In this document: positions 1-64,000 of the stretch, one piece after another
How positions within the stretch are numbered: position 1 is the first letter of the stretch
How the letters are laid out: each line of letters begins with the position of its first letter
Origin: an uncultured bacterium
GTDB lineage: Bacteria; Fidelibacterota; Marinisomatia; Marinisomatales; UBA1611
Length of the DNA stretch: 64,000 bases
Direction of reading: 5' to 3'
NCBI GenBank assembly: GCA_943788175.1
Contig: CALSPG010000005.1
Span: 96,001-160,000, forward strand
Translations under genes and position numbers: made by a program
Notes under the pieces: model-generated
Told to the model about the DNA's origin: nothing
Seen by the model: the letters and a program-made list of their open reading frames with translations, nothing else
Database searches by the model: none

Positions 1-1
1 A

Positions 2-682
2 GTAGATAACTCATTAAAACTTGTAGCAAAAAATTTAAAAATAGCAAAAGCTGAGGCTAGAACAATAGCCCGGTCAAACTTAATAGAATTAATGAAGCAG
101 GTCAACTTTGATGGGCGTTCAGTTGGTGAATTGATGGATGATGAACCTCTTATTGAAAGCAGATTAGAAGGCCTAATTGGAAGTGCTTACCAGCAAGGTG
201 AAATAGAATATTTAGAAGGTGACAAAGTTGCTATAGCGTTAGCGGTCAGGATGTCTGGATTATCAGAAATACTTACAGATATAGAAGGATACAAATCAGA
301 CAACATGAATCCTGCTTACTTAATGACCAGTGCTGCTATTCCTAAAAGTCAGCGAATATCTGGAATTGTAATTGACGCTCGAGAGCATGCAGTAGATCCA
401 TCCATGAGCCCAGAGGTAATTGATATGCAGGGCAACTTAGTTTATGGAACTATAAGTTATTCTCGTTCAAAAGCCGTTAACCGTGGCCCGGTTGGATACG
501 CTTACTCAATGGATGATAGGAATGTTAGTCAGCGTGTAGGTAGTAACCCGCTTTTCATTGAAGCCGTTGGATCATTAGACGATGATATTTACATAACGAG
601 CATGGATGCAAATAAAGTAAGAACGGCAGAAAAGAGTTTTGGCGTATTATCGAACTGTCGAGTTATGCTCTTGCTGCAATAG
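2..682 (+). CDS. LPP20-family-like lipoprotein, C-terminal part (5' truncated by window edge)
   Basis: The frame is open from position 2 (VDNSLKLVAKNLKIAKAEARTIARSNLIELMKQ...), so the track start at 92 is internal. Motifs SGIVIDAR, PSMSPEVID..G..VYG and RVGSNPL resemble LPP20-type secreted proteins. Confidence 0.55.
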   Translation, partial: VDNSLKLVAKNLKIAKAEARTIARSNLIELMKQVNFDGRSVGELMDDEPLIESRLEGLIGSAYQQGEIEYLEGDKVAIALAVRMSGLSEILTDIEGYKSDNMNPAYLMTSAAIPKSQRISGIVIDAREHAVDPSMSPEVIDMQGNLVYGTISYSRSKAVNRGPVGYAYSMDDRNVSQRVGSNPLFIEAVGSLDDDIYITSMDANKVRTAEKSFGVLSNCRVMLLLQ

Positions 683-736
683 ATGAAAGAGTTTTACTTT
701 TATAAATCGAAAAAATATAATATTAGTTCATAATTG

Positions 737-772
737 AACGGTCATTCATTTTTTGAGTGGCCGTTTTTTTTT
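737..772 (+). terminator. Rho-independent terminator
   Basis: Inverted repeat AACGGTCATTCA / TGAGTGGCCGTT (with G-U pairs), a T-rich loop and a following T-run, about 55 nt after the stop at 682. Confidence 0.8.
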
Positions 773-804
773 AGCTATTTTAGAAGAATAATTTAGATTA
801 AGTC

Positions 805-1884
805 ATGACAAACAGATCCGCAGTTTTAGTTCTTCAAGACGGGACAATATTTGAAGGATCTTCTTTTGGTGCAATCGGTAAAACGATTGGTGAAGTTTGT
901 TTTAATACAAGCATTACAGGTTACCAAGAAGTCCTAACTGATCCATCATATTCAAAGCAAATAGTCACAATGACGGCACCTCATATAGGTAATTATGGTA
1001 TCAACTCTGATGATGTGGAATCAAGTAAGGTCCAAGTATCTGGATTTATTATTAAAGAGGAATCTATTTTGGCTTCAAGTTGGAGATCCCAGATAACGAT
1101 CAATGATTATCTTAAAAACGAAAAAATTGTTGGAATAAAAGATATTGATACAAGGTCATTGACTATTCACATTAGAAATAACGGAGCTATGAATGGTGTT
1201 ATATGCTCTGAAGGCAATGATATAAATTCATTAAAACAGGAAGTAAATAAATATCCTTCGATGAAAGGAATGGATTTGGCAAAAGTTGTCTCGACTAAGC
1301 ATATATATCAATTTTCAAAAGAGGGTAAAAATAAAGTTGCTGTGCTTGATTTTGGAATTAAAAATAACATTCTAAATATTTTAAAAAGTCTAGACTGCCG
1401 TATTAATGTCTTTCCAGCAGAAACAAAAGCAAAAGATATTTTAGAAACCAATCCTGATGGTATATTTTTGTCTAATGGTCCAGGAGACCCAACAGCTGTA
1501 AGGTATGCGATAAAGACTATTAAAGAAATATTAGGACAGAAACCAATATTTGGTATTTGCCTTGGTCATCAGCTATTAGCTTTAGCATTAGGAGCAAAAA
1601 CATTTAAACTTAAATTTGGTCATCGAGGGGTAAACCATCCTGTGAAAAATCTTATAACGAAAAAAATCGAGATTACTAGTCAAAACCATGGGTTTGCTGT
1701 AGATAGTAAAAGTCTTAAGAGATGATATTGAAGAAACACATATAAACTTAAATGACTACACTAATGCTGGAATTGAATGTAAAAGAAAGCTGCATTTTCA
1801 GTCCAATATCATCCAGAGTCTAGCCCTGGGCCTCACGATAGTAGATATTTATTTAATAAGTTTATTGAGTTAATGAATGCCTAG
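805..1884 (+). CDS. carA: Carbamoyl-phosphate synthase small subunit (two apparent frameshifts, near 1720 and 1785)
   Basis: [21 protein letters not shown], nucleophile GICLGHQ and SQNHGF are present. After the TGA at 1723 the protein continues in the +1 frame ([21 protein letters not shown]), then returns to the original frame ([22 protein letters not shown]...NA*). It ends at TAG 1882-1884, overlapping the carB start. Confidence 0.93.
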
Positions 1885-4800
1885 AAGAAGTGATATTAAT
1901 TCTATTCTAATTATTGGCGCTGGTCCAATAATAATAGGACAAGCTTGTGAATTTGATTATTCAGGAACACAAGCAGCAAAAGCTTTAAAAGAAGAAGGTT
2001 ATAAAATAATATTGGTTAATTCTAATCCTGCGACAATCATGACAGACCCTGATATAGCAGATAGAACTTATATTGAACCAATTACTTTAGAATATGTAAC
2101 TGAAATAATAAAAAAAGAAAATCCAGATGCCATTTTACCAACTGTTGGAGGTCAAACAGCATTAAACCTAGCAATTGAGCTTCACGAACAGGGTGTTTTA
2201 AAAAAGCATAAAGTAGAACTTTTAGGCGCTCAAATAGATTCTATACAAAAAGCCGAAGATAGAGAAAAATTTAAAGAAGCTATGGATGAGGTTTCTATTG
2301 AAACCGCACGTGGCAATTTTGTCTACTCTTGGGAAGAAGCAAAGGATTTAGTTGGTAAAATTCAATTTCCAATAATTATTAGACCATCGTTTACAATGGG
2401 AGGAACTGGTGGCTCTGTTGCTTACAATTTTGAAGAATTTCAAGATTTAGTGAATAACGGTCTTTCTTCAAGTCCCATTAATGAGATTTTGATGGAAGAA
2501 TCTCTAATCGGCTGGAAAGAGTATGAGCTAGAAGTTGTTAGAGATAAATCTGATAATGTTATCATTATATGTTCTATCGAAAATATTGATCCCATGGGTG
2601 TCCATACTGGTGATTCAATAACCGTTGCACCTGCCATGACATTGTCAGATAAAGAATATCAAAAAATGCGAAATTGGGCGATTAAATGTCTTCGCACTAT
2701 TGGTGTAGAAACTGGCGGATCGAATGTTCAATTTGCCGTAAACCCTGATAATGGTAGAATGATTATCATTGAAATGAATCCTCGAGTAAGTAGGTCTTCT
2801 GCATTAGCTTCAAAAGCAACAGGCTTCCCAATAGCAAAAGTTGCTGCCAAATTGGCTATTGGCTATACACTTGATGAAATCCCAAATGATATAACAGGTG
2901 AAACGTTAGCAGCTTTTGAGCCTACAATCGATTATGTAATTACGAAAATACCACGGTTTGATTTTGAAAAGTTTCCTTCTGCTACCGGTCACCTTGGTGT
3001 TCAGATGCAAAGCGTTGGAGAAGCCATGGCAATTGGACGAACCTTTAGAGAATCAATCCAAAAAGCTTTTCGATCACTAGAAGTTGGTCTTGATGGTCTT
3101 GAGCCAAGGTGGGCTTTTGAAAATGATCCGGATTTGATTAGGGCAAGGTCTTTTGACCTAACTAGTTTGCGATTTGCAACAGCATTTAGGTTATTAAAAA
3201 TTAGAGAAGCCTTCTTAACAGGAAAAACAATTGAAGAAATTCATGAAATAACACGAATAGATCGTTGGTTTCTTCATCAAATAAAAATGTTATGTGATCA
3301 ACAATATGATGTCCCAATTTTAGAATTGAAAGAAAAAGGTTTTTCAGATGCGCAAATTGCAAGACAAACCCAATCAACAACTGATATAATCAGGAAAAAA
3401 AGAAAGAATAATCATATTATACCTTCCTTTAAGTTAGTTGATACTTGTTCGGCAGAGTTCAAAGCTAAAACACCATATTGTTACTCAACCTACGATAAGG
3501 GAAATGAAATTCAGCCTATTAAAGGGGAAAAAATTATTATTCTTGGTGGGGGGCCCAATAGAATTGGTCAAGGAATAGAATTTGATTATTGTTGTGTTCA
3601 AGCGGTTTTTGGATTAAAAGAACTCGGATTTAAAACTATAATGATTAATTGTAATCCCGAAACAGTAAGCACAGATTTTGATTTAGTAGATAGATTATAT
3701 TTTGAGCCTGTCACATTTGAAGACGTAATGAATATTATTGAATTCGAAAAACCTGACGGGGTGTTAGTCCAGTTTGGAGGTCAGACACCATTAAAAATTT
3801 CAAATCAATTGGCCGATGCCGGCGCACCAATTATTGGAACTTCTCCCATTAATATTGATGTAGCTGAAGATCGAGAAAAGTTTGGTAAAATTTTAAATAA
3901 ATTAAATATTTCTTGCCCGACATATGGTACAGGTAAAAGCCTTGAAGAAGTGGTTAAAGTAGCTGATAATATTGGTTACCCTGTTCTAGCTAGACCAAGC
4001 TATGTTTTAGGCGGAAGAGCTATGGAAATTGTATATTCTCAAGATCAACTAATTGATTACATTTCACGTTCTGCAGATGTCACCAGAGGACACCCTATAT
4101 TAATTGATCAATTTCTTGAGAATGCTTATGAATTTGATGTTGATGCGCTTTGTGATGGTGAAGAAGTCTACATTGGTGCAATTATGCAACATATTGAAGA
4201 AGCTGGAATACATTCAGGAGATTCTGCTTGCGTACTTCCCCCTTATCAAATAAAATCTCAAACAATTACAGAGATTGAAGAAATAACATCAATTCTTGCG
4301 ATTGAATTGAATGTGATAGGTCTAATAAATATTCAATTTGCATATAAAAATAACAATCTATACGTGTTGGAGGTTAATCCTCGAGCTAGCAGAACAACCC
4401 CTTTTGTAAGCAAGTCTACAAATATTCCATTAGCTAAAATTGCCGCACAATTATCTGTTGGTCAGAAGTTGAAAGATTTAAGCCTTCCTAGGTGGGATAG
4501 TATAAAACATGTTTGCATAAAAGAGGCCGTTCTGCCATTTAATAAATTTCCTGCAGAATCAATATTTTTAAGTCCCGAAATGAAATCTACCGGAGAGGTT
4601 ATGGGGATATCTGAAAACTTTGGTTTATCTTTTTATAAGGCAACATTAAGTGCGGGAGTTCAGTTGCCAGATTCTGGATTAGTTTTTATTTCGGTGAATG
4701 ATGAAGATAAGTTTAAAATTATTCCAATTGTCAGAGGCTTTATAGAGCTTGGATTCAATATTATAGCCACTTCGGGTACGGCACATGAAATAGTCAAAAA

Positions 4801-5065
4801 TGGAATGATTACGAGTACAATTTTTAAAGCTGGAGAAGGTCGGCCAAATATTGTTGATCGCATCAAAAATGACGAGGTAACTCTTGTAATAAATACCCCC
4901 CTAGGCCCACAATCAAGGTACGATGAAGAAGCTATTGGGAAAGCATGTATTCAAAAAAGTATTATGGCTATTACAACTATATCAGCAGCAGATGCAGTTT
5001 TACGTGCTATCAGAACAAAGAATAAAATTAAAGTAAAATCTATACAAGAGTATCATTCTAGCTAG
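1877..5065 (+). CDS. carB: Carbamoyl-phosphate synthase large subunit
   Basis: [28 protein letters not shown]-terminus, two ATP-grasp halves ([20 protein letters not shown]), C-terminal MGS-like domain, 1062 aa. Confidence 0.99.
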
Positions 5066-5069
5066 AATA

Positions 5070-7442
5070 TTATTTTTTTATAGATTTTTCCTCATTTTTT
5101 GATCTGTTATTTCGTTGCATTTTATTTTCTTTATAGGTTTTCCACCTGCCGTGTTTTTTAGTTTTATATAACTCAAATCTTGATTTTATTACTTTCTTAG
5201 GCCAGTTATTATTTACCAAGTTAATATCTGCTGTTTCAAGCTGTGGGTCTAAGTTAAAAGATTTAACAAGCTTTTTTGTTGCAAAGACTTTTGTTATTTG
5301 TTTTCTATTTTTTCTCCATATTTCTGCAGGTATTCTAATAATGTAATTAGTAGAGTCTTCGTATTCTAGTTCTAATATAATCGGCATAACAAGGCCTCCA
5401 ACATTAGAAAACTTTATTTCGTAGTAGTTTAAATTTGAATTATAAATCTTTTTTTCTTGATTTTCAACTACTGAACTATCTCGATACTTGATGAAATCTT
5501 CCTTGTCTAGAATTGATACTTCATATGGGTCATATTTATCATAAAAGTCGTTTGCTTCTTCATCTATTTCAACAATTGTTTCTTGTATCTCAATACTGTT
5601 CTTTTTCTGCCACGATTGAATGGGCTCATTTTCTTCTTCTATTTTTTTTAGAGGTAATTCTATTTCGGGGTTTTTAGTGTCTAAGGTATACCACGTCACT
5701 TCATCAATTGAAATATCAACGGGGTCTGTTGAATAAAACCATCCTCGCCAAAACCAATCTAAATCTATAGCGCTAGCATTTTCAAGAATTCTGAAAAAAT
5801 CGCTTGGTGTTGGGTGTTTAAACATCCATGTTTTGGAATATTCCTTAAATGCAAAATCAAACAACTCTCTACCTACAATAGTTTCTCTTAATATATTTAA
5901 TGCTGTAGCTGGTTTACCATAGGCATTATTCCCAAATTGATAGATTGATTCAGAATTGGTCATGATTGGCATCAAATTATTTTTATCGCCTTTCATATAA
6001 TTTACAATATTCTTTGCCGGGCCACGTCTACTTGGATAGTCTTTATCCCACTCTTGTTCTGTTAGGAACTGTAAATATGTGTTCAGTCCTTCATCCATCC
6101 AAGTCCATTGTCTTTCATCTGAGTTGACAATCATAGGGAAATAATTGTGTCCAACTTCATGGATAATAACGCTTATCATACCATATTTAATTCTTTCAGA
6201 ATAAGTCCCGTCTTCTTGTGGCCTACCATAATTAAAACAAATCATAGGATATTCCATTCCATTAGCTGCCTCTACCGAGATTGCAACCGGGTAGGGGTAA
6301 TTAAATGTATATTTTGAATAGACATTTAATGTATGAGCAACGGCCCGAGTAGAGTATTTCTCATACAAAGGATTCGCTTCCTTAGGATAGTAAGACATTG
6401 CCATTACAGTACGATTTCCTACTTTCACACCCATAGCATCCCATATAAATTTTCTAGAACTAGTAAATGCGAAATCTCTTACATTTTTTGCTTTATATCT
6501 CCATGTTTTTACTTTTTTGCTTCTTGATTTTTCATTTTTAATCGCTTCACCCTGTGATATTATTATCATCGGACTCTTTGCAGTTTTAGATGTTTTGTAT
6601 CTATTAATTTGTTCTTTTGTAAGCACTTCCATCATATTTTGTAGTTCGCCTGTAGAGGCAACTATATGATCAGCTGGTACTGTTATTCGTACATCATAAT
6701 CACCAAAGTCTAATGTGAATTCTCCTCTTCCTAAAAATTGTTTATTTTGCCAACCGTATACATCATTATACATGGCCATTCTTGGGAACCATTGGCAAAT
6801 CGTATATAAATAATTGCTATCAGTTTCAAAAAATTCATATCCAGATCTTCCGCCCATGAACATTCTATCTTGAACTTTATAATTCCAACGTATGGAAATT
6901 GAAGTTTTTGATTTTGACCTTAGTGGTTTTTCAAGGTCTATTCTCATCATTGTTTTGTTTATTACATAATTAAGTTTTCTTCCATCTATCGCAACCACTT
7001 CTTCTATGTTAAATCCACCATCAAAATCATTTAGAATATCAAAAGCGTCTTTATCTCCATATATAAAACCTGGTTTCATTGATGAAAAATTTAATTTACT
7101 TCTCATTTTCCCTGTAGAGATCTTGTAAGCGTCTGAATCTTTTGCTCTAACATTTTGGTCGAGTTGGACCCATAAATAATTAAGGTCATCTGGGGAATTA
7201 TTTGTGTATGTTATTGTTTCAAATCCTGATATAGTTTGATTTTCATCATTTAATTTTACATCAATTGTATAGTCAGCTTTATTTTGCCAATATTCGTGGC
7301 CAGGATAACCAGCTGCAGTTCTGTATGAGTTTGGGGTTGCTATTTCTTGGTCTAATTGTTTGAACTTATCTTCAATTTGTGCAAATAATGTAGACGTTAT
7401 GAATAGTAAAAATATTTTTTGTTTAAAATTATTTAGTAACAA
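5070..7442 (-). CDS. Secreted M1-family zinc aminopeptidase
   Basis: Signal peptide, GMEYP (GAMEN-like), HEVGH followed by WMDEG (HExxH-x18-E), NNAYGKP. The exact start (TTG) is uncertain. Confidence 0.9.
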   Translation of the reverse strand: MLLNNFKQKIFLLFITSTLFAQIEDKFKQLDQEIATPNSYRTAAGYPGHEYWQNKADYTIDVKLNDENQTISGFETITYTNNSPDDLNYLWVQLDQNVRAKDSDAYKISTGKMRSKLNFSSMKPGFIYGDKDAFDILNDFDGGFNIEEVVAIDGRKLNYVINKTMMRIDLEKPLRSKSKTSISIRWNYKVQDRMFMGGRSGYEFFETDSNYLYTICQWFPRMAMYNDVYGWQNKQFLGRGEFTLDFGDYDVRITVPADHIVASTGELQNMMEVLTKEQINRYKTSKTAKSPMIIISQGEAIKNEKSRSKKVKTWRYKAKNVRDFAFTSSRKFIWDAMGVKVGNRTVMAMSYYPKEANPLYEKYSTRAVAHTLNVYSKYTFNYPYPVAISVEAANGMEYPMICFNYGRPQEDGTYSERIKYGMISVIIHEVGHNYFPMIVNSDERQWTWMDEGLNTYLQFLTEQEWDKDYPSRRGPAKNIVNYMKGDKNNLMPIMTNSESIYQFGNNAYGKPATALNILRETIVGRELFDFAFKEYSKTWMFKHPTPSDFFRILENASAIDLDWFWRGWFYSTDPVDISIDEVTWYTLDTKNPEIELPLKKIEEENEPIQSWQKKNSIEIQETIVEIDEEANDFYDKYDPYEVSILDKEDFIKYRDSSVVENQEKKIYNSNLNYYEIKFSNVGGLVMPIILELEYEDSTNYIIRIPAEIWRKNRKQITKVFATKKLVKSFNLDPQLETADINLVNNNWPKKVIKSRFELYKTKKHGRWKTYKENKMQRNNRSKNEEKSIKK

Positions 7443-7506
7443 TCCTGGCCTTTCTGTTTTTGAAAATATTGAGTATTTTATTTCTATATTTAGATTAACA
7501 TCTACT

Positions 7507-8010
7507 ATGAAACATAAAATTAAACATTCACTAATATATTTTCTACTTTTATATAACTCTATATTTCCACACTCTTTTCATTCATCGATATTTTCATTTC
7601 AGTATGATAGTACTTCGAAGGCTATTGAAGTGTCGATGAAGGTTTTTGCAAATGATTTAGAAAAAGCTATAAATCAAATTAATGAATCAAATTTTTTCAT
7701 TGATAGTAAAAAAGATGAAAATAAAATAGATAGTCTGATTTTTGATTACATTGGCAAGACTATTCATTTAAGAATAAATGGGAAAGAATATAATGCAAAC
7801 TGGGTAGGTAAGGAGTTTGAGGGTGATATTGTTTGGTGTTATTTTGAAATTACTGATATAGTGGGAAACATAATGAATATTAGTATTGAAAATAAATTTT
7901 TGTTCTCTTCCTTCGAAGATCAGTTAAATGTTTTACATTTTTTTATCGATAGTGAAAAGAAGACTACAATGACCCACAAAGACAAAACTTTTGATAGTAT
8001 TTCATTTTAA
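7507..8010 (+). CDS. DUF6702-like secreted protein
   Basis: Likely start is ATG 7507 (MKHKIKH...), which avoids overlap with the divergent M1 gene. Signal peptide, then HSFHSS...IEVSMKVFANDLEKAI, typical of the family found beside M1 peptidases in FCB bacteria. Confidence 0.65.
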   Translation: MKHKIKHSLIYFLLLYNSIFPHSFHSSIFSFQYDSTSKAIEVSMKVFANDLEKAINQINESNFFIDSKKDENKIDSLIFDYIGKTIHLRINGKEYNANWVGKEFEGDIVWCYFEITDIVGNIMNISIENKFLFSSFEDQLNVLHFFIDSEKKTTMTHKDKTFDSISF

Positions 8011-8055
8011 ATTTGATTCTTAGGTTTTCAAAATCTTGAATAATAATTATTTATA

Positions 8056-8751
8056 ATGCCACCCTATATATTTAAACTTTTCAGTTTTGACCATATTATT
8101 TCTTTAATAGCAATTATTTTTTTATTCATTACCTTCCTAAGGTATAATGAAAAAATTGGGATAATGAATGATAGCAAAACTTTTTTAATTACTTTATCTG
8201 TTTTGATGATATTCCTTGATCTTTCCGAGGATATAGTAAGAGTTTTTACTGGGCATTATTCTATTATTAAAGATCTTCCTTTACAACTCTGTAGTATAGG
8301 TGTTTACTTAGCAGCATACAATTTGATATATCGGAATCAAGCAATTTTCAATCTGATTTTTTATTGGGGCTTTGTGGGTGCTACAAATGCTATTTTGACA
8401 CCTGATGGTGATTTATTTGAACTGAGGATTTTCTTTTTTTACAGCCAAGCTTACCATGCTGCTTTAATATTTGCTGTTCTATGGATGATGATCAAATATG
8501 ATATGAGAATGGAATATAAATCGATTTTTCAAGTAGTTTTGTACACAAATGCTATAGTTGGGATAATAACCTTTATAAATATTGTGTTGGATAGTAATTA
8601 TATGTTTTTGCGTCAAATACCAAACTCAGTTAGTCCCTTTCTGATGGGAGAGTGGCCTGTATATATATTAATGGTTCAAGTTTTTTCTGTAATCCTTGTA
8701 GTTTTATTTATTAGGCTTCAAGATTTTTTTATGAAGCCTATCAAATATTAA
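8056..8751 (+). CDS. TIGR02206/YwaF (TMEM164-like) integral membrane protein
   Basis: Several TM segments, LPLQLCSI motif, A.LTPD, NYMFL, GEWPVY. Confidence 0.8.
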   Translation: MPPYIFKLFSFDHIISLIAIIFLFITFLRYNEKIGIMNDSKTFLITLSVLMIFLDLSEDIVRVFTGHYSIIKDLPLQLCSIGVYLAAYNLIYRNQAIFNLIFYWGFVGATNAILTPDGDLFELRIFFFYSQAYHAALIFAVLWMMIKYDMRMEYKSIFQVVLYTNAIVGIITFINIVLDSNYMFLRQIPNSVSPFLMGEWPVYILMVQVFSVILVVLFIRLQDFFMKPIKY

Positions 8752-8772
8752 TGTAATAAAAATATAATATGA

Positions 8773-10365
8773 TTAGTCTGAAACTAAAAACTCCGGCTTT
8801 TTTCTGTGCATTGTTTTTTGTTCATAAGCGTATGCCATCTCTATCAATTTTGGTTCACTCCATTCTTTACCGTAAAAAGAGATTCCAACTGGTACATTAT
8901 CGATAAAGCCCATAGGGACATTAATATTCGGGTAGCCAGATAAGGCTGCAAAAACAGTTGTTGATATATAGTATTTATCTCCATTTACTAAATCTGTTTT
9001 CCAAGCAGGACTACCTGTCGGGGAAATAAACGCATCTAAATTATATTTTTTCATCACTCTATCAATCCCCATTTCTCTTGTAGCCGTTTTCATTTCTTGA
9101 ATAGCTTCTTTGTAGGCTTTTGAATTTAAGTCTCCTTTGGTCTCTGCGTTTTCTAATCTCTCGATATTAAAGTAAAGCATTTCAACACTGTCTAATAAAG
9201 TTTGATTTATGAGGTCTTTAAGGTCTTTTACTATAGCGTTTGGTCCTAAGCTATCAAAATATTTTTTTAATCCATCTTTAAATTCATATGCCATGACTTC
9301 TAATGAATGCTTTTCTGGGCTGTTTTTATTATCATTATTTTGGAAAATATTATCAATATGAATTATCTCTGCTCCACTTTCCGTTAAATCTTTGATCGCC
9401 CCTTGCATGAGAAAATCTACCCTGTGATTCTTGCCTTCCATAGTCTTGACATACCCGATTCTTTTATTCTGTAGGCCATTAACATTCAAAAATTTAGTAT
9501 AGTCATTATAGTAATTATTTTTGCTCTTTTTTGTTTTTTTATCGTTGTTATCAACGCCAGTTACCGCTCCAAGAATAATTGCGGCATCTCTAACTGTGCG
9601 AGACATTGGCCCGGCTGTATCTTGAGTGTAACTAATAGGGACTATTCCAGACCTACTCCAAAGTCCAACAGTTGGCTTGATTCCAACTATTCCGTTTGCA
9701 TTTGAAGGACACATAATAGAGCCCCAGGTTTCAGTACCAATAGAGACAACACATAAATTGGCAGAAACGGAGACAGCTGATCCTGAGCTAGAGCCACAAG
9801 GGTTTCTATCTAAAACATAAGGGTTTTTTGTTTGTCCAGAAATTCCGCTCCATCCACTCGAAGAATAAGATGATCTATAATTAGCCCATTCACTTAAGTT
9901 CGTTTTACCAAGAATAATTGCGCCTGAAGCTTTTAATTTTTTTGCTACCCAGCTATCTCTCAACGGGAACGACTCTTTTAAAATTCTAGATCCTGCAGTA
10001 GTTGGCATTTTTCCTCTCACATCAATATTATCTTTTAGAAGTACTGGAATCCCAAAAAGAGGTCCTTTTTTCTTTCCGAGCTTATGCCTTTCATCAAGTG
10101 AGTCAGCAATAGAAAGAGCATCTGGATTAATCACGATTATTGAATTAAGTCGTGGCCCTGACTGATCAATACTTTTTATACGATCAATATAGTTGCTAAC
10201 CAGTTCTTTAACGGTAAAGTGATTATTATCGTACCCAGAATGAATATCAGCAATCGTAATTTCATCAAGTTGAGAATTAAGAATTTGATATGCATTTTTA
10301 GCTTTATTGCACGAAAAAGATAATAGACTAATTAAACAGAAATAAAGAAGAGTATACATTTTCAT
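8773..10365 (-). CDS. Amidase signature family enzyme, probable lipoprotein
   Basis: LLKDNID (catalytic Lys), GKTNLSEWAN, CGSSSGSA, GTETWGSIMCPS; lipobox-like LSFSC. Confidence 0.92.
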   Translation of the reverse strand: MKMYTLLYFCLISLLSFSCNKAKNAYQILNSQLDEITIADIHSGYDNNHFTVKELVSNYIDRIKSIDQSGPRLNSIIVINPDALSIADSLDERHKLGKKKGPLFGIPVLLKDNIDVRGKMPTTAGSRILKESFPLRDSWVAKKLKASGAIILGKTNLSEWANYRSSYSSSGWSGISGQTKNPYVLDRNPCGSSSGSAVSVSANLCVVSIGTETWGSIMCPSNANGIVGIKPTVGLWSRSGIVPISYTQDTAGPMSRTVRDAAIILGAVTGVDNNDKKTKKSKNNYYNDYTKFLNVNGLQNKRIGYVKTMEGKNHRVDFLMQGAIKDLTESGAEIIHIDNIFQNNDNKNSPEKHSLEVMAYEFKDGLKKYFDSLGPNAIVKDLKDLINQTLLDSVEMLYFNIERLENAETKGDLNSKAYKEAIQEMKTATREMGIDRVMKKYNLDAFISPTGSPAWKTDLVNGDKYYISTTVFAALSGYPNINVPMGFIDNVPVGISFYGKEWSEPKLIEMAYAYEQKTMHRKKPEFLVSD

Positions 10366-10488
10366 AATAATAAAATCCTCGATAGTTATTTATTGCTAGA
10401 AGATATGTTTAATTTAACTTTATATCATGTCGAATAAAAAAAGAGCGTATGAAGCTTTCAGCTGATATCAATAAAAAATATAATCTAT

Positions 10489-11484
10489 ATGTTAAATAAG
10501 AAAGGCAATAGCATTTCATTTGGAGTTTGGTTCCAATATGTAAACAGATCAGAAAAAAAATGGAGAACCTATTTTCAAAAATATAAAAATTCAGGTATTA
10601 TTAATTATTTCATTCAGGGTACCCCGAGCCAATTAAAAAAAATAATTATTATAACTAAAAGTATGGAAATAAATATTCATGCTTGGGTTTGGGCGTTAAA
10701 CCGGCCAAAAGATGAAGTAGCTATGAATAATTTAGACTGGTATTCTGTTAATAGAGAGGGACGAAATAGTTATGACTCCCGACCATATGTTGATTACTAT
10801 CAATGGCTTAGTCCTTTCAGTCCTGGAGCTAGAAAACATATAAAAAAAAATATAAAAGAATTTTCCGAGTTAGATGGACTGGCTTCTGTGCATTTAGATT
10901 ACGTAAGATATTGTGATGTGATACTCCCGATAGCTCTTCAGCCAAAATATAACCTAGTTCAAAAAGATGAAATGCCTCAATATGATTTTGGGTACCATAA
11001 AGAAGCAAGACGGGAGTATAAAGAAATTTATAATGTTGATCCGATTAAAATTGAAGATCCACAACGTGATAATAACTGGTTAAAATTTAGATTAGATGCA
11101 TTAACAAGCTTAGTAAACCAATTAGTTGAGATTGCTCATAAAAATGGAACCAAGCTTTCTGCAGCTGTATTCCCTTTCCCAGAAATGTCTCGTAGAATGG
11201 TTAGACAAGACTGGTCATCTTGGAACCTAGACATTGTTTGTCCCATGAATTACCATCATTTTTATAATAAAGATTTAGACTGGATAAAGTTTAGCGTTGA
11301 ACAAGGTATTAAAGAAATTGGAACCCAGGTTGAATATTATTCAGGCTTATTTGTAGGCTCTTTACCACCGGTTGAATTAAAAGAAGCTATAATAAAGTCA
11401 ATAAATGGGGGAGCTACGGGTGTAAATTTTTTTAGTATTAAAAATTTAACTGAAAAACATTTAAAAATTATTAAATCTGTCTAA
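10489..11484 (+). CDS. Glycosyl hydrolase-like 10 (DUF187) family protein
   Basis: IHAWVW, WLSP..P, VHLDYVRY, LSAAVFP, VRQDW..W, PMNY motifs. Confidence 0.8.
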   Translation: MLNKKGNSISFGVWFQYVNRSEKKWRTYFQKYKNSGIINYFIQGTPSQLKKIIIITKSMEINIHAWVWALNRPKDEVAMNNLDWYSVNREGRNSYDSRPYVDYYQWLSPFSPGARKHIKKNIKEFSELDGLASVHLDYVRYCDVILPIALQPKYNLVQKDEMPQYDFGYHKEARREYKEIYNVDPIKIEDPQRDNNWLKFRLDALTSLVNQLVEIAHKNGTKLSAAVFPFPEMSRRMVRQDWSSWNLDIVCPMNYHHFYNKDLDWIKFSVEQGIKEIGTQVEYYSGLFVGSLPPVELKEAIIKSINGGATGVNFFSIKNLTEKHLKIIKSV

Positions 11485-11507
11485 TATGTATCAAAAACTA
11501 TATAACT

Positions 11508-11533
11508 TGGAACAACGTTTTAAAATTAACGTA
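11508..11533 (+). promoter_or_regulatory. Candidate ECF sigma-factor promoter
   Basis: TGGAAC (11508-11513), 16 nt spacer, CGTA (11530-11533). Matches the AAC-N16-CGT pattern of SigW-type promoters and lies about 25 nt upstream of the next ORF. Confidence 0.45.
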
Positions 11534-11557
11534 TGAAATGTTATCGGGGTAAGTCAG

Positions 11558-11881
11558 TTGAAGGTTGATAAAAAGAGTCTATTTCTAGGTATAAGCTTAC
11601 GTGCGATATTTACAGTAGTAATTTTTCTATCATTCGGGGATGCTAACACTGACTTTTCTTTTCAAATAGGCGATAATATTCGTGGCGACTTAAAAAAAGA
11701 TATAAATGTAAGTATTGAAAAAACTATCGAAAATGGGATTGAAAAAGTTATGGTTCTTGTTAATGCGAGTGGGGATGTTTTGAAGGAAGATGTTGAAGAA
11801 GAGTTAAATAGAGTATTTAAAGAAAATAATATTAACAAGGACGATCCAAGTATAAATATTGACATTAATATAAACAGTTAG
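11558..11881 (+). CDS. Hypothetical small protein with N-terminal hydrophobic anchor
   Basis: 107-aa ORF filling the intergenic space; TTG start; N-terminal hydrophobic segment. Confidence 0.6.
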   Translation: MKVDKKSLFLGISLRAIFTVVIFLSFGDANTDFSFQIGDNIRGDLKKDINVSIEKTIENGIEKVMVLVNASGDVLKEDVEEELNRVFKENNINKDDPSINIDININS

Positions 11882-11911
11882 ATACGTTGTTTTAATAATA
11901 TAAAATCAGAC

Positions 11912-11940
11912 CCTGCATTATTCGCAGGATTTTTATTCTT
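11912..11940 (+). terminator. Weak terminator-like hairpin
   Basis: CCTGC-ATTATTC-GCAGG followed by ATTTTTATTCTT, between the 107-aa ORF and the TolC gene. Confidence 0.35.
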
Positions 11941-11960
11941 GAATAAAACTTTAAAAAACT

Positions 11961-13307
11961 TTGAAATTTAAAAGACATATATATTTATTAATAATCTTTG
12001 TATCTACCACCATAGCTCAAGATTATGATGTTTCTGAGTGTATTAAAATAGCAATCGACAGAAAAGGTACCTTGGTTTCGGCAGGCTTAGATGTGGAATC
12101 TGCCAGTCAAGGGCTTCTAGGATCTTATAGTGGGTTGCTCCCTTCTTTAAATTTCTCCACTGCAAGTGGTAAGACAAAATATCCTGATCAAGAAATAATC
12201 ATCCCAGATTTAGTGAACCTTGAAATTGATACTGTTAGTTCAGGAGAATCGAGTTATATGTCAGCAGGCTTATCGATAAATCAAACAATTTACAATGGCG
12301 GCAAATCATTAAATACAGTAAAGCAGGCCAAAGTAAACTTAAAAATAGCAAAGTTAAGAAAAAGGAACACAAAAATACAGGTTATTCAAAATGTGACATC
12401 TTCATATTATGGGTTATTAAAAGCGCAACAATTGCTGGAAGTTGCTTTAAAAAATCTTAGTTTGTCAGAAAAGCAAGTTAACCTCGTGCAAAAACAATTT
12501 GAACTAGGAGCTGTAAGAAAAACTGATTTACTTAAAGCAAACGTTTCTATGGGGCAAGCCAAAGTGGAGCTTTTAAATAGGAAAACATCTTTGGAAAATT
12601 CTAGAAGACAATTATTTAATGATATGGGTATGATAGATTTTGGACAATCAATCCAAGCTAAAAGTAGTGATTGGATACCGGTTTCAGTCCCATCTAGTGC
12701 AGAAGCGTTAGGGTTATTAAAAGAAAAAAACCCCAATGTATTGATTCAAAAAGCTGCGATAGAAATTGGCAATATCCAATTTAAAATAGCTAAAGGTATG
12801 AGGTCTCCATCTGCTTTTGCATCAATTGATTATTCTGCAAGTGGTGATAACAGCGAACAATTAAAAGAATCTTTAAAAGATGATTGGAGATTAGGCGTAA
12901 GTATGGCTATAAACTTCCCAATATTTTCGGGGAATTCATTATCTACTGCTCAACAGCAGGCAAAACTATCTCAGAGAAAATATGAGAATGACTATCTAAC
13001 ATTTTTAAATGATTTACGTGTTCAAGTTGAACTAATTAGAAAGTCTATAATGAATTATTCTGAAATAATTCCAATTAACCAGGATGTTGTTTCTGCTGCA
13101 GAAGAAGACCTTAAACTTGCACAGAAAAGATATAGCATTGGTTCAGCAACGATCTTAGAAGTACTAGATGCTCAGGTCTCATTAATTCGGTCTAATTCAA
13201 CTCTTATAAATACAGTTCATGATGCAAGAATACAAGAAATGAGACTTAAGGCTTTGTTAGGAATGTTAGATTTAGAATATCAAACTAAAGAAGAAGAAAT
13301 AAAATAA
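11961..13307 (+). CDS. TolC-family outer membrane efflux protein
   Basis: Signal peptide and two OEP repeats (LLPSLNFS...; FELGAVRKTDLL; YSIGSATILEVLDAQ). Confidence 0.92.
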   Translation: MKFKRHIYLLIIFVSTTIAQDYDVSECIKIAIDRKGTLVSAGLDVESASQGLLGSYSGLLPSLNFSTASGKTKYPDQEIIIPDLVNLEIDTVSSGESSYMSAGLSINQTIYNGGKSLNTVKQAKVNLKIAKLRKRNTKIQVIQNVTSSYYGLLKAQQLLEVALKNLSLSEKQVNLVQKQFELGAVRKTDLLKANVSMGQAKVELLNRKTSLENSRRQLFNDMGMIDFGQSIQAKSSDWIPVSVPSSAEALGLLKEKNPNVLIQKAAIEIGNIQFKIAKGMRSPSAFASIDYSASGDNSEQLKESLKDDWRLGVSMAINFPIFSGNSLSTAQQQAKLSQRKYENDYLTFLNDLRVQVELIRKSIMNYSEIIPINQDVVSAAEEDLKLAQKRYSIGSATILEVLDAQVSLIRSNSTLINTVHDARIQEMRLKALLGMLDLEYQTKEEEIK

Positions 13308-14554
13308 TGTTAGAAGTAATAAAGAAAAAAACTGTTTGGGTGTCATTAGTGGCAACTTGCCTCCTAAGCATTGGCTTTTATTTAAAATATTATAAATCCG
13401 ATGACTTGCCTACTGTTACAGCAGAATTAGTTGAAAAACGAGATATCGTTCATAAGGTGAATGCGAGTGGAACCATTCAGCCAGAAGAAGAAGTTCAAAT
13501 TACTTCAATGGTTTCAGGATGGATCACAAATATTACAGTACTCGAGGGAGATACTGTAAAACCAGGACAACATCTTATTAGTATTGATAAAAAACAATAT
13601 CAAGCTGCTTATGACCAAGCTTTATCTCAGGTTAGATCTGCAAAAGCAAATTTAAAAAATATTAAATCACAACTAGATAGAACTAAAACTTTATTTAGCC
13701 AAAAACTGATTTCAAAGCAGGAACTCGAGCAAATTGAAGCATCATATGAGTTGGCTTCTAGCCAAGTAGAGCAGGCTAGAGCAGCTTTGCTTTCGAGAGA
13801 AGACGAACTTTCTAAGACAAAATTAGTAGCACCTAAATATGGTATAGTTACAAGTCTCTCAAAAGAAGAAGGTGAAATGGCCCTAGGTGGTATGTTTAAC
13901 CCTGGAGTCTTAATGACAATAGCAGACCTTAGTTATATGGAGGTGCTGGTTGATGTAAATGAAAATGATGTTGTTACGATAGATGTAGGCGATACAACTG
14001 AAATTGAAATTGATGCTTTTCCAGATACTCTTTTTTATGGACTGGTAAGTGAAATTGCTCATACAGCGCAAAATTTAAATATGGGTGGTCAGCAACAAGT
14101 AACAAACTTTAAAGTAAAGGTCAAAATTTTAAATCCACCTGAAAAAATTAGGCCAGGGATGAGCAGTACGGTAAACATTATTTCTCAAACAATTAAAAAT
14201 ACGATTTCTGTTCCTATTCAATCTCTCGTTTCAAGACCTAAAAATTTTGAAGATCTTAAACACGGTAATCAGGAGGAAAGAGACTGGGATGATGAAGAGT
14301 ACTCTAGCATTGAAGAAAGCATCGATGTTGTATTTATTCTAGTAGATGTATTTGATGGGGAAAAAGTATCTAATGGTGAAAAGTATGCAGTAGTAAAACC
14401 TGTTGACGTCGGTCTTTCTAGTGAAGATTATTATTCTGTTCAGTCTGGTGTAGCAAGTGGGAATTTAATTGTTACGGGTAGGTATAGGGTATTGAGCAAA
14501 GAGCTACAACATGGTATGAAAGTATCATTTAAACAAGATTTACCATCAAATTAA
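13307..14554 (+). CDS. Efflux periplasmic adaptor (MacA/HlyD-family MFP)
   Basis: N-terminal [20 protein letters not shown] lipoyl half, coiled hairpin, IRPGMS. Confidence 0.92.
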
Positions 14555-14592
14555 TTGACAAGTTTAGAGTTCCTATAAAAAGTTTATACGTA

Positions 14593-15282
14593 ATGAAATT
14601 AATCGGGTTAAAAGATATTTACAAGATTTACAATGTAGGGGGTGAAGAAGTTCGAGCACTCGATGGTGTTGATCTAAAAATTAACAATAATGAATACATG
14701 GCAATAATGGGTCCGTCTGGGTCTGGAAAATCTACAATGATGAATATGATTGGCTGTCTGGATTCTCCTAGTTCGGGGTTATATGAGTTTGAAGGTGAAA
14801 AAGTACACATTATGGATGATGGCCAGTTAGCTTCAATAAGAAATCGTAAAATTGGATTTGTATTTCAGACTTTTAACCTCCTACCAAAAGCCAGTGCTTT
14901 ACACAATGTCGAGATTCCGCTTGTTTACGCAAATATAAAAAAAGAAAAAAGATTAAAAATGGCTTCTGATGCCTTAATCAGCGTTGGTCTTGAAGACAGA
15001 ATGCACCATCGCCCGAATGAATTATCTGGAGGGCAGAGACAACGGGTGGCAATTGCTAGGGCACTTGTCAATAATCCTTCCATCATTCTTGCTGATGAGC
15101 CAACTGGTAACCTTGATTCGAAAAGTGGACATGAAATAATGAAAATTTTTGATGAATTGCATAGGAACGGGAATACAATAATCTTAGTAACGCATGAAGA
15201 TGATATTGCGAAATACTCTAATCGCATAGTGCGTTTATTAGATGGAAAAATTGTCAAAGATGAAATAGTTGTAAAAAATTGA
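14593..15282 (+). CDS. ABC transporter ATP-binding protein (MacB/LolD-like)
   Basis: Walker A GPSGSGKS, signature LSGGQRQR, Walker [16 protein letters not shown]. Confidence 0.96.
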
Positions 15283-16490
15283 TTTCTTTATTCTATGAAA
15301 ACTTAAAGATTTCATTGGTTGCTGTTTTTGCAAATAAAACGAAATCGTTACTAACGGCACTAGGCATAATAATTGGCGTTCTATCTGTAACTTTAATGGG
15401 CACACTTATTTCTGGGTTAGACCGTTCATTTGAGAGCAGCATGTCGTGGCTTGGTAAAGATGTTTTATACGTCAGTCGCTATGAGTGGTTTAGTGATATG
15501 GAATGGTGGGAAGTAAAGAACAGGCCAAGGATGAGGTCAGAATATGTAGATAAAATTAAAAATTTATCGAAGTACGCTCTAGCGGTGTCGCCGGTAATGC
15601 AGCGAACAGCATCTTTATCATATGCAGATAAAGAGACGCGAACGGAAATATTTGGGACCAATGAAGAGTACATGGAAACAATTAGTACTGATTTGGATTT
15701 AGGGCGATTTTTTTCTTTAAGCGAGGACAGAAATGGTTCTAGGGTTACAATTATTGGATATGGTTTAAAAGAAGCTTTTTTTGGCTCTGATAACCCGATA
15801 GGTAAATATATAAAAATTGATAATATAAAATTCAGAGTTATTGGTGTACTAGAAAAACAAGGAAAGTTCTTGGGTTTATTTAGTGTTGATAATCAAGCCA
15901 TCCTTCCTTTGGGGGCTTATAATAGGATTTTTTCGAAACGCGGTTGGATGCGTCTAAGTGTAAAAGTTCCTGAACAAAAAATTGAGGATGGTCATGATGA
16001 AATTACTGGTATCATGAGGCAAATACGCGGACTTAAACCAAGTGAAAAAAGTGACTTTGCCATCAATAAAACAAAAGCATTCGAGGCGCAGTACAACAAA
16101 TTAAAACTTGCCATAGGGGGCACGGGATATTTTATCACATTATTGTCTCTTATAGTTGGGGGCATTGGAATAATGAATATTATGTTTGTTACGGTAAAAG
16201 AAAGGACACGAGAGATTGGAGTTCGAAAAGCAATTGGAGCAACAAATGGCATGATTTTAAGTCAGTTTCTTATGGAGGCAGTTACAATATGTTTTTTTGC
16301 AGGGCTAATTGGACTGTTATTAGCTTACATAATTAGTTTATTTATTAATCAAGTTTTTCCATCGACTTTGCCCTTAGGACTTTCACTGTTTTCAATTTTT
16401 ATTAGTATGTTGGTTGGAATACTCTCTGGAATAATCCCCGCATATAAAGCTTCAAAACTTGACCCAATAGATGCTTTGAGGTATGAATAA
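15279..16490 (+). CDS. ABC transporter permease (MacB/FtsX-like) 1
   Basis: [12 protein letters not shown], periplasmic domain, [38 protein letters not shown]. Confidence 0.93.
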
Positions 16491-17739
16491 AGTGCTTTCA
16501 AGAAGCTTAAAAAATATCCTCCGTGAAAGTTTTTATATGGCTATTGATGCAATTAGACAAAACAAGCTTAGATCGTCCCTGACTTTGATAGGAATAAGTA
16601 TTGGTGTCTTTTCAGTAATTGGAGTGATGACTGCAATAAGGACATTAGAATCATCAGTTGCTTCTGGTCTTAATGTTTTTGCAGCAAATACATTTGTAAT
16701 TCAAAAATTCCCGGCAATACAAATTGGGAGGCGAACAAAAAACTATAGAAACAGAAAAAATATAGACTTTAGCCAATACAAAAAATTAAAACAAAAAGCT
16801 AAGCTTCCTGTTCTTATCAGTGTTAATGAGGGTCAGTCAATAAGGAATGTCAAATACAAGGATAAAATAGTTAAAAATTATATAGAATTATTTGGTGGCG
16901 ATGAAGGCAGTATAAGGATGGTTAATACTTTTATTTCTGAGGGAAGAAACATTGCCCCAGACGATGTGAGATATGCAAGGAACGTATGCATCTTAGGAAT
17001 GGATGTTGTAGATAGACTTTTTCCTTTTGAAAATCCGCTTTCAAAAAAAATACAACTAAATGGATTGGATTATCATGTTATTGGTATTGCTGAAAGGAAA
17101 GGAGAAGCATTCGGTCAAAGTCAAGATAACTATATTGCTATTCCAATTACAAATTTTTTACAAAAGTTTTCAAATAAGTGGACATCCTTAAGTATAAATG
17201 TAGAGGCTCGTTCTGAATTAGAATATGAAAAAACAAGACAAGAAGTGATTGGAATTATGCGATCAATACGGAAAGTAAGCCCGGGAGATGAAAATGATTT
17301 TGAGATTGTGACAAGTGATGAAATGATTGAAACTCTTTCAGGGTTTACTAACGGAATAAAGCTTTTTGCGCTAATGGTAAGTGTAATTGCACTGATTGTG
17401 GCTGGAATTGGAATCATGAATATAATGCTGGTTTCTGTTACGGAGAGAATTAAAGAAATTGGGATAAGAAAAGCGATTGGAGCAACAAAGCAAGATATCT
17501 TGACGCAGTTTTTAATGGAGGCTGTTTTTTTGAGTGAATTTGGTGGAATTGCTGGTATTATATTTGGCATAGGCGCAGGGAATATTGTTTCTTTTGTTTT
17601 TAATATACCTGCTGTAATACCGATGGATTGGGCTGTTATTGGACTTTTAGTTTGTTCAATTATTGGGATTGGTTTTGGTATATACCCAGCCTGGAAAGCG
17701 GCCCAGCTTGATCCAATTGAATCACTCCGCTTCGAATAA
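16483..17739 (+). CDS. ABC transporter permease (MacB/FtsX-like) 2
   Basis: [50 protein letters not shown]; paralog of the preceding gene. Confidence 0.93.
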   Translation: MNKVLSRSLKNILRESFYMAIDAIRQNKLRSSLTLIGISIGVFSVIGVMTAIRTLESSVASGLNVFAANTFVIQKFPAIQIGRRTKNYRNRKNIDFSQYKKLKQKAKLPVLISVNEGQSIRNVKYKDKIVKNYIELFGGDEGSIRMVNTFISEGRNIAPDDVRYARNVCILGMDVVDRLFPFENPLSKKIQLNGLDYHVIGIAERKGEAFGQSQDNYIAIPITNFLQKFSNKWTSLSINVEARSELEYEKTRQEVIGIMRSIRKVSPGDENDFEIVTSDEMIETLSGFTNGIKLFALMVSVIALIVAGIGIMNIMLVSVTERIKEIGIRKAIGATKQDILTQFLMEAVFLSEFGGIAGIIFGIGAGNIVSFVFNIPAVIPMDWAVIGLLVCSIIGIGFGIYPAWKAAQLDPIESLRFE

Positions 17740-17869
17740 ATTTTCTTTTACAAAAAGGAAGGCTAAGTTTCACAACAAAAACTATGCCTAATTCATTACA
17801 TATAAACGCAGTCACCTACTATACGAGAGCAATAATGATGATTTATAAATTTAATTTTATTATGAAATA

Positions 17870-18589
17870 ATGGTAGTAGGCGTTATCCCAGCAAGAATTG
17901 GTTCGAAGAGGTTTCCTAAAAAAATATTAGTGGATATTAATGGTAAACCTATGATTGCGCATGTTGCAGAAAGAGCTAAGCAATCAAAGCTTTTAGATAA
18001 GGTTATCGTGGCAATAGATTCTGAAGAAACGAAGCAAGTTTTGTCTGATTTTGATTTTGAACTAGTCATGACTAGTGAGAAGCATTCAAGTGGAACAGAT
18101 CGGGTTTCTCAAGTTATAAAAGAGATAGATGAGGCTGAAGTAGTTATCAATATTCAGGGTGATGAACCATTGTTGAATCCCGGCTTAATTGATGGGCTTA
18201 TAAAACTATTTGATGACCCTACAGTAACAATGGCTACGGTAGTAAGTCGCAATATAGGTATTAGAGATTATCTAGATAGAAACATAGTGAAAGCCTTTTT
18301 AGATGAACATCAAAATGCATATGATTTTAAGCGCGATATTTATGACTCAGATATTGGTGGCGTTTTTAGGCACATAGGCTTTTATGGTTTTCAAAGAGAA
18401 ACTCTTTTTGAATTTGCTTCAATGCCGGTCTCAAAAAATGAAATTAAATATTCACTTGAACAGTTCCGAGCGTTAGATAATGATATAGAAATTAAGGCAC
18501 TAATAACAAATTCAGAGCAACATGCAGTTGATACCCCTCAAGATCTAGATTATGTGATTGCTAAGTTGAATAAAGAAAAAATTAATTAA
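17870..18589 (+). CDS. kdsB: 3-deoxy-manno-octulosonate cytidylyltransferase
   Basis: IPARIGSKRFPKK, SGTDR, INIQGDEP, HIGFY, LEQFRAL, VDTPQDL. Confidence 0.95.
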   Translation: MVVGVIPARIGSKRFPKKILVDINGKPMIAHVAERAKQSKLLDKVIVAIDSEETKQVLSDFDFELVMTSEKHSSGTDRVSQVIKEIDEAEVVINIQGDEPLLNPGLIDGLIKLFDDPTVTMATVVSRNIGIRDYLDRNIVKAFLDEHQNAYDFKRDIYDSDIGGVFRHIGFYGFQRETLFEFASMPVSKNEIKYSLEQFRALDNDIEIKALITNSEQHAVDTPQDLDYVIAKLNKEKIN

Positions 18590-18602
18590 TAGGATATTTA
18601 TA

Positions 18603-20228
18603 ATGTCTTCAAAAAATCCCACTAAATATATATTTGTACTTGGCGGAGTTATGTCTGGCTTGGGCAAGGGTATTGCGGCCTCATCTATTGGCTACATATT
18701 AAAAAACTCAGGTCTAAGAGTTACAATTTTGAAATTGGATCCATATTTAAATGTTGATCCCGGGACAATGAATCCTTATCAGCATGGCGAAGTATTTGTT
18801 TTAGATGATGGTTCTGAAACAGATCTTGATTTAGGTCACTATGAACGTTTCATAGATATAAGCATGACAAAAAACAATAATGCAACAGCAGGCCAGATAT
18901 ACAGCACAGTGCTAGACAAAGAACGAAAAGGCGAGTATCTCGGTCAGACTGTTCAAGTAATTCCTCATGTAACCGATGAAATCATAAAAAGAATAAAGAG
19001 TGTAAATAAACCAAAGAAATACGATGTCGTAATTTGTGAAGTCGGGGGTACTGTTGGAGACATAGAAAGCTTGCCTTTTATGGAAGCAATTCGACAGTTG
19101 TCCTTAAATGTTGGACGTGAAAATCATTTGATAATGCACGTGACTTTATTACCATATGTTAAAGCTAGTGGTGAACTTAAATCAAAGCCAACTCAACACT
19201 CAGTTATGAAGTTAAGAGAAATTGGACTTACGCCAGATATGATTTTGTGCCGTTCAGATCATAAAATAGATAAATCGGTTAGAGAAAAAATCGCTCTATT
19301 TTGTAATGTGAGGGCAGACCATGTTTTTGAAGGTAGAGATGTTAGTAGTATTTATGAGGTTCCATTATTATTGCATAAACAAAACATGGGTCATTTAGTT
19401 AATGAGCGTTTACAATTAGATAAAGAGCCTGAATTAACTAAGTTAAAAAATTTCGTACACAATTACAAAAATCCTGAGGTAGAGGTTTTAATTGCGATGT
19501 GTGGTAAATACACTGAACTCATTGATTCCTATAAAAGTGTTTTAGAATCTTTTGTCCATGCAGGAGTTGAGAACAATACAAGAGTAAATATTAAATGGGT
19601 CAAAACAGATAAAATCACAAATGATACGACTGCAAAAAAAGAGTTTAAAAATGTTGATGGTATTTTAATATTACCTGGTTTTGGGGCAAGGGGAAGCGAA
19701 GGAAAAATTTTATCTTCCAAATATGCTAGGGAAAATAATGTGCCTTTTTTTGGAATATGTTTAGGTATGCAATGTGCTATTATTGACTTTGCTAGGAACG
19801 TGTGTGGATTAAAAGGAGCCAATTCAACAGAGTTTAACAAACGTACAAAACACCCAGTAATTGATTTGATGGAATCACAAAAAGCGATAAAAATCAAGGG
19901 CGGTACTATGAGACTTGGAGCGTATGACTGCACTATTAAACCTGGGACAAAAGCATTCTCAGCATATAGATCGAAAAAGGTTTCTGAGAGACATAGGCAT
20001 CGTTTCGAAGTAAACAATAGGTACAAAAAAAAGCTTGAAAAAGCTGGAATGATCATCTCTGGAGTTAATGAAGAGTTAGGGGTTGTAGAAACAATTGAGA
20101 TAAGTGAACACCCGTGGTTTGTTGCTGGTCAGTTTCACCCAGAATTAAAGAGTCGTGTAAATAAAGCTCATCCCCTTTTCAGAGAATTTATAAAATCGTC
20201 AAAAAAATATAATGCGAAGAGGAAATAA
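18603..20228 (+). CDS. pyrG: CTP synthase
   Basis: GGVMSGLGKG, DPYLNVDPGTMNPYQHGEV, GICLGMQ, RHRHRFE, QFHPE. Confidence 0.99.
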   Translation: MSSKNPTKYIFVLGGVMSGLGKGIAASSIGYILKNSGLRVTILKLDPYLNVDPGTMNPYQHGEVFVLDDGSETDLDLGHYERFIDISMTKNNNATAGQIYSTVLDKERKGEYLGQTVQVIPHVTDEIIKRIKSVNKPKKYDVVICEVGGTVGDIESLPFMEAIRQLSLNVGRENHLIMHVTLLPYVKASGELKSKPTQHSVMKLREIGLTPDMILCRSDHKIDKSVREKIALFCNVRADHVFEGRDVSSIYEVPLLLHKQNMGHLVNERLQLDKEPELTKLKNFVHNYKNPEVEVLIAMCGKYTELIDSYKSVLESFVHAGVENNTRVNIKWVKTDKITNDTTAKKEFKNVDGILILPGFGARGSEGKILSSKYARENNVPFFGICLGMQCAIIDFARNVCGLKGANSTEFNKRTKHPVIDLMESQKAIKIKGGTMRLGAYDCTIKPGTKAFSAYRSKKVSERHRHRFEVNNRYKKKLEKAGMIISGVNEELGVVETIEISEHPWFVAGQFHPELKSRVNKAHPLFREFIKSSKKYNAKRK

Positions 20229-21044
20229 ATGTTAAAAGAAATTAAAGTTGGTGAAGTCGTCTTTGGGGATAACAATCTCGGAATCATCGCTGGTCCTTGT
20301 GTTATTGAAAACCGAGATCACTCGTTAAAAATGTCTTCAGCAATAAATGAAATTTCAAGAAAAGTACATCTTCCTATTATTTTTAAAAGCTCTTTTGACA
20401 AAGCAAACAGGACTTCTATTGAATCATTTAGAGGTCCTGGTATTGAAGAAGGATTGAAAATTTTAAGCGACGTAAAATCAGAAACCGGAATGAAAGTGCT
20501 TACAGATATTCACACTGCCGAGCAGGCTAAAATAGTAGCAGAGGTTGTAGATATAATTCAAATTCCTGCTTTCTTGAGTAGACAGACAGATATTCTCTTA
20601 GCTGCTGCAAAAACTGGGAAGATCGTTAATATTAAAAAGGGGCAGTTTTTAGCACCTTGGGATGTTGAGCATATTGTTAAAAAAGTTGAGGAATCGGGCT
20701 CAGAAAATATATTGCTGACTGATAGAGGTACTCAGTTTGGGTATAATAATTTAGTTGCTGATATGCGAGCAATTCCCCTTATGCAGAACTATGGATATCC
20801 AGTTGTTTTTGACGCGACTCACAGTGCACAATTGCCTGGAGGAAGCGGTGGGCATTCATCTGGCATGAGAGATATGATTCCAACGCTAGCTAAATCTGCA
20901 GTGGCTGCTGGGTGTAATGGTGTCTTTATGGAAGTTCATGATAATGTTGATTTGGCTAAATCAGATGCAGCAACACAATGGCCTTTAGATCAATTAACTT
21001 CTCTTCTAGTAGATTTAAAAAAAGTTCATAACTCACTTAGGTAA
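20229..21044 (+). CDS. kdsA: KDO8P synthase
   Basis: IAGPCVIE, KSSFDKANRTS, QIPAFLSRQT, KKGQF, DATHS. Confidence 0.98.
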   Translation: MLKEIKVGEVVFGDNNLGIIAGPCVIENRDHSLKMSSAINEISRKVHLPIIFKSSFDKANRTSIESFRGPGIEEGLKILSDVKSETGMKVLTDIHTAEQAKIVAEVVDIIQIPAFLSRQTDILLAAAKTGKIVNIKKGQFLAPWDVEHIVKKVEESGSENILLTDRGTQFGYNNLVADMRAIPLMQNYGYPVVFDATHSAQLPGGSGGHSSGMRDMIPTLAKSAVAAGCNGVFMEVHDNVDLAKSDAATQWPLDQLTSLLVDLKKVHNSLR

Positions 21045-21048
21045 ATAT

Positions 21049-21576
21049 ATGATTGACTATAAAAAAATTGAAATGATCATTTCTGATATTGATGGCGTTT
21101 GGACTGACGGCTCTATTTATAGAGGAACTGATAATATGGAATTTAAAAAATTTTCTGTTTTTGATGGGGTTGGAGTTGCCTATGCTAGGGCAGCAGATTT
21201 AAAAATTGCAATTATTTCTGCTCGTTATTCTCCAGCCACAGAGTTTCGAGCAAAAGAATTAAAAATTGATGACTGTTACAATGGGGGATTAAACAAGTTG
21301 CATGCTTACAACGATTTAAAGAAGAAGTATTCATTATATGACGATCAAATCTCCTATTTAGGAGATGATATGGTTGATCTACCGGTTATGGAATTAGTTG
21401 GTTTACCAATTGCTGTAGCTAACGCCACCCCAGATATTATTCAAGTAGCGAAGCACACAACTGAGACTAAAGGTGGTGAAGGTGCTTTTAGAGAAGCGGT
21501 TGAATGGATTATTAAAAAGCAGAATAGAACAGAAGAAGTAAAAGAAGCAATGATAAGAAGAGTACTGAAAAGCTGA
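21049..21576 (+). CDS. kdsC: KDO8P phosphatase (HAD family)
   Basis: DIDGVWTDG, GDDMVD, GGEGAFRE; directly after kdsA. Confidence 0.92.
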   Translation: MIDYKKIEMIISDIDGVWTDGSIYRGTDNMEFKKFSVFDGVGVAYARAADLKIAIISARYSPATEFRAKELKIDDCYNGGLNKLHAYNDLKKKYSLYDDQISYLGDDMVDLPVMELVGLPIAVANATPDIIQVAKHTTETKGGEGAFREAVEWIIKKQNRTEEVKEAMIRRVLKS

Positions 21577-21579
21577 TTA

Positions 21580-22107
21580 ATGAAAAAGCTAATTTGGTTA
21601 AATGTTTCATTGTTAATTTTGTTTGGATGCTCATCTGAACCGCCTGATTTATTTTTAGAAAAAGGAACTGATTTTCCAGATCAAGAAAGTTGGGGTGTTA
21701 CAATAATTTTAACAGACTCTTCAATTGAAAGAGCCAGAGTAAACTCGGGCCATTTAGAAAAATATAATCAGAAAAAGCATATTTTACTTGATGACAAAGT
21801 TCAAGTAGACTTTTTTGATAAAAAACAGACGCATGTTGCGGTATTAAATAGTTATAAAGCTGAGGTAGATCAAAAGACAAATAATATGAAAGCAATCGGT
21901 AACGTGGTTGCAATTTCTGATAGTGGGATTACGTTGTTTACAGACACGCTTTATTGGGACGCAAAAAATGAAAAAATGAGTACTTTGGATTCTGTTATGA
22001 TTACGACATTGAATGAAGACACACTCTATGGTATTGGCTTTGAATCTGACTCAGATTTAGAGAATTGGAAAATATTGAAGCCCTCTGGCGTAACTGGAAG
22101 AAATTGA
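21580..22107 (+). CDS. lptC: LPS export protein LptC-like
   Basis: Beta-jellyroll-type pattern (AIGNVVAIS, LFTDTLYWD, LYGIGFESD), position between kdsC and lptB, lipobox LFGC. Confidence 0.8.
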   Translation: MKKLIWLNVSLLILFGCSSEPPDLFLEKGTDFPDQESWGVTIILTDSSIERARVNSGHLEKYNQKKHILLDDKVQVDFFDKKQTHVAVLNSYKAEVDQKTNNMKAIGNVVAISDSGITLFTDTLYWDAKNEKMSTLDSVMITTLNEDTLYGIGFESDSDLENWKILKPSGVTGRN

Positions 22108-22108
22108 T

Positions 22109-22852
22109 ATGAGCGAAAAAAAGATAACTTGTCTCTCAGCGAAAGGCTTGCATAAGCAATATGGCTCAAGGATGGTTGTCAATGATGTTGATATCTCGGT
22201 GAATCGAAATGAAGTTGTGGGTTTGTTAGGGCCTAATGGAGCTGGAAAGACGACAACATTTTACATGATTACTGGCATGGTTAAGCCAACTAAAGGCGAT
22301 ATCTTTTTAGATGATCATAAAATCACAAACGACCCAATGTATCGAAGAGCTAGGAAAGGCGTTGGATATCTTGCACAGGAACCTTCTATTTTTTCAAAAT
22401 TAACTGTAGAAAATAATTTAAAGCTAGTGCTTGAGATGAGAAAAGATCTTACAAAAGATGAGCAAGAAGAAAAGCTAAACTCTTTATTAGACGATTTTTC
22501 TGTTACTAAATTAAGAAGTAGTAAAGGAGGAACACTTTCAGGGGGGGAAAGAAGGCGCGTAGAAATTGCTAGATCTCTTTGCATGGACCCTGACTTTGTC
22601 CTACTAGACGAGCCTTTTGCAGGGGTTGATCCAATTGCAGTAGAAGAGATTCAGTCTATTGTTAACTCTTTAAAAGAAAGAAATATAGGTGTTTTAATTA
22701 CTGATCACAATGTAAGAGAAACTCTTTCAATAACAGACCGTTCATATCTTCTTTTTAATGGTCAAATTTTAAAATCAGGGACTTCTGAAGATTTAGCGAA
22801 TGATAAAGAAGCAAAAAGGCTTTATCTCGGAGAAAAATTTAGGTTAGACTAG
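22109..22852 (+). CDS. lptB: LPS export ABC transporter ATPase
   Basis: GPNGAGKTTTFYM, YLAQEPSIF, LSGGERRRVEIAR, DEPFAGVDP, ITDHNVRETL. Confidence 0.98.
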   Translation: MSEKKITCLSAKGLHKQYGSRMVVNDVDISVNRNEVVGLLGPNGAGKTTTFYMITGMVKPTKGDIFLDDHKITNDPMYRRARKGVGYLAQEPSIFSKLTVENNLKLVLEMRKDLTKDEQEEKLNSLLDDFSVTKLRSSKGGTLSGGERRRVEIARSLCMDPDFVLLDEPFAGVDPIAVEEIQSIVNSLKERNIGVLITDHNVRETLSITDRSYLLFNGQILKSGTSEDLANDKEAKRLYLGEKFRLD

Positions 22853-22855
22853 TAT

Positions 22856-24196
22856 ATGCCTCGTTTATCACAAAGACTTGAGCAAAAACAAAAGCTTGCT
22901 CCTAGGCAAGTATTGCAAGCTAGACTTCTTCAATTAAACACGATAAACCTTGAGCAAACAATTTTAAAGGAGCTTGAGCTTAATCCTATCTTAGAACAAG
23001 TAGAGCCGGAAGAATTCGAAGAGAAATCAATGGCCGAAGAGGTGTTGGAAGAACTTGATGCACCAATAGAAGATGTATATACGGATGAAAGTTCATACTA
23101 CCTTGATCAAGAAAAAGCAGACTTACCAGTACCAGATAGGAATACTTTTATTGAAAAAATTATTGATCAATTAAAAGACTTAGGCCTCACAGACTTGGAA
23201 AAGGATATTGCAGAAGAAATACTTTGGAATATAAATGAAAGAGGCTATCTGGATACAGACCTAATACTAATTGCTGATAATTTTGGGTTGGAAGAGGAAG
23301 ATCTTGAACCAATTCTTTTAGTCATACAGCGTATGAATCCAAAAGGTCTAGCATCTAGAAATCTTAAAGAGTGTTTAGCTATACAACTTGAAGATGACAA
23401 AGATTCTCTATCCTACAGGATAGTATCAAAATATTTTGATGATTTTATGCATAAAAGATATGATAAAATTAAAATCAAACTAAAATGTTCAAGCTCAGAA
23501 CTTCATGACGCTGTTAAAAAAATATCCAAATTAAACCCCCGCCCAGGAGAAGGGTATGCTGATAGCTTTCAAGTCATAATTCCTGATTTAGTCGTAAGAG
23601 AAGATGGGGACGATTGGTTAATTACTACTAATGATGGTGGCGTTCCAGAACTTAGAATTAGTAAAACTTATGAAAATGGTATAGAAAATGGAGAGTTTGT
23701 TGGTAAGGCAAAAACGTTTGTGCGAGAAAAAATAGATTCAGCAAACTGGTTTATTGAAGCAGTCAAGCAAAGAAGAGTTACTATGGTTAATGTGATGAGG
23801 GCAATTATAAAAAATCAGCCTGAATGGTTTGCCGGGGATATGAATCACCTTAGTCCTCTTAAGTTGCAAGATATAGCGGAAGAAATTGGCATGGACATTT
23901 CTACAATTAGTAGGTCAACTCGTGGTAAGTTTGTAGATACTCCTCATGGAGTATTTGAACTAAAACATTACTTTACAGACGCAATAGAGCTTGAGAATGG
24001 AAAAATTCTAGGGACATTTGTAATCAAAAAAGAGTTGCAAAATATAATTAATTTAGAAAATAAAAAGATTCCATTTAATGATGACACTTTAGTTCAACTA
24101 TTAAAGGATAAAGGTTATAAGCTTGCAAGAAGAACGGTGGCAAAGTATCGAGACCAGCTAGGTGTTCCCGTAGCAAGACTTAGAAAAGAAATATAA
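22856..24196 (+). CDS. rpoN: RNA polymerase sigma-54 factor
   Basis: Q/L-rich region I, PLKLQDIAEEIGMDISTISR HTH, RpoN box ARRTVAKYR. Confidence 0.97.
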   Translation: MPRLSQRLEQKQKLAPRQVLQARLLQLNTINLEQTILKELELNPILEQVEPEEFEEKSMAEEVLEELDAPIEDVYTDESSYYLDQEKADLPVPDRNTFIEKIIDQLKDLGLTDLEKDIAEEILWNINERGYLDTDLILIADNFGLEEEDLEPILLVIQRMNPKGLASRNLKECLAIQLEDDKDSLSYRIVSKYFDDFMHKRYDKIKIKLKCSSSELHDAVKKISKLNPRPGEGYADSFQVIIPDLVVREDGDDWLITTNDGGVPELRISKTYENGIENGEFVGKAKTFVREKIDSANWFIEAVKQRRVTMVNVMRAIIKNQPEWFAGDMNHLSPLKLQDIAEEIGMDISTISRSTRGKFVDTPHGVFELKHYFTDAIELENGKILGTFVIKKELQNIINLENKKIPFNDDTLVQLLKDKGYKLARRTVAKYRDQLGVPVARLRKEI

Positions 24197-24213
24197 ACAG
24201 AGGAGATGTTAAC

Positions 24214-25188
24214 ATGGCAAGAAAAATAATCGTTGGTGATCAAGAGTTTACTATTCCTGATAAATTCCCAAAAAGTGGATTATCAATTGGGATACTTTTA
24301 GCCGCATTATTCGCGGTTTGGAGTTCAGTATATCGGGTTGAATTAGAAGAGGAAGGCGTCTTGATGACGTTGGGAGAATATTCAGGGTTAGTACAATCGG
24401 GTATTCATTTAAAATGGCCTGCTCCAATTCAAACAGTTATAAAAATTCCTACAAAAAGAGAGCTAGAGATGGAATTTGGGCAACGTGGGACGACAGGATC
24501 TGACAGAAGAGTTAATCGCTCTGAAATTGAAGAGGAGTCTCTTATGCTAACGGGTGACTTGAATGTAGCTGTTGTTCCATGGAAAACGCAATATAGGATA
24601 GTTGAGCCAAGCAAGTTTTTATTTAAAGTGAAAGACCCAATTGGAACATTTCGCGATATGAATGAAGCTGTTATGCGTGAAGTTATTGGCGATAGGAGTG
24701 TTAACGAAGTTCTTACCGCTGGTCGCCAAGAGATTGCGGCAAAAATGGAAGTAAAGCTTCAAGAGATGTGTGACCAATATGAAAACGGAATAAAAATTAA
24801 TAGAATTCTGCTTCAGAAAGTACTGCCTCCAAAACAGGTGCAGGATGCTTTCAATGAGGTAAATACTGCAGAGCAAGAAAAAGAGAAAATGATAAATCAA
24901 GCTCTGGGAGATTATAATCGTATTATCCCTAGAGCTAGAGGTGAAGCAGAGCAAACTGTTCAACAAGCTGAAGGTTACTCAATGGACCGTATAAATAGAG
25001 CAAAGGGTGATGCTTCGCTGTATAGTAATCTTTTAAAAGCATATAAAAAGTCACCAGAGGTGACAAAGGATAGGATTTATCTTGAAACAATGGCAAAGGT
25101 ATATCCAAATGTAAAACAAAAAATAATCTTAGATAAGGAATTAGAAGGTGTCTTGCCTCTTCTTCCACTTGGTCAGGAGAGCAAATAA
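24214..25188 (+). CDS. hflK: FtsH protease modulator HflK
   Basis: TM plus SPFH domain, MLTGDLN, PPKQVQDAFNEV, PRARGEA, RIYLETM; GGAG RBS upstream. Confidence 0.93.
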   Translation: MARKIIVGDQEFTIPDKFPKSGLSIGILLAALFAVWSSVYRVELEEEGVLMTLGEYSGLVQSGIHLKWPAPIQTVIKIPTKRELEMEFGQRGTTGSDRRVNRSEIEEESLMLTGDLNVAVVPWKTQYRIVEPSKFLFKVKDPIGTFRDMNEAVMREVIGDRSVNEVLTAGRQEIAAKMEVKLQEMCDQYENGIKINRILLQKVLPPKQVQDAFNEVNTAEQEKEKMINQALGDYNRIIPRARGEAEQTVQQAEGYSMDRINRAKGDASLYSNLLKAYKKSPEVTKDRIYLETMAKVYPNVKQKIILDKELEGVLPLLPLGQESK

Positions 25189-26126
25189 TGGGAAAGTTAA
25201 TTAGTATAATTGTTACAGTTGGTATTTTTGCTGCAGTACTCATTTTCGGAGGAGCTTTTTATATTGTAAATGAAAGCGAGCAGGTCGTAATTACTCAGTT
25301 TGGTAAACCAGTTGGAGATCCAATAACAACACCTGGTTTGAAAATAAAAACTCCATTTTTAGAGACTGCAAATTATTTTGATAAAAGGTTCTTAGCTTGG
25401 GATGGAGAACCGAAACAGGTTTCCACTAGAGATAAGCGTTTTATTAATATTAATACTTATGCTCGTTGGAGGATTTCAGACCCATTGCAGTATGCAAAAA
25501 GTTTATCTGATGAGTCTAGAGCTAAGAATCGGATTGGTTCTGTACTCGAAGGCGCTACTCAAAATGCAATTGCAAAACACGATTTGATTGAGCTAGTCAG
25601 GACTACAAACAGAGATTATATAGTAAATAATGAAGATACTAATGATCAGTCGAGTAAAGAAAAAACTGTAATAAAAAGTGGAAGAGATGAGTTGACTAGA
25701 GAAATACTAGAGATCGCCAAATCTAGTACAAGCGAGCTAGGTATAGAAATTCTAGATTTCCAGTTTAAGCGAATTAATTATGTACCCGAAGTGCGGAAAA
25801 AAGTATACGAACGTATGGTTTCAGAGCGTAAGCGGATTGCAGAAGAGTTCCGTTCTCAAGGTGCAGGAGAGTCAGCTAGAATTAGCGGTCAAAAAGATAG
25901 AGACCTCAAAGAAATTACTTCAGATGCCTACAGGCGTTCTCAAGAAATCAAAGGTAAGGCAGACGCAAAGGCTGCTAATATATACGCAGCCGCCTACAAT
26001 AAAGACCCGGCATTTTATCGTTTTATGAGAACTATGGAGATATATGGAGAGACTTTAGATAAAGAAACTATTTTGGTTTTAAGCACTGAAGGAGATTTCT
26101 TAAAGTATCTTGGATCTGTAAAATGA
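25188..26126 (+). CDS. hflC: FtsH protease modulator HflC
   Basis: TM, QFGKP, ARWRISDP, KRINY, VYERMVSER, DPAFYRFMR. Confidence 0.93.
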   Translation: MGKLISIIVTVGIFAAVLIFGGAFYIVNESEQVVITQFGKPVGDPITTPGLKIKTPFLETANYFDKRFLAWDGEPKQVSTRDKRFININTYARWRISDPLQYAKSLSDESRAKNRIGSVLEGATQNAIAKHDLIELVRTTNRDYIVNNEDTNDQSSKEKTVIKSGRDELTREILEIAKSSTSELGIEILDFQFKRINYVPEVRKKVYERMVSERKRIAEEFRSQGAGESARISGQKDRDLKEITSDAYRRSQEIKGKADAKAANIYAAAYNKDPAFYRFMRTMEIYGETLDKETILVLSTEGDFLKYLGSVK

Positions 26127-26668
26127 AAAACCAAAAAATAAGGTCAACTACCATTCTAGGTGTGCGCTCACAAAGAAAAGTTGCTATTGCAGGAGATGGG
26201 CAGGTTACTTTTGGAGATATGGCAATGAAACAGAAAGCTGTTAAAGTTAGAAAGTTTGATAGTCCAAAAGGCGGAGTCGTTGGTGGTTTTGCTGGCGCAG
26301 CTGCAGATGCTCTTACACTTTTTGAAAAATTTGAACAAAAGCTTGAGGAGTATGAAGGTGATTTAAAAAGGTCTGTGGTCGAAATGGCAAAGGATTGGAG
26401 AATGGATAAAATGCTTCGTCATCTAGAAGCCTTATTATTAGTAATGGACAAAAAAGATAGTTTTATCATTGCTGGGGATGGAAATGTAATTGAGCCAGAT
26501 GGACCTGTTGTTTCGATTGGTTCAGGAGGAGGTTTTGCGCAAGCAGCAGCTATTGCCTTTCATCAATCTGGAAAATACTCTGCAAAAAAAATTGCAGAAG
26601 AATCTTTAAAAATTGCTGCTGGATTATGTATTTATACAAATGATTCAATTACCGTATTGGAGCTTTAA
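26123..26668 (+). CDS. hslV: ATP-dependent protease peptidase subunit HslV
   Basis: STTILGV (catalytic Thr after a short propeptide), AGDGQVT, GFAG..ADA, IGSGG, CIYTN. Confidence 0.97.
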   Translation: MKNQKIRSTTILGVRSQRKVAIAGDGQVTFGDMAMKQKAVKVRKFDSPKGGVVGGFAGAAADALTLFEKFEQKLEEYEGDLKRSVVEMAKDWRMDKMLRHLEALLLVMDKKDSFIIAGDGNVIEPDGPVVSIGSGGGFAQAAAIAFHQSGKYSAKKIAEESLKIAAGLCIYTNDSITVLEL

Positions 26669-28008
26669 TGAAAGAACTTACCCCTAAACAGATTGTCCGC
26701 GAGCTTGATAAATACATAATTGGTCAATCAAAAGCTAAAAAAGCGGTTGCAATAGCTATGAGAAATAGATGGAGACGGCAACAAGTTGATGGTTATATGC
26801 GAAACGAAATTATGCCAAATAACATAATAATGATAGGCTCTACAGGTGTTGGTAAAACTGAAATATCTAGGAGATTAGCTGCTTTGACTAGTGCTCCATT
26901 TGTAAAAGTGGAAGCTAGTAAATTTACTGAGGTTGGTTATGTAGGTAGAGACGTTGAATCCATGGTAAGAGATTTAATGGATACTTCTTTTAATATGGTA
27001 CAGAGAGAAAAAGAAGAAGAGGTTGTCGAGTTAGCTGAAAGCATGGCAAACGAAAGAATCATAGATATCCTTTTTACAGAAAAGGACTCAAAAAAGTCTA
27101 CATCGACTGATGAAGCCAATGAGAGGCATGCAAAGACCCGAGCGAGACTTAGGAAAAAATTAGAAAACGGAGATTTTGAAGAAACTATAATTGAAATTGA
27201 AATTGAGCAAGAATCTATAGCTGGGATGCAAGTTTTAGGGCCGATTGGGATGGATGATTTTGGAATGAACATTAAAGATATGCTAAGTAATGCAATTCCT
27301 AAATCTAAAAAGCCTAGAAAAATGCCAGTAACTGAAGCGAGAGAAGTCCTTATTGATTCTGAAGCTCAGAAACTAATAGATAATGATGAAGTCATTCGCA
27401 TAGCTAAGGATAAAGTAGAGAATAATGGTATTATTTTTATAGATGAGATTGACAAAGTTGTTAATGGGAATGGCGGACAAGGGCCTGATGTGAGTAGGGA
27501 AGGAGTGCAAAGAGATTTATTACCAATTGTTGAAGGAAGTAACGTAAATACAAAATATGGGGTTGTCTCAACTGACCATATCTTATTTATTGCTGCTGGT
27601 GCTTTCCATATAAGTACTCCTTCTGAGATGATTCCTGAACTGCAAGGTAGGTTCCCAATTAGAGTTGAATTAGATAAACTAAAAACAAAAGATTTTATAA
27701 AAATATTAACCCACCCTAAATCAGCCTTGATTAAACAGTATGTTGCTCTTTTAGAAGCAGAGGGAGTTGTTCTCGAATTTGAGCCTTCCTCTATTAAAGC
27801 AATTTCAGAGCTTGCGACTGAAGTGAATACAAAAACTGAAAACATTGGGGCTAGGAGACTTCATACGATTATGACGACCTTGCTTGAGGAGCCGCTATAT
27901 GAACATCCAAAAAAGGGCCAAACAAAATTAAAAATCACGGCAAAGTATGTAAAAGAAGCTTTGGGCGATATTGTTTTTGATGAAGATTTAAGTAGATACA
28001 TTTTATAA
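26668..28008 (+). CDS. hslU: ATP-dependent protease ATPase subunit HslU
   Basis: LTPKQIV.ELDKYIIGQ, GSTGVGKTE, KFTEVGYVG, FIDEIDK, PELQGRFP, NIGARRL. Confidence 0.98.
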   Translation: MKELTPKQIVRELDKYIIGQSKAKKAVAIAMRNRWRRQQVDGYMRNEIMPNNIIMIGSTGVGKTEISRRLAALTSAPFVKVEASKFTEVGYVGRDVESMVRDLMDTSFNMVQREKEEEVVELAESMANERIIDILFTEKDSKKSTSTDEANERHAKTRARLRKKLENGDFEETIIEIEIEQESIAGMQVLGPIGMDDFGMNIKDMLSNAIPKSKKPRKMPVTEAREVLIDSEAQKLIDNDEVIRIAKDKVENNGIIFIDEIDKVVNGNGGQGPDVSREGVQRDLLPIVEGSNVNTKYGVVSTDHILFIAAGAFHISTPSEMIPELQGRFPIRVELDKLKTKDFIKILTHPKSALIKQYVALLEAEGVVLEFEPSSIKAISELATEVNTKTENIGARRLHTIMTTLLEEPLYEHPKKGQTKLKITAKYVKEALGDIVFDEDLSRYIL

Positions 28009-28017
28009 GGAATAAAA

Positions 28018-28935
28018 ATGAAACACTTTTTACATATATCAGACTATAGTAATTCAGAATTATGGGAGATATTAAAATTAGCGAAAGATTTAAAATCTAA
28101 ATTCCATTTAAGAGGTGATTATAAACTGTTTAAAAATAGATCTCTTGCAATGATATTTGCTAAACCTTCTGCGCGCACGAGAGTCTCATTTGAAACTGGT
28201 TTTGAATGGATGGGTGGGCACGCACTTTTTCTTGGGCCTAATGATATTGGGATTGGTAAAAGAGAGGCCATCAAAGATATTTCAAGATTGTTTAGTAGAT
28301 ATAATGATGTAATAATGGCCCGCCTCTTTGACCACGATCATATCCTTGAATTAGCAGAGTATTCTACAATCCCTGTAATTAATGGATTAACAGACTATAA
28401 TCATCCTTGTCAAATTATGACTGATATATTTACTGTCTGGGAACATCTTGAAGTCATTGATAATCCAAAAATTGTTTACATGGGAGATGGAAATAATATT
28501 GTTCATTCTTGGTTGCAATTGGCAATGAAAATCCCAATAGACTTTGTGTGTTGTTGTCCAGAAGGTTTTAAACCAGATGAAGCTACTTTACAAAAAGCTA
28601 TTGATTCTGGAATTTCAAAAATAAATATATCGCATAACCCGAACATAGCTATCCTTAATGCTGATATTGTATATACAGATGTTTGGGCTTCAATGGGTCA
28701 AAAAGATGAAGCAGCTGAACGAGAAAAGTTATTTAATAGTTTCCAAGTCAATGAAGATTTAATAGAAAAGTCTGGTAAAAAGACACTTTTTATGCATTGT
28801 TTACCTGCAGAGAGAGGAAAGGAAGTCACGGATGGTGTTATGGAAGCTGATTACTCCATTGTGTTTGATCAAGCAGAAAATAGAATGCATGTGCAAAATG
28901 CAATTATGGCTTATTTATTTGAAAAAAATAGATAA
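28018..28935 (+). CDS. argF: Ornithine carbamoyltransferase
   Basis: FAKPSARTR (variant of STRT), HPCQ, GDGNN, DVWASMG, HCLP, QAENR. Confidence 0.93.
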   Translation: MKHFLHISDYSNSELWEILKLAKDLKSKFHLRGDYKLFKNRSLAMIFAKPSARTRVSFETGFEWMGGHALFLGPNDIGIGKREAIKDISRLFSRYNDVIMARLFDHDHILELAEYSTIPVINGLTDYNHPCQIMTDIFTVWEHLEVIDNPKIVYMGDGNNIVHSWLQLAMKIPIDFVCCCPEGFKPDEATLQKAIDSGISKINISHNPNIAILNADIVYTDVWASMGQKDEAAEREKLFNSFQVNEDLIEKSGKKTLFMHCLPAERGKEVTDGVMEADYSIVFDQAENRMHVQNAIMAYLFEKNR

Positions 28936-28956
28936 GAATAGTTTTTACCTCAATTA

Positions 28957-31506
28957 CTAGTAATCCATATCCATTCCACCACCATTACCGCGGCCGCCAA
29001 AATTACGCCTGTTCCACTTCTTCTTTTGTTGCTTTCCAAAGTTATAATTTAGGTTAATGCTCATGTGTTTTTGTTGGCGTCTTCGTTCAGCATTCATTAA
29101 TTGTGTGTAGGTTTCTTCAGAAATTGGGTTGGTTATTTGATTATCGGTATTAATAACAAATTTCTTTGTGTCGAAAATGTCATCAATTTTCACTGTTACA
29201 CTTAATTTATTATTTAAAAAAGATTTTTGAATACCCAAGTCAGCACTAAAGTTTCCAGGACTACTTCCAGTTGTAAACTTCATCTCACCTCTTCCTCCCA
29301 TTGATAACTCTACCCTAGCAACTCTAGGAAGGTTAAGTGTTAACATGCTTCTGTAGTATGCACCTTCTGAATTACCATTAAGGTCAGATTCTCCATTTCC
29401 AGAGGTTTTACTATTCCAAGACCAGCGAGATAACATGATATTAATTAAAGGCATTGGGCGATAATTTAATATCAGGCTGCTTCCAATATTTTCTGAATTT
29501 TCTGAATTATCTGCAGTCATTATTTCATAAACTTTTCCTTCGTATTCAAACATGTCTCTATCCCACCACATGATATTATCTTTTACAAGCTTATATGAAA
29601 TACCAGCATTTACATTCAGTTTTCTTGAATTACTTGAAAATTTCATTTCTGCTACATCCGCATATTCAGGATCAAGGTAGGGATTTCCATTACGTATTCT
29701 TGAAATATCAAAAGTGTTTCTTGGAAAAGGGCTTATGGTACGGCGCCCAGGCCTGTTTACTTTTTTTGAATATCCAAGCTGTATTGTTTGCATTGATGAA
29801 AGCTTATAAATAAAAAATACACTGGGGTATACTTTTGAGTATGGATTAATGTAAGGAGATTCTTCCACAGCATTATTTATAATTGCAGATATAATGTTAC
29901 TACTATCTGGATTTAAATCATTCTCTGGGTCCGAATCAAGAGATGCTTTTGTCTCAACTTTTTCAAAACGAGCGCCTGCTTTTATACCAAAGCGATCTGA
30001 GATGTCGTAGGTAAAACTCGTATAAGCAGCATAAATATCTTCATTGTATTTATTATTGTACAATTGTTGCAAATAATTATAATCTGTTGAAAATGATTTT
30101 AAATTAGTTTTAAAACCTGTTTCAATTGATATTTTTTCATTTATTTGATCTTCATAATCCATACTAAAAGTAACACTATTGATTTTTTCTTTAAAATCTG
30201 TATCCTGATTTGTATTTAAATCATCATTCAACGAACTATTTTCAAAGTTAGACTGTGTTACATCATCTTCTTCAAGGTTAAGATCAAGGCTTGCTGTTAG
30301 TTTGCGATCAGTCGTTCCAAATTTGTTTTCGTAACTAATTGAATGGTCATGATGTTTCCCTTTATTTACTGACTCTGATTCAATAACTCTTGAAGGGGGG
30401 CTAGTGATTTCTAGATTTTCTTTCGTTGTTTCTTCATGGTCTCCAAATGCATAGGTGTAAGAAACTGAACTGTTACTACTTGGGTAATAATCTCCTCCAA
30501 GCCTGATTCCAATATTCGCTGGATTTTTAATTCTCAATGTGTTTTGGGATATAGAAGAATCTCTATCGGCATATTGGTAGGTGAAATTTCTATACCCTTT
30601 ACCAATATTGTTTCCAGACCTTGTACTTGCACCTCCAAACAGATTCCATTTTTCACTACGATAGTTAATATTGCTGTTTAAATTTCTTTTTTCGTATTCT
30701 CCAGCCATTCCAGATATCGTGCCATTAAAACCATCTAAAGCGCCTCTTTTCATAACGATATTGATTATACCGCCCACTCCATCAGGGTCATACTTTGCAG
30801 ATGGGTTTGTGATGACTTCTACTTTTTCTACCATTCCTACATTAATATTATCTACGACTCCTCGCCTGTTTGAACCAGTGATTCCAGAACGCTTTCCATC
30901 AATTAAAATAGTAACATTTGCATCACCCGCTATTGAGACTTCTCCATCAATATTTACATCAAGAGTAGGAACTTTTCGAAGGAGGTCAAATCCTGTGCCA
31001 CCAGCAGCTGTAAGGTTTTTTCCCACCTTAAAAATTTGTTTATCAACTGTTTGAATAAACTGGCTTTCATCTCCAACTACTTCTACTGCGCCTAGGTTTA
31101 CACTCGAGATTTTTAAGGAAATCTCACCCATATAATGTTTAATACTTCCGCTTTGACCAGTTGCTTTCCCAGGGAATATATTTAATGGGCCGATTTCTTT
31201 TTTTGCATAGCCTATAAACTCAACCATAACTATGTATTGCCCCAGAGGTATTTCTCGAACAATAAAGCTACCATCTTTTTTTGATAGCCCACCTGTAACT
31301 ACACTTCCGTCACGATTATCAATTAAAGAAATTGATGCATATTCAATTGGCATTCCAGAACTTGAGTCATTTACAGTTCCTTGAATCATTCCTATTGCCG
31401 GCATTTTTGGTTTTTTGCTATGACCTCCATGAGCTATTAGATGGTCAATTGATAAATAAAATAAAGAGATTAATGTTAACATTAATCTTGTAGAGTTTTT
31501 TGACAT
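28957..31506 (-). CDS. TonB-dependent-receptor-like outer membrane beta-barrel with N-terminal carboxypeptidase-regulatory-like domain
   Basis: Signal peptide, IQGTV.D...PIEYASI...FIGY domain, plug motif VEKVEVITNPSAKYDPDGVGGIINIV, GNPYLDPE, barrel strands. Confidence 0.88.
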   Translation of the reverse strand: MSKNSTRLMLTLISLFYLSIDHLIAHGGHSKKPKMPAIGMIQGTVNDSSSGMPIEYASISLIDNRDGSVVTGGLSKKDGSFIVREIPLGQYIVMVEFIGYAKKEIGPLNIFPGKATGQSGSIKHYMGEISLKISSVNLGAVEVVGDESQFIQTVDKQIFKVGKNLTAAGGTGFDLLRKVPTLDVNIDGEVSIAGDANVTILIDGKRSGITGSNRRGVVDNINVGMVEKVEVITNPSAKYDPDGVGGIINIVMKRGALDGFNGTISGMAGEYEKRNLNSNINYRSEKWNLFGGASTRSGNNIGKGYRNFTYQYADRDSSISQNTLRIKNPANIGIRLGGDYYPSSNSSVSYTYAFGDHEETTKENLEITSPPSRVIESESVNKGKHHDHSISYENKFGTTDRKLTASLDLNLEEDDVTQSNFENSSLNDDLNTNQDTDFKEKINSVTFSMDYEDQINEKISIETGFKTNLKSFSTDYNYLQQLYNNKYNEDIYAAYTSFTYDISDRFGIKAGARFEKVETKASLDSDPENDLNPDSSNIISAIINNAVEESPYINPYSKVYPSVFFIYKLSSMQTIQLGYSKKVNRPGRRTISPFPRNTFDISRIRNGNPYLDPEYADVAEMKFSSNSRKLNVNAGISYKLVKDNIMWWDRDMFEYEGKVYEIMTADNSENSENIGSSLILNYRPMPLINIMLSRWSWNSKTSGNGESDLNGNSEGAYYRSMLTLNLPRVARVELSMGGRGEMKFTTGSSPGNFSADLGIQKSFLNNKLSVTVKIDDIFDTKKFVINTDNQITNPISEETYTQLMNAERRRQQKHMSINLNYNFGKQQKKKWNRRNFGGRGNGGGMDMDY

Positions 31507-31529
31507 TTGAATCCTTGAGTTATATGATA

Positions 31530-31556
31530 TTAGACTGTGGGTATACTAAAAAGTTA
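31530..31556 (-). promoter_or_regulatory. Candidate ECF (sigmaE-type) promoter for the TonB-dependent receptor gene
   Basis: The minus strand reads TAACTT-N16-TCTAA (…AACTT TTTAGTATACCCACAG TCTAA…), followed by an AAGGA RBS and the ATG at 31506. Confidence 0.45.
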
Positions 31557-31562
31557 AATATT

Positions 31563-32669
31563 TTAATCAGTACTATTCCAATGAATATCCATGGTATGAT
31601 ATTGTGCTTTTCTACGGTTTTTTATTTTGACAGGAAAGTTGTAGGTTGCTGTCTCTCCTGGCTCCAAAGCCGTATCTGCAATAACACCGGAATTATAAAT
31701 TATTCTTGAACCTTTAACAAAGGCAGAATCTTGTCCTGCTAGTTTAGTTGTCTGTGTGAATAAATTTGAAACAACTCTAACAAAGTCAGCTCTTCTTTTT
31801 CCAACATTTTTTATTTTACCAGAAAATTCGTGTCTGTCTGGATATATATTAACAAAAGGGTCACCTAAAAATATAACTTTTGGTTCTGGTGGTTCATGTT
31901 TATTTCGTCTAATCACCATCTCTTTTTTTAATACTAATTGACCTATTTGTGTTTTTAATACCATTGATGAATCTGTTTCGCTTAAGATATCACCCATGAC
32001 GACTGTTCCATTTTTCAATTCAATTTTATATTGAAATTCAGGTATTTTTATTAAGTCTAATATCTCTCGACTAACATTTGGCATCGTTTGTTTTTTTTCA
32101 AAAGCGGTGACAATACTTTTTAATGAATCTATTTGATTTTTCAATTCTCTTAAATTTGATTCATACTCAAAAAATTGATCTTCAAACTGTAACTTATCTA
32201 CCTGTTCAAATCGCCTTACTTGTGGAAGAAGATCACTTTCTTTTTGTGTTTGAAGCGGTGTGTTAAGAGTTTGTAATTGGTCCGGCTTATCGAGCGAAGA
32301 AATTTTCGAGTCTTCATTATCCTTTTGTTCTGTTTCTTTAACTATATTGATAATCAAATCTAAGTTTTCAACATTATCATCCATCACAGAAACAGGATTA
32401 GAACTTTTAACCCCAGCATTTATGTTTATTGTGTATTTGCCACTACTAATTTTTTTAAGTTTAAAATCGCCTTTTCGATTTAACTTTGTCTTTTTAACCT
32501 CTGAGCCATCGGTATCTTTTATTAAAGTCACGGAACCTTTTTTAATAATATTTCCATCTTGATCTTTAACGCTTCCTGATATTGTATAACTAGCTTGAAC
32601 AGTATTTAAAAACCACGTGCAGAACAATAATATGATAAATATTTGTTTTTTATTCATGTTCTCTTTCAT
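31563..32669 (-). CDS. Secreted multidomain protein (carboxypeptidase-regulatory-like, coiled coil, small beta domain, FxLYD-like Ig domain)
   Basis: Signal peptide; YTISGSVKDQDG...GDF...GKYTINI; coiled coil (LRELKNQIDSLK); IELKNGTVVMGDILSET; GKIKNVG...FVRV...LEPGETATY. Confidence 0.65.
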   Translation of the reverse strand: MKENMNKKQIFIILLFCTWFLNTVQASYTISGSVKDQDGNIIKKGSVTLIKDTDGSEVKKTKLNRKGDFKLKKISSGKYTININAGVKSSNPVSVMDDNVENLDLIINIVKETEQKDNEDSKISSLDKPDQLQTLNTPLQTQKESDLLPQVRRFEQVDKLQFEDQFFEYESNLRELKNQIDSLKSIVTAFEKKQTMPNVSREILDLIKIPEFQYKIELKNGTVVMGDILSETDSSMVLKTQIGQLVLKKEMVIRRNKHEPPEPKVIFLGDPFVNIYPDRHEFSGKIKNVGKRRADFVRVVSNLFTQTTKLAGQDSAFVKGSRIIYNSGVIADTALEPGETATYNFPVKIKNRRKAQYHTMDIHWNSTD

Positions 32670-33786
32670 TTAAGCTCGCCTTAAAAGCCATCCTACGAAC
32701 TTGTTCAGCCCATATTTTTTCTTCTCCAAGCATATAAACCATATCAAGGATATTATCATAGTAAACATAATTTTCTTTTTTTTCAAGAATAGGTAATATT
32801 TTTGGAATAACATCGGGATCTTTAAAAGAGCCCAAGTTATCTATCGCTTTTTTTCGAATGTCTAAGGGATAATCGCTGTTACTCGCAATCTCTACAACTG
32901 CGAGTTTGACTTCTGGCTCGTTGAACTCTCCTAGAGCAGAAAGCATTGTATTTAAGAGTGTATAATACTGACCTTTTCCAGTATTATATGTATTCAAAAG
33001 TGCCAAGATAAGGTTTTCTTGTTTTACCCCAGCCATAGTATTTATAGCAAATTCACGAACTTCTAAATTAGTGTTTGGATCACCCAACAATTCAGCGAAA
33101 GCGGTTGCAACATCTTCGGGGCTTTTTTTACCTAATATTTGAACGGCTTTATTTCTAATACCCAGCCTAACGTTTGGATCTTTTGCAATGGCAGTAAGAA
33201 CAGGTATTACTTGGTCGCTTTCTAATCCGCCTAATATTTGTGTCAGCATACTTTCTGTTCTGCTCATATTTGCTTTTGCAATTTCATATAAGTCTAGTAA
33301 TACAAGAATTTGATCTTTAGTTCTCACTTTATTCAAATTTTCGGCTATAGTTAAATGTAGGTTGTTTGTTCTATCTTCGAGGATATGCATGCTCTCAACC
33401 ATTGCAAAACTAGCTTTTGGGTTTTCTCTGAAAAGTGCGAGCATTTCTATTGAAGACTTCAAGAATGAGAAATCGACAGCGCTTGTTGTTTCAACCATTT
33501 TTGCAATAGCGTTCAACGCCATTGGGTGTTGAGTATTCGCTAACATTCTACCAGCTTCTATTCTAGCTTTTATATGTTGATCATCATCATTATAAACTTG
33601 AATCATTTCTTCTAAAGCTTGAATATCTCCATCTTGATATGCACTCCTTAGTTTCTGAATATTGTTGAGAAAATTTGGATCGTCAGGATCAATTATCGAC
33701 TTTTTTCCAAAAAAACTTTTAACAGTAGCACAACTTTGAAAAAGTGTAAAACAACAAATTATTATTATTAAATGTCTAATCATCAT
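32650..33786 (-). CDS. HEAT-repeat lipoprotein
   Basis: Lipobox FQSC; repeated helical units with D..+R..A...LG motifs (DPNVRLGIRNKAVQILG, DPNTNLEVREFAINTMA, DIRKKAIDNLG). Confidence 0.75.
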   Translation of the reverse strand: MMIRHLIIIICCFTLFQSCATVKSFFGKKSIIDPDDPNFLNNIQKLRSAYQDGDIQALEEMIQVYNDDDQHIKARIEAGRMLANTQHPMALNAIAKMVETTSAVDFSFLKSSIEMLALFRENPKASFAMVESMHILEDRTNNLHLTIAENLNKVRTKDQILVLLDLYEIAKANMSRTESMLTQILGGLESDQVIPVLTAIAKDPNVRLGIRNKAVQILGKKSPEDVATAFAELLGDPNTNLEVREFAINTMAGVKQENLILALLNTYNTGKGQYYTLLNTMLSALGEFNEPEVKLAVVEIASNSDYPLDIRKKAIDNLGSFKDPDVIPKILPILEKKENYVYYDNILDMVYMLGEEKIWAEQVRRMAFKASLNEREHE

Positions 33787-34516
33787 TTTCCCATTGATGC
33801 AGTGTCAATTGTTTACCGTCAAAGACTGCATACGATGGCTGGTCTTGCCAGTCACCGAGAACCGCTAGTTTCCCTTTTCCTGCATCTATTAATTCATTTA
33901 GATGATAATGGCCACAAACCATGTAGTCAAATCCTTTTTCAAAGTGACTAGAAGCATGTTTTTTAAGTTCTGTTCTAATCTTATCCTTGATTTCAGTTGG
34001 TAACTCTGGGTGGTTCTCTGTTCGAGAGATTTTTCTGGCAATTTTATATGCAGTAGTTGGGTGTAAGAACCGAAAGCACCAAATGAAAAACGGAGAACGA
34101 ATTATCTTTTTTAAAATTCTATACCCATAATCCCAACTTAAGAGTCCATCTCCGTGAGTAATATAAAAGTTCTTTCCTCTAATAGAAAAAGTTGTATCGT
34201 CAAAGTAAGTATGGTTCATTAATTTTTCTTTCATGAAATCTAAAACCCAATAATCATGGTTCCCTGCAATAAACCTTAAATCTACTCCAGCTTTTCGTAA
34301 TTGAAATGCTTTATTATAAAAGTCAAAATATGATTTAGGTATCATATCAGGATATTCAAAATAAAAATCAAACAAATCACCAACAAAAAAAAGCGTGCCT
34401 CTTGTCGTTCTGACAAAATTTAAAAATCTATATAGGGATTGTCTTTTAGCATCTTCTTCGGAAGATTCATTTAACATTAAGTGCACATCTGAAATAAAAT
34501 AAATTGGTAATTCCAT
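33776..34516 (-). CDS. lpxH: UDP-2,3-diacylglucosamine diphosphatase (LpxH-like metallophosphoesterase)
   Basis: FISDVHL, GDLFDF, GNHD, THGD, CGHYH, LGDW. Confidence 0.8.
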   Translation of the reverse strand: MELPIYFISDVHLMLNESSEEDAKRQSLYRFLNFVRTTRGTLFFVGDLFDFYFEYPDMIPKSYFDFYNKAFQLRKAGVDLRFIAGNHDYWVLDFMKEKLMNHTYFDDTTFSIRGKNFYITHGDGLLSWDYGYRILKKIIRSPFFIWCFRFLHPTTAYKIARKISRTENHPELPTEIKDKIRTELKKHASSHFEKGFDYMVCGHYHLNELIDAGKGKLAVLGDWQDQPSYAVFDGKQLTLHQWENDD

Positions 34517-34640
34517 GATTTAAAAAATATCTTTATAAATTTAGTTTTAATAAGAGTGTTAAATTTAACAATAAAATTTACTTTTCAGGACATATTGACA
34601 TTATCTTGAATTTTTTCTTAATGTATCAAACATCCTATTA

Positions 34641-37600
34641 ATGTATTTCGTTAATTCTAAAATGACTTTATTAAAATATATAACAGTTACTACTTTATTC
34701 ATCGGTTCACTTTTTGGACAGTCCTTTGGTAAAAATAAAGTTCAATACAGAGATTTCGACTGGTCATACATCCAAACACCTAATTTTGATATATATTTTT
34801 ATGGTAATAATCAGGACTTAGCAGAATTTACCTCAAAAGTTTCTGAAGAAGCCTACGATCAAATATCTACTCACCTTGCATGGGACTTGAAAAAGCGTGT
34901 TTCTATTTTAGTTTATAATTCTCACAATGAATTCCAGCAGACTAATGTTATTGGTCAGTATATGTCTGAAGGCATTGGTGGGGTAACCGAATTGTTTAAA
35001 AATAGGATAGTTTTTCCGTTTGATGGTGATTTCGAACAGTTTAGACATGTTATTCATCATGAATTAGTTCATGCCATGTTGAATGATATGGTTTATGGAG
35101 GTACAGCTCAAAATATGATGGCGAGTAGAACTAGAGTTCGAATTCCTTTATGGTCGAACGAAGGATTGGCCGAATTTTTAAGTTCAAATTGGGATACAAA
35201 AGCAGATATGGTTTTGCGTGATATTGCCATTCATGAAAGAATGCCTACTGTAAATGAGTTGAATTATTTTATGGCATACAAGGGTGGGCAATCCCTGTGG
35301 CGTTTTATTGCTGGTAAATATGGTAGGGAAAAAGTCGGAGAAATATTCCGTTCAATGAAGAAGACGCAAAATGCTGAGAAGGGTTATCAATTAGCTTTAG
35401 GGATGAAGTGGGATGAATTATCTGATCAATGGCACAAGTATTTGAAAAAAGAATATTGGCCAGATATAGCCGATAGAGATCCTCTTGAAGATATGTCAGA
35501 AAAAATTACTGATCATAAAAAAAATAGAAATTTTTACAATGTATCTCCATCTCTTTCTCCTGACGGCAGTACTGTAGCCTTACTTTCAGATAGGTCTGGT
35601 TATTTTGATGTTTACCTTTTAGATGCCGCCACAGGTAAGAAAAAAGCAACATTAGTCCAAGGGAGTCGCTCTGTTAATTTTGAAGAACTTAAGTGGTTGC
35701 AGCCTGGTATATCATGGTCACCTGATGGAGAAAAAATAGTAATTGCAACTAAATCTGGCTCTTCTGATGCACTGCAGATAATAGATGTTAAATCAAAAAA
35801 AGTAAAAAAAATTGCGATTGCCTTAGACGGCGTATTTTCTGCTGCATGGAGTCCCTCAGGAAACGATATTGCATTTGCGGGTAATCATAATGGCTCTAGT
35901 GATATCTATATTTACAATTTCGAAAAAGACAACTTTAAAAAAATTACAAATGATGTTTTTTCAGACTCATATCCATCTTGGAATCAAAATGGAGAGGAGA
36001 TTGCTTTTGTTTCAGATCGAGGTATTTACATAGATGGTAAATACAGCGGGAGAATAGAAGATCATGATTATCGTCAAACTGATATTTATGTTGTTAACAT
36101 AAATAGTGGCGAAATTAGTAGAGTTACGGACACTCCAGATAACGAGAGTTATCCTATTTGGGCAAATTCTGAAAGAACACTTTTCTATACCTCTGACCAC
36201 AACGGTGTTTATAATTTATATAAATATTCATTTAATGAAAATAGCAATAGAGATTCTGATAATAATAATGGTCCAATAGCGATTACAAACGTTTTAACAG
36301 GATTGCAACAGCCTACAATTTCTAAGGATGATAAATCAATAATTTTTGCTGGGTATTCTGGAGTTGGTTGGGACTTGTATGGTTTGAACAACCCATTAAA
36401 TATGAGCAGTAAAAAAATATCCCCTACACAATTCATTAAATCAAGAGATAAAGAAGATTTATCTGTAGCGGATATTCGCGATACAGATAAAATTGAAAGA
36501 ATTGATCTAAATACAAACTCTTCATATTCAAAGTGGGTATTTGCTAAGGGTTATGAGAATTATAACTATTCATTGGATGATAAGAGCCCTAAGAAAGAAA
36601 TAGCTGTCAAAGACACTCTTGTCGACGGTGCTCATATTCCAAAATCATATAAAACAAGATTTACATTAGATATGGTTAGCGGGAACTTGCAAATAAGTAA
36701 TGTGTTTGGTGCCACCGGTATGACTTACTTCGCTTTTAGTGATATCTTAGGTAATCATCAAATACAATTTGGTACAGAGATGGTACTCACTCTTGAAGAT
36801 AGTGATTATTTTTTATCATATGGTTATCTAAAGAATAAAACGGATTACTATTTTGTGGGTTTTCAGAATGCTGACTTTTTTCAAGCTGGTTATTATTCAC
36901 TTGGGCGTTTGAGGCATTATGGGTTGCAATCTTATATATCGCACCCATTTAGTCGTTTTCAAAGAATTGACTTTGGTCTTACATGGCATAATATTAGCTA
37001 TGATATTCTTGATAGGGTAATCAATACCTTTGGGCAAGAAGAATTAATAAAAAGGCCTGGGTCTTCGACAAATTTTTCTACAATTTTACCACGAGCAAGC
37101 TGGGTTATTGATAATTCTATTTTTGGATTTACTGGGCCAATAGATGGGTTCAGACAAAATATTTCTGTTACAGCTAGTCCTGGATGGAAAACTGATTTTA
37201 AGTTTCAAACTATAAAAGTGGATGCCCGAAAATACTGGCGCTTTGGACGTGATTATACTTTAGCTGTTAGAGGATTTTTAGGAAGAAGCCAAGGTAAAAA
37301 TGCTCAGAAATTTTTTCTAGGTGGGATACCATACTTGCTTACAGATTTTCAAAGTGGTACAACAAATGGAGATAGTGATGCTTCTGCATACAGGAGTGTT
37401 TTAACAGATACTTCAAATTCAAACTTAATAACTGACGTCTACTTTACAGAATATGCGTTCCCAATGAGAGGTGCTCGTTTCGCAGAGAGGGTTGGTACTT
37501 ATGCTTCACTTTTTAATTTTGAGGTAAGGTTTCCATTTATTAATTATCTTGCCTTAGGGTTTCCCCTTAAAAGTTGTGTTTGGAAATATAAGAGGTCATG

Positions 37601-37836
37601 CCTTTGTTGATGTTGGAGCAGCTTGGGATTCATCTAAGGAATTTTCTTCAAATAGTTGGCCAGAAAGATATGGTTCAAATGATACAGCAAAATTTTCTCC
37701 TTGGGTCGTTACATCTGGATTGGGCGTAAAAATTAATTTAGGATATTTTTTATTGAGAGTTGAATCTGCCTGGGATAAGAACCCAAGCGGTTATTCAAAG
37801 CCACAATGGTATTTGTCCCTAGGCCCTGATTGGTAA
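34641..37836 (+). CDS. Omp85/BamA-superfamily protein with N-terminal gluzincin-like peptidase domain and PD40 beta-propeller (one frameshift near 37570)
   Basis: Signal peptide, FGKNKVQY, HHELVH...NEGLAE, repeated WSP.G PD40 motifs, barrel with MRGA loop-6-like motif. Removing one A from CTTAAAAGTT joins track ORFs 34641..37610 and 37576..37836 (FPLKVVFGNIRG) into about 1064 aa ending in SLGPDW. The true start may be the later MTLLKY. Confidence 0.85.
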
Positions 37837-37886
37837 AATATCTGTCTTGATTCCATCACCCGTAGAAACCAATTTCTCCTACTTCT

Positions 37887-39242
37887 ATGGCGAATAAAAA
37901 AAACAAAATAAACTTTTTATGCTCTGAATGTGGCGATGACTTTGCCAAGTGGAATGGGCAATGTCCTAGCTGCAAGGAGTGGGGTACACTTTCCGAGTTC
38001 AAGGTTTTAGGCAATAAAAATATAAAAAGATCTAAGGTTGATTACCGAGATTATAAGGCCCTCAATGATATTTTAGAATCTGACCCTGGAGAAAGAATAA
38101 CTACTAGCATGACAGAAGCAGATAGAGTGCTTGGGGGAGGCCTTTTGCCTGGGTCATTACTTCTATTAGGTGGAAGTCCTGGAGTAGGTAAGTCAACATT
38201 AGCGTTACATATTTGTTCTGGTGTTAACAAACCAATTTTATATGTCTCTGCAGAAGAAAGTGAAGAGCAAGTTGCTATTAGAGCAAAGAGAATAAGTGTT
38301 AGGCCTGATAACCTTCACCTATCAGGTGAGAATGATTTAAATGGAATCCTTATGCACATAGATAGAATTTCACCAGCTATGGTCATTATAGATTCAATCC
38401 AAACTATTGTAAATTCAGATTTAGACTCTTTGCCAGGTTCTCCTAGTCAGATTAGAGATTGTGGGCAAAAATTTTTGGAAGTCAGTAAACAAAATAATGT
38501 TATTATAATGATTATTGGGCATGTCACTAAAGAGGGGACTATTGCTGGGCCAAAAATGCTAGAGCATATGGTAGATACTGTGCTTTATTTAGAAGGCGAT
38601 GATAGATACGAGCACAGAATTTTAAGATCTGCAAAGAATCGGTTTGGAGCTACAAATGAGGTGGGCATTTTTCATATGAATGAAGATGGTCTTAATGAAG
38701 TCTCAAATCCGTCTGAAATGTTTTTGTCAGAAAGAAGTAAAAACATACCAGGAACTTGTATTTATCCATCTTTAGAAGGCACTAGACCGATATTAATTGA
38801 AGTTCAAGCATTGGTTTCCACCGCTAATTTTGGGACACCTCAAAGAAATGTAAATGGTTTTGATTTAAGAAGGCTATCCATGCTTTTAGCAGTTTTAGAA
38901 AAAAGAATGGAGCTAGTTATGGGGGTCAAAGATGTTTTTATCAATTTAGTTGGAGGTCTAAAAGTGGATGACCCAGCAGCTGACTTATCAATTTTATGTG
39001 CAATAGCTTCAAGTTTTATGGATAAATCAATTGATGAAACAATCGTTTTTGTTGGAGAAATTGGTTTAGCAGGCGAAATCAGGTCAATCAGTCGGTTAGG
39101 GCATAGGTTAGCTGAAGTTTCAGCTTTAGGTTTTAGTGGGGCCGTAGTTCCATCAGCGAGTATGAATGGGAAATTAGAAAAGCATAATCTAAAGATTTAT
39201 CCGGTTGACAATGTTAGGCAAGCTTTCGACATATTATTTTGA
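37887..39242 (+). CDS. radA: DNA repair protein RadA/Sms
   Basis: C4 zinc finger CSEC...CPSC, GSPGVGKS, KNRFG motif, Lon-like C-terminal domain. Confidence 0.98.
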   Translation: MANKKNKINFLCSECGDDFAKWNGQCPSCKEWGTLSEFKVLGNKNIKRSKVDYRDYKALNDILESDPGERITTSMTEADRVLGGGLLPGSLLLLGGSPGVGKSTLALHICSGVNKPILYVSAEESEEQVAIRAKRISVRPDNLHLSGENDLNGILMHIDRISPAMVIIDSIQTIVNSDLDSLPGSPSQIRDCGQKFLEVSKQNNVIIMIIGHVTKEGTIAGPKMLEHMVDTVLYLEGDDRYEHRILRSAKNRFGATNEVGIFHMNEDGLNEVSNPSEMFLSERSKNIPGTCIYPSLEGTRPILIEVQALVSTANFGTPQRNVNGFDLRRLSMLLAVLEKRMELVMGVKDVFINLVGGLKVDDPAADLSILCAIASSFMDKSIDETIVFVGEIGLAGEIRSISRLGHRLAEVSALGFSGAVVPSASMNGKLEKHNLKIYPVDNVRQAFDILF

Positions 39243-40372
39243 AGTATTCAATAACCCATTTTGACAAAAAAACTTCCGCTAGAACAGGTCTAATCACAAC
39301 AGATCATGGCAATATTCAGACCCCCGTGTTTATGCCAGTTGGAACTATTGGAGCTGTTAAAACATTTTCCCCCCATGAATTAGAAGGTTTAGGCGCAGAC
39401 ATCATCCTTGGAAACACCTACCACCTTTATTTAAGACCAGGGACTGATATTATTCACGAAGCAGGTGGCCTTCATGCATTTTCAAACTGGACAAAACCGA
39501 TGTTAACTGATAGTGGAGGCTTCCAAGTCTTTTCATTAGCCAACTTAAACAAAATAACAGATGATGGTGTTGAGTTTCAATCCCACTTAGATGGAAGTTC
39601 TCATAATTTGACGCCAGAAAAATCTATGGAAATTCAGCGTTTTTTAGGTTCAGATATAATTATGGCCTTTGATCATTGTCCTCCAGGGAAAGCAGATAAA
39701 AAAGAAGTAATCAAAGCTGTAAAAAGAACGAGCGATTGGTTTAAGAGGTGTAAAATATATTTGCGAAATAATCCTAGCTTATACAGCCACGATCAAACTT
39801 TATTTCCCATAATTCAAGGTGGGGTGGATAAGGAAATGAGAAGAATAAGTATTGAAGGGTTAGTTGAACAAGCAGATTCGGGGATCGCAATCGGGGGACT
39901 AGCTGTAGGAGAGGAAAAAAACGCGATGTTTGACACAATTGACTTTTGTGATTCGTTGCTTCCTAAAGATAGGCCTAGGTATTTAATGGGTGTTGGAAAA
40001 CCTACAGACATTGTAAGAGCGATTAGACTAGGTGTTGATATGTTTGATTGCGTAATGCCGACAAGGAATGGTCGAAACGGTCAAATATTTACATCTGATG
40101 GAACAGTTAACATTACAAATGGAAAATATAAAAATGACCATTCATTAATCGATGAAAATAGTACACATGCTTATGGGCGCATGTTTACAAAGTCATATGT
40201 CAGGCACCTTTTTAATGTTAAGGAGATTCTAGGATTACGCATTGCCTCGACTTTAAACATCTCTTACTACATTTCATTAACAAAAAAAATACAAGAAACT
40301 ATTCAATCGGGTGACTTTGATGTTTGGTCCAACAGTTGGCTTAATGATATGAAATTGAAAAAAGGCATGTGA
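39239..40372 (+). CDS. tgt: tRNA-guanine(34) transglycosylase
   Basis: TPVFMPVGT, NTYHL, TDSGGFQV, GGLAVGE, YLMGVG, DMFDCVMPTRNGR. The C-terminal zinc ligands are absent. Confidence 0.97.
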   Translation: MKYSITHFDKKTSARTGLITTDHGNIQTPVFMPVGTIGAVKTFSPHELEGLGADIILGNTYHLYLRPGTDIIHEAGGLHAFSNWTKPMLTDSGGFQVFSLANLNKITDDGVEFQSHLDGSSHNLTPEKSMEIQRFLGSDIIMAFDHCPPGKADKKEVIKAVKRTSDWFKRCKIYLRNNPSLYSHDQTLFPIIQGGVDKEMRRISIEGLVEQADSGIAIGGLAVGEEKNAMFDTIDFCDSLLPKDRPRYLMGVGKPTDIVRAIRLGVDMFDCVMPTRNGRNGQIFTSDGTVNITNGKYKNDHSLIDENSTHAYGRMFTKSYVRHLFNVKEILGLRIASTLNISYYISLTKKIQETIQSGDFDVWSNSWLNDMKLKKGM

Positions 40373-40848
40373 TGACTAAAGTAGTAACTCGAGTTATCGA
40401 TGCTTATGTCTACAGAAAGACATCTGAAGGGATTAAATATTTAATTTTAAAACGCGCAAAAACAAAAATTTATGAGCACCTTTGGCAAGGAGTGGCTGGT
40501 AAAATTGAAAAGGGCGAAGAAGCTTGGGAAGCAGCAATTAGAGAGCTCAAGGAAGAAACAAATTTAACACCCGTTACAATGTTCATAGCTGACCATGTTA
40601 GTCAATTTTATGAAAAGCATAAAGATAGAATTAATTTTGTGCCAGTTTTTGGAATCGAAGTTGATTCGGGTGATGTATCAATATCAAGCGAACATTGCGA
40701 GTTTAAATGGGTTGAATTTGAAATAGCTTTATCTCATTTAGTTTGGAATGGACAAAAAAAAGGGATTAATGTAATTAATGAGATGATTATATCTAATGAT
40801 GACAGAATGAAGTGGTCTGGAATTAATCTATCCGATACATTGTTTTGA
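40369..40848 (+). CDS. NUDIX hydrolase (NudB-like)
   Basis: Nudix box GKIEKGEEAWEAAIRELKEET, WQGVAG, SSEH..FKW. Confidence 0.85.
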   Translation: MMTKVVTRVIDAYVYRKTSEGIKYLILKRAKTKIYEHLWQGVAGKIEKGEEAWEAAIRELKEETNLTPVTMFIADHVSQFYEKHKDRINFVPVFGIEVDSGDVSISSEHCEFKWVEFEIALSHLVWNGQKKGINVINEMIISNDDRMKWSGINLSDTLF

Positions 40849-42836
40849 TAAATATTGTAAATATTTCTAGGAGACTAAAATATTTATTTGGTATTACAAT
40901 TTTATCTTGGTCTTTATTTATAGTTCTACGTTTTTCTTTCTTCTTTCTTTTTTATGAACCTTCCAGCTTAATAGACATTTTAAAAAGCTTTTGGATTGGT
41001 ATTAGGTTTGATTTGAGGCTAGCTATTCTTTTGTCATTGCCCTGTTTGATTATTACTATTGGCCCTATAGTTAAATATTGGAAGTTTTCTTATACAGTTG
41101 TTGCTGCAAATTGGACTTACTCATTAGCATTAACATCAGCAATTTTTTTTTACATTTTTGATTTTGCGACCTATGGTTATACTCAACAAAGAATTGACAT
41201 AACCGTTTTTACATTATTGGAAAACTTTACTATATCATTAGGAATGATATGGGAATCTTATCCGGTCATACGATTGTTATTACTCGTATTAATACTATGC
41301 GCACTTTTTATTAAAATTCACAACTGGTTAATAGATGTAACATTAAAAAAGAAGAAAGTTTTTCAAACTAAATATCAGAAAAGTTTTCAACTCATATTAT
41401 GTTTTTTTATATATATATTCGGTTTTTGGGGCACAATTTCTCAATATATGTTGTTGTGGAGCGATGCATTTTTTAGCAGGAGTGCTTTCATTTCTGCCTT
41501 AGCGTTAAATCCTGTTTTATATTTTTATGATACAACAACTTTTCAAGAAGCTGATTTTGAAATAGATAAAGTAAAGGAATCCTATCCTATTATTTCAAAT
41601 TATTTAGGAACGACTAACCCAGATATAAATAATTTAAACTATGTCAGAGAGATTGAACCAAGCATAAAATTGAGCAATCATCCTAATGTAGTGATAATAT
41701 TTATGGAATCAGTTGGTTTAAATAGGTTGGGTATTGCTGGAAATCCGTTAAAGGCGACTCCTTTTCTTGATAGTCTCTCATCTAATGGAATATTCTCTCC
41801 AAAATTTTATATACCTTGGGTCAGTACTTCTAGATCTGTTTTTACGATGCTTACAGGAATTCCAGATGTTGCAAGAAGAACATCATCAAGGAATCCGATT
41901 ATCAGAGATCAATATAGTATTATTTCAGAATTTGAAGATTATGAAAAATATTATATGATAGGCGGAAGCGCTAGCTGGGCCAATATTAGAAGCCTAGTAT
42001 CTTATAACATAAAACAAATGAAGCTGATCGAAATGGATGATATAAATCGACCGAGAGTGGACGTTTGGGGAGTATCTGACCTAGATTTATTCAAAGAAGC
42101 AGACAATATCCTCAAAAATAAAAAAGAGTTATCTAAACCAAGCTTTATAATCATTCAAACAGCCGGGAATCATCGTCCCTATACAATCCCTGACGACAAT
42201 GACGGTTTCATTGTAAATAATATAAAAAAAGATAGTCTTAACAAAGCTGGTTTTAAATCAGTTGAGCAGTTTAATGCAATGAGACTTTTAGATCACTCTA
42301 TAGGAACGTTTTTTGAATTAGCAAAAGAGTCATCCTACTATGAAAACACTATATTTGTCTTATTTGGGGATCATGGTACAGCTGACCCTCAGGCAGAACA
42401 TATGGGCCTTGAAGATTACGAACTTAAATTAAGGTCTTATAATGTCCCATTAATAATTTTTTCTCCAAAAATAATTCAGAATCCACAGATAATAAACCGG
42501 GCATCAGGTTTATCTGATTTGATACCCACGATTGCAGGTCTGTGTAAAATACCATATATGAATAAGACAATTGGAAGAGATCTTTTAAGTTCTGATAATA
42601 ATCTTGCATTCTTAGTAAATAAAAAAATGAATCCAACCAGCTATGGAGTAATAGATGACCAATTTTATTTAAGAGTTTTTCGTGATGGGTCTGGATATGA
42701 ACTGCATAATATTTTAGATAAAAATCCTATAAAAAATGTCAGAAGCATTTTTCCAAATGAAGCGGATTCATTAAAGAAGATAGCTGATGCCATTTATCAC
42801 ACATCAAAGTATATGTTATATCACAATAACAATTAA
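40845..42836 (+). CDS. LTA synthase family / membrane-anchored sulfatase-fold phosphotransferase
   Basis: About five N-terminal TMs (GIRFDLR), NVVIIFMES, TPFLD, STSRS (putative catalytic Thr), WGVSD, NHRPY, GDHG. Confidence 0.85.
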   Translation: MINIVNISRRLKYLFGITILSWSLFIVLRFSFFFLFYEPSSLIDILKSFWIGIRFDLRLAILLSLPCLIITIGPIVKYWKFSYTVVAANWTYSLALTSAIFFYIFDFATYGYTQQRIDITVFTLLENFTISLGMIWESYPVIRLLLLVLILCALFIKIHNWLIDVTLKKKKVFQTKYQKSFQLILCFFIYIFGFWGTISQYMLLWSDAFFSRSAFISALALNPVLYFYDTTTFQEADFEIDKVKESYPIISNYLGTTNPDINNLNYVREIEPSIKLSNHPNVVIIFMESVGLNRLGIAGNPLKATPFLDSLSSNGIFSPKFYIPWVSTSRSVFTMLTGIPDVARRTSSRNPIIRDQYSIISEFEDYEKYYMIGGSASWANIRSLVSYNIKQMKLIEMDDINRPRVDVWGVSDLDLFKEADNILKNKKELSKPSFIIIQTAGNHRPYTIPDDNDGFIVNNIKKDSLNKAGFKSVEQFNAMRLLDHSIGTFFELAKESSYYENTIFVLFGDHGTADPQAEHMGLEDYELKLRSYNVPLIIFSPKIIQNPQIINRASGLSDLIPTIAGLCKIPYMNKTIGRDLLSSDNNLAFLVNKKMNPTSYGVIDDQFYLRVFRDGSGYELHNILDKNPIKNVRSIFPNEADSLKKIADAIYHTSKYMLYHNNN

Positions 42837-42892
42837 TTTTATATATTCTACTATATACTAAGTTTGTAAATAATCAAGTTAGGCAGGTTTAA

Positions 42893-43348
42893 ATGTTATC
42901 TATTGGATCAAGTGCTCCTGAGTTTCAACTTAATGATCAGGATGGGAATACAGTAAATATTAAAGATTTTGAGGGTCAAAAAGTTTTACTTTGGTTCTAT
43001 CCAAAAGCAAGTACACCTGGCTGAACTATCCAAGGTCAAGGGCTCCGGGATGAGTTCAAAAATTTTGAAAAAAATAATACAGTAGTGCTTGGAATGAGCG
43101 CTGATTCAATAAAAGCTCAAAAGAATTTTTGTACCAAACAAGAGTTCCCATTTCAATTATTATCTGATCCTGAGAAAGAAACAATAAAATCATATGGAGC
43201 AATAGGTTTAAAGAAGATGTATGGTAGAGAATATGAAGGAATTCTTAGAATAGCTTATTTGATTGATGAAAATAGTAAAATAGAAAAAGTTTATGAAAAA
43301 GTTAGTCCAAAGACTCATGCTGGTGAGGTTTTAAAAGACTTAGCTTGA
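42893..43348 (+). CDS. bcp: BCP/PrxQ peroxiredoxin with in-frame UGA at the peroxidatic position (probable selenocysteine), 151 aa
   Basis: ATG 42893 after AGGCAGG. Translation is MLSIGSSAPEFQLNDQDGNTVNIKDFEGQKVLLWFYPKASTPG-UGA(43022-43024, codon 44)-TIQGQGLRDEF..., in frame with track ORF 43085..43348. This gives the PxxxTxxC motif with U in place of C. Confidence 0.92.
43022..43067 (+). promoter_or_regulatory. Candidate bacterial SECIS element
   Basis: Downstream of the UGA: lower stem CAAGGT/ATTTTG, internal loop, upper stem GGGCTC(43040-45)/GAGTTC(43052-57), apical loop CGGGAT. An alternative 10-bp fold, TGAACT-ATCC / GGAT-G-AGTTCA, is also possible. The region is locally GC-rich in an AT-rich gene. 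Confidence 0.7.
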
Positions 43349-43351
43349 TTG

Positions 43352-44272
43352 CTATTGATTATTAATTATTAGATAGTTGTCTTGGAATGACATGAACCCT
43401 TCTTCTAAATAACCACTCATTAGAGAGTGCCCTTTAATCCAAAGCTCATTTTTTTTGACTACAAAATCTGTAAGATGGATTGGATTATTTTTAACTGCTA
43501 ACACAGCGCTATTTTCTTTACAAAGTGCGATATCGTTTACTTTAAAGTTTTCAATGTTTTCCCAGTCTTTACGCAATCGATAGCCTCGTTTTTGATCTAT
43601 CTCATCATAAGTAAATGTGTAATGAGGATCTTTTTTTGTAAATGGGCACATAGTATAAATGGGTAAAATCGCACAAATAACGACCCAAAAAGTCGAGTTT
43701 GCTTTCAAGTCGCAATAAAAATTCATGCCGGATCTTAGGTCCAGAGCTTTTTGTATACTATTTGCATTAACAAGTAAGCTGTAGTGTGATAAAAAAATAC
43801 TTTTATCCTCTGTTATCATAATGACGGCGGTTTCATCTAATAAAGCTTTGTATTTCGGAATAAAAACCGGGGAGTATGACAATATGGCTTTTTTAAAATC
43901 AATTCCAAATTTTATTCTTTTTGCGCCTAATTTTTTATTTATTTTGACATTACTTTTTTCAAGAAAAATACCTTTTGCTCCCATGTGCCATAGACCATAA
44001 AGTAATAATAATGACTGCAAAGATGAATTTTCTTCAATTATAACATTATCTTTTGGATTAATACCTTGCTCAGTTAGCCAATTAGCCATCTTTTGAATGA
44101 GTTGATAGAATTCAATATTTTTAAGATTATAATCACTAAAAATACTTTTTTCTCCAAATTTAATTATTTGACCCTCAATTATTGCTTGGGTGCCAGGGTA
44201 GGGGATCATGTATTCTATTGGCTCTATATTGCCAATAGTTTGCGCTTTGTATAATTGAGTTTCTAAATTCAT
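43352..44272 (-). CDS. Degenerate, shortened AMP-binding (acyl-CoA synthetase-like) protein
   Basis: ANL-fold remnants: EFYQLIQKMANWL...GINPKDNV, LSHYSLLVNA, ELWIKGHSLMSGYL. There is no TSGTTG loop and no C-terminal domain. Confidence 0.6.
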   Translation of the reverse strand: MNLETQLYKAQTIGNIEPIEYMIPYPGTQAIIEGQIIKFGEKSIFSDYNLKNIEFYQLIQKMANWLTEQGINPKDNVIIEENSSLQSLLLLYGLWHMGAKGIFLEKSNVKINKKLGAKRIKFGIDFKKAILSYSPVFIPKYKALLDETAVIMITEDKSIFLSHYSLLVNANSIQKALDLRSGMNFYCDLKANSTFWVVICAILPIYTMCPFTKKDPHYTFTYDEIDQKRGYRLRKDWENIENFKVNDIALCKENSAVLAVKNNPIHLTDFVVKKNELWIKGHSLMSGYLEEGFMSFQDNYLIINNQ

Positions 44273-44314
44273 GTTATTGATAGGAAGTTATAAAAATAAA
44301 TTCCGTAAATAAGG

Positions 44315-44938
44315 TTACTTTTCAGGCTTAACTTTTCTAGTTATCTGAAAATTATCAGTAGGCCGTGTATACCAGTCACCTGCTAATCTCCCGATAGGTT
44401 CTAATTTTTCAATATCGATTTTATTATTGGATATTATACTATCATCTATGTGAAATAATACAATGCTTCCGATGACAATAAATCCGCTACCCGCAGTTCC
44501 GTCCCCTATCTCAACGATTTGATTTAGATTACATTCAAGACTTATTTTTGCTTCTTTCAGTATTGGCGGAATAATCTTTTTTGATTTTGAGGTACTTAAA
44601 CCAGAAATCTCAAATTCATTAATATTACTATCATAATCTGTTGAGCATTCAACCATTTGCTGAGCAAATGACTCAGAAACTATATTGACTGTAAACTCTT
44701 TTGTGTCTCTTATGTTAACTAAAGTATCCTTTTCTTTTCCATCCCACCCTCTTCGAGCAGGCGCAAACATGATGGTTGGTGGATTAGAACAAACACCGTT
44801 AAAGTATGAAAAGGGTGCAATGTTATCAACTTTTTTTAAACTAGTTGTACCTACAAATGCAATCGGTCTTGGGACAATTGATCCAATCATCAGCTTATGT
44901 GTTTCCTGAAATGTTATCTTATCTGGGTCATAAATCAT
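44315..44938 (-). CDS. Flavin reductase-like FMN-binding split-barrel protein
   Basis: GSIVPRPIAFV, NIAPFSYFN, KDTLVNI..TKEFTVNIV, IGRLAG.WY. Confidence 0.9.
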   Translation of the reverse strand: MIYDPDKITFQETHKLMIGSIVPRPIAFVGTTSLKKVDNIAPFSYFNGVCSNPPTIMFAPARRGWDGKEKDTLVNIRDTKEFTVNIVSESFAQQMVECSTDYDSNINEFEISGLSTSKSKKIIPPILKEAKISLECNLNQIVEIGDGTAGSGFIVIGSIVLFHIDDSIISNNKIDIEKLEPIGRLAGDWYTRPTDNFQITRKVKPEK

Positions 44939-44941
44939 AAG

Positions 44942-46087
44942 CTAAGAATTCCAAGAATAGATATATTTTTCATCTTCGATTTTTTGCGAATCAGTTGTTA
45001 AGTCTACTGGTTTAAAAGTATCTATCATAACAGCAAACTCTTTAGTCTCTTTTGCCCCAATAGATTCTTCGATTTTTCCTGGCTGTGGCCCGTGTGTTAA
45101 GCCCATGGGATGATAAGTTATCGATTCTGGTTCAACACCTTTCCTGCTCATGAATTTCCCGTCGACATAATATATAATTTCTTCGGAGTCTACATTACTA
45201 TGAGCGTAAGGAGCGGGTATTGAATTTTTATGGTAATCATATAACCTAGGCACAAAAGAACAAACGACGAAGCCTTTAGATTGAAACGTTTGATGAACGG
45301 GAGGTGGTTGATGAATTTTCCCAGTAATTGGCATGAATTCTTTAATGTTTATTTTCCAAGGATAATAATATCCATCCCAGCCAATTATATCAAAAGGGTG
45401 ATTTTGATATTCATAAGATTGAAAACATTCCCCGTACTTAACATCAATTAACGTATTTTGTTCTAAAGACGGTTCATCGTGTTGAGGGGTTATAATATCT
45501 CGTTCAGTAAATGGTGAATGCTCTAATAGTTGACCGAATTTATTTCTGTAGCGTTCAGGTGTTTCAATTGGTTCTTTTGATTCAATGACTAATATTTTTA
45601 ATGGGGAATTAATTTTCATTTTCCATATCACGCCTCTTGGAATAACTACATAATCTCCATAGACTATATCAAAACTCCCAAAATTTGTTTGTAAGGTGCC
45701 TTCCCCGGCACTAATAAACAACAATTCGTCAGCATAAGCATTTTTATAAAGAGTATCCATTGACTTATCGACATGACATTTGGAAATTACTAAATCAGCA
45801 TTCAGAAATAGTGTTTTTCGAGAAAATACAGCATCTCCCTCACTTTTAATATTTGATGTTTTTAAATGATAATGTTTATTTATTTTTTCGATTACATCAA
45901 TTTCATTTTTGGTTTTAGAACCTAAATTTTTTACTGCAGTTGGTGGGTTTATATGATATACATTTGAGTACATGTGGCTAAAACCATTTCTGCTAATTAG
46001 CTCTTCCCAAAAAAGATTTTTATTTTCATCTCTAAATTCAGTGTGTTTTTTTTGTGGTATTTCTCCTCTTTTTTGATAGAATGGCAT
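44942..46087 (-). CDS. hmgA: Homogentisate 1,2-dioxygenase
   Basis: MPFY...G.IP.K.H, HPFDIIGWDG, IHQPPPVH, PYAHSNVDSEE, HPMGLTHGPQPG; lies in the hppD operon. Confidence 0.92.
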   Translation of the reverse strand: MPFYQKRGEIPQKKHTEFRDENKNLFWEELISRNGFSHMYSNVYHINPPTAVKNLGSKTKNEIDVIEKINKHYHLKTSNIKSEGDAVFSRKTLFLNADLVISKCHVDKSMDTLYKNAYADELLFISAGEGTLQTNFGSFDIVYGDYVVIPRGVIWKMKINSPLKILVIESKEPIETPERYRNKFGQLLEHSPFTERDIITPQHDEPSLEQNTLIDVKYGECFQSYEYQNHPFDIIGWDGYYYPWKINIKEFMPITGKIHQPPPVHQTFQSKGFVVCSFVPRLYDYHKNSIPAPYAHSNVDSEEIIYYVDGKFMSRKGVEPESITYHPMGLTHGPQPGKIEESIGAKETKEFAVMIDTFKPVDLTTDSQKIEDEKYIYSWNS

Positions 46088-46093
46088 AATTAA

Positions 46094-47059
46094 TTATATA
46101 ATTTTATTTTCTAAAATTCCTAGTTTTTCAATTTCCATTGTAACAGTGTCACCTTTTTTTATCCAACCACCTGTATTCTCAGGTCGTAATTCTAGGATGC
46201 ATCCAGTACCAACCGTTCCAGAACCGATGTATTCTCCAGGGACTACTTTTGTGTTCATACTTGCACGCTCAATCATATCACCAAAGGAGTGATAAAGATC
46301 ATTTGTGTTTCCATCTGAAATAAGTTTACCGTTTACATGGCAGGTCATTCTTAAATGCAATTTTCCTTTTTCATCCCAATCATTTTCAATTTCATCTGGA
46401 GTAACCATATAAGGACCAAAACTAGATGCAAAGTCTTTCCCTTTTGCAGGGCCGAGACTCATAGGCATTTCTTCTCTTTGGAGATTTCTAGAAGACCAGT
46501 CATTTAAAATTGTATAACCAGCGATGACACTTTTTGCATTTTCAGATTTAATATTAGAACCACCATTACCTATAACAATTGCAAATTCTAACTCATAATC
46601 AAGTTCAGTCGTCGCAAGTGGATATGGAATATCTTGATTATGTCCAAAACAACAGTTCGGGTTTGAAAAATAAAATATAGCTAGTTTATACCAATCTGGA
46701 TTCATTTCTAAGCCTCTGAGTTTTCTTGCAGCACGAACATGTTGCTCAAACGCATAAAAGTCTCTAAAAGCAGGCGGATTAGGAACCGGTGGTAGAATGA
46801 TTGCATCGGATTCTTTTACAGAGAATTGGCGGTGATCGAGTTGCTTTACTTTGTCCTCTAATTCTTTGAGTAATAAAAAATTCTTATCCCATTCATGGAG
46901 CGCACTTTTTAACGATCGCGGTATAGATAAAAATTTTTCATCTTTAAGTTTTTCATTGATGAATTTAGAAGAGTCATAAATATTAATTATGCTATCATCC
47001 ATCTTAAATCCAAAGATCTGTTCAGAGTCTAATTGTCTTTTATAAGTTAATAACTTCAT
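46094..47059 (-). CDS. Fumarylacetoacetate hydrolase family protein
   Basis: RDFYAFEQH, LDYELE, ILNDWS.R, KGKDFA, GSGTVG. Likely start is ATG 47059 (MKLLTYK), 4 nt after the hppD stop, not the track start at 47134. Confidence 0.9.
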   Translation of the reverse strand: MKLLTYKRQLDSEQIFGFKMDDSIINIYDSSKFINEKLKDEKFLSIPRSLKSALHEWDKNFLLLKELEDKVKQLDHRQFSVKESDAIILPPVPNPPAFRDFYAFEQHVRAARKLRGLEMNPDWYKLAIFYFSNPNCCFGHNQDIPYPLATTELDYELEFAIVIGNGGSNIKSENAKSVIAGYTILNDWSSRNLQREEMPMSLGPAKGKDFASSFGPYMVTPDEIENDWDEKGKLHLRMTCHVNGKLISDGNTNDLYHSFGDMIERASMNTKVVPGEYIGSGTVGTGCILELRPENTGGWIKKGDTVTMEIEKLGILENKII

Positions 47060-47063
47060 TAGG

Positions 47064-48152
47064 TTAAAGATTCCCTCGTTGGCTTTGTTGTCTTTCAATT
47101 GATTCAAATAATGCTTTAAAGTTCCCTTTACCAAAGCTGTTCGAACCTTTTCTTTGAATTATTTCATAAAATAAGGTTGGCCGGTCTTGTATCGGTTTCG
47201 TAAATATTTGTAGCATATATCCTTTTTCATCTCTGTCTACTAAAATACCTAATTCAGCTATTGCATCCAGATCTTCTTCAATATCATCTATTCTTTTTGA
47301 TAAGTCTTCATAATAAGATTTAGGTGTAGGTAGAAACTGAACTCCATTTGATTTTAATTTTTTTACAGTACTAACTATATCTTTTGTGGACATTGCGATA
47401 TGTTGAACCCCTGGGCCATTGTAAAAGTCGATGTACTCTTGGATTTGGGACTTTTTCAAACCATTTGCAGGTTCATTAATGGGCATTTTTACTATTTCAT
47501 TTTCATTTGACATTACAATAGATCTGAGTGAGCTGTATTTTGTAGAAACGTCTTTATCGTCAACAGACCAAAATCGATGCCAACCAAAAATTTTTTCATA
47601 AAATTCACAAACCTTTTTCATATCACCATCCGGTTGGTTTCCAACCACATGATCAATGTGAATGATACCAGTAGAAATATCAGTGTTTGGTGTTTGAATC
47701 TTTTCATAACCAGGTAAAAATGAGCCTTTATATTTAGACCTATCAATAAAAGTGTGTGTTGTGTCTCCGTATGTTTGGATGGTTGCAGTTACTGCTTCAC
47801 CATAACGGTCTTGAATAATTTTTGGTTTTATTACGCTTTTTGCTCCTTTACTAGTCGTTTCTCTCCACGCTTTTTCTGCATCATTTACCGAAAAAGAAAT
47901 ATCCTTTACGCCGTCACCATGTTGATCTATATGTCTACCAATATCAGTTCCTGGAATTAATGGCGAGCTTAGAACAAATTTGACCTGATTCTGTTGCATA
48001 ACATAACTGACTTTTTCACGACTTCCCGTTTCAAGTCCCGAATACGAAACAGGTTTAAATCCAAGAGCATGCTGGTAGTAATATGCAGCTTGTTTTGCAT
48101 TGCCAACATATAATTCGCAATGGTCAAAACCGCTAATTTTAAAATTTTCCAT
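47064..48152 (-). CDS. hppD: 4-hydroxyphenylpyruvate dioxygenase
   Basis: HGDGVKD, IDHVVGN, PINEP, SQIQEY, GVQHIA, FYEIIQR, FGKGNFKALF. Confidence 0.98.
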   Translation of the reverse strand: MENFKISGFDHCELYVGNAKQAAYYYQHALGFKPVSYSGLETGSREKVSYVMQQNQVKFVLSSPLIPGTDIGRHIDQHGDGVKDISFSVNDAEKAWRETTSKGAKSVIKPKIIQDRYGEAVTATIQTYGDTTHTFIDRSKYKGSFLPGYEKIQTPNTDISTGIIHIDHVVGNQPDGDMKKVCEFYEKIFGWHRFWSVDDKDVSTKYSSLRSIVMSNENEIVKMPINEPANGLKKSQIQEYIDFYNGPGVQHIAMSTKDIVSTVKKLKSNGVQFLPTPKSYYEDLSKRIDDIEEDLDAIAELGILVDRDEKGYMLQIFTKPIQDRPTLFYEIIQRKGSNSFGKGNFKALFESIERQQSQRGNL

Positions 48153-48160
48153 ATATTATT

Positions 48161-49249
48161 TTAGTGGATGATAGCTTTTAAAGCATTAAGTAAAGTTATG
48201 TTTTCTTCAGGTGTTCCGATAGATATTCTAATACAGTTTTGCCATCCAAATGCGGACAGTTTTCGAACAATAATACCTTTATTTAAAAGTTTAGTTACGA
48301 TTACATCAGCATCATTGCTATTATTCCATATTGTAGTGATAAAATTTGTATAGCTAACAATGAATTTAATATCTAAGGATTTGAACTCGTTTAATAAATA
48401 CTCTCTTCCTTTTTGATTCTCGCGAACAGTTTTTTCTAAAAAATCAGTGTCATCAAGTGCTGCTATCCCAGCAGCTTGAGCTGGCATAGATGGCTCAAAT
48501 GGGGCTTTTACTTTATTTAGGTTCTCTATGAGATCTTTGTGAGCCAATCCATAACCTAATCGCAAACCACCAAGTCCATATGCTTTAGAGAAGGTTCTTA
48601 AAGTAATCACATTATCATAGCGGTAGAGCATTGAATCTGGATAATCAGATTGGTGTTTAGCATATTCATAATAGGCTTCGTCAAGAATAATCAAGACTCT
48701 GTCAGGTACATGATTATAAAAAGCGTCAAAGTCAGACTTAGTAACGTATGTTCCCATTGGGTTATCAGGGTTAGCTATATATATTATCTTTGTATAATCT
48801 GTGATTTTTTTTGCCATTTCTTGAAGATCATATCTTCGCTCTTTCATTGGCACCCAAATTATTTTTCTTCCTGATGCATTTGCTAGAACACGAAAACCAA
48901 TAAAAGATCCTTCTGTCCCAATTATTTCATCCTCATCCAATAAGAACGTCCTCATTATTGTTGACATTATACCCTCAGAACCGGAACCAATAGTAACATT
49001 TTCTATCTTGACCTTAAATTTTTTTGCTAGTTTACTTCTAAGTTGATATCCAGATGCATCTGGATATCTATTCAAGTTTTTATATGTTTTTTCAATCGCC
49101 TTTATTGCGAGGGGGCTAGGTCCATGAGGGTTTTCATTCGAGGATAGTTTTATATATTTTATTCCATCGTCATTCAACTCTGCTTCTTGAATTGACTTCC
49201 CTGGTTTATACTTTTTGAGTTTTTTTATATAAGATGGTACTAATGGCAT
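48161..49249 (-). CDS. Histidinol-phosphate aminotransferase-family PLP enzyme; by context a probable aromatic amino acid aminotransferase
   Basis: KLSSNENP, RYPD, NPDNPMG, DEAYYEY, RTFSKAYGLGGLRLGY; first gene of the hppD-FAH-hmgA operon. Confidence 0.88.
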   Translation of the reverse strand: MPLVPSYIKKLKKYKPGKSIQEAELNDDGIKYIKLSSNENPHGPSPLAIKAIEKTYKNLNRYPDASGYQLRSKLAKKFKVKIENVTIGSGSEGIMSTIMRTFLLDEDEIIGTEGSFIGFRVLANASGRKIIWVPMKERRYDLQEMAKKITDYTKIIYIANPDNPMGTYVTKSDFDAFYNHVPDRVLIILDEAYYEYAKHQSDYPDSMLYRYDNVITLRTFSKAYGLGGLRLGYGLAHKDLIENLNKVKAPFEPSMPAQAAGIAALDDTDFLEKTVRENQKGREYLLNEFKSLDIKFIVSYTNFITTIWNNSNDADVIVTKLLNKGIIVRKLSAFGWQNCIRISIGTPEENITLLNALKAIIH

Positions 49250-49306
49250 ATTAGAATACTTTAGACTTAAAGTCAGACTCCTTTAAATTAGATATGTTCA
49301 ATATTA

Positions 49307-50986
49307 ATGAAGTTATTCAATAGCAAAACAATTATTCTTTTTTTCTTTGTCGCGTATTGCACTTGCAATATTTATTCGTGTGCAGCAATTCAGGCCCCGC
49401 CTGGAGGTCCAAAAGATAATACTCCACCAACTTTATTATTTTCAACGCCTTCTAGTGGAGCTACAAATTTATCTCTGAAAAAAGTTGAATTAGTTTTTTC
49501 AGAGCATTTACTTGAAAAATCAGTAGCCAGTTCGATTAGTATCTTACCTAAAACTTTGTCACCAATATCTGTGCAATACAAAGGTAAAAAATTGATTATA
49601 TATTTACCGGATAATCTCTTAGACAATCAAACATACATATTACTTATCAATAGAGGTTTAAAAGATGAAAATGGAGTTTCAATAGATGAAGGTATTCAAT
49701 TAGCTTTTTCTACAGGTGATATTATCGATACGTCTGAATTGAGTGGGAGAATATTTTTTGATGGCGAGGCTTCGTGCCTTTTGTGGAAGATAAAAGATTC
49801 AACTGATCAACGTGATTTTTTTAACCGGTTGCCCGATTATAGTATAGATGCAAATGATAAAGGTTTTTATAATTTTAATTATTTATCTAACGGTTCTTAT
49901 AAAGTTTTAGGTGTAGAAAGGAGAGAGTCTGGCTCTTTAATAGATCCTAACTCATCATTATATGGCGTTCCGTTCTTTAAAAGAATCCAAATTGATTCTT
50001 CAAATTCAACTATAAATAATATTAATATTTTTTTCCCAAAAGTTTTACGATCTGCAAGTGTTGTAAATGGTAAGTGGGTGAATAATAAAACAGGTATAAT
50101 TACTTTCGATAATCCCATTGATGCTTTCGAAAAACCTATCCTTGTTAGTGTTAAATATGGGGACAAGGATGTTCAGGCAAAAACTTTTCTTCATAATAAA
50201 GATAGTAAAATAGTACATTTTTTATTGGAAGACTCCATAGCTGCAGATATGAAAACAGTAATTAATGTTAAATCAGTATTTGAAGACGGGATAATGGTGA
50301 TCGATTCTGCGGTGATTTCAGCTCGAACAAAGTTATCTCAAGACACAACATATTTAAAAATTAATAATTATAGCACAGGTTCAACTTTAAAAATTGAAGA
50401 AGAAATTATTAATCCGTTCGATATCTATTTTTCAAAAATCATTTATGAAGAAAATATAGATAATGCTTTTTCTTTATTAAAAGATTCTTCAATTATTGAT
50501 TTCAATTTGGTCCAGATTAGTCCAATGCATTATCAAATAAATCCAGTTAAAAATTGGCTGCCAGAGACTGAATATTCTATAAATATAATTAGGGAAAATT
50601 TTAAATTAAATAATAGTAGAAGTATAAAAGATTCAACGATGATTATCAAATTTAAAACATCTAAATACGAACAATTTGGCAACCTCATTGGTGATGTCGT
50701 TTCACCTCAACCTAATTCTATTGTTGCAAGATTAACCTCATTGGAAAAAGCGTCTCATTTTTATGACGCTTATGTAAATTCTAACTTATCTTTTAAAATT
50801 AATAAAATACCTGAAGGGGTTTATTCTTTAATGTTTTATCAAGATCTAGATAAAAATAATAAATATTCTTTTGGACATTTAAGTCCTTACAGGTCTTCAG
50901 AATGGTTTGAGATTAGACCCGATACAATTTCTATTAGAAGTAATTGGGATATGGAAGTAGCAAAAATAAATCTAAGTGAGAAATAG
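49307..50986 (+). CDS. Ig-like domain (Big_5-type) lipoprotein
   Basis: Lipobox IYSC followed by AAIQAPPGGPKDNTPP, LVFSE, NQTY, and a C-terminal YQDLDKNNKY motif; family typical of FCB bacteria. Confidence 0.75.
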   Translation: MKLFNSKTIILFFFVAYCTCNIYSCAAIQAPPGGPKDNTPPTLLFSTPSSGATNLSLKKVELVFSEHLLEKSVASSISILPKTLSPISVQYKGKKLIIYLPDNLLDNQTYILLINRGLKDENGVSIDEGIQLAFSTGDIIDTSELSGRIFFDGEASCLLWKIKDSTDQRDFFNRLPDYSIDANDKGFYNFNYLSNGSYKVLGVERRESGSLIDPNSSLYGVPFFKRIQIDSSNSTINNINIFFPKVLRSASVVNGKWVNNKTGIITFDNPIDAFEKPILVSVKYGDKDVQAKTFLHNKDSKIVHFLLEDSIAADMKTVINVKSVFEDGIMVIDSAVISARTKLSQDTTYLKINNYSTGSTLKIEEEIINPFDIYFSKIIYEENIDNAFSLLKDSSIIDFNLVQISPMHYQINPVKNWLPETEYSINIIRENFKLNNSRSIKDSTMIIKFKTSKYEQFGNLIGDVVSPQPNSIVARLTSLEKASHFYDAYVNSNLSFKINKIPEGVYSLMFYQDLDKNNKYSFGHLSPYRSSEWFEIRPDTISIRSNWDMEVAKINLSEK

Positions 50987-52039
50987 ATGCATTGCGTGAT
51001 ATTAGCAGGGGGAAGTGGTACTAGGTTTTGGCCCTACAGCAGAAAAAACAACCCTAAACAATTATTAAATATTGTTGGTGATCATTCAATGCTACAGATA
51101 ACTGTAGATAGATTAAGAAAATTAAAATCAACATCAGAAATTTATATTATTACAAGGAAAGAGCTTTATAATCCAATTCTTGAAACTACTAAAAATATTA
51201 AACCCGAAAATATAATTATAGAGCCCAGCGCAAAGAATACTGCCCCTGCAATTGCATTAGTCGCTCAAAAAATTTACATGGAAGAAAAAAATGCGATTAT
51301 GGGTGTTTTCCCGGCTGACCATTTAATTGTCGGGCATAATAACTTTGAAAAATCACTTGGCAATGCCTTTAGCATTTTAGAAAAAGAACAAAGTTTGGTC
51401 ACAATAGGAATCAAACCAACTTACCCGAGTACTGGGTATGGTTATATTCAATATGAACGAAACGCTACCAAAGGCTTGGGATACCATGTCAAAACTTTTG
51501 CGGAAAAACCTCACGAGACATTAGCAAAAAGATTTATAAAAAGCGGGGATTTTTTGTGGAATGCTGGAATTTTTGTATGGAAAGTGAATACTTTATTATC
51601 TTCTCTTCAAAAGCATATGCCAGATTTGCACGATGCTATGAAAAAAATCGGAAAATGTTTAGCTGAGTCATCCTCTTTTGATGAAATCTGGGATAGTATT
51701 GTTCCTCAATCAATTGACTATGGTTTAATGGAAAAAGCCAATAATATTTTTGTTATTCCCGCTGATTTTGAATGGAATGATTTAGGATCTTGGGATGCTT
51801 TGTATGATATTTTTTCAAATAAAGAGAAAGATAATGTTGTAAGGGGTTTAGGAACGATAATAGAAGGTGAAAATAATTTGATTCAATCTAATAATAGGTT
51901 TACGGCTATAATTGGGGTAGATAATCTTGTAGTCGTGAACACTGATGATGCAACGCTAGTAGTACCCCGAGACAAGGTTGAAAAAGTAAAAGATCTTGTT
52001 AACTGGCTTGATGAAAAAGGCCATAAGGACTTGTTGTAA
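50987..52039 (+). CDS. Mannose-1-phosphate guanylyltransferase
   Basis: ILAGGSGTRFWP.SR...PKQ, EPSAKNTAPA, PADH, GYGYI, FAEKP, WNAGIF, SIDYG.MEK, WNDLGSW; no PMI cupin domain. Confidence 0.93.
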   Translation: MHCVILAGGSGTRFWPYSRKNNPKQLLNIVGDHSMLQITVDRLRKLKSTSEIYIITRKELYNPILETTKNIKPENIIIEPSAKNTAPAIALVAQKIYMEEKNAIMGVFPADHLIVGHNNFEKSLGNAFSILEKEQSLVTIGIKPTYPSTGYGYIQYERNATKGLGYHVKTFAEKPHETLAKRFIKSGDFLWNAGIFVWKVNTLLSSLQKHMPDLHDAMKKIGKCLAESSSFDEIWDSIVPQSIDYGLMEKANNIFVIPADFEWNDLGSWDALYDIFSNKEKDNVVRGLGTIIEGENNLIQSNNRFTAIIGVDNLVVVNTDDATLVVPRDKVEKVKDLVNWLDEKGHKDLL

Positions 52040-52303
52040 TTGAAAAATAAAGAACTATTGGAAGAATTCCACTCGCTCGCCGATAAGCTCAACATTAAAA
52101 TTATGAAGGGGAAAGGTGACTTTTCAGGCGGAGATTGTATTGTAAACGAAAAAAAAGTCATAGTCATAAATAATATTAAACCAATTGAGCAAAGATTAAA
52201 TACACTAGCGAGCTGTTTTAAAAATTATGATTTGGAAGGATTATATATTGTTCCAGCTTTGCGAAAATATATTAATGACGCAAATAGATTAGAGTTTAAT
52301 TAG
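52040..52303 (+). CDS. Conserved-looking hypothetical protein (87 aa)
   Basis: Starts immediately after the preceding stop; pattern LADKLNIKI..G.F.GG.C.V.....IVIN...LYIVPALR. Confidence 0.65.
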   Translation: MKNKELLEEFHSLADKLNIKIMKGKGDFSGGDCIVNEKKVIVINNIKPIEQRLNTLASCFKNYDLEGLYIVPALRKYINDANRLEFN

Positions 52304-52442
52304 GGTTTCTGTTCATATATTTAAACTTGCTATATTAAATAGCGTTTTAAGTGATTATCTTAAAAGATCAAAATTTTTAAAGAATTTATTTTTTAGCAAA
52401 ATCAAAAAAATATGAAAGCAAATAATATTGTGAAAAGCGGCA

Positions 52443-52940
52443 ATGAATAATCTATGGGCTCCCTGGCGCATGGAATACGTTCGCGCTCCCAAAAAAAATC
52501 TTAAAGGAACATTCTCCCAAAAATTAGAGAATGGAACTGATGAAGATAATATGATCCTTTTTAGAGGTACTCATTCTTTTGCTTGCATGAATCTCTATCC
52601 ATATAGTAATGGTCATATAATGGTTATTCCTTACGAAGTTGTGGATAAACCGGAAGATTTAAAAAGCATGGTTTTATCTGAAATAATGAATATTTCTTCT
52701 TTATCAATGAGCATAATTAGAAAAAAAATGAATGCAGAAGGCTTTAATTTTGGTTCTAATATTGGTGCATCAGCAGGAGCAGGGATTGCCGAACATCTGC
52801 ATTTTCATATTGTTCCTAGGTGGAAAGGTGATACTAATTTTATGCCCGCGATTGGCAATACAAAAGTTCATGTACAAGGTTTGCAAGATACTTATGCTGA
52901 ACTAAAACCATTTTTTCAAAATATGGAGTTACCTCAGTGA
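52443..52940 (+). CDS. HIT-family nucleotide hydrolase / Ap4A phosphorylase-like protein
   Basis: LWAPWRMEY, NLYPYSNGH, GFNFG.N.G..AGAGI, histidine triad HLHFHIVPRW.GD.NF. Confidence 0.92.
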   Translation: MNNLWAPWRMEYVRAPKKNLKGTFSQKLENGTDEDNMILFRGTHSFACMNLYPYSNGHIMVIPYEVVDKPEDLKSMVLSEIMNISSLSMSIIRKKMNAEGFNFGSNIGASAGAGIAEHLHFHIVPRWKGDTNFMPAIGNTKVHVQGLQDTYAELKPFFQNMELPQ

Positions 52941-53149
52941 GTTTTTATCAAACATGGCTACCATTCATTTATCTGTATGGAATTGGTGGTCTTTCTTTTT
53001 TATTTGGAACTTTTTTAATATTTAGAACAGGAGCTCTGCGCGTAAATGATCCCGTGCATAAGAAATGGGTTTGGGTATTGTTCTATGGATATTTCTTTTA
53101 TGCTTTTATACATGCTTTTTTTATCTATATAGCGATTGAGAGTATTTAA
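52937..53149 (+). CDS. Small two-TM membrane protein, probable symporter accessory subunit
   Basis: 70 aa with two hydrophobic helices; its stop overlaps the SSS start (TAATG). Confidence 0.7.
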   Translation: MSFYQTWLPFIYLYGIGGLSFLFGTFLIFRTGALRVNDPVHKKWVWVLFYGYFFYAFIHAFFIYIAIESI

Positions 53150-55011
53150 TGGAGAATATTTTAGGAACAAATTTAGATAGAATAGTTATACTCGCTTACT
53201 TTGCTATAGTAATGGGTTTTGGCGCTTATTTTGGTAAATACAGCAAAACAACATCTGATTATTTTTTTGGTGGAAGACGGTTTGCTTGGTGGCTCATAAC
53301 GATATCAATAGTCGCAACGGGAATTGGCTCTCATAGTTTCGTTAAATATTCTACCAAAGCATATCAGTACGGGTTTTCATCGACAATGACCTACATGAAC
53401 GATTGGTTCTTTATGCCACTATTTTTGTTTGGTTGGCTTCCAATAATTTATTACTTGAGGCTTGGTTCAATACCTGAATACTTTGAACGCAGGTTTAGTC
53501 GTGAAGCAAGATATATCGCTACTTTTATGATATTAATGTATATGATTGGTTACATTGCAATTCAGTTTCTGACCTTGGCGACTGCTCTTTACAAGATATA
53601 TGGCATTCCGTTAATGCTCACAGTGATTTTAATTGCAATCGCGACGACTATCTATATGCATTTTGGGGGGCAAACCTCAGTTATCTTTACAGATTTGATT
53701 CAAGGGTTTATTTTAATTTTTGCTGGGTTACTACTTTTTTATTTAGGACTTAATTATCTCGTTGATAACACATCCTATTCATCTGGTTTAAAAGCCCTAT
53801 GGGAAAACCTTTCCCCAGCAGAAAAGCTTCCTCTTGCTAATTTTAATTCACCACCTGATTTTAATTTTGTAGGTATATTTTGGCAAGATGGTATTGCTGG
53901 ATCTATTGGGTTTTTATTTTTAAACCAAGGCCTAATTATGAGGTTCATGGCAGCTAGAAGTGTTAATGAAGGAAGAAAAGCTGCAGCATTTAATGTATTG
54001 GTTATTTTACCCGTATCAGCAATCGTGGTTTCAAATGCGGGGTGGATAGGAAAAGCCATCGCAAACTCTATTCCGGGTGCTCTTCCTATTGATCTTGCCC
54101 CGAATGATGTATTTGTATCTGTTGCAAATCTAATTACCTCTCCTGGTGTATTTGGTTTTATAATCGCAGCATTATGCGCTGCACTTATGTCGACATCAGA
54201 CACATTGGTAAATGCATCCTCTTCAGTTATTATTAATGACATTTATAGACCCCTAACAAAAAATAAAGCTTCAGATGAAGAACAATTAAAATTAGCTAGA
54301 CTTGCTTCTGTTTTGGTAAAAGTAATTGCAGTCTGCTTGGTTCCATTTTTCAATTCTTTTGATTCAATATATGAAGCTCACGGCTGGTTTCATTCAACGT
54401 TTACGCCACCATTAGTTGTCGGCGTTTTTTTAGGTATCTTTTGGAGAAGGTTCACTTCAACTGCGGTAATTGCAACATTTGTAGTTGGTGCTTTTTTAAT
54501 GATTCTTGGTCAAATGTATCCATCGCTTGTTAGTCCTTTTTCACATGGAATTGAGTTTAGACCTGGAAGAGGCTATTCTTATATCGGAGCGCTGTATAAT
54601 CTTGTTGTTTGTGCTGGAGTGGGCGTAATTGTAACATTGTTTACAAAGCCAAATCCGAGTAAAAACCTTACGGGATTAACCGTATTTGACGTTCATAAAC
54701 TTAAAAGTATTTTTAAAGGTTCTGATGTTAATGAATTAACGGGTAAACCAGTTATCGTTAATTATGAGATTAAAGATTTAGAAGAAGACATGGTCTCTTT
54801 TTCAGAAGATGACATGAAAATTGCGAATGCTAAAAAAGGTGATCTAGTATACATACAGGATTCAAGGTGGTGGCTAGGAGGGCTTAAGTCAATACACGCT
54901 ACTTATGATACACCTCATAAACAAAGTGGAACAGTATTTATAAGTCAAAAGCAATGCGACTCAGGCATGTTTATTGATGGCCTGTCGCTTAAAGCAGAAA
55001 AAGAAATGTAA
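53149..55011 (+). CDS. Sodium:solute symporter (SSS) with C-terminal soluble domain
   Basis: DYFFGGR, SIPEYFERRF, GGQTSVIFTD.IQ, AALCAALMSTSD.LVN; a hydrophilic tail of about 90 aa. Confidence 0.93.
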   Translation: MENILGTNLDRIVILAYFAIVMGFGAYFGKYSKTTSDYFFGGRRFAWWLITISIVATGIGSHSFVKYSTKAYQYGFSSTMTYMNDWFFMPLFLFGWLPIIYYLRLGSIPEYFERRFSREARYIATFMILMYMIGYIAIQFLTLATALYKIYGIPLMLTVILIAIATTIYMHFGGQTSVIFTDLIQGFILIFAGLLLFYLGLNYLVDNTSYSSGLKALWENLSPAEKLPLANFNSPPDFNFVGIFWQDGIAGSIGFLFLNQGLIMRFMAARSVNEGRKAAAFNVLVILPVSAIVVSNAGWIGKAIANSIPGALPIDLAPNDVFVSVANLITSPGVFGFIIAALCAALMSTSDTLVNASSSVIINDIYRPLTKNKASDEEQLKLARLASVLVKVIAVCLVPFFNSFDSIYEAHGWFHSTFTPPLVVGVFLGIFWRRFTSTAVIATFVVGAFLMILGQMYPSLVSPFSHGIEFRPGRGYSYIGALYNLVVCAGVGVIVTLFTKPNPSKNLTGLTVFDVHKLKSIFKGSDVNELTGKPVIVNYEIKDLEEDMVSFSEDDMKIANAKKGDLVYIQDSRWWLGGLKSIHATYDTPHKQSGTVFISQKQCDSGMFIDGLSLKAEKEM

Positions 55012-55055
55012 TCTTACATTATCAGGGCCGTGATTACCGCTTAAACCTTTTAGTA

Positions 55056-56147
55056 ATGAAAAATAAAAAACACACTCCAAATTATCGCGATTACTTACAA
55101 TTAAAATCACTACTAAAATCGCAAGAATTGGTAAGCGATAAATTAGGTAAAAAAGCTCACGATGAGATGCTTTTTATAATTACCCATCAAGTATACGAGC
55201 TCTGGTTTAAACAAATATTATATGAAATTGATTCAATTTTTGAAGTTTTCAATATTAAAAACGTTGATGAATCAAAAATTGGTACTGTTGTAAGTAGACT
55301 TCATAGAATTAATGAAATAATTCAACTGCTAATTGATCAGATAAAAATTTTAGAGACAATGACACCAATGGATTTTTTAGAATTCAGGGATATGTTAACT
55401 CCAGCTTCTGGGTTTCAAAGTGGGCAGTTTAGAATGATTGAAAATAAAATAGGCCTTCTAAAAAATGAGCGACATACATATGGAGGGAAAAATTACAAAG
55501 ATAAAATACACAAAAATGAATTTAAGGATGTTGAAAATTCAGAAAATTCGGATTCTTTATTTATTTTTGTCGAGAAATGGCTTGAGAGAACGCCTTTTTT
55601 AATATCCGAAGATTATAATTTTTGGGATCAATATAAAAAAGCTGTAAAAAAAATGATTTTAAATGATAAAAAAATTATAGAAAAAAATGGAAGCCTTTCA
55701 GAAGATGAAAAAGAAAGTCACTATAATCAATATAATTCAACAGAAAAAATGTTTAACTCTTTTTTTGATGAGTCAGTTTTTTCAAAAATGAAATCTAGTG
55801 GCCAGTTTAGATTATCATATAAGGCCACGCATGCAGCACTTTTAATTTTATTATATCGAGATCAACCGATATTACATAATCCTTATAGACTACTAAGCAA
55901 ATTAATTGATCTTGATGAACTCCTTACGACTTGGAGATATAAACATCATTTGCTAGCGACAAGAATGATAGGTAAAAAAATAGGAACTGGTGGTTCTGTA
56001 GGAGCCTCATATTTAAAAAAAGCTTTAACGAAGCACAGAGTATTTGAAGATTTAAGCAGTCTAACGACCTTTTTAATTCCACGATCTGAATTGCCGAGTT
56101 TACCTGAGGGTATTATTCGAAAGCTAAGTTTTCATTATGATTCATAA
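55056..56147 (+). CDS. kynA: Tryptophan 2,3-dioxygenase (long form)
   Basis: Y.DYLQL..LL, HDEMLFIITHQVYELWFKQI, PASGFQS.QFR, WLERTP, WRYKH...RMIG.K.GTGGS.G..YL. Confidence 0.96.
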   Translation: MKNKKHTPNYRDYLQLKSLLKSQELVSDKLGKKAHDEMLFIITHQVYELWFKQILYEIDSIFEVFNIKNVDESKIGTVVSRLHRINEIIQLLIDQIKILETMTPMDFLEFRDMLTPASGFQSGQFRMIENKIGLLKNERHTYGGKNYKDKIHKNEFKDVENSENSDSLFIFVEKWLERTPFLISEDYNFWDQYKKAVKKMILNDKKIIEKNGSLSEDEKESHYNQYNSTEKMFNSFFDESVFSKMKSSGQFRLSYKATHAALLILLYRDQPILHNPYRLLSKLIDLDELLTTWRYKHHLLATRMIGKKIGTGGSVGASYLKKALTKHRVFEDLSSLTTFLIPRSELPSLPEGIIRKLSFHYDS

Positions 56148-56161
56148 TATTGATACCTTAA

Positions 56162-57903
56162 TTATAAGCTAAAGTCTTCCTCGATTAATTCCAGACCTCT
56201 TTCTATTGCGTTTTTTAGTTGTAAATCAGATTTAAACTTTATTAAATGATTTTTTAAAAATTGGACTTCGTTTCTGATAGTCTGATCTTTATAAATAATC
56301 TCATAAATAATCATACATAAAAGCCATTCTTTATCATATTTCTTATATACAATTTTTAGTATTGTTATATAATCTTCACTTGCTGATTTTTCATTTCTAA
56401 GGTTTTCAACTTTGCCATATAATTTGTTTAGGTATTCAGTGTCTTCTGTGAGATTTGATGAATGATATGAAATATCTTTTTTAGTTAGTTCTAACTTTTG
56501 ATAATTAATCCAATCAGCTGGGCCACCATAAATAGAGACTATCTTATTTCCACATGCGAGGTCATATTGGCCCCAGTCTGGTTTAAATAACACATCATTT
56601 TTTAGTCTAACAGAGGCATTATTCAATGTTATTAAAATTGGTTTACCTTCGAATTTGATTATACTATTTATAGTACCTGAAACAATTAAACCATTGTAAA
56701 ATTTTATTGTTGAATGCTTTGCAGGTTCAACGTTAATCGTTTTTAATTCTTCATCGCTTAACTCGTATAGTGATTTATTCAGAGGGATTATATGCCCAAG
56801 TGCAGCGCCATAACCTTCAGGTGGGTTACCGTTCCGTGACCATCTATTTCAGCATTTTTGTAACATAGCTGAGTCTTTCCAAGGTAGTTTAAATATGACG
56901 GTTGATTCTTTTTATCATATATACATTTATTTAAAACGCCTGACACTTGTAACCCCGAATCAAAAACTGTGGTTGTTGTATTCTCTGATAAAATAGCTTT
57001 TTCTACAGCGGATTTACCACCAACAACATAGGCCATTGTTCTACTATAATCGGTTAATATATTTTTCAAATTTTTAAAGCTTTCTGTTACAAAAAGTTGT
57101 GGTTGCGGTTTGGTAATATTATAGTCCTGTTTTATACAGTCTAAGCTAATTGGTATTTTTTTTACATTATTTTTTAGACAAGAAACGCTTTCAGAGACTG
57201 ATGACAATAGGCCTGCTCCATAAATTTTAGGGTTAGACAAGTCACCAACTAAACCATACTCAATTGTCCACCAGTTCATTCTTGCGAGTTCGCTAGCTTC
57301 ACTTAGCCATTCTTTCTTGCTAGATATCATTTCAAATTCGTGTTCAATTTCTTTTAAAATTTTAGAATTTACATTTGGGTTTTCTTTTGATATTGAAAGA
57401 TTTCTAACTATTTCATATTGTTTTGCATCACTTTTTGATTCAATCGCTTTCTTTGCTATCTCTCCATATGAGCATAAATATTCAGCATAGTCTTCATTTG
57501 CAATTATTGGAGCGTGCCCGGCTGCTTCATGTATAATATCTGGAGCAGGAGTGTATGTAATATGATTACTTGTTCTAATATCAACAGCAATTGGAAGAAC
57601 TTTGCGTGCCAAAAACTCCATGAAAATAATTGGTGGTATAAACCCTTTCACGCTTGCGGCTCCCCAACCAAACTCATCGAGTTTTCTATCCATGTCATCA
57701 ATTTTCGGAATATGCTCTGTTGGAATCCCAACTTTTTTTATTCCTTCGATATATGATTTCTGAGCATTTTTTTTAAAAAAAGGAATGGATATTTTCATAA
57801 CGTATCGCCAAACGGCTTGGTCAATATGTGAGTATAATGAGTAATCCTGTGTGGAAGTATACTCTAATAATCGTTGTGGAAGACTTGTTCGTGCTTTACT
57901 CAT
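56162..57903 (-). CDS. phhA: Long-form pterin-dependent aromatic amino acid (phenylalanine) hydroxylase (one frameshift near 56820)
   Basis: YTPAPDIIHEAAGH and WWTIEYGL...YGAGLLSS iron-binding motifs. Adding one C (CAC-CCT-GAA, ...THPEGYGAALG) makes the frame open through to track ORF 56162..56626, giving about 580 aa. Confidence 0.88.
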
Positions 57904-58063
57904 TTTTTAAAATATTTATTAAATCTAAGCTAAAATAACTTTTATATCATTAATATTAGTCAAAATAAAAAAATTAAAAAATGTACACCTTTTCTGTTAC
58001 TATAAAACAAAAACGGATTAAATTCCGCTCTCTTTTTGATATTTAAAAGTACAAAATTTATAT

Positions 58064-58136
58064 TCCGGAGTAGCTCAGTTGGTAGAGCAGGTGACTGTTA
58101 ATCACTTTGTCGGGGGTTCGAGTCCCTCCTCCGGAG
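58064..58136 (+). tRNA. tRNA-Asn (GUU)
   Basis: Acceptor stem TCCGGAG/CTCCGGA, D-arm GCTCAGTTGGTAGAGC, anticodon arm GGTGA-CTGTTAA-TCACT (GTT at 58097-58099), T-loop GTTCGAGT. The CCA end is not encoded (followed by CAA). Confidence 0.97.
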
Positions 58137-58152
58137 CAATTTATTTGTTCAT

Positions 58153-60294
58153 TTGCAAAATTTGAAATACTATATAGCAATATTCGGTTTAATTATGAGT
58201 TCATGTTCAAATAATATATTACCCCCAGATGTAAAAAGAATCCCTAAAGATATGGAAGCGCATGGAGATGTAAGGACTGATAATTATTATTGGATGCGTT
58301 TGACTGATGAGCAAAAGTCTGCAAAAAAATACGATAACCAAACCCAGAGCGTTGTTGATTATATCGATGAAGAAACAAAATATTTAGAAAATAGTTTAAA
58401 GCATACAAAACCACTCCAAAAAACTCTTTATGATGAGATGGTTGGTCGCATAAAAAAAGATGATGAGTCAGTACCTTATTTTGAAAACGAATACTTTTAT
58501 TATTCTCGTTATGAAGAGGGTCTAGAGTATCCAATATATTGCCGAAAATATAAAAGTCTAGAAAATGATGAAGAAATTATTCTAAATGTAAATATCTTAG
58601 CGGAAGGATATGATTATTTTTCAATTGGGGGGATGTCTATTAGTCCTGATAATAAATGGCTGTCTTATGGAGTTGATACTCTTAGTAGAAGATATTATAA
58701 AATATATTTTAAAAACCTTGTGTCTGGTGATGTGTTAGATCAAACTATTCCAAATACTACTGGAGGTGCGGCTTGGGCTAATGATAATAAAACAGTATTT
58801 TACACCTCAAAAAACAAAGTTACGCTTTTAGGGGAAAAAATATTTAGGCATAAGATTAAAACTGATTATAAAAAAGACGTTCTTATGTATTTTGAAAAAG
58901 ATGAAACGTACTATAACGGTGTTTACCGATCGAAATCAGGCCAATATATCATTATTTATAATAGCAGTACCTTAGTAAGTGACTATCATATTTTAGACGC
59001 GAACGACCCTGATGGCCAGTTCGTTAATTTCTCGCCAAGAGGGAAAAAACACGAATATGATATTCAACATTATGAAGATTACTTTTATATAATATCAAAT
59101 AAAGAAGCGCCAAATAACCGTTTAATGCGAACAAAGGTAAATGCGACTGATATATCAAACTGGGAAGAAGTCATCGCACATCGTAAAGATGTTCATTTGT
59201 TAGGACTAGAAATTTTTAAAAATCATTTAGTATTTAGTGAAAGAAGAGACGGACTAAGAGCTATTAGAATAATGAATATGATATCTGGAAATGATAGCTA
59301 TATTGATTTTGAAGAAAGCACCTATTCCGCATACATTTCTACAAACGAGGAATACGACTCAAATATACTGAGATATAGTTATTCTTCAATGTTAACACCC
59401 TCTTCTGTTTATGATTATAACATGGACACCCAAGAAAAAAAATTACTTAAACAAAGTGAGGTTATTGGTAAAGGATATGACCAGAGTCTTTATGATGCAG
59501 AAACTATCTATGCTTCAGCTAGAGATGGTGAAAAAATCCCTGTTTATTTAGTCTATCGTAAAGATTTAAAAAAAGAAGGCCCTCAACCGCTTTTATTGTA
59601 TTCCTATGGTTCCTATGGTTCAACATCAGATCCATACTTTAGCTCTGCAAGGCTAAGTTTGTTAGATCGTGGAATTATCTATGCGTTAACAAATGTAAGG
59701 GGCAGTCAAATTTTTGGCAGACAGTCATACGAAGATGGTAAGCTATTAAAAAAGAAGAACACTTTTTATGATTTTATCGATGCGGGTAAGCACTTGGTCG
59801 AAAAAAAATATACTTCACCTGATCAATTATTTTGTTCTGGAGGAAGTGCTGGCGGTTTATTGATTAGTGCTGTAGTTAATATGGAACCTGATTTATGGAA
59901 AGGGGCTATTACGGCTGTGCCATTTGTTGATGTAGTAACGACGATGTTAGACCCTTCAATACCACTTACTTCTAATGAGTGGGATGAGTGGGGTGATCCA
60001 AGAGAAGAGGAATATTATCATTATATGTTATCTTACTCTCCGTATGATCAAATTGAGAAGAAAAAATACCCTAATATTTTGGTTACTTCGGGTTTTTTTG
60101 ATTCACAGGTTCAATACTGGGAACCACTTAAATATGTCGCAAAACTAAGGGACTTTTGGGTAGGCAATAATAAATTATATTTATATATGAATATGGATGC
60201 TGGACATGGTGGGAAGTCCGGTAGATTTAAAATCTACAAGGAAATCGCTCTTGAGTATGCCTATTTGTTAGATCTAGTTAATATTAAAAGTTAA
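58153..60294 (+). CDS. Oligopeptidase B (S9A), probable lipoprotein
   Basis: HGDVRTDNYYWMR, beta-propeller, YGSYG, GGSAGG, DSQVQYWEP, AGHGG; lipobox-like MSSC. Confidence 0.93.
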   Translation: MQNLKYYIAIFGLIMSSCSNNILPPDVKRIPKDMEAHGDVRTDNYYWMRLTDEQKSAKKYDNQTQSVVDYIDEETKYLENSLKHTKPLQKTLYDEMVGRIKKDDESVPYFENEYFYYSRYEEGLEYPIYCRKYKSLENDEEIILNVNILAEGYDYFSIGGMSISPDNKWLSYGVDTLSRRYYKIYFKNLVSGDVLDQTIPNTTGGAAWANDNKTVFYTSKNKVTLLGEKIFRHKIKTDYKKDVLMYFEKDETYYNGVYRSKSGQYIIIYNSSTLVSDYHILDANDPDGQFVNFSPRGKKHEYDIQHYEDYFYIISNKEAPNNRLMRTKVNATDISNWEEVIAHRKDVHLLGLEIFKNHLVFSERRDGLRAIRIMNMISGNDSYIDFEESTYSAYISTNEEYDSNILRYSYSSMLTPSSVYDYNMDTQEKKLLKQSEVIGKGYDQSLYDAETIYASARDGEKIPVYLVYRKDLKKEGPQPLLLYSYGSYGSTSDPYFSSARLSLLDRGIIYALTNVRGSQIFGRQSYEDGKLLKKKNTFYDFIDAGKHLVEKKYTSPDQLFCSGGSAGGLLISAVVNMEPDLWKGAITAVPFVDVVTTMLDPSIPLTSNEWDEWGDPREEEYYHYMLSYSPYDQIEKKKYPNILVTSGFFDSQVQYWEPLKYVAKLRDFWVGNNKLYLYMNMDAGHGGKSGRFKIYKEIALEYAYLLDLVNIKS

Positions 60295-60309
60295 ATCTAT
60301 AACCATAAG

Positions 60310-61188
60310 ATGAGTAATTCATTACAAGCATATGTTACTATAATTATTTCCACATGTATTTGCATCTTAGTTGCTCTAGCTAGCGCGCAGGGAAGTTTAA
60401 TCCACGGGTCTTTCCCTGTACTTTTTCTTTGTTTGGCAACTACATTCTTCGTTCAATGGCTCGTTTTTTTACCATCATACTATTGGTCAACCGAACGATT
60501 TTATGACTTAACTGGTAGCTTAACTTTTATCGTAGTAGCTACTACAGCTTTTTATTATAAAAATCAATTTTTAGGTAATAGAGTAGATATAAGATCTCAA
60601 GTAATTACAATTTTTATTTTATTATGGGCATTAAGATTGGGAAGTTATTTATTTCTTAGAATTTTGAAAGATAAAGAAGATAGGCGCTTTAAAGATTGGA
60701 AAACTTCGTTTCCTTTATTTTTAAGGACTTGGACCTTGCAAGGGATGTGGATCTTTTTAACCTCTATTGCTGGTTTAACTGTAATCTGTTCTAGAAATAT
60801 TGTAGACCCAGATTTATATTTTTATTTTGGTTGTGGTATATGGGTGTTTGGATTTTTATTTGAATCGATTTCTGATTATCAAAAAAGAAAGTTTAAAATA
60901 GAAAACCCAAAAATGTTTATACAGACTGGATTATGGTCATTATCAAGGCATCCTAATTATTTTGGTGAAATAGTTCTCTGGATTGGAATTGCAATAATTG
61001 CTTTCCCTGTACTAGAAGGGGCTCAGTTTGTTAGCCTAATATCTCCTGTTTTTGTATTTTGGTTATTAACAAAAGTTAGTGGTGTTCCGTTGTTAGAGAA
61101 ACACGCAGACAAAACTTGGGGTAAGAAAAAGGATTATATAAAGTATAAAGAGGATACACCAGTTCTTTTTCCAAAGTTTTTTAAGTGA
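60310..61188 (+). CDS. DUF1295 family membrane protein
   Basis: ERFYDLTGS, WALRLG, EDRRF, D.QK..FK, GLWSLSRHPNYFGE, SGVPLLE. Confidence 0.88.
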   Translation: MSNSLQAYVTIIISTCICILVALASAQGSLIHGSFPVLFLCLATTFFVQWLVFLPSYYWSTERFYDLTGSLTFIVVATTAFYYKNQFLGNRVDIRSQVITIFILLWALRLGSYLFLRILKDKEDRRFKDWKTSFPLFLRTWTLQGMWIFLTSIAGLTVICSRNIVDPDLYFYFGCGIWVFGFLFESISDYQKRKFKIENPKMFIQTGLWSLSRHPNYFGEIVLWIGIAIIAFPVLEGAQFVSLISPVFVFWLLTKVSGVPLLEKHADKTWGKKKDYIKYKEDTPVLFPKFFK

Positions 61189-61195
61189 GTTTTTT

Positions 61196-63616
61196 ATGAT
61201 TTGCAAAAAATTATTTTTTTATAACTTAATTTTTTTCTCTCTGTACGCACAAGAAGACCTAAAATACCAGGTCCCGCCGAAAGAAATTCTTGATTTGATT
61301 GATGTGACCATGCCACCAAGAGTTTTAGTTGATGATAATAAAAACTACATGATTTATCTCTATCGTGATACGTATAAGACTATAGAGGAATTATCTGAAA
61401 AAGAGATGCGGCTTGCAGGGTTAAGAATAAACCCAAAGACTAATATTGGCAGCAGAGTTAGTTATTATAATAATATAAAAATTTCGTCAGTTGGGAATAG
61501 TCCTTCAAAAATTTATGATGTAAAAGGAATGCCAAAAAAACCAAGGCTTTCAAATATAAAATGGTCTCCTGATCAAACAAAAATCGCCATGACAAATACG
61601 ACTAAAGAAGGAGTCGAGCTCTGGATTTTAGATTTAAAAAGTTCAAAATTAAAGAGGTTAACAGGTCCCAAGCTCAATGCAAATTTAGGAAGTGTAATAA
61701 ACTGGTTTAAGGATAGTAAATCATTACTTGTAAAGTTTGTCCCCTTAAAAATTCAGCCTATAATTATGGAGGGCGATTTAATACCTTCCGGTCCTAGGAT
61801 TTCAACCAATGACGGTAAAAAAGCGCAAAATCGAACATATCAAGATCTATTAAAGAATAAGAACGATGAAAAAAACTTTGAGAGTTTAGCGATATCAGAG
61901 CTTTACAAAGTCTCTATAAAAGGGAAAAAGAGATTGTGGAAAAAAAATGATATGTATCGAGACATTAGTTTCTCTCCAGATGGTTCTTACGTATTAGTAT
62001 CAACAATTAAAAAACCTTTTTCATATTTAGTTCCCTATTATAGGTTCCCATCAACATATATAATACATGCAGTAAACAGTAAAGAAGTAAAAAGACTAGC
62101 TAGTATTCCACTTATTGAAGACTTACCAAAAGGTTTTATGGCTGTACGTGAAGGCAAAAGAAGCTTTAAATGGAGATTAGACAAGCCAGCTTCAATTTGT
62201 TTTGTGAGTGCCTTAGACAATGGAGATCCGAATCAAGAAGTCCAATTCAGAGATGAATTATTTCAACTTGATTCTCCTTTTAATAATGATCCAGTTTCAA
62301 TTTTAAAAACTCAAAATAGATATTATCAATCATCTTGGTGTAATGATACTCTAGCGATAGTTTCTGATTATTGGTGGAATAATCGAAATCAAAAAACATA
62401 TCTTTTCAACCCCTCTAACCCTTCCAAAGAGCCTTTGGTTATCTCAGATCGAAACTACCAAGATAGATATAGTGACCCCGGAGATTTTGTTGAGGAAAGA
62501 AATAGATATGGCGAGTATGTGTTATTATTAAGAAATAAAAACTTATTTTTGATAGGAGATGGGTTTTCAGCAGAGGGGCAATTCCCATTTTTAGATGAAC
62601 TAAAAATTAGTACTTTAAAAAAGAAGAGGGTTTATGAGTCAAATATTGAAGGGAAAAAGGAATCTATTAGAGATTTCAACCCAGACGACAATAAACTTTT
62701 TGTAAGGATAGAGTCTCCTAATGAATATCCTAATTACTTTTTTAGAGAGCTAGATGGTGAATTAAATCAAATTACATATTTTACAAACCCTTTTAAAAGT
62801 ATTCAAAATGTTCATAAAGAAGTAATTAAATATAAAAGAGAAGATGGTTTAGATCTCTCAGCAACACTTTACTTGCCAGATGGATATAATTTTAGTCAAA
62901 AAGAAAAGCTACCTATGGTTATGTGGGCTTACCCTAGAGAATACAAAGATAAATCAAGTGCCTCGCAGACGACAAAAAACCCAAATCAATTTACATATCC
63001 ATATGCAGGTTCTCCCATTTATTGGTTAACAAGAGGATATGCCGTTTTAGATAATGTCGCTTTCCCCATAGTCGGTGAAGGGAATAAGCAGCCCAATGAT
63101 GACTTCAGAGTTCAATTAGTTAGTAATGCAAAAGCGGCAATCAATAAAGTAGATAATCTTGGTTATGTTGATGTCGATAGAATTGCAGTTGGCGGACATA
63201 GTTATGGCGCATTTATGGTTGCGAACTTACTTTCCCATTCAAATTATTTTGCGGCAGGAATAGCTAGAAGCGGCGCTTATAATAGGACTCTAACACCATT
63301 TGGTTTTCAAAGTGAAGAAAGAAACTATTGGGAAGCGCCACAGGTATATTACAATATGTCACCTTTCATGCATGCAGATAAACTAAAATCTCCGATTTTA
63401 TTAATCCATGGTGAAGCTGATAATAATTCTGGTACATACCCTTTACAATCTGAAAGATACTTTAATGCTTTAAAGGGGTTAGGGGCAACAGCTAGGCTAG
63501 TAATGCTTCCAAAAGAAAGTCATGGATACAGGGCAAAAGAAAGTATTTTGCATATGCTATGGGAACAAGACACATGGCTAGAAAAATTTGTAAAAAATAA
63601 AAAAGAGATTAATTAA
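61196..63616 (+). CDS. S9-family serine peptidase (glutamyl endopeptidase/S9D-like), secreted
   Basis: YQVPP.EI, LAGLRINP, WAYPREY, GGHSYGAFM, RSGAYNRTLTPFGFQ.E.R, HGEADNN.GT, ESHGY. Confidence 0.9.
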   Translation: MICKKLFFYNLIFFSLYAQEDLKYQVPPKEILDLIDVTMPPRVLVDDNKNYMIYLYRDTYKTIEELSEKEMRLAGLRINPKTNIGSRVSYYNNIKISSVGNSPSKIYDVKGMPKKPRLSNIKWSPDQTKIAMTNTTKEGVELWILDLKSSKLKRLTGPKLNANLGSVINWFKDSKSLLVKFVPLKIQPIIMEGDLIPSGPRISTNDGKKAQNRTYQDLLKNKNDEKNFESLAISELYKVSIKGKKRLWKKNDMYRDISFSPDGSYVLVSTIKKPFSYLVPYYRFPSTYIIHAVNSKEVKRLASIPLIEDLPKGFMAVREGKRSFKWRLDKPASICFVSALDNGDPNQEVQFRDELFQLDSPFNNDPVSILKTQNRYYQSSWCNDTLAIVSDYWWNNRNQKTYLFNPSNPSKEPLVISDRNYQDRYSDPGDFVEERNRYGEYVLLLRNKNLFLIGDGFSAEGQFPFLDELKISTLKKKRVYESNIEGKKESIRDFNPDDNKLFVRIESPNEYPNYFFRELDGELNQITYFTNPFKSIQNVHKEVIKYKREDGLDLSATLYLPDGYNFSQKEKLPMVMWAYPREYKDKSSASQTTKNPNQFTYPYAGSPIYWLTRGYAVLDNVAFPIVGEGNKQPNDDFRVQLVSNAKAAINKVDNLGYVDVDRIAVGGHSYGAFMVANLLSHSNYFAAGIARSGAYNRTLTPFGFQSEERNYWEAPQVYYNMSPFMHADKLKSPILLIHGEADNNSGTYPLQSERYFNALKGLGATARLVMLPKESHGYRAKESILHMLWEQDTWLEKFVKNKKEIN

Positions 63617-63634
63617 ACTTTAATATTAACTCGA

Positions 63635-64000
63635 TTATATAGAGCTTTTTTGCTCCCACTGTTCACATAATAGTCTATACAAAATTCGTTCATTTTCATG
63701 CACGCTCTTGTCAAGCATAATCACTTCTTTAAAGAGCTCTAGATAAGCAATTTTCATATCATCATCTATTTTATTCTTTAAAGACTTACTCAGGTTAACT
63801 ACAAATTTTTTAACCTCATTAATTCCTTTTTCTAATATGCTATCTAAAAACTGCGTTCGTAGTTTAAGCAGTTCTTTATCTTCATCACTGTATCGATCTA
63901 AAATAACATTTAGATATTTTTTTTCATCAGATGAATATTCATAATCACAGTTTGAAATAACATAAGAAATATCAAACATCACAAGCTCTAATAAATGATT
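63635..64000 (-). CDS. TerB-like (tellurite resistance fold) protein, 5' truncated
   Basis: The frame is open to the window end; paired motifs CDYEYSSDEKKYL and LDKSVHENERILY are typical of TerB-like helical domains. Confidence 0.6.
   Translation of the reverse strand, partial: NHLLELVMFDISYVISNCDYEYSSDEKKYLNVILDRYSDEDKELLKLRTQFLDSILEKGINEVKKFVVNLSKSLKNKIDDDMKIAYLELFKEVIMLDKSVHENERILYRLLCEQWEQKSSI

Follow-up and report, generated by a model that had tools for sequence, protein, structure and literature searches.

Peroxiredoxins that carry selenocysteine (Sec) in place of the peroxidatic cysteine are an already known kind of enzyme, held in marine catalogues since 2005. In the Sargasso Sea catalogue (Zhang, Fomenko & Gladyshev 2005, PMC1088965), 'Peroxiredoxin (Prx)', COG1225, with the motif TXXU, was the second most abundant family, with 43 unique sequences; the GOS catalogue (Zhang & Gladyshev 2008, PMC2398784, Table 2) has 253 selenoprotein sequences from 34 samples under 'Prx, pfam00578, TxxU'. 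A 2026 review (PMC13188914) places Prx with PxxxTxxU among the established selenoproteins. The family has been published simply as 'Prx', and a literature search found no Sec-containing Bcp under the bacterioferritin comigratory or PrxQ names. Nor did it find a selenoproteome assigned to SAR406/Marinimicrobia, apart from three SAR406 single-cell genomes that appear in a 2016 survey only under 'orphan SelD' (PMC5029168).

Two other systems are close enough to serve as comparators. The first comprises the Cys-type Bcp/PrxQ enzymes, represented by the E. coli equivalog NF006960 and by the solved structures from Xanthomonas (3gkk and 5iox) and Burkholderia (5enu). The second is PrxU of Eubacterium acidaminophilum (NF040737, peroxi_PrxU), a protein of about 233 aa from an anaerobic Firmicute, which is reportedly a biochemically characterised Sec peroxiredoxin, in work said to have come from Sohling and colleagues in 2001.

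The locus described here, bcp, lies in a window of 64,000 nucleotides, meaning the whole stretch of DNA that was analysed, from a genome (G000) of 2.27 Mb in 12 contigs that is 92% complete and has a GC content of 33.4%. An earlier note, made from the letters of this window, had read an intact BCP of 151 codons from the ATG at 42893, interrupted solely by a TGA where codon 44 should specify the peroxidatic cysteine; it had added that the open reading frame track reported the last 87 aa only. Both statements hold. The TGA, within ...FYPKASTPG-TGA-TIQGQGLRD, is the single interruption of the frame, and the table 11 list of open reading frames contains just the C-terminal portion, from a GTG start (Table 1).

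The read-through protein is a full-length member of its family. The AhpC/TSA domain PF00578 matches residues 4-132 (E 5.5e-34, 117.2 bits), and the match therefore spans codon 44; the Redoxin domain matches with 78.7 bits. With U written as C, the protein scores 167.1 bits against the NCBIfam Bcp equivalog NF006960, 'thioredoxin-dependent thiol peroxidase', above the cut-off of 140. Solved Bcp structures align with it from end to end (residues 7-150), with E values of 3.5e-28 for 5enu and of about 1e-24 to 1e-25 for the Xanthomonas campestris Bcp structures 5iox and 3gkk. In these structures the place of residue 44 is taken by the Cys of 'fypkdstpgCt', and hence the active site is P37-x3-T41-x2-U44. 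The full PxxxTxxC-plus-Arg signature is present, as P37, T41, U44 (Sec for Cys) and R119 all align to 5enu and 5iox; the conserved peroxiredoxin arginine has an established catalytic role in the family. The counterpart of Cys80 in the Xanthomonas campestris enzyme is its second Cys ('nfCakq'), which we take to be its resolving cysteine, and this column is variable among 121 proteins, with C in 77, A in 29, S in nine, T in one and no match in five. The protein has no signal peptide. It is almost certainly a cytoplasmic Bcp/PrxQ-type thiol peroxidase in which Sec replaces the peroxidatic cysteine.

Table 1. Features of the bcp locus (positions in the window) and further selenoprotein candidates of the same genome (genome:contig:positions).
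Feature	Position	Strand	Details and basis
bcp gene, Bcp/PrxQ-type peroxiredoxin, complete	42893..43348	+	151 codons + TGA stop; predicted Sec at codon 44; PF00578 and NF006960 matches
Active-site motif P37-K-A-S-T41-P-G-U44 (PxxxTxxU, U predicted)	43001..43024	+	Sequence reading; alignment with 'ypkdstpgC' of Bcp structures 5enu, 5iox, 3gkk
In-frame UGA, codon 44, peroxidatic residue, very probably read as Sec	43022..43024	+	TGA/Cys-codon alternation in orthologues
SECIS-like hairpin	43040..43057	+	5' arm GGGCUC 43040-43045, loop CGGGAU 43046-43051, 3' arm GAGUUC 43052-43057
C-terminal ORF, 87 aa, GTG start; what standard ORF calling gives	43085..43348	+	Table 11 ORF list
Cys80 (TGT), candidate resolving cysteine	43130..43132	+	Aligns with Cys of 'nfCakq', Xanthomonas campestris Bcp structures
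Arg119 (AGA), conserved peroxiredoxin active-site arginine	43247..43249	+	Aligns with R of 'gieRstfll' in 5iox and 5enu
True stop, also TGA (codon 152)	43346..43348	+	Stop position shared by orthologues (TAA, TAG or TGA)
L137, SelD, selenoprotein candidate (SHGAGUACKIGP)	G000:C7:396487-397527	-	One in-frame TGA inside 396-bit selD match
L129, second Prx-type candidate, FPYADTPGUVKEAC (Sec + Cys at +5)	G000:C5:278829-279338	+	AhpC-TSA 110.9 bits
L130, thioredoxin-like candidate, WUTWC, hydrophobic leader	G000:C2:67302-67958	-	Thioredoxin_2 E 5.7e-13
L132, AhpC/TSA-like candidate, SWUPSC, T9SS tail	G000:C6:71052-72536	-	Screen + Pfam
L131, candidate, EYUGTC, T9SS tail	G000:C1:333769-334614	-	Screen + Pfam
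L133, candidate, FTUGTC, T9SS tail	G000:C8:48119-48898	+	Screen + Pfam

Set beside the described systems, this protein belongs with the marine Prx (TxxU) family of Zhang and colleagues, as it combines the two features by which that family is defined, the pfam00578 domain and the TxxU motif (T41-P-G-U44), and it shares with that family a surface-ocean setting and a SECIS element directly after the UGA. COG1225, under which such sequences were filed, is the COG of Bcp. The earlier note had implied that the protein was new, a suggestion that does not survive the marine catalogues, in which Sec peroxiredoxins with TxxU have long been listed (PMC1088965, PMC2398784). Unlike those catalogued sequences, which came without an organism assignment, bcp can be placed in SAR406/Marinimicrobia, together with the Sec machinery; it is otherwise of the same kind. 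It also resembles the Cys-type Bcp/PrxQ enzymes, with full-length homology (E 1e-25 to 3.5e-28), the P-x3-T-x2-[C/U] motif, Arg119 and a counterpart to the second Cys of the Xanthomonas enzyme, but differs from them in the predicted Sec at the peroxidatic position. As it lacks a Cys at +5 (UTIQGQ, against CTxEAC), it is not of the E. coli C-x4-C form. With PrxU it shares a Sec, here a predicted one, as the peroxidatic residue, but the two belong to different peroxiredoxin subfamilies, the bcp protein scoring 36.8 bits against the NF040737 cut-off of 270.

The earlier note had suggested looking in relatives for an alternation of TGA with TGC or TGT at codon 44, and such an alternation exists. 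A search of 41 related genomes found a homologue in 40, and the 30 best orthologue loci, including that of G000 itself, were aligned. Codon 44 is TGA in 25 of these 30 orthologues, and TGT or TGC in the other five; across 80 loci of named species-representative genomes, TGA is found in 52 and a Cys codon (TGT or TGC) in 28. Both sets were drawn from GTDB species representatives, and because they overlap and their members are related, these counts do not represent independent events. A TGA at the same column in so many orthologues (25/30 and 52/80) is far more than chance would produce, and it is kept in orthologues down to 54% protein identity. The record titles of the Sec forms in the 80-locus set are those of Candidatus Marinimicrobia / Neomarinimicrobiota (SAR406). 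The Cys forms of other phyla (Bacteroidota, Gemmatimonadota, Chloroflexota and others) mostly have CTxEAC, with a Cys at +5 that is absent from the Sec forms.

The TGA is accompanied by a SECIS-like hairpin of 6 bp that begins 15 nt past the UGA, with 21 nt from the UGA to the loop. This is the arrangement of a bacterial SECIS, a stem-loop just 3' of the UGA with a small G-containing apical loop, here of the form CG(G/U)GA(U/C). Among the 25 Sec orthologues the share of paired cells is 89.7%, no slid control exceeds 52.9%, and none of 500 shuffles matched either the observed pairing or the covariation score. Pair 22-33 shows compensatory change, being C-G in 20 of these orthologues, U-A in five and broken in none. 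All six pairs form in 49 of the 52 Sec forms, and five in the remaining three, compared with six in just four of the 28 Cys forms. The stem and loop occur in 24 distinct variants among the Sec forms, GUACUC/GAGUAC and AUGCUC/GAGUAU being examples. The codons that make up the hairpin are rare in G000, with CTC at 4.8% of Leu, CGG at 3.2% of Arg, GGG at 12.9% of Gly, TTC at 16.7% of Phe and GAG at 25.5% of Glu. The only population variant nearby, G>A at 43042, turns a G-U pair of the hairpin into A-U.

The stability of the minimal hairpin (-5.9 kcal/mol) did not differ significantly from that of shuffled sequences (z -0.98), and hence its support comes from comparative evidence. The same approach led to the rejection of another structure, a long stem containing the UGA itself, which is the minimum free energy fold of this region in this sequence: it is 76.7% paired among the orthologues, and 44 of 500 shuffles reached the observed pairing and covariation score, so it was dropped in favour of the 6-bp hairpin. 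A scan against Rfam found no family on the forward strand at the hairpin, the sole match with E<=10 being a chance hit of a miRNA model on the opposite strand; this result carries little weight because bacterial SECIS elements are short and diverse.

The genome also encodes the means to insert Sec. The earlier note had predicted that it should carry selA, selB, selC and selD, and all four were found above curated cut-offs, on contigs other than that of bcp. The tRNA-Sec, which ARAGORN calls as tRNA-SeC with anticodon tca, reaches 57.3 bits where the gathering score is 47; selA (467 bits) is followed directly downstream by selB (316 bits), and selD (396 bits) has an in-frame TGA of its own. The proposal of that note that this UGA is recoded finds support in this machinery, in the alternation of TGA with Cys codons, in the TGA-linked hairpin and in the purifying selection described below. 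With the gene, its motif, the alternation, the conserved hairpin and the machinery all observed directly in this analysis, we hold with great confidence that UGA-44 of bcp would be decoded as selenocysteine.

Of the competing explanations, the one that survives best is that the codon is translated without selenium, whether by near-cognate insertion of Trp or Cys, or by Cys mis-charged onto tRNA-Sec when selenium is scarce in the open ocean, such that most of the working enzyme has Cys or Trp at this residue. We consider this very improbable. Firstly, a full Sec machinery is maintained, and the genome holds several other selenoprotein candidates. Secondly, the hairpin is specific to the forms with TGA. 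Both observations argue for selection on true Sec decoding. Thirdly, an enzyme with Trp as its peroxidatic residue would have no activity.

A further explanation is that every TGA in this organism encodes Trp (code 4) or Gly (code 25), as the public entries with W would imply: position 44 is W in 118 of the 120 best database matches, C in one, and in the last the motif pattern was unmatched. This is barely credible, as TGA is an ordinary stop in G000, where it ends 166 of 943 open reading frames of at least 250 aa, and the genes neighbouring bcp are long and intact under table 11. Moreover, every homologue without TGA has Cys in the column of codon 44, a dedicated tRNA-Sec is present, and in a genome-wide screen only 39 of 1289 TGA-bridged open reading frames showed coding potential both before and after the TGA. 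One of the W forms (P0002) ends in W at the position of the stop, as would be expected, to go by the protein sequences, if genes on short contigs had been called with TGA translated as Trp.

The gene might instead be a pseudogene, in which a nonsense mutation of the catalytic Cys codon has left an 87-aa remnant or no product at all. A single substitution separates TGT or TGC from TGA, and standard gene calling does find the 87 aa only, but the pattern of substitution makes this explanation equally hard to credit. In comparisons with the 52 Sec orthologues, using pairs with a synonymous difference below saturation, the median dN/dS was 0.22 (n=35) over the part before the TGA, codons 1-43, and 0.12 (n=37) over the part after it, codons 45-150. 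Therefore both halves of the gene are maintained as protein by purifying selection. The explanation is effectively refuted by the conservation of the TGA (52 of 80 loci, to 54% protein identity), and the hairpin covaries with that codon.

Least probable of all is an assembly or sequencing error at 43022-43024 in this metagenome-assembled genome, for TGA is found there in dozens of independent genomes, and the contigs of four runs from four studies (two DNA and two RNA-library) cover the site without a variant. The stretch occurs, wholly or in part, in 20 runs from 12 studies. The RNA-library evidence takes the form of contigs, which are not proof of transcription.

Returning to decoding as Sec, the arrangement of the locus suggests how synthesis might proceed. 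The small mRNA hairpin, with its 6 bp and CGGGAU loop 15 nt after the UGA, would recruit SelB carrying Sec-tRNA(Sec), such that UGA-44 would be read as Sec rather than as a stop; the TGA at codon 152, having no such hairpin, would terminate translation normally. For selenium insertion itself, the peroxidase chemistry and the identity of the reductant, we infer the following. The selenolate of U44, held in a site formed by P37, T41 and R119, would attack the peroxide to give a selenenic acid. This would be resolved by Cys80 to a selenenylsulfide, as in Xanthomonas-type Bcp, and in relatives that have Ala or Ser in place of Cys80, thioredoxin would presumably resolve the selenenic acid directly.

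The distribution of the two forms also suggests a history. In a maximum-likelihood tree of 81 proteins, in which the catalytic residue of the Sec forms was masked as X, Sec is restricted to one Marinimicrobia clade of 67 rows. The Sec/Cys label requires at least five changes on this tree, or three when judged by well-supported branches only, compared with a mean of 23.5 for shuffled labels, none of 500 shuffles being as low. As the tree has a midpoint root only, the direction of these changes is one that we infer. Four Marinimicrobia loci of the Cys type (L054, L060, L059 and L061), with TGT or TGC at the catalytic codon, still have all six pairs of the hairpin, which is identical to that of Sec forms, and they group into two small clades that branch within the Sec forms. 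From their sequences, they look like recent reversions from Sec to Cys, each with a fossil SECIS. A tentative reconstruction, to which we give slightly less than even credence, is that Sec-Bcp is a lineage-wide and anciently fixed trait of marine SAR406/Marinimicrobia, gained once by a change from Cys to Sec near the base of the clade and followed by at least two later reversions (L054/L060 and L059/L061) that kept the 'fossil' SECIS hairpin.

The bcp gene is unlikely to be the only selenoprotein gene of this genome, as the earlier note had also anticipated: a genome-wide screen points to at least seven more likely ones (Table 1). This screen was a crude one, based on TGA-bridged open reading frames with coding potential on both sides, followed by Pfam; it recovers both bcp and SelD. 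The second peroxiredoxin-type candidate, L129, lies on the same contig as bcp, has an N-terminus like that of a signal peptide, and has counterparts containing TGA in most relatives. The thioredoxin-like L130 is likely, from its sequence, to be a UxxC selenoprotein. Three more (L132, L131 and L133) share an N-terminal hydrophobic leader, a UxxC motif and a C-terminal T9SS sorting domain (Por_Secre_tail), and may be cell-surface or secreted selenoproteins of SAR406. A gene with a PCGU motif was also found. Another three candidates of the screen (L134, L135 and L136) matched nothing in Pfam and are probably spurious.

The surroundings of bcp suggest no obvious functional link between it and its neighbours. 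Upstream on the forward strand are genes for RadA-like, Tgt, NUDIX and sulfatase-family proteins. Downstream, at 43352-46087 on the reverse strand, lie convergent genes. Their products are a flavin reductase-like protein (PF01613), a homogentisate dioxygenase N-terminal-like protein and one whose resemblance to AMP-binding proteins is weak, at 26.9 bits and under the cut-off. A scan of the forward strand near bcp for sigma-70 promoters and terminators gave nothing above shuffled sequences. TAnnTTTG is the Bacteroidetes-type -7 promoter motif, and TAAGTTTG, at window positions 42859-42866 on the forward strand, 27 nt 5' of the bcp ATG, is a candidate match to this motif. One RNA-library contig starts at 42865, but contigs cannot show where a transcript starts.

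In public databases this gene fares poorly, and the expectation in the earlier note that standard pipelines would call it a fragment is borne out by records of 85 aa, named 'peroxiredoxin Q/BCP', on contigs of up to 60 kb. There is also a full-length entry in NCBI nr from Ca. Neomarinimicrobiota, MEC7855215.1 (P0124), of 152 aa and named 'thioredoxin-dependent thiol peroxidase', the residue 44 of which is shown as C in a listing where U also appears as C. One of the commonest selenoproteins of the open ocean thus exists in public collections in three guises, namely the fragment of 85 aa, the complete protein with a catalytic Trp and the full-length NCBI record, and estimates of the antioxidant capacity or selenium demand of SAR406 made from standard gene calls would be wrong.

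The main value of the finding lies in annotation, together with taxonomic placement: the complete Sec trait can be assigned to SAR406, and apparent Cys revertants that retain the hairpin are added. The finding leaves unchanged what is known of how Sec peroxiredoxins work. The bcp gene is also a well-documented example of codon choice being shaped by a SECIS hairpin, in a genome of 33% GC. If Sec-Bcp is indeed a trait of SAR406 as a whole, then this lineage would be a main source of the abundant and unassigned 'Prx' reads of the Sargasso Sea and GOS, and would possess a broader set of selenoproteins, some of them directed to the cell surface by T9SS.
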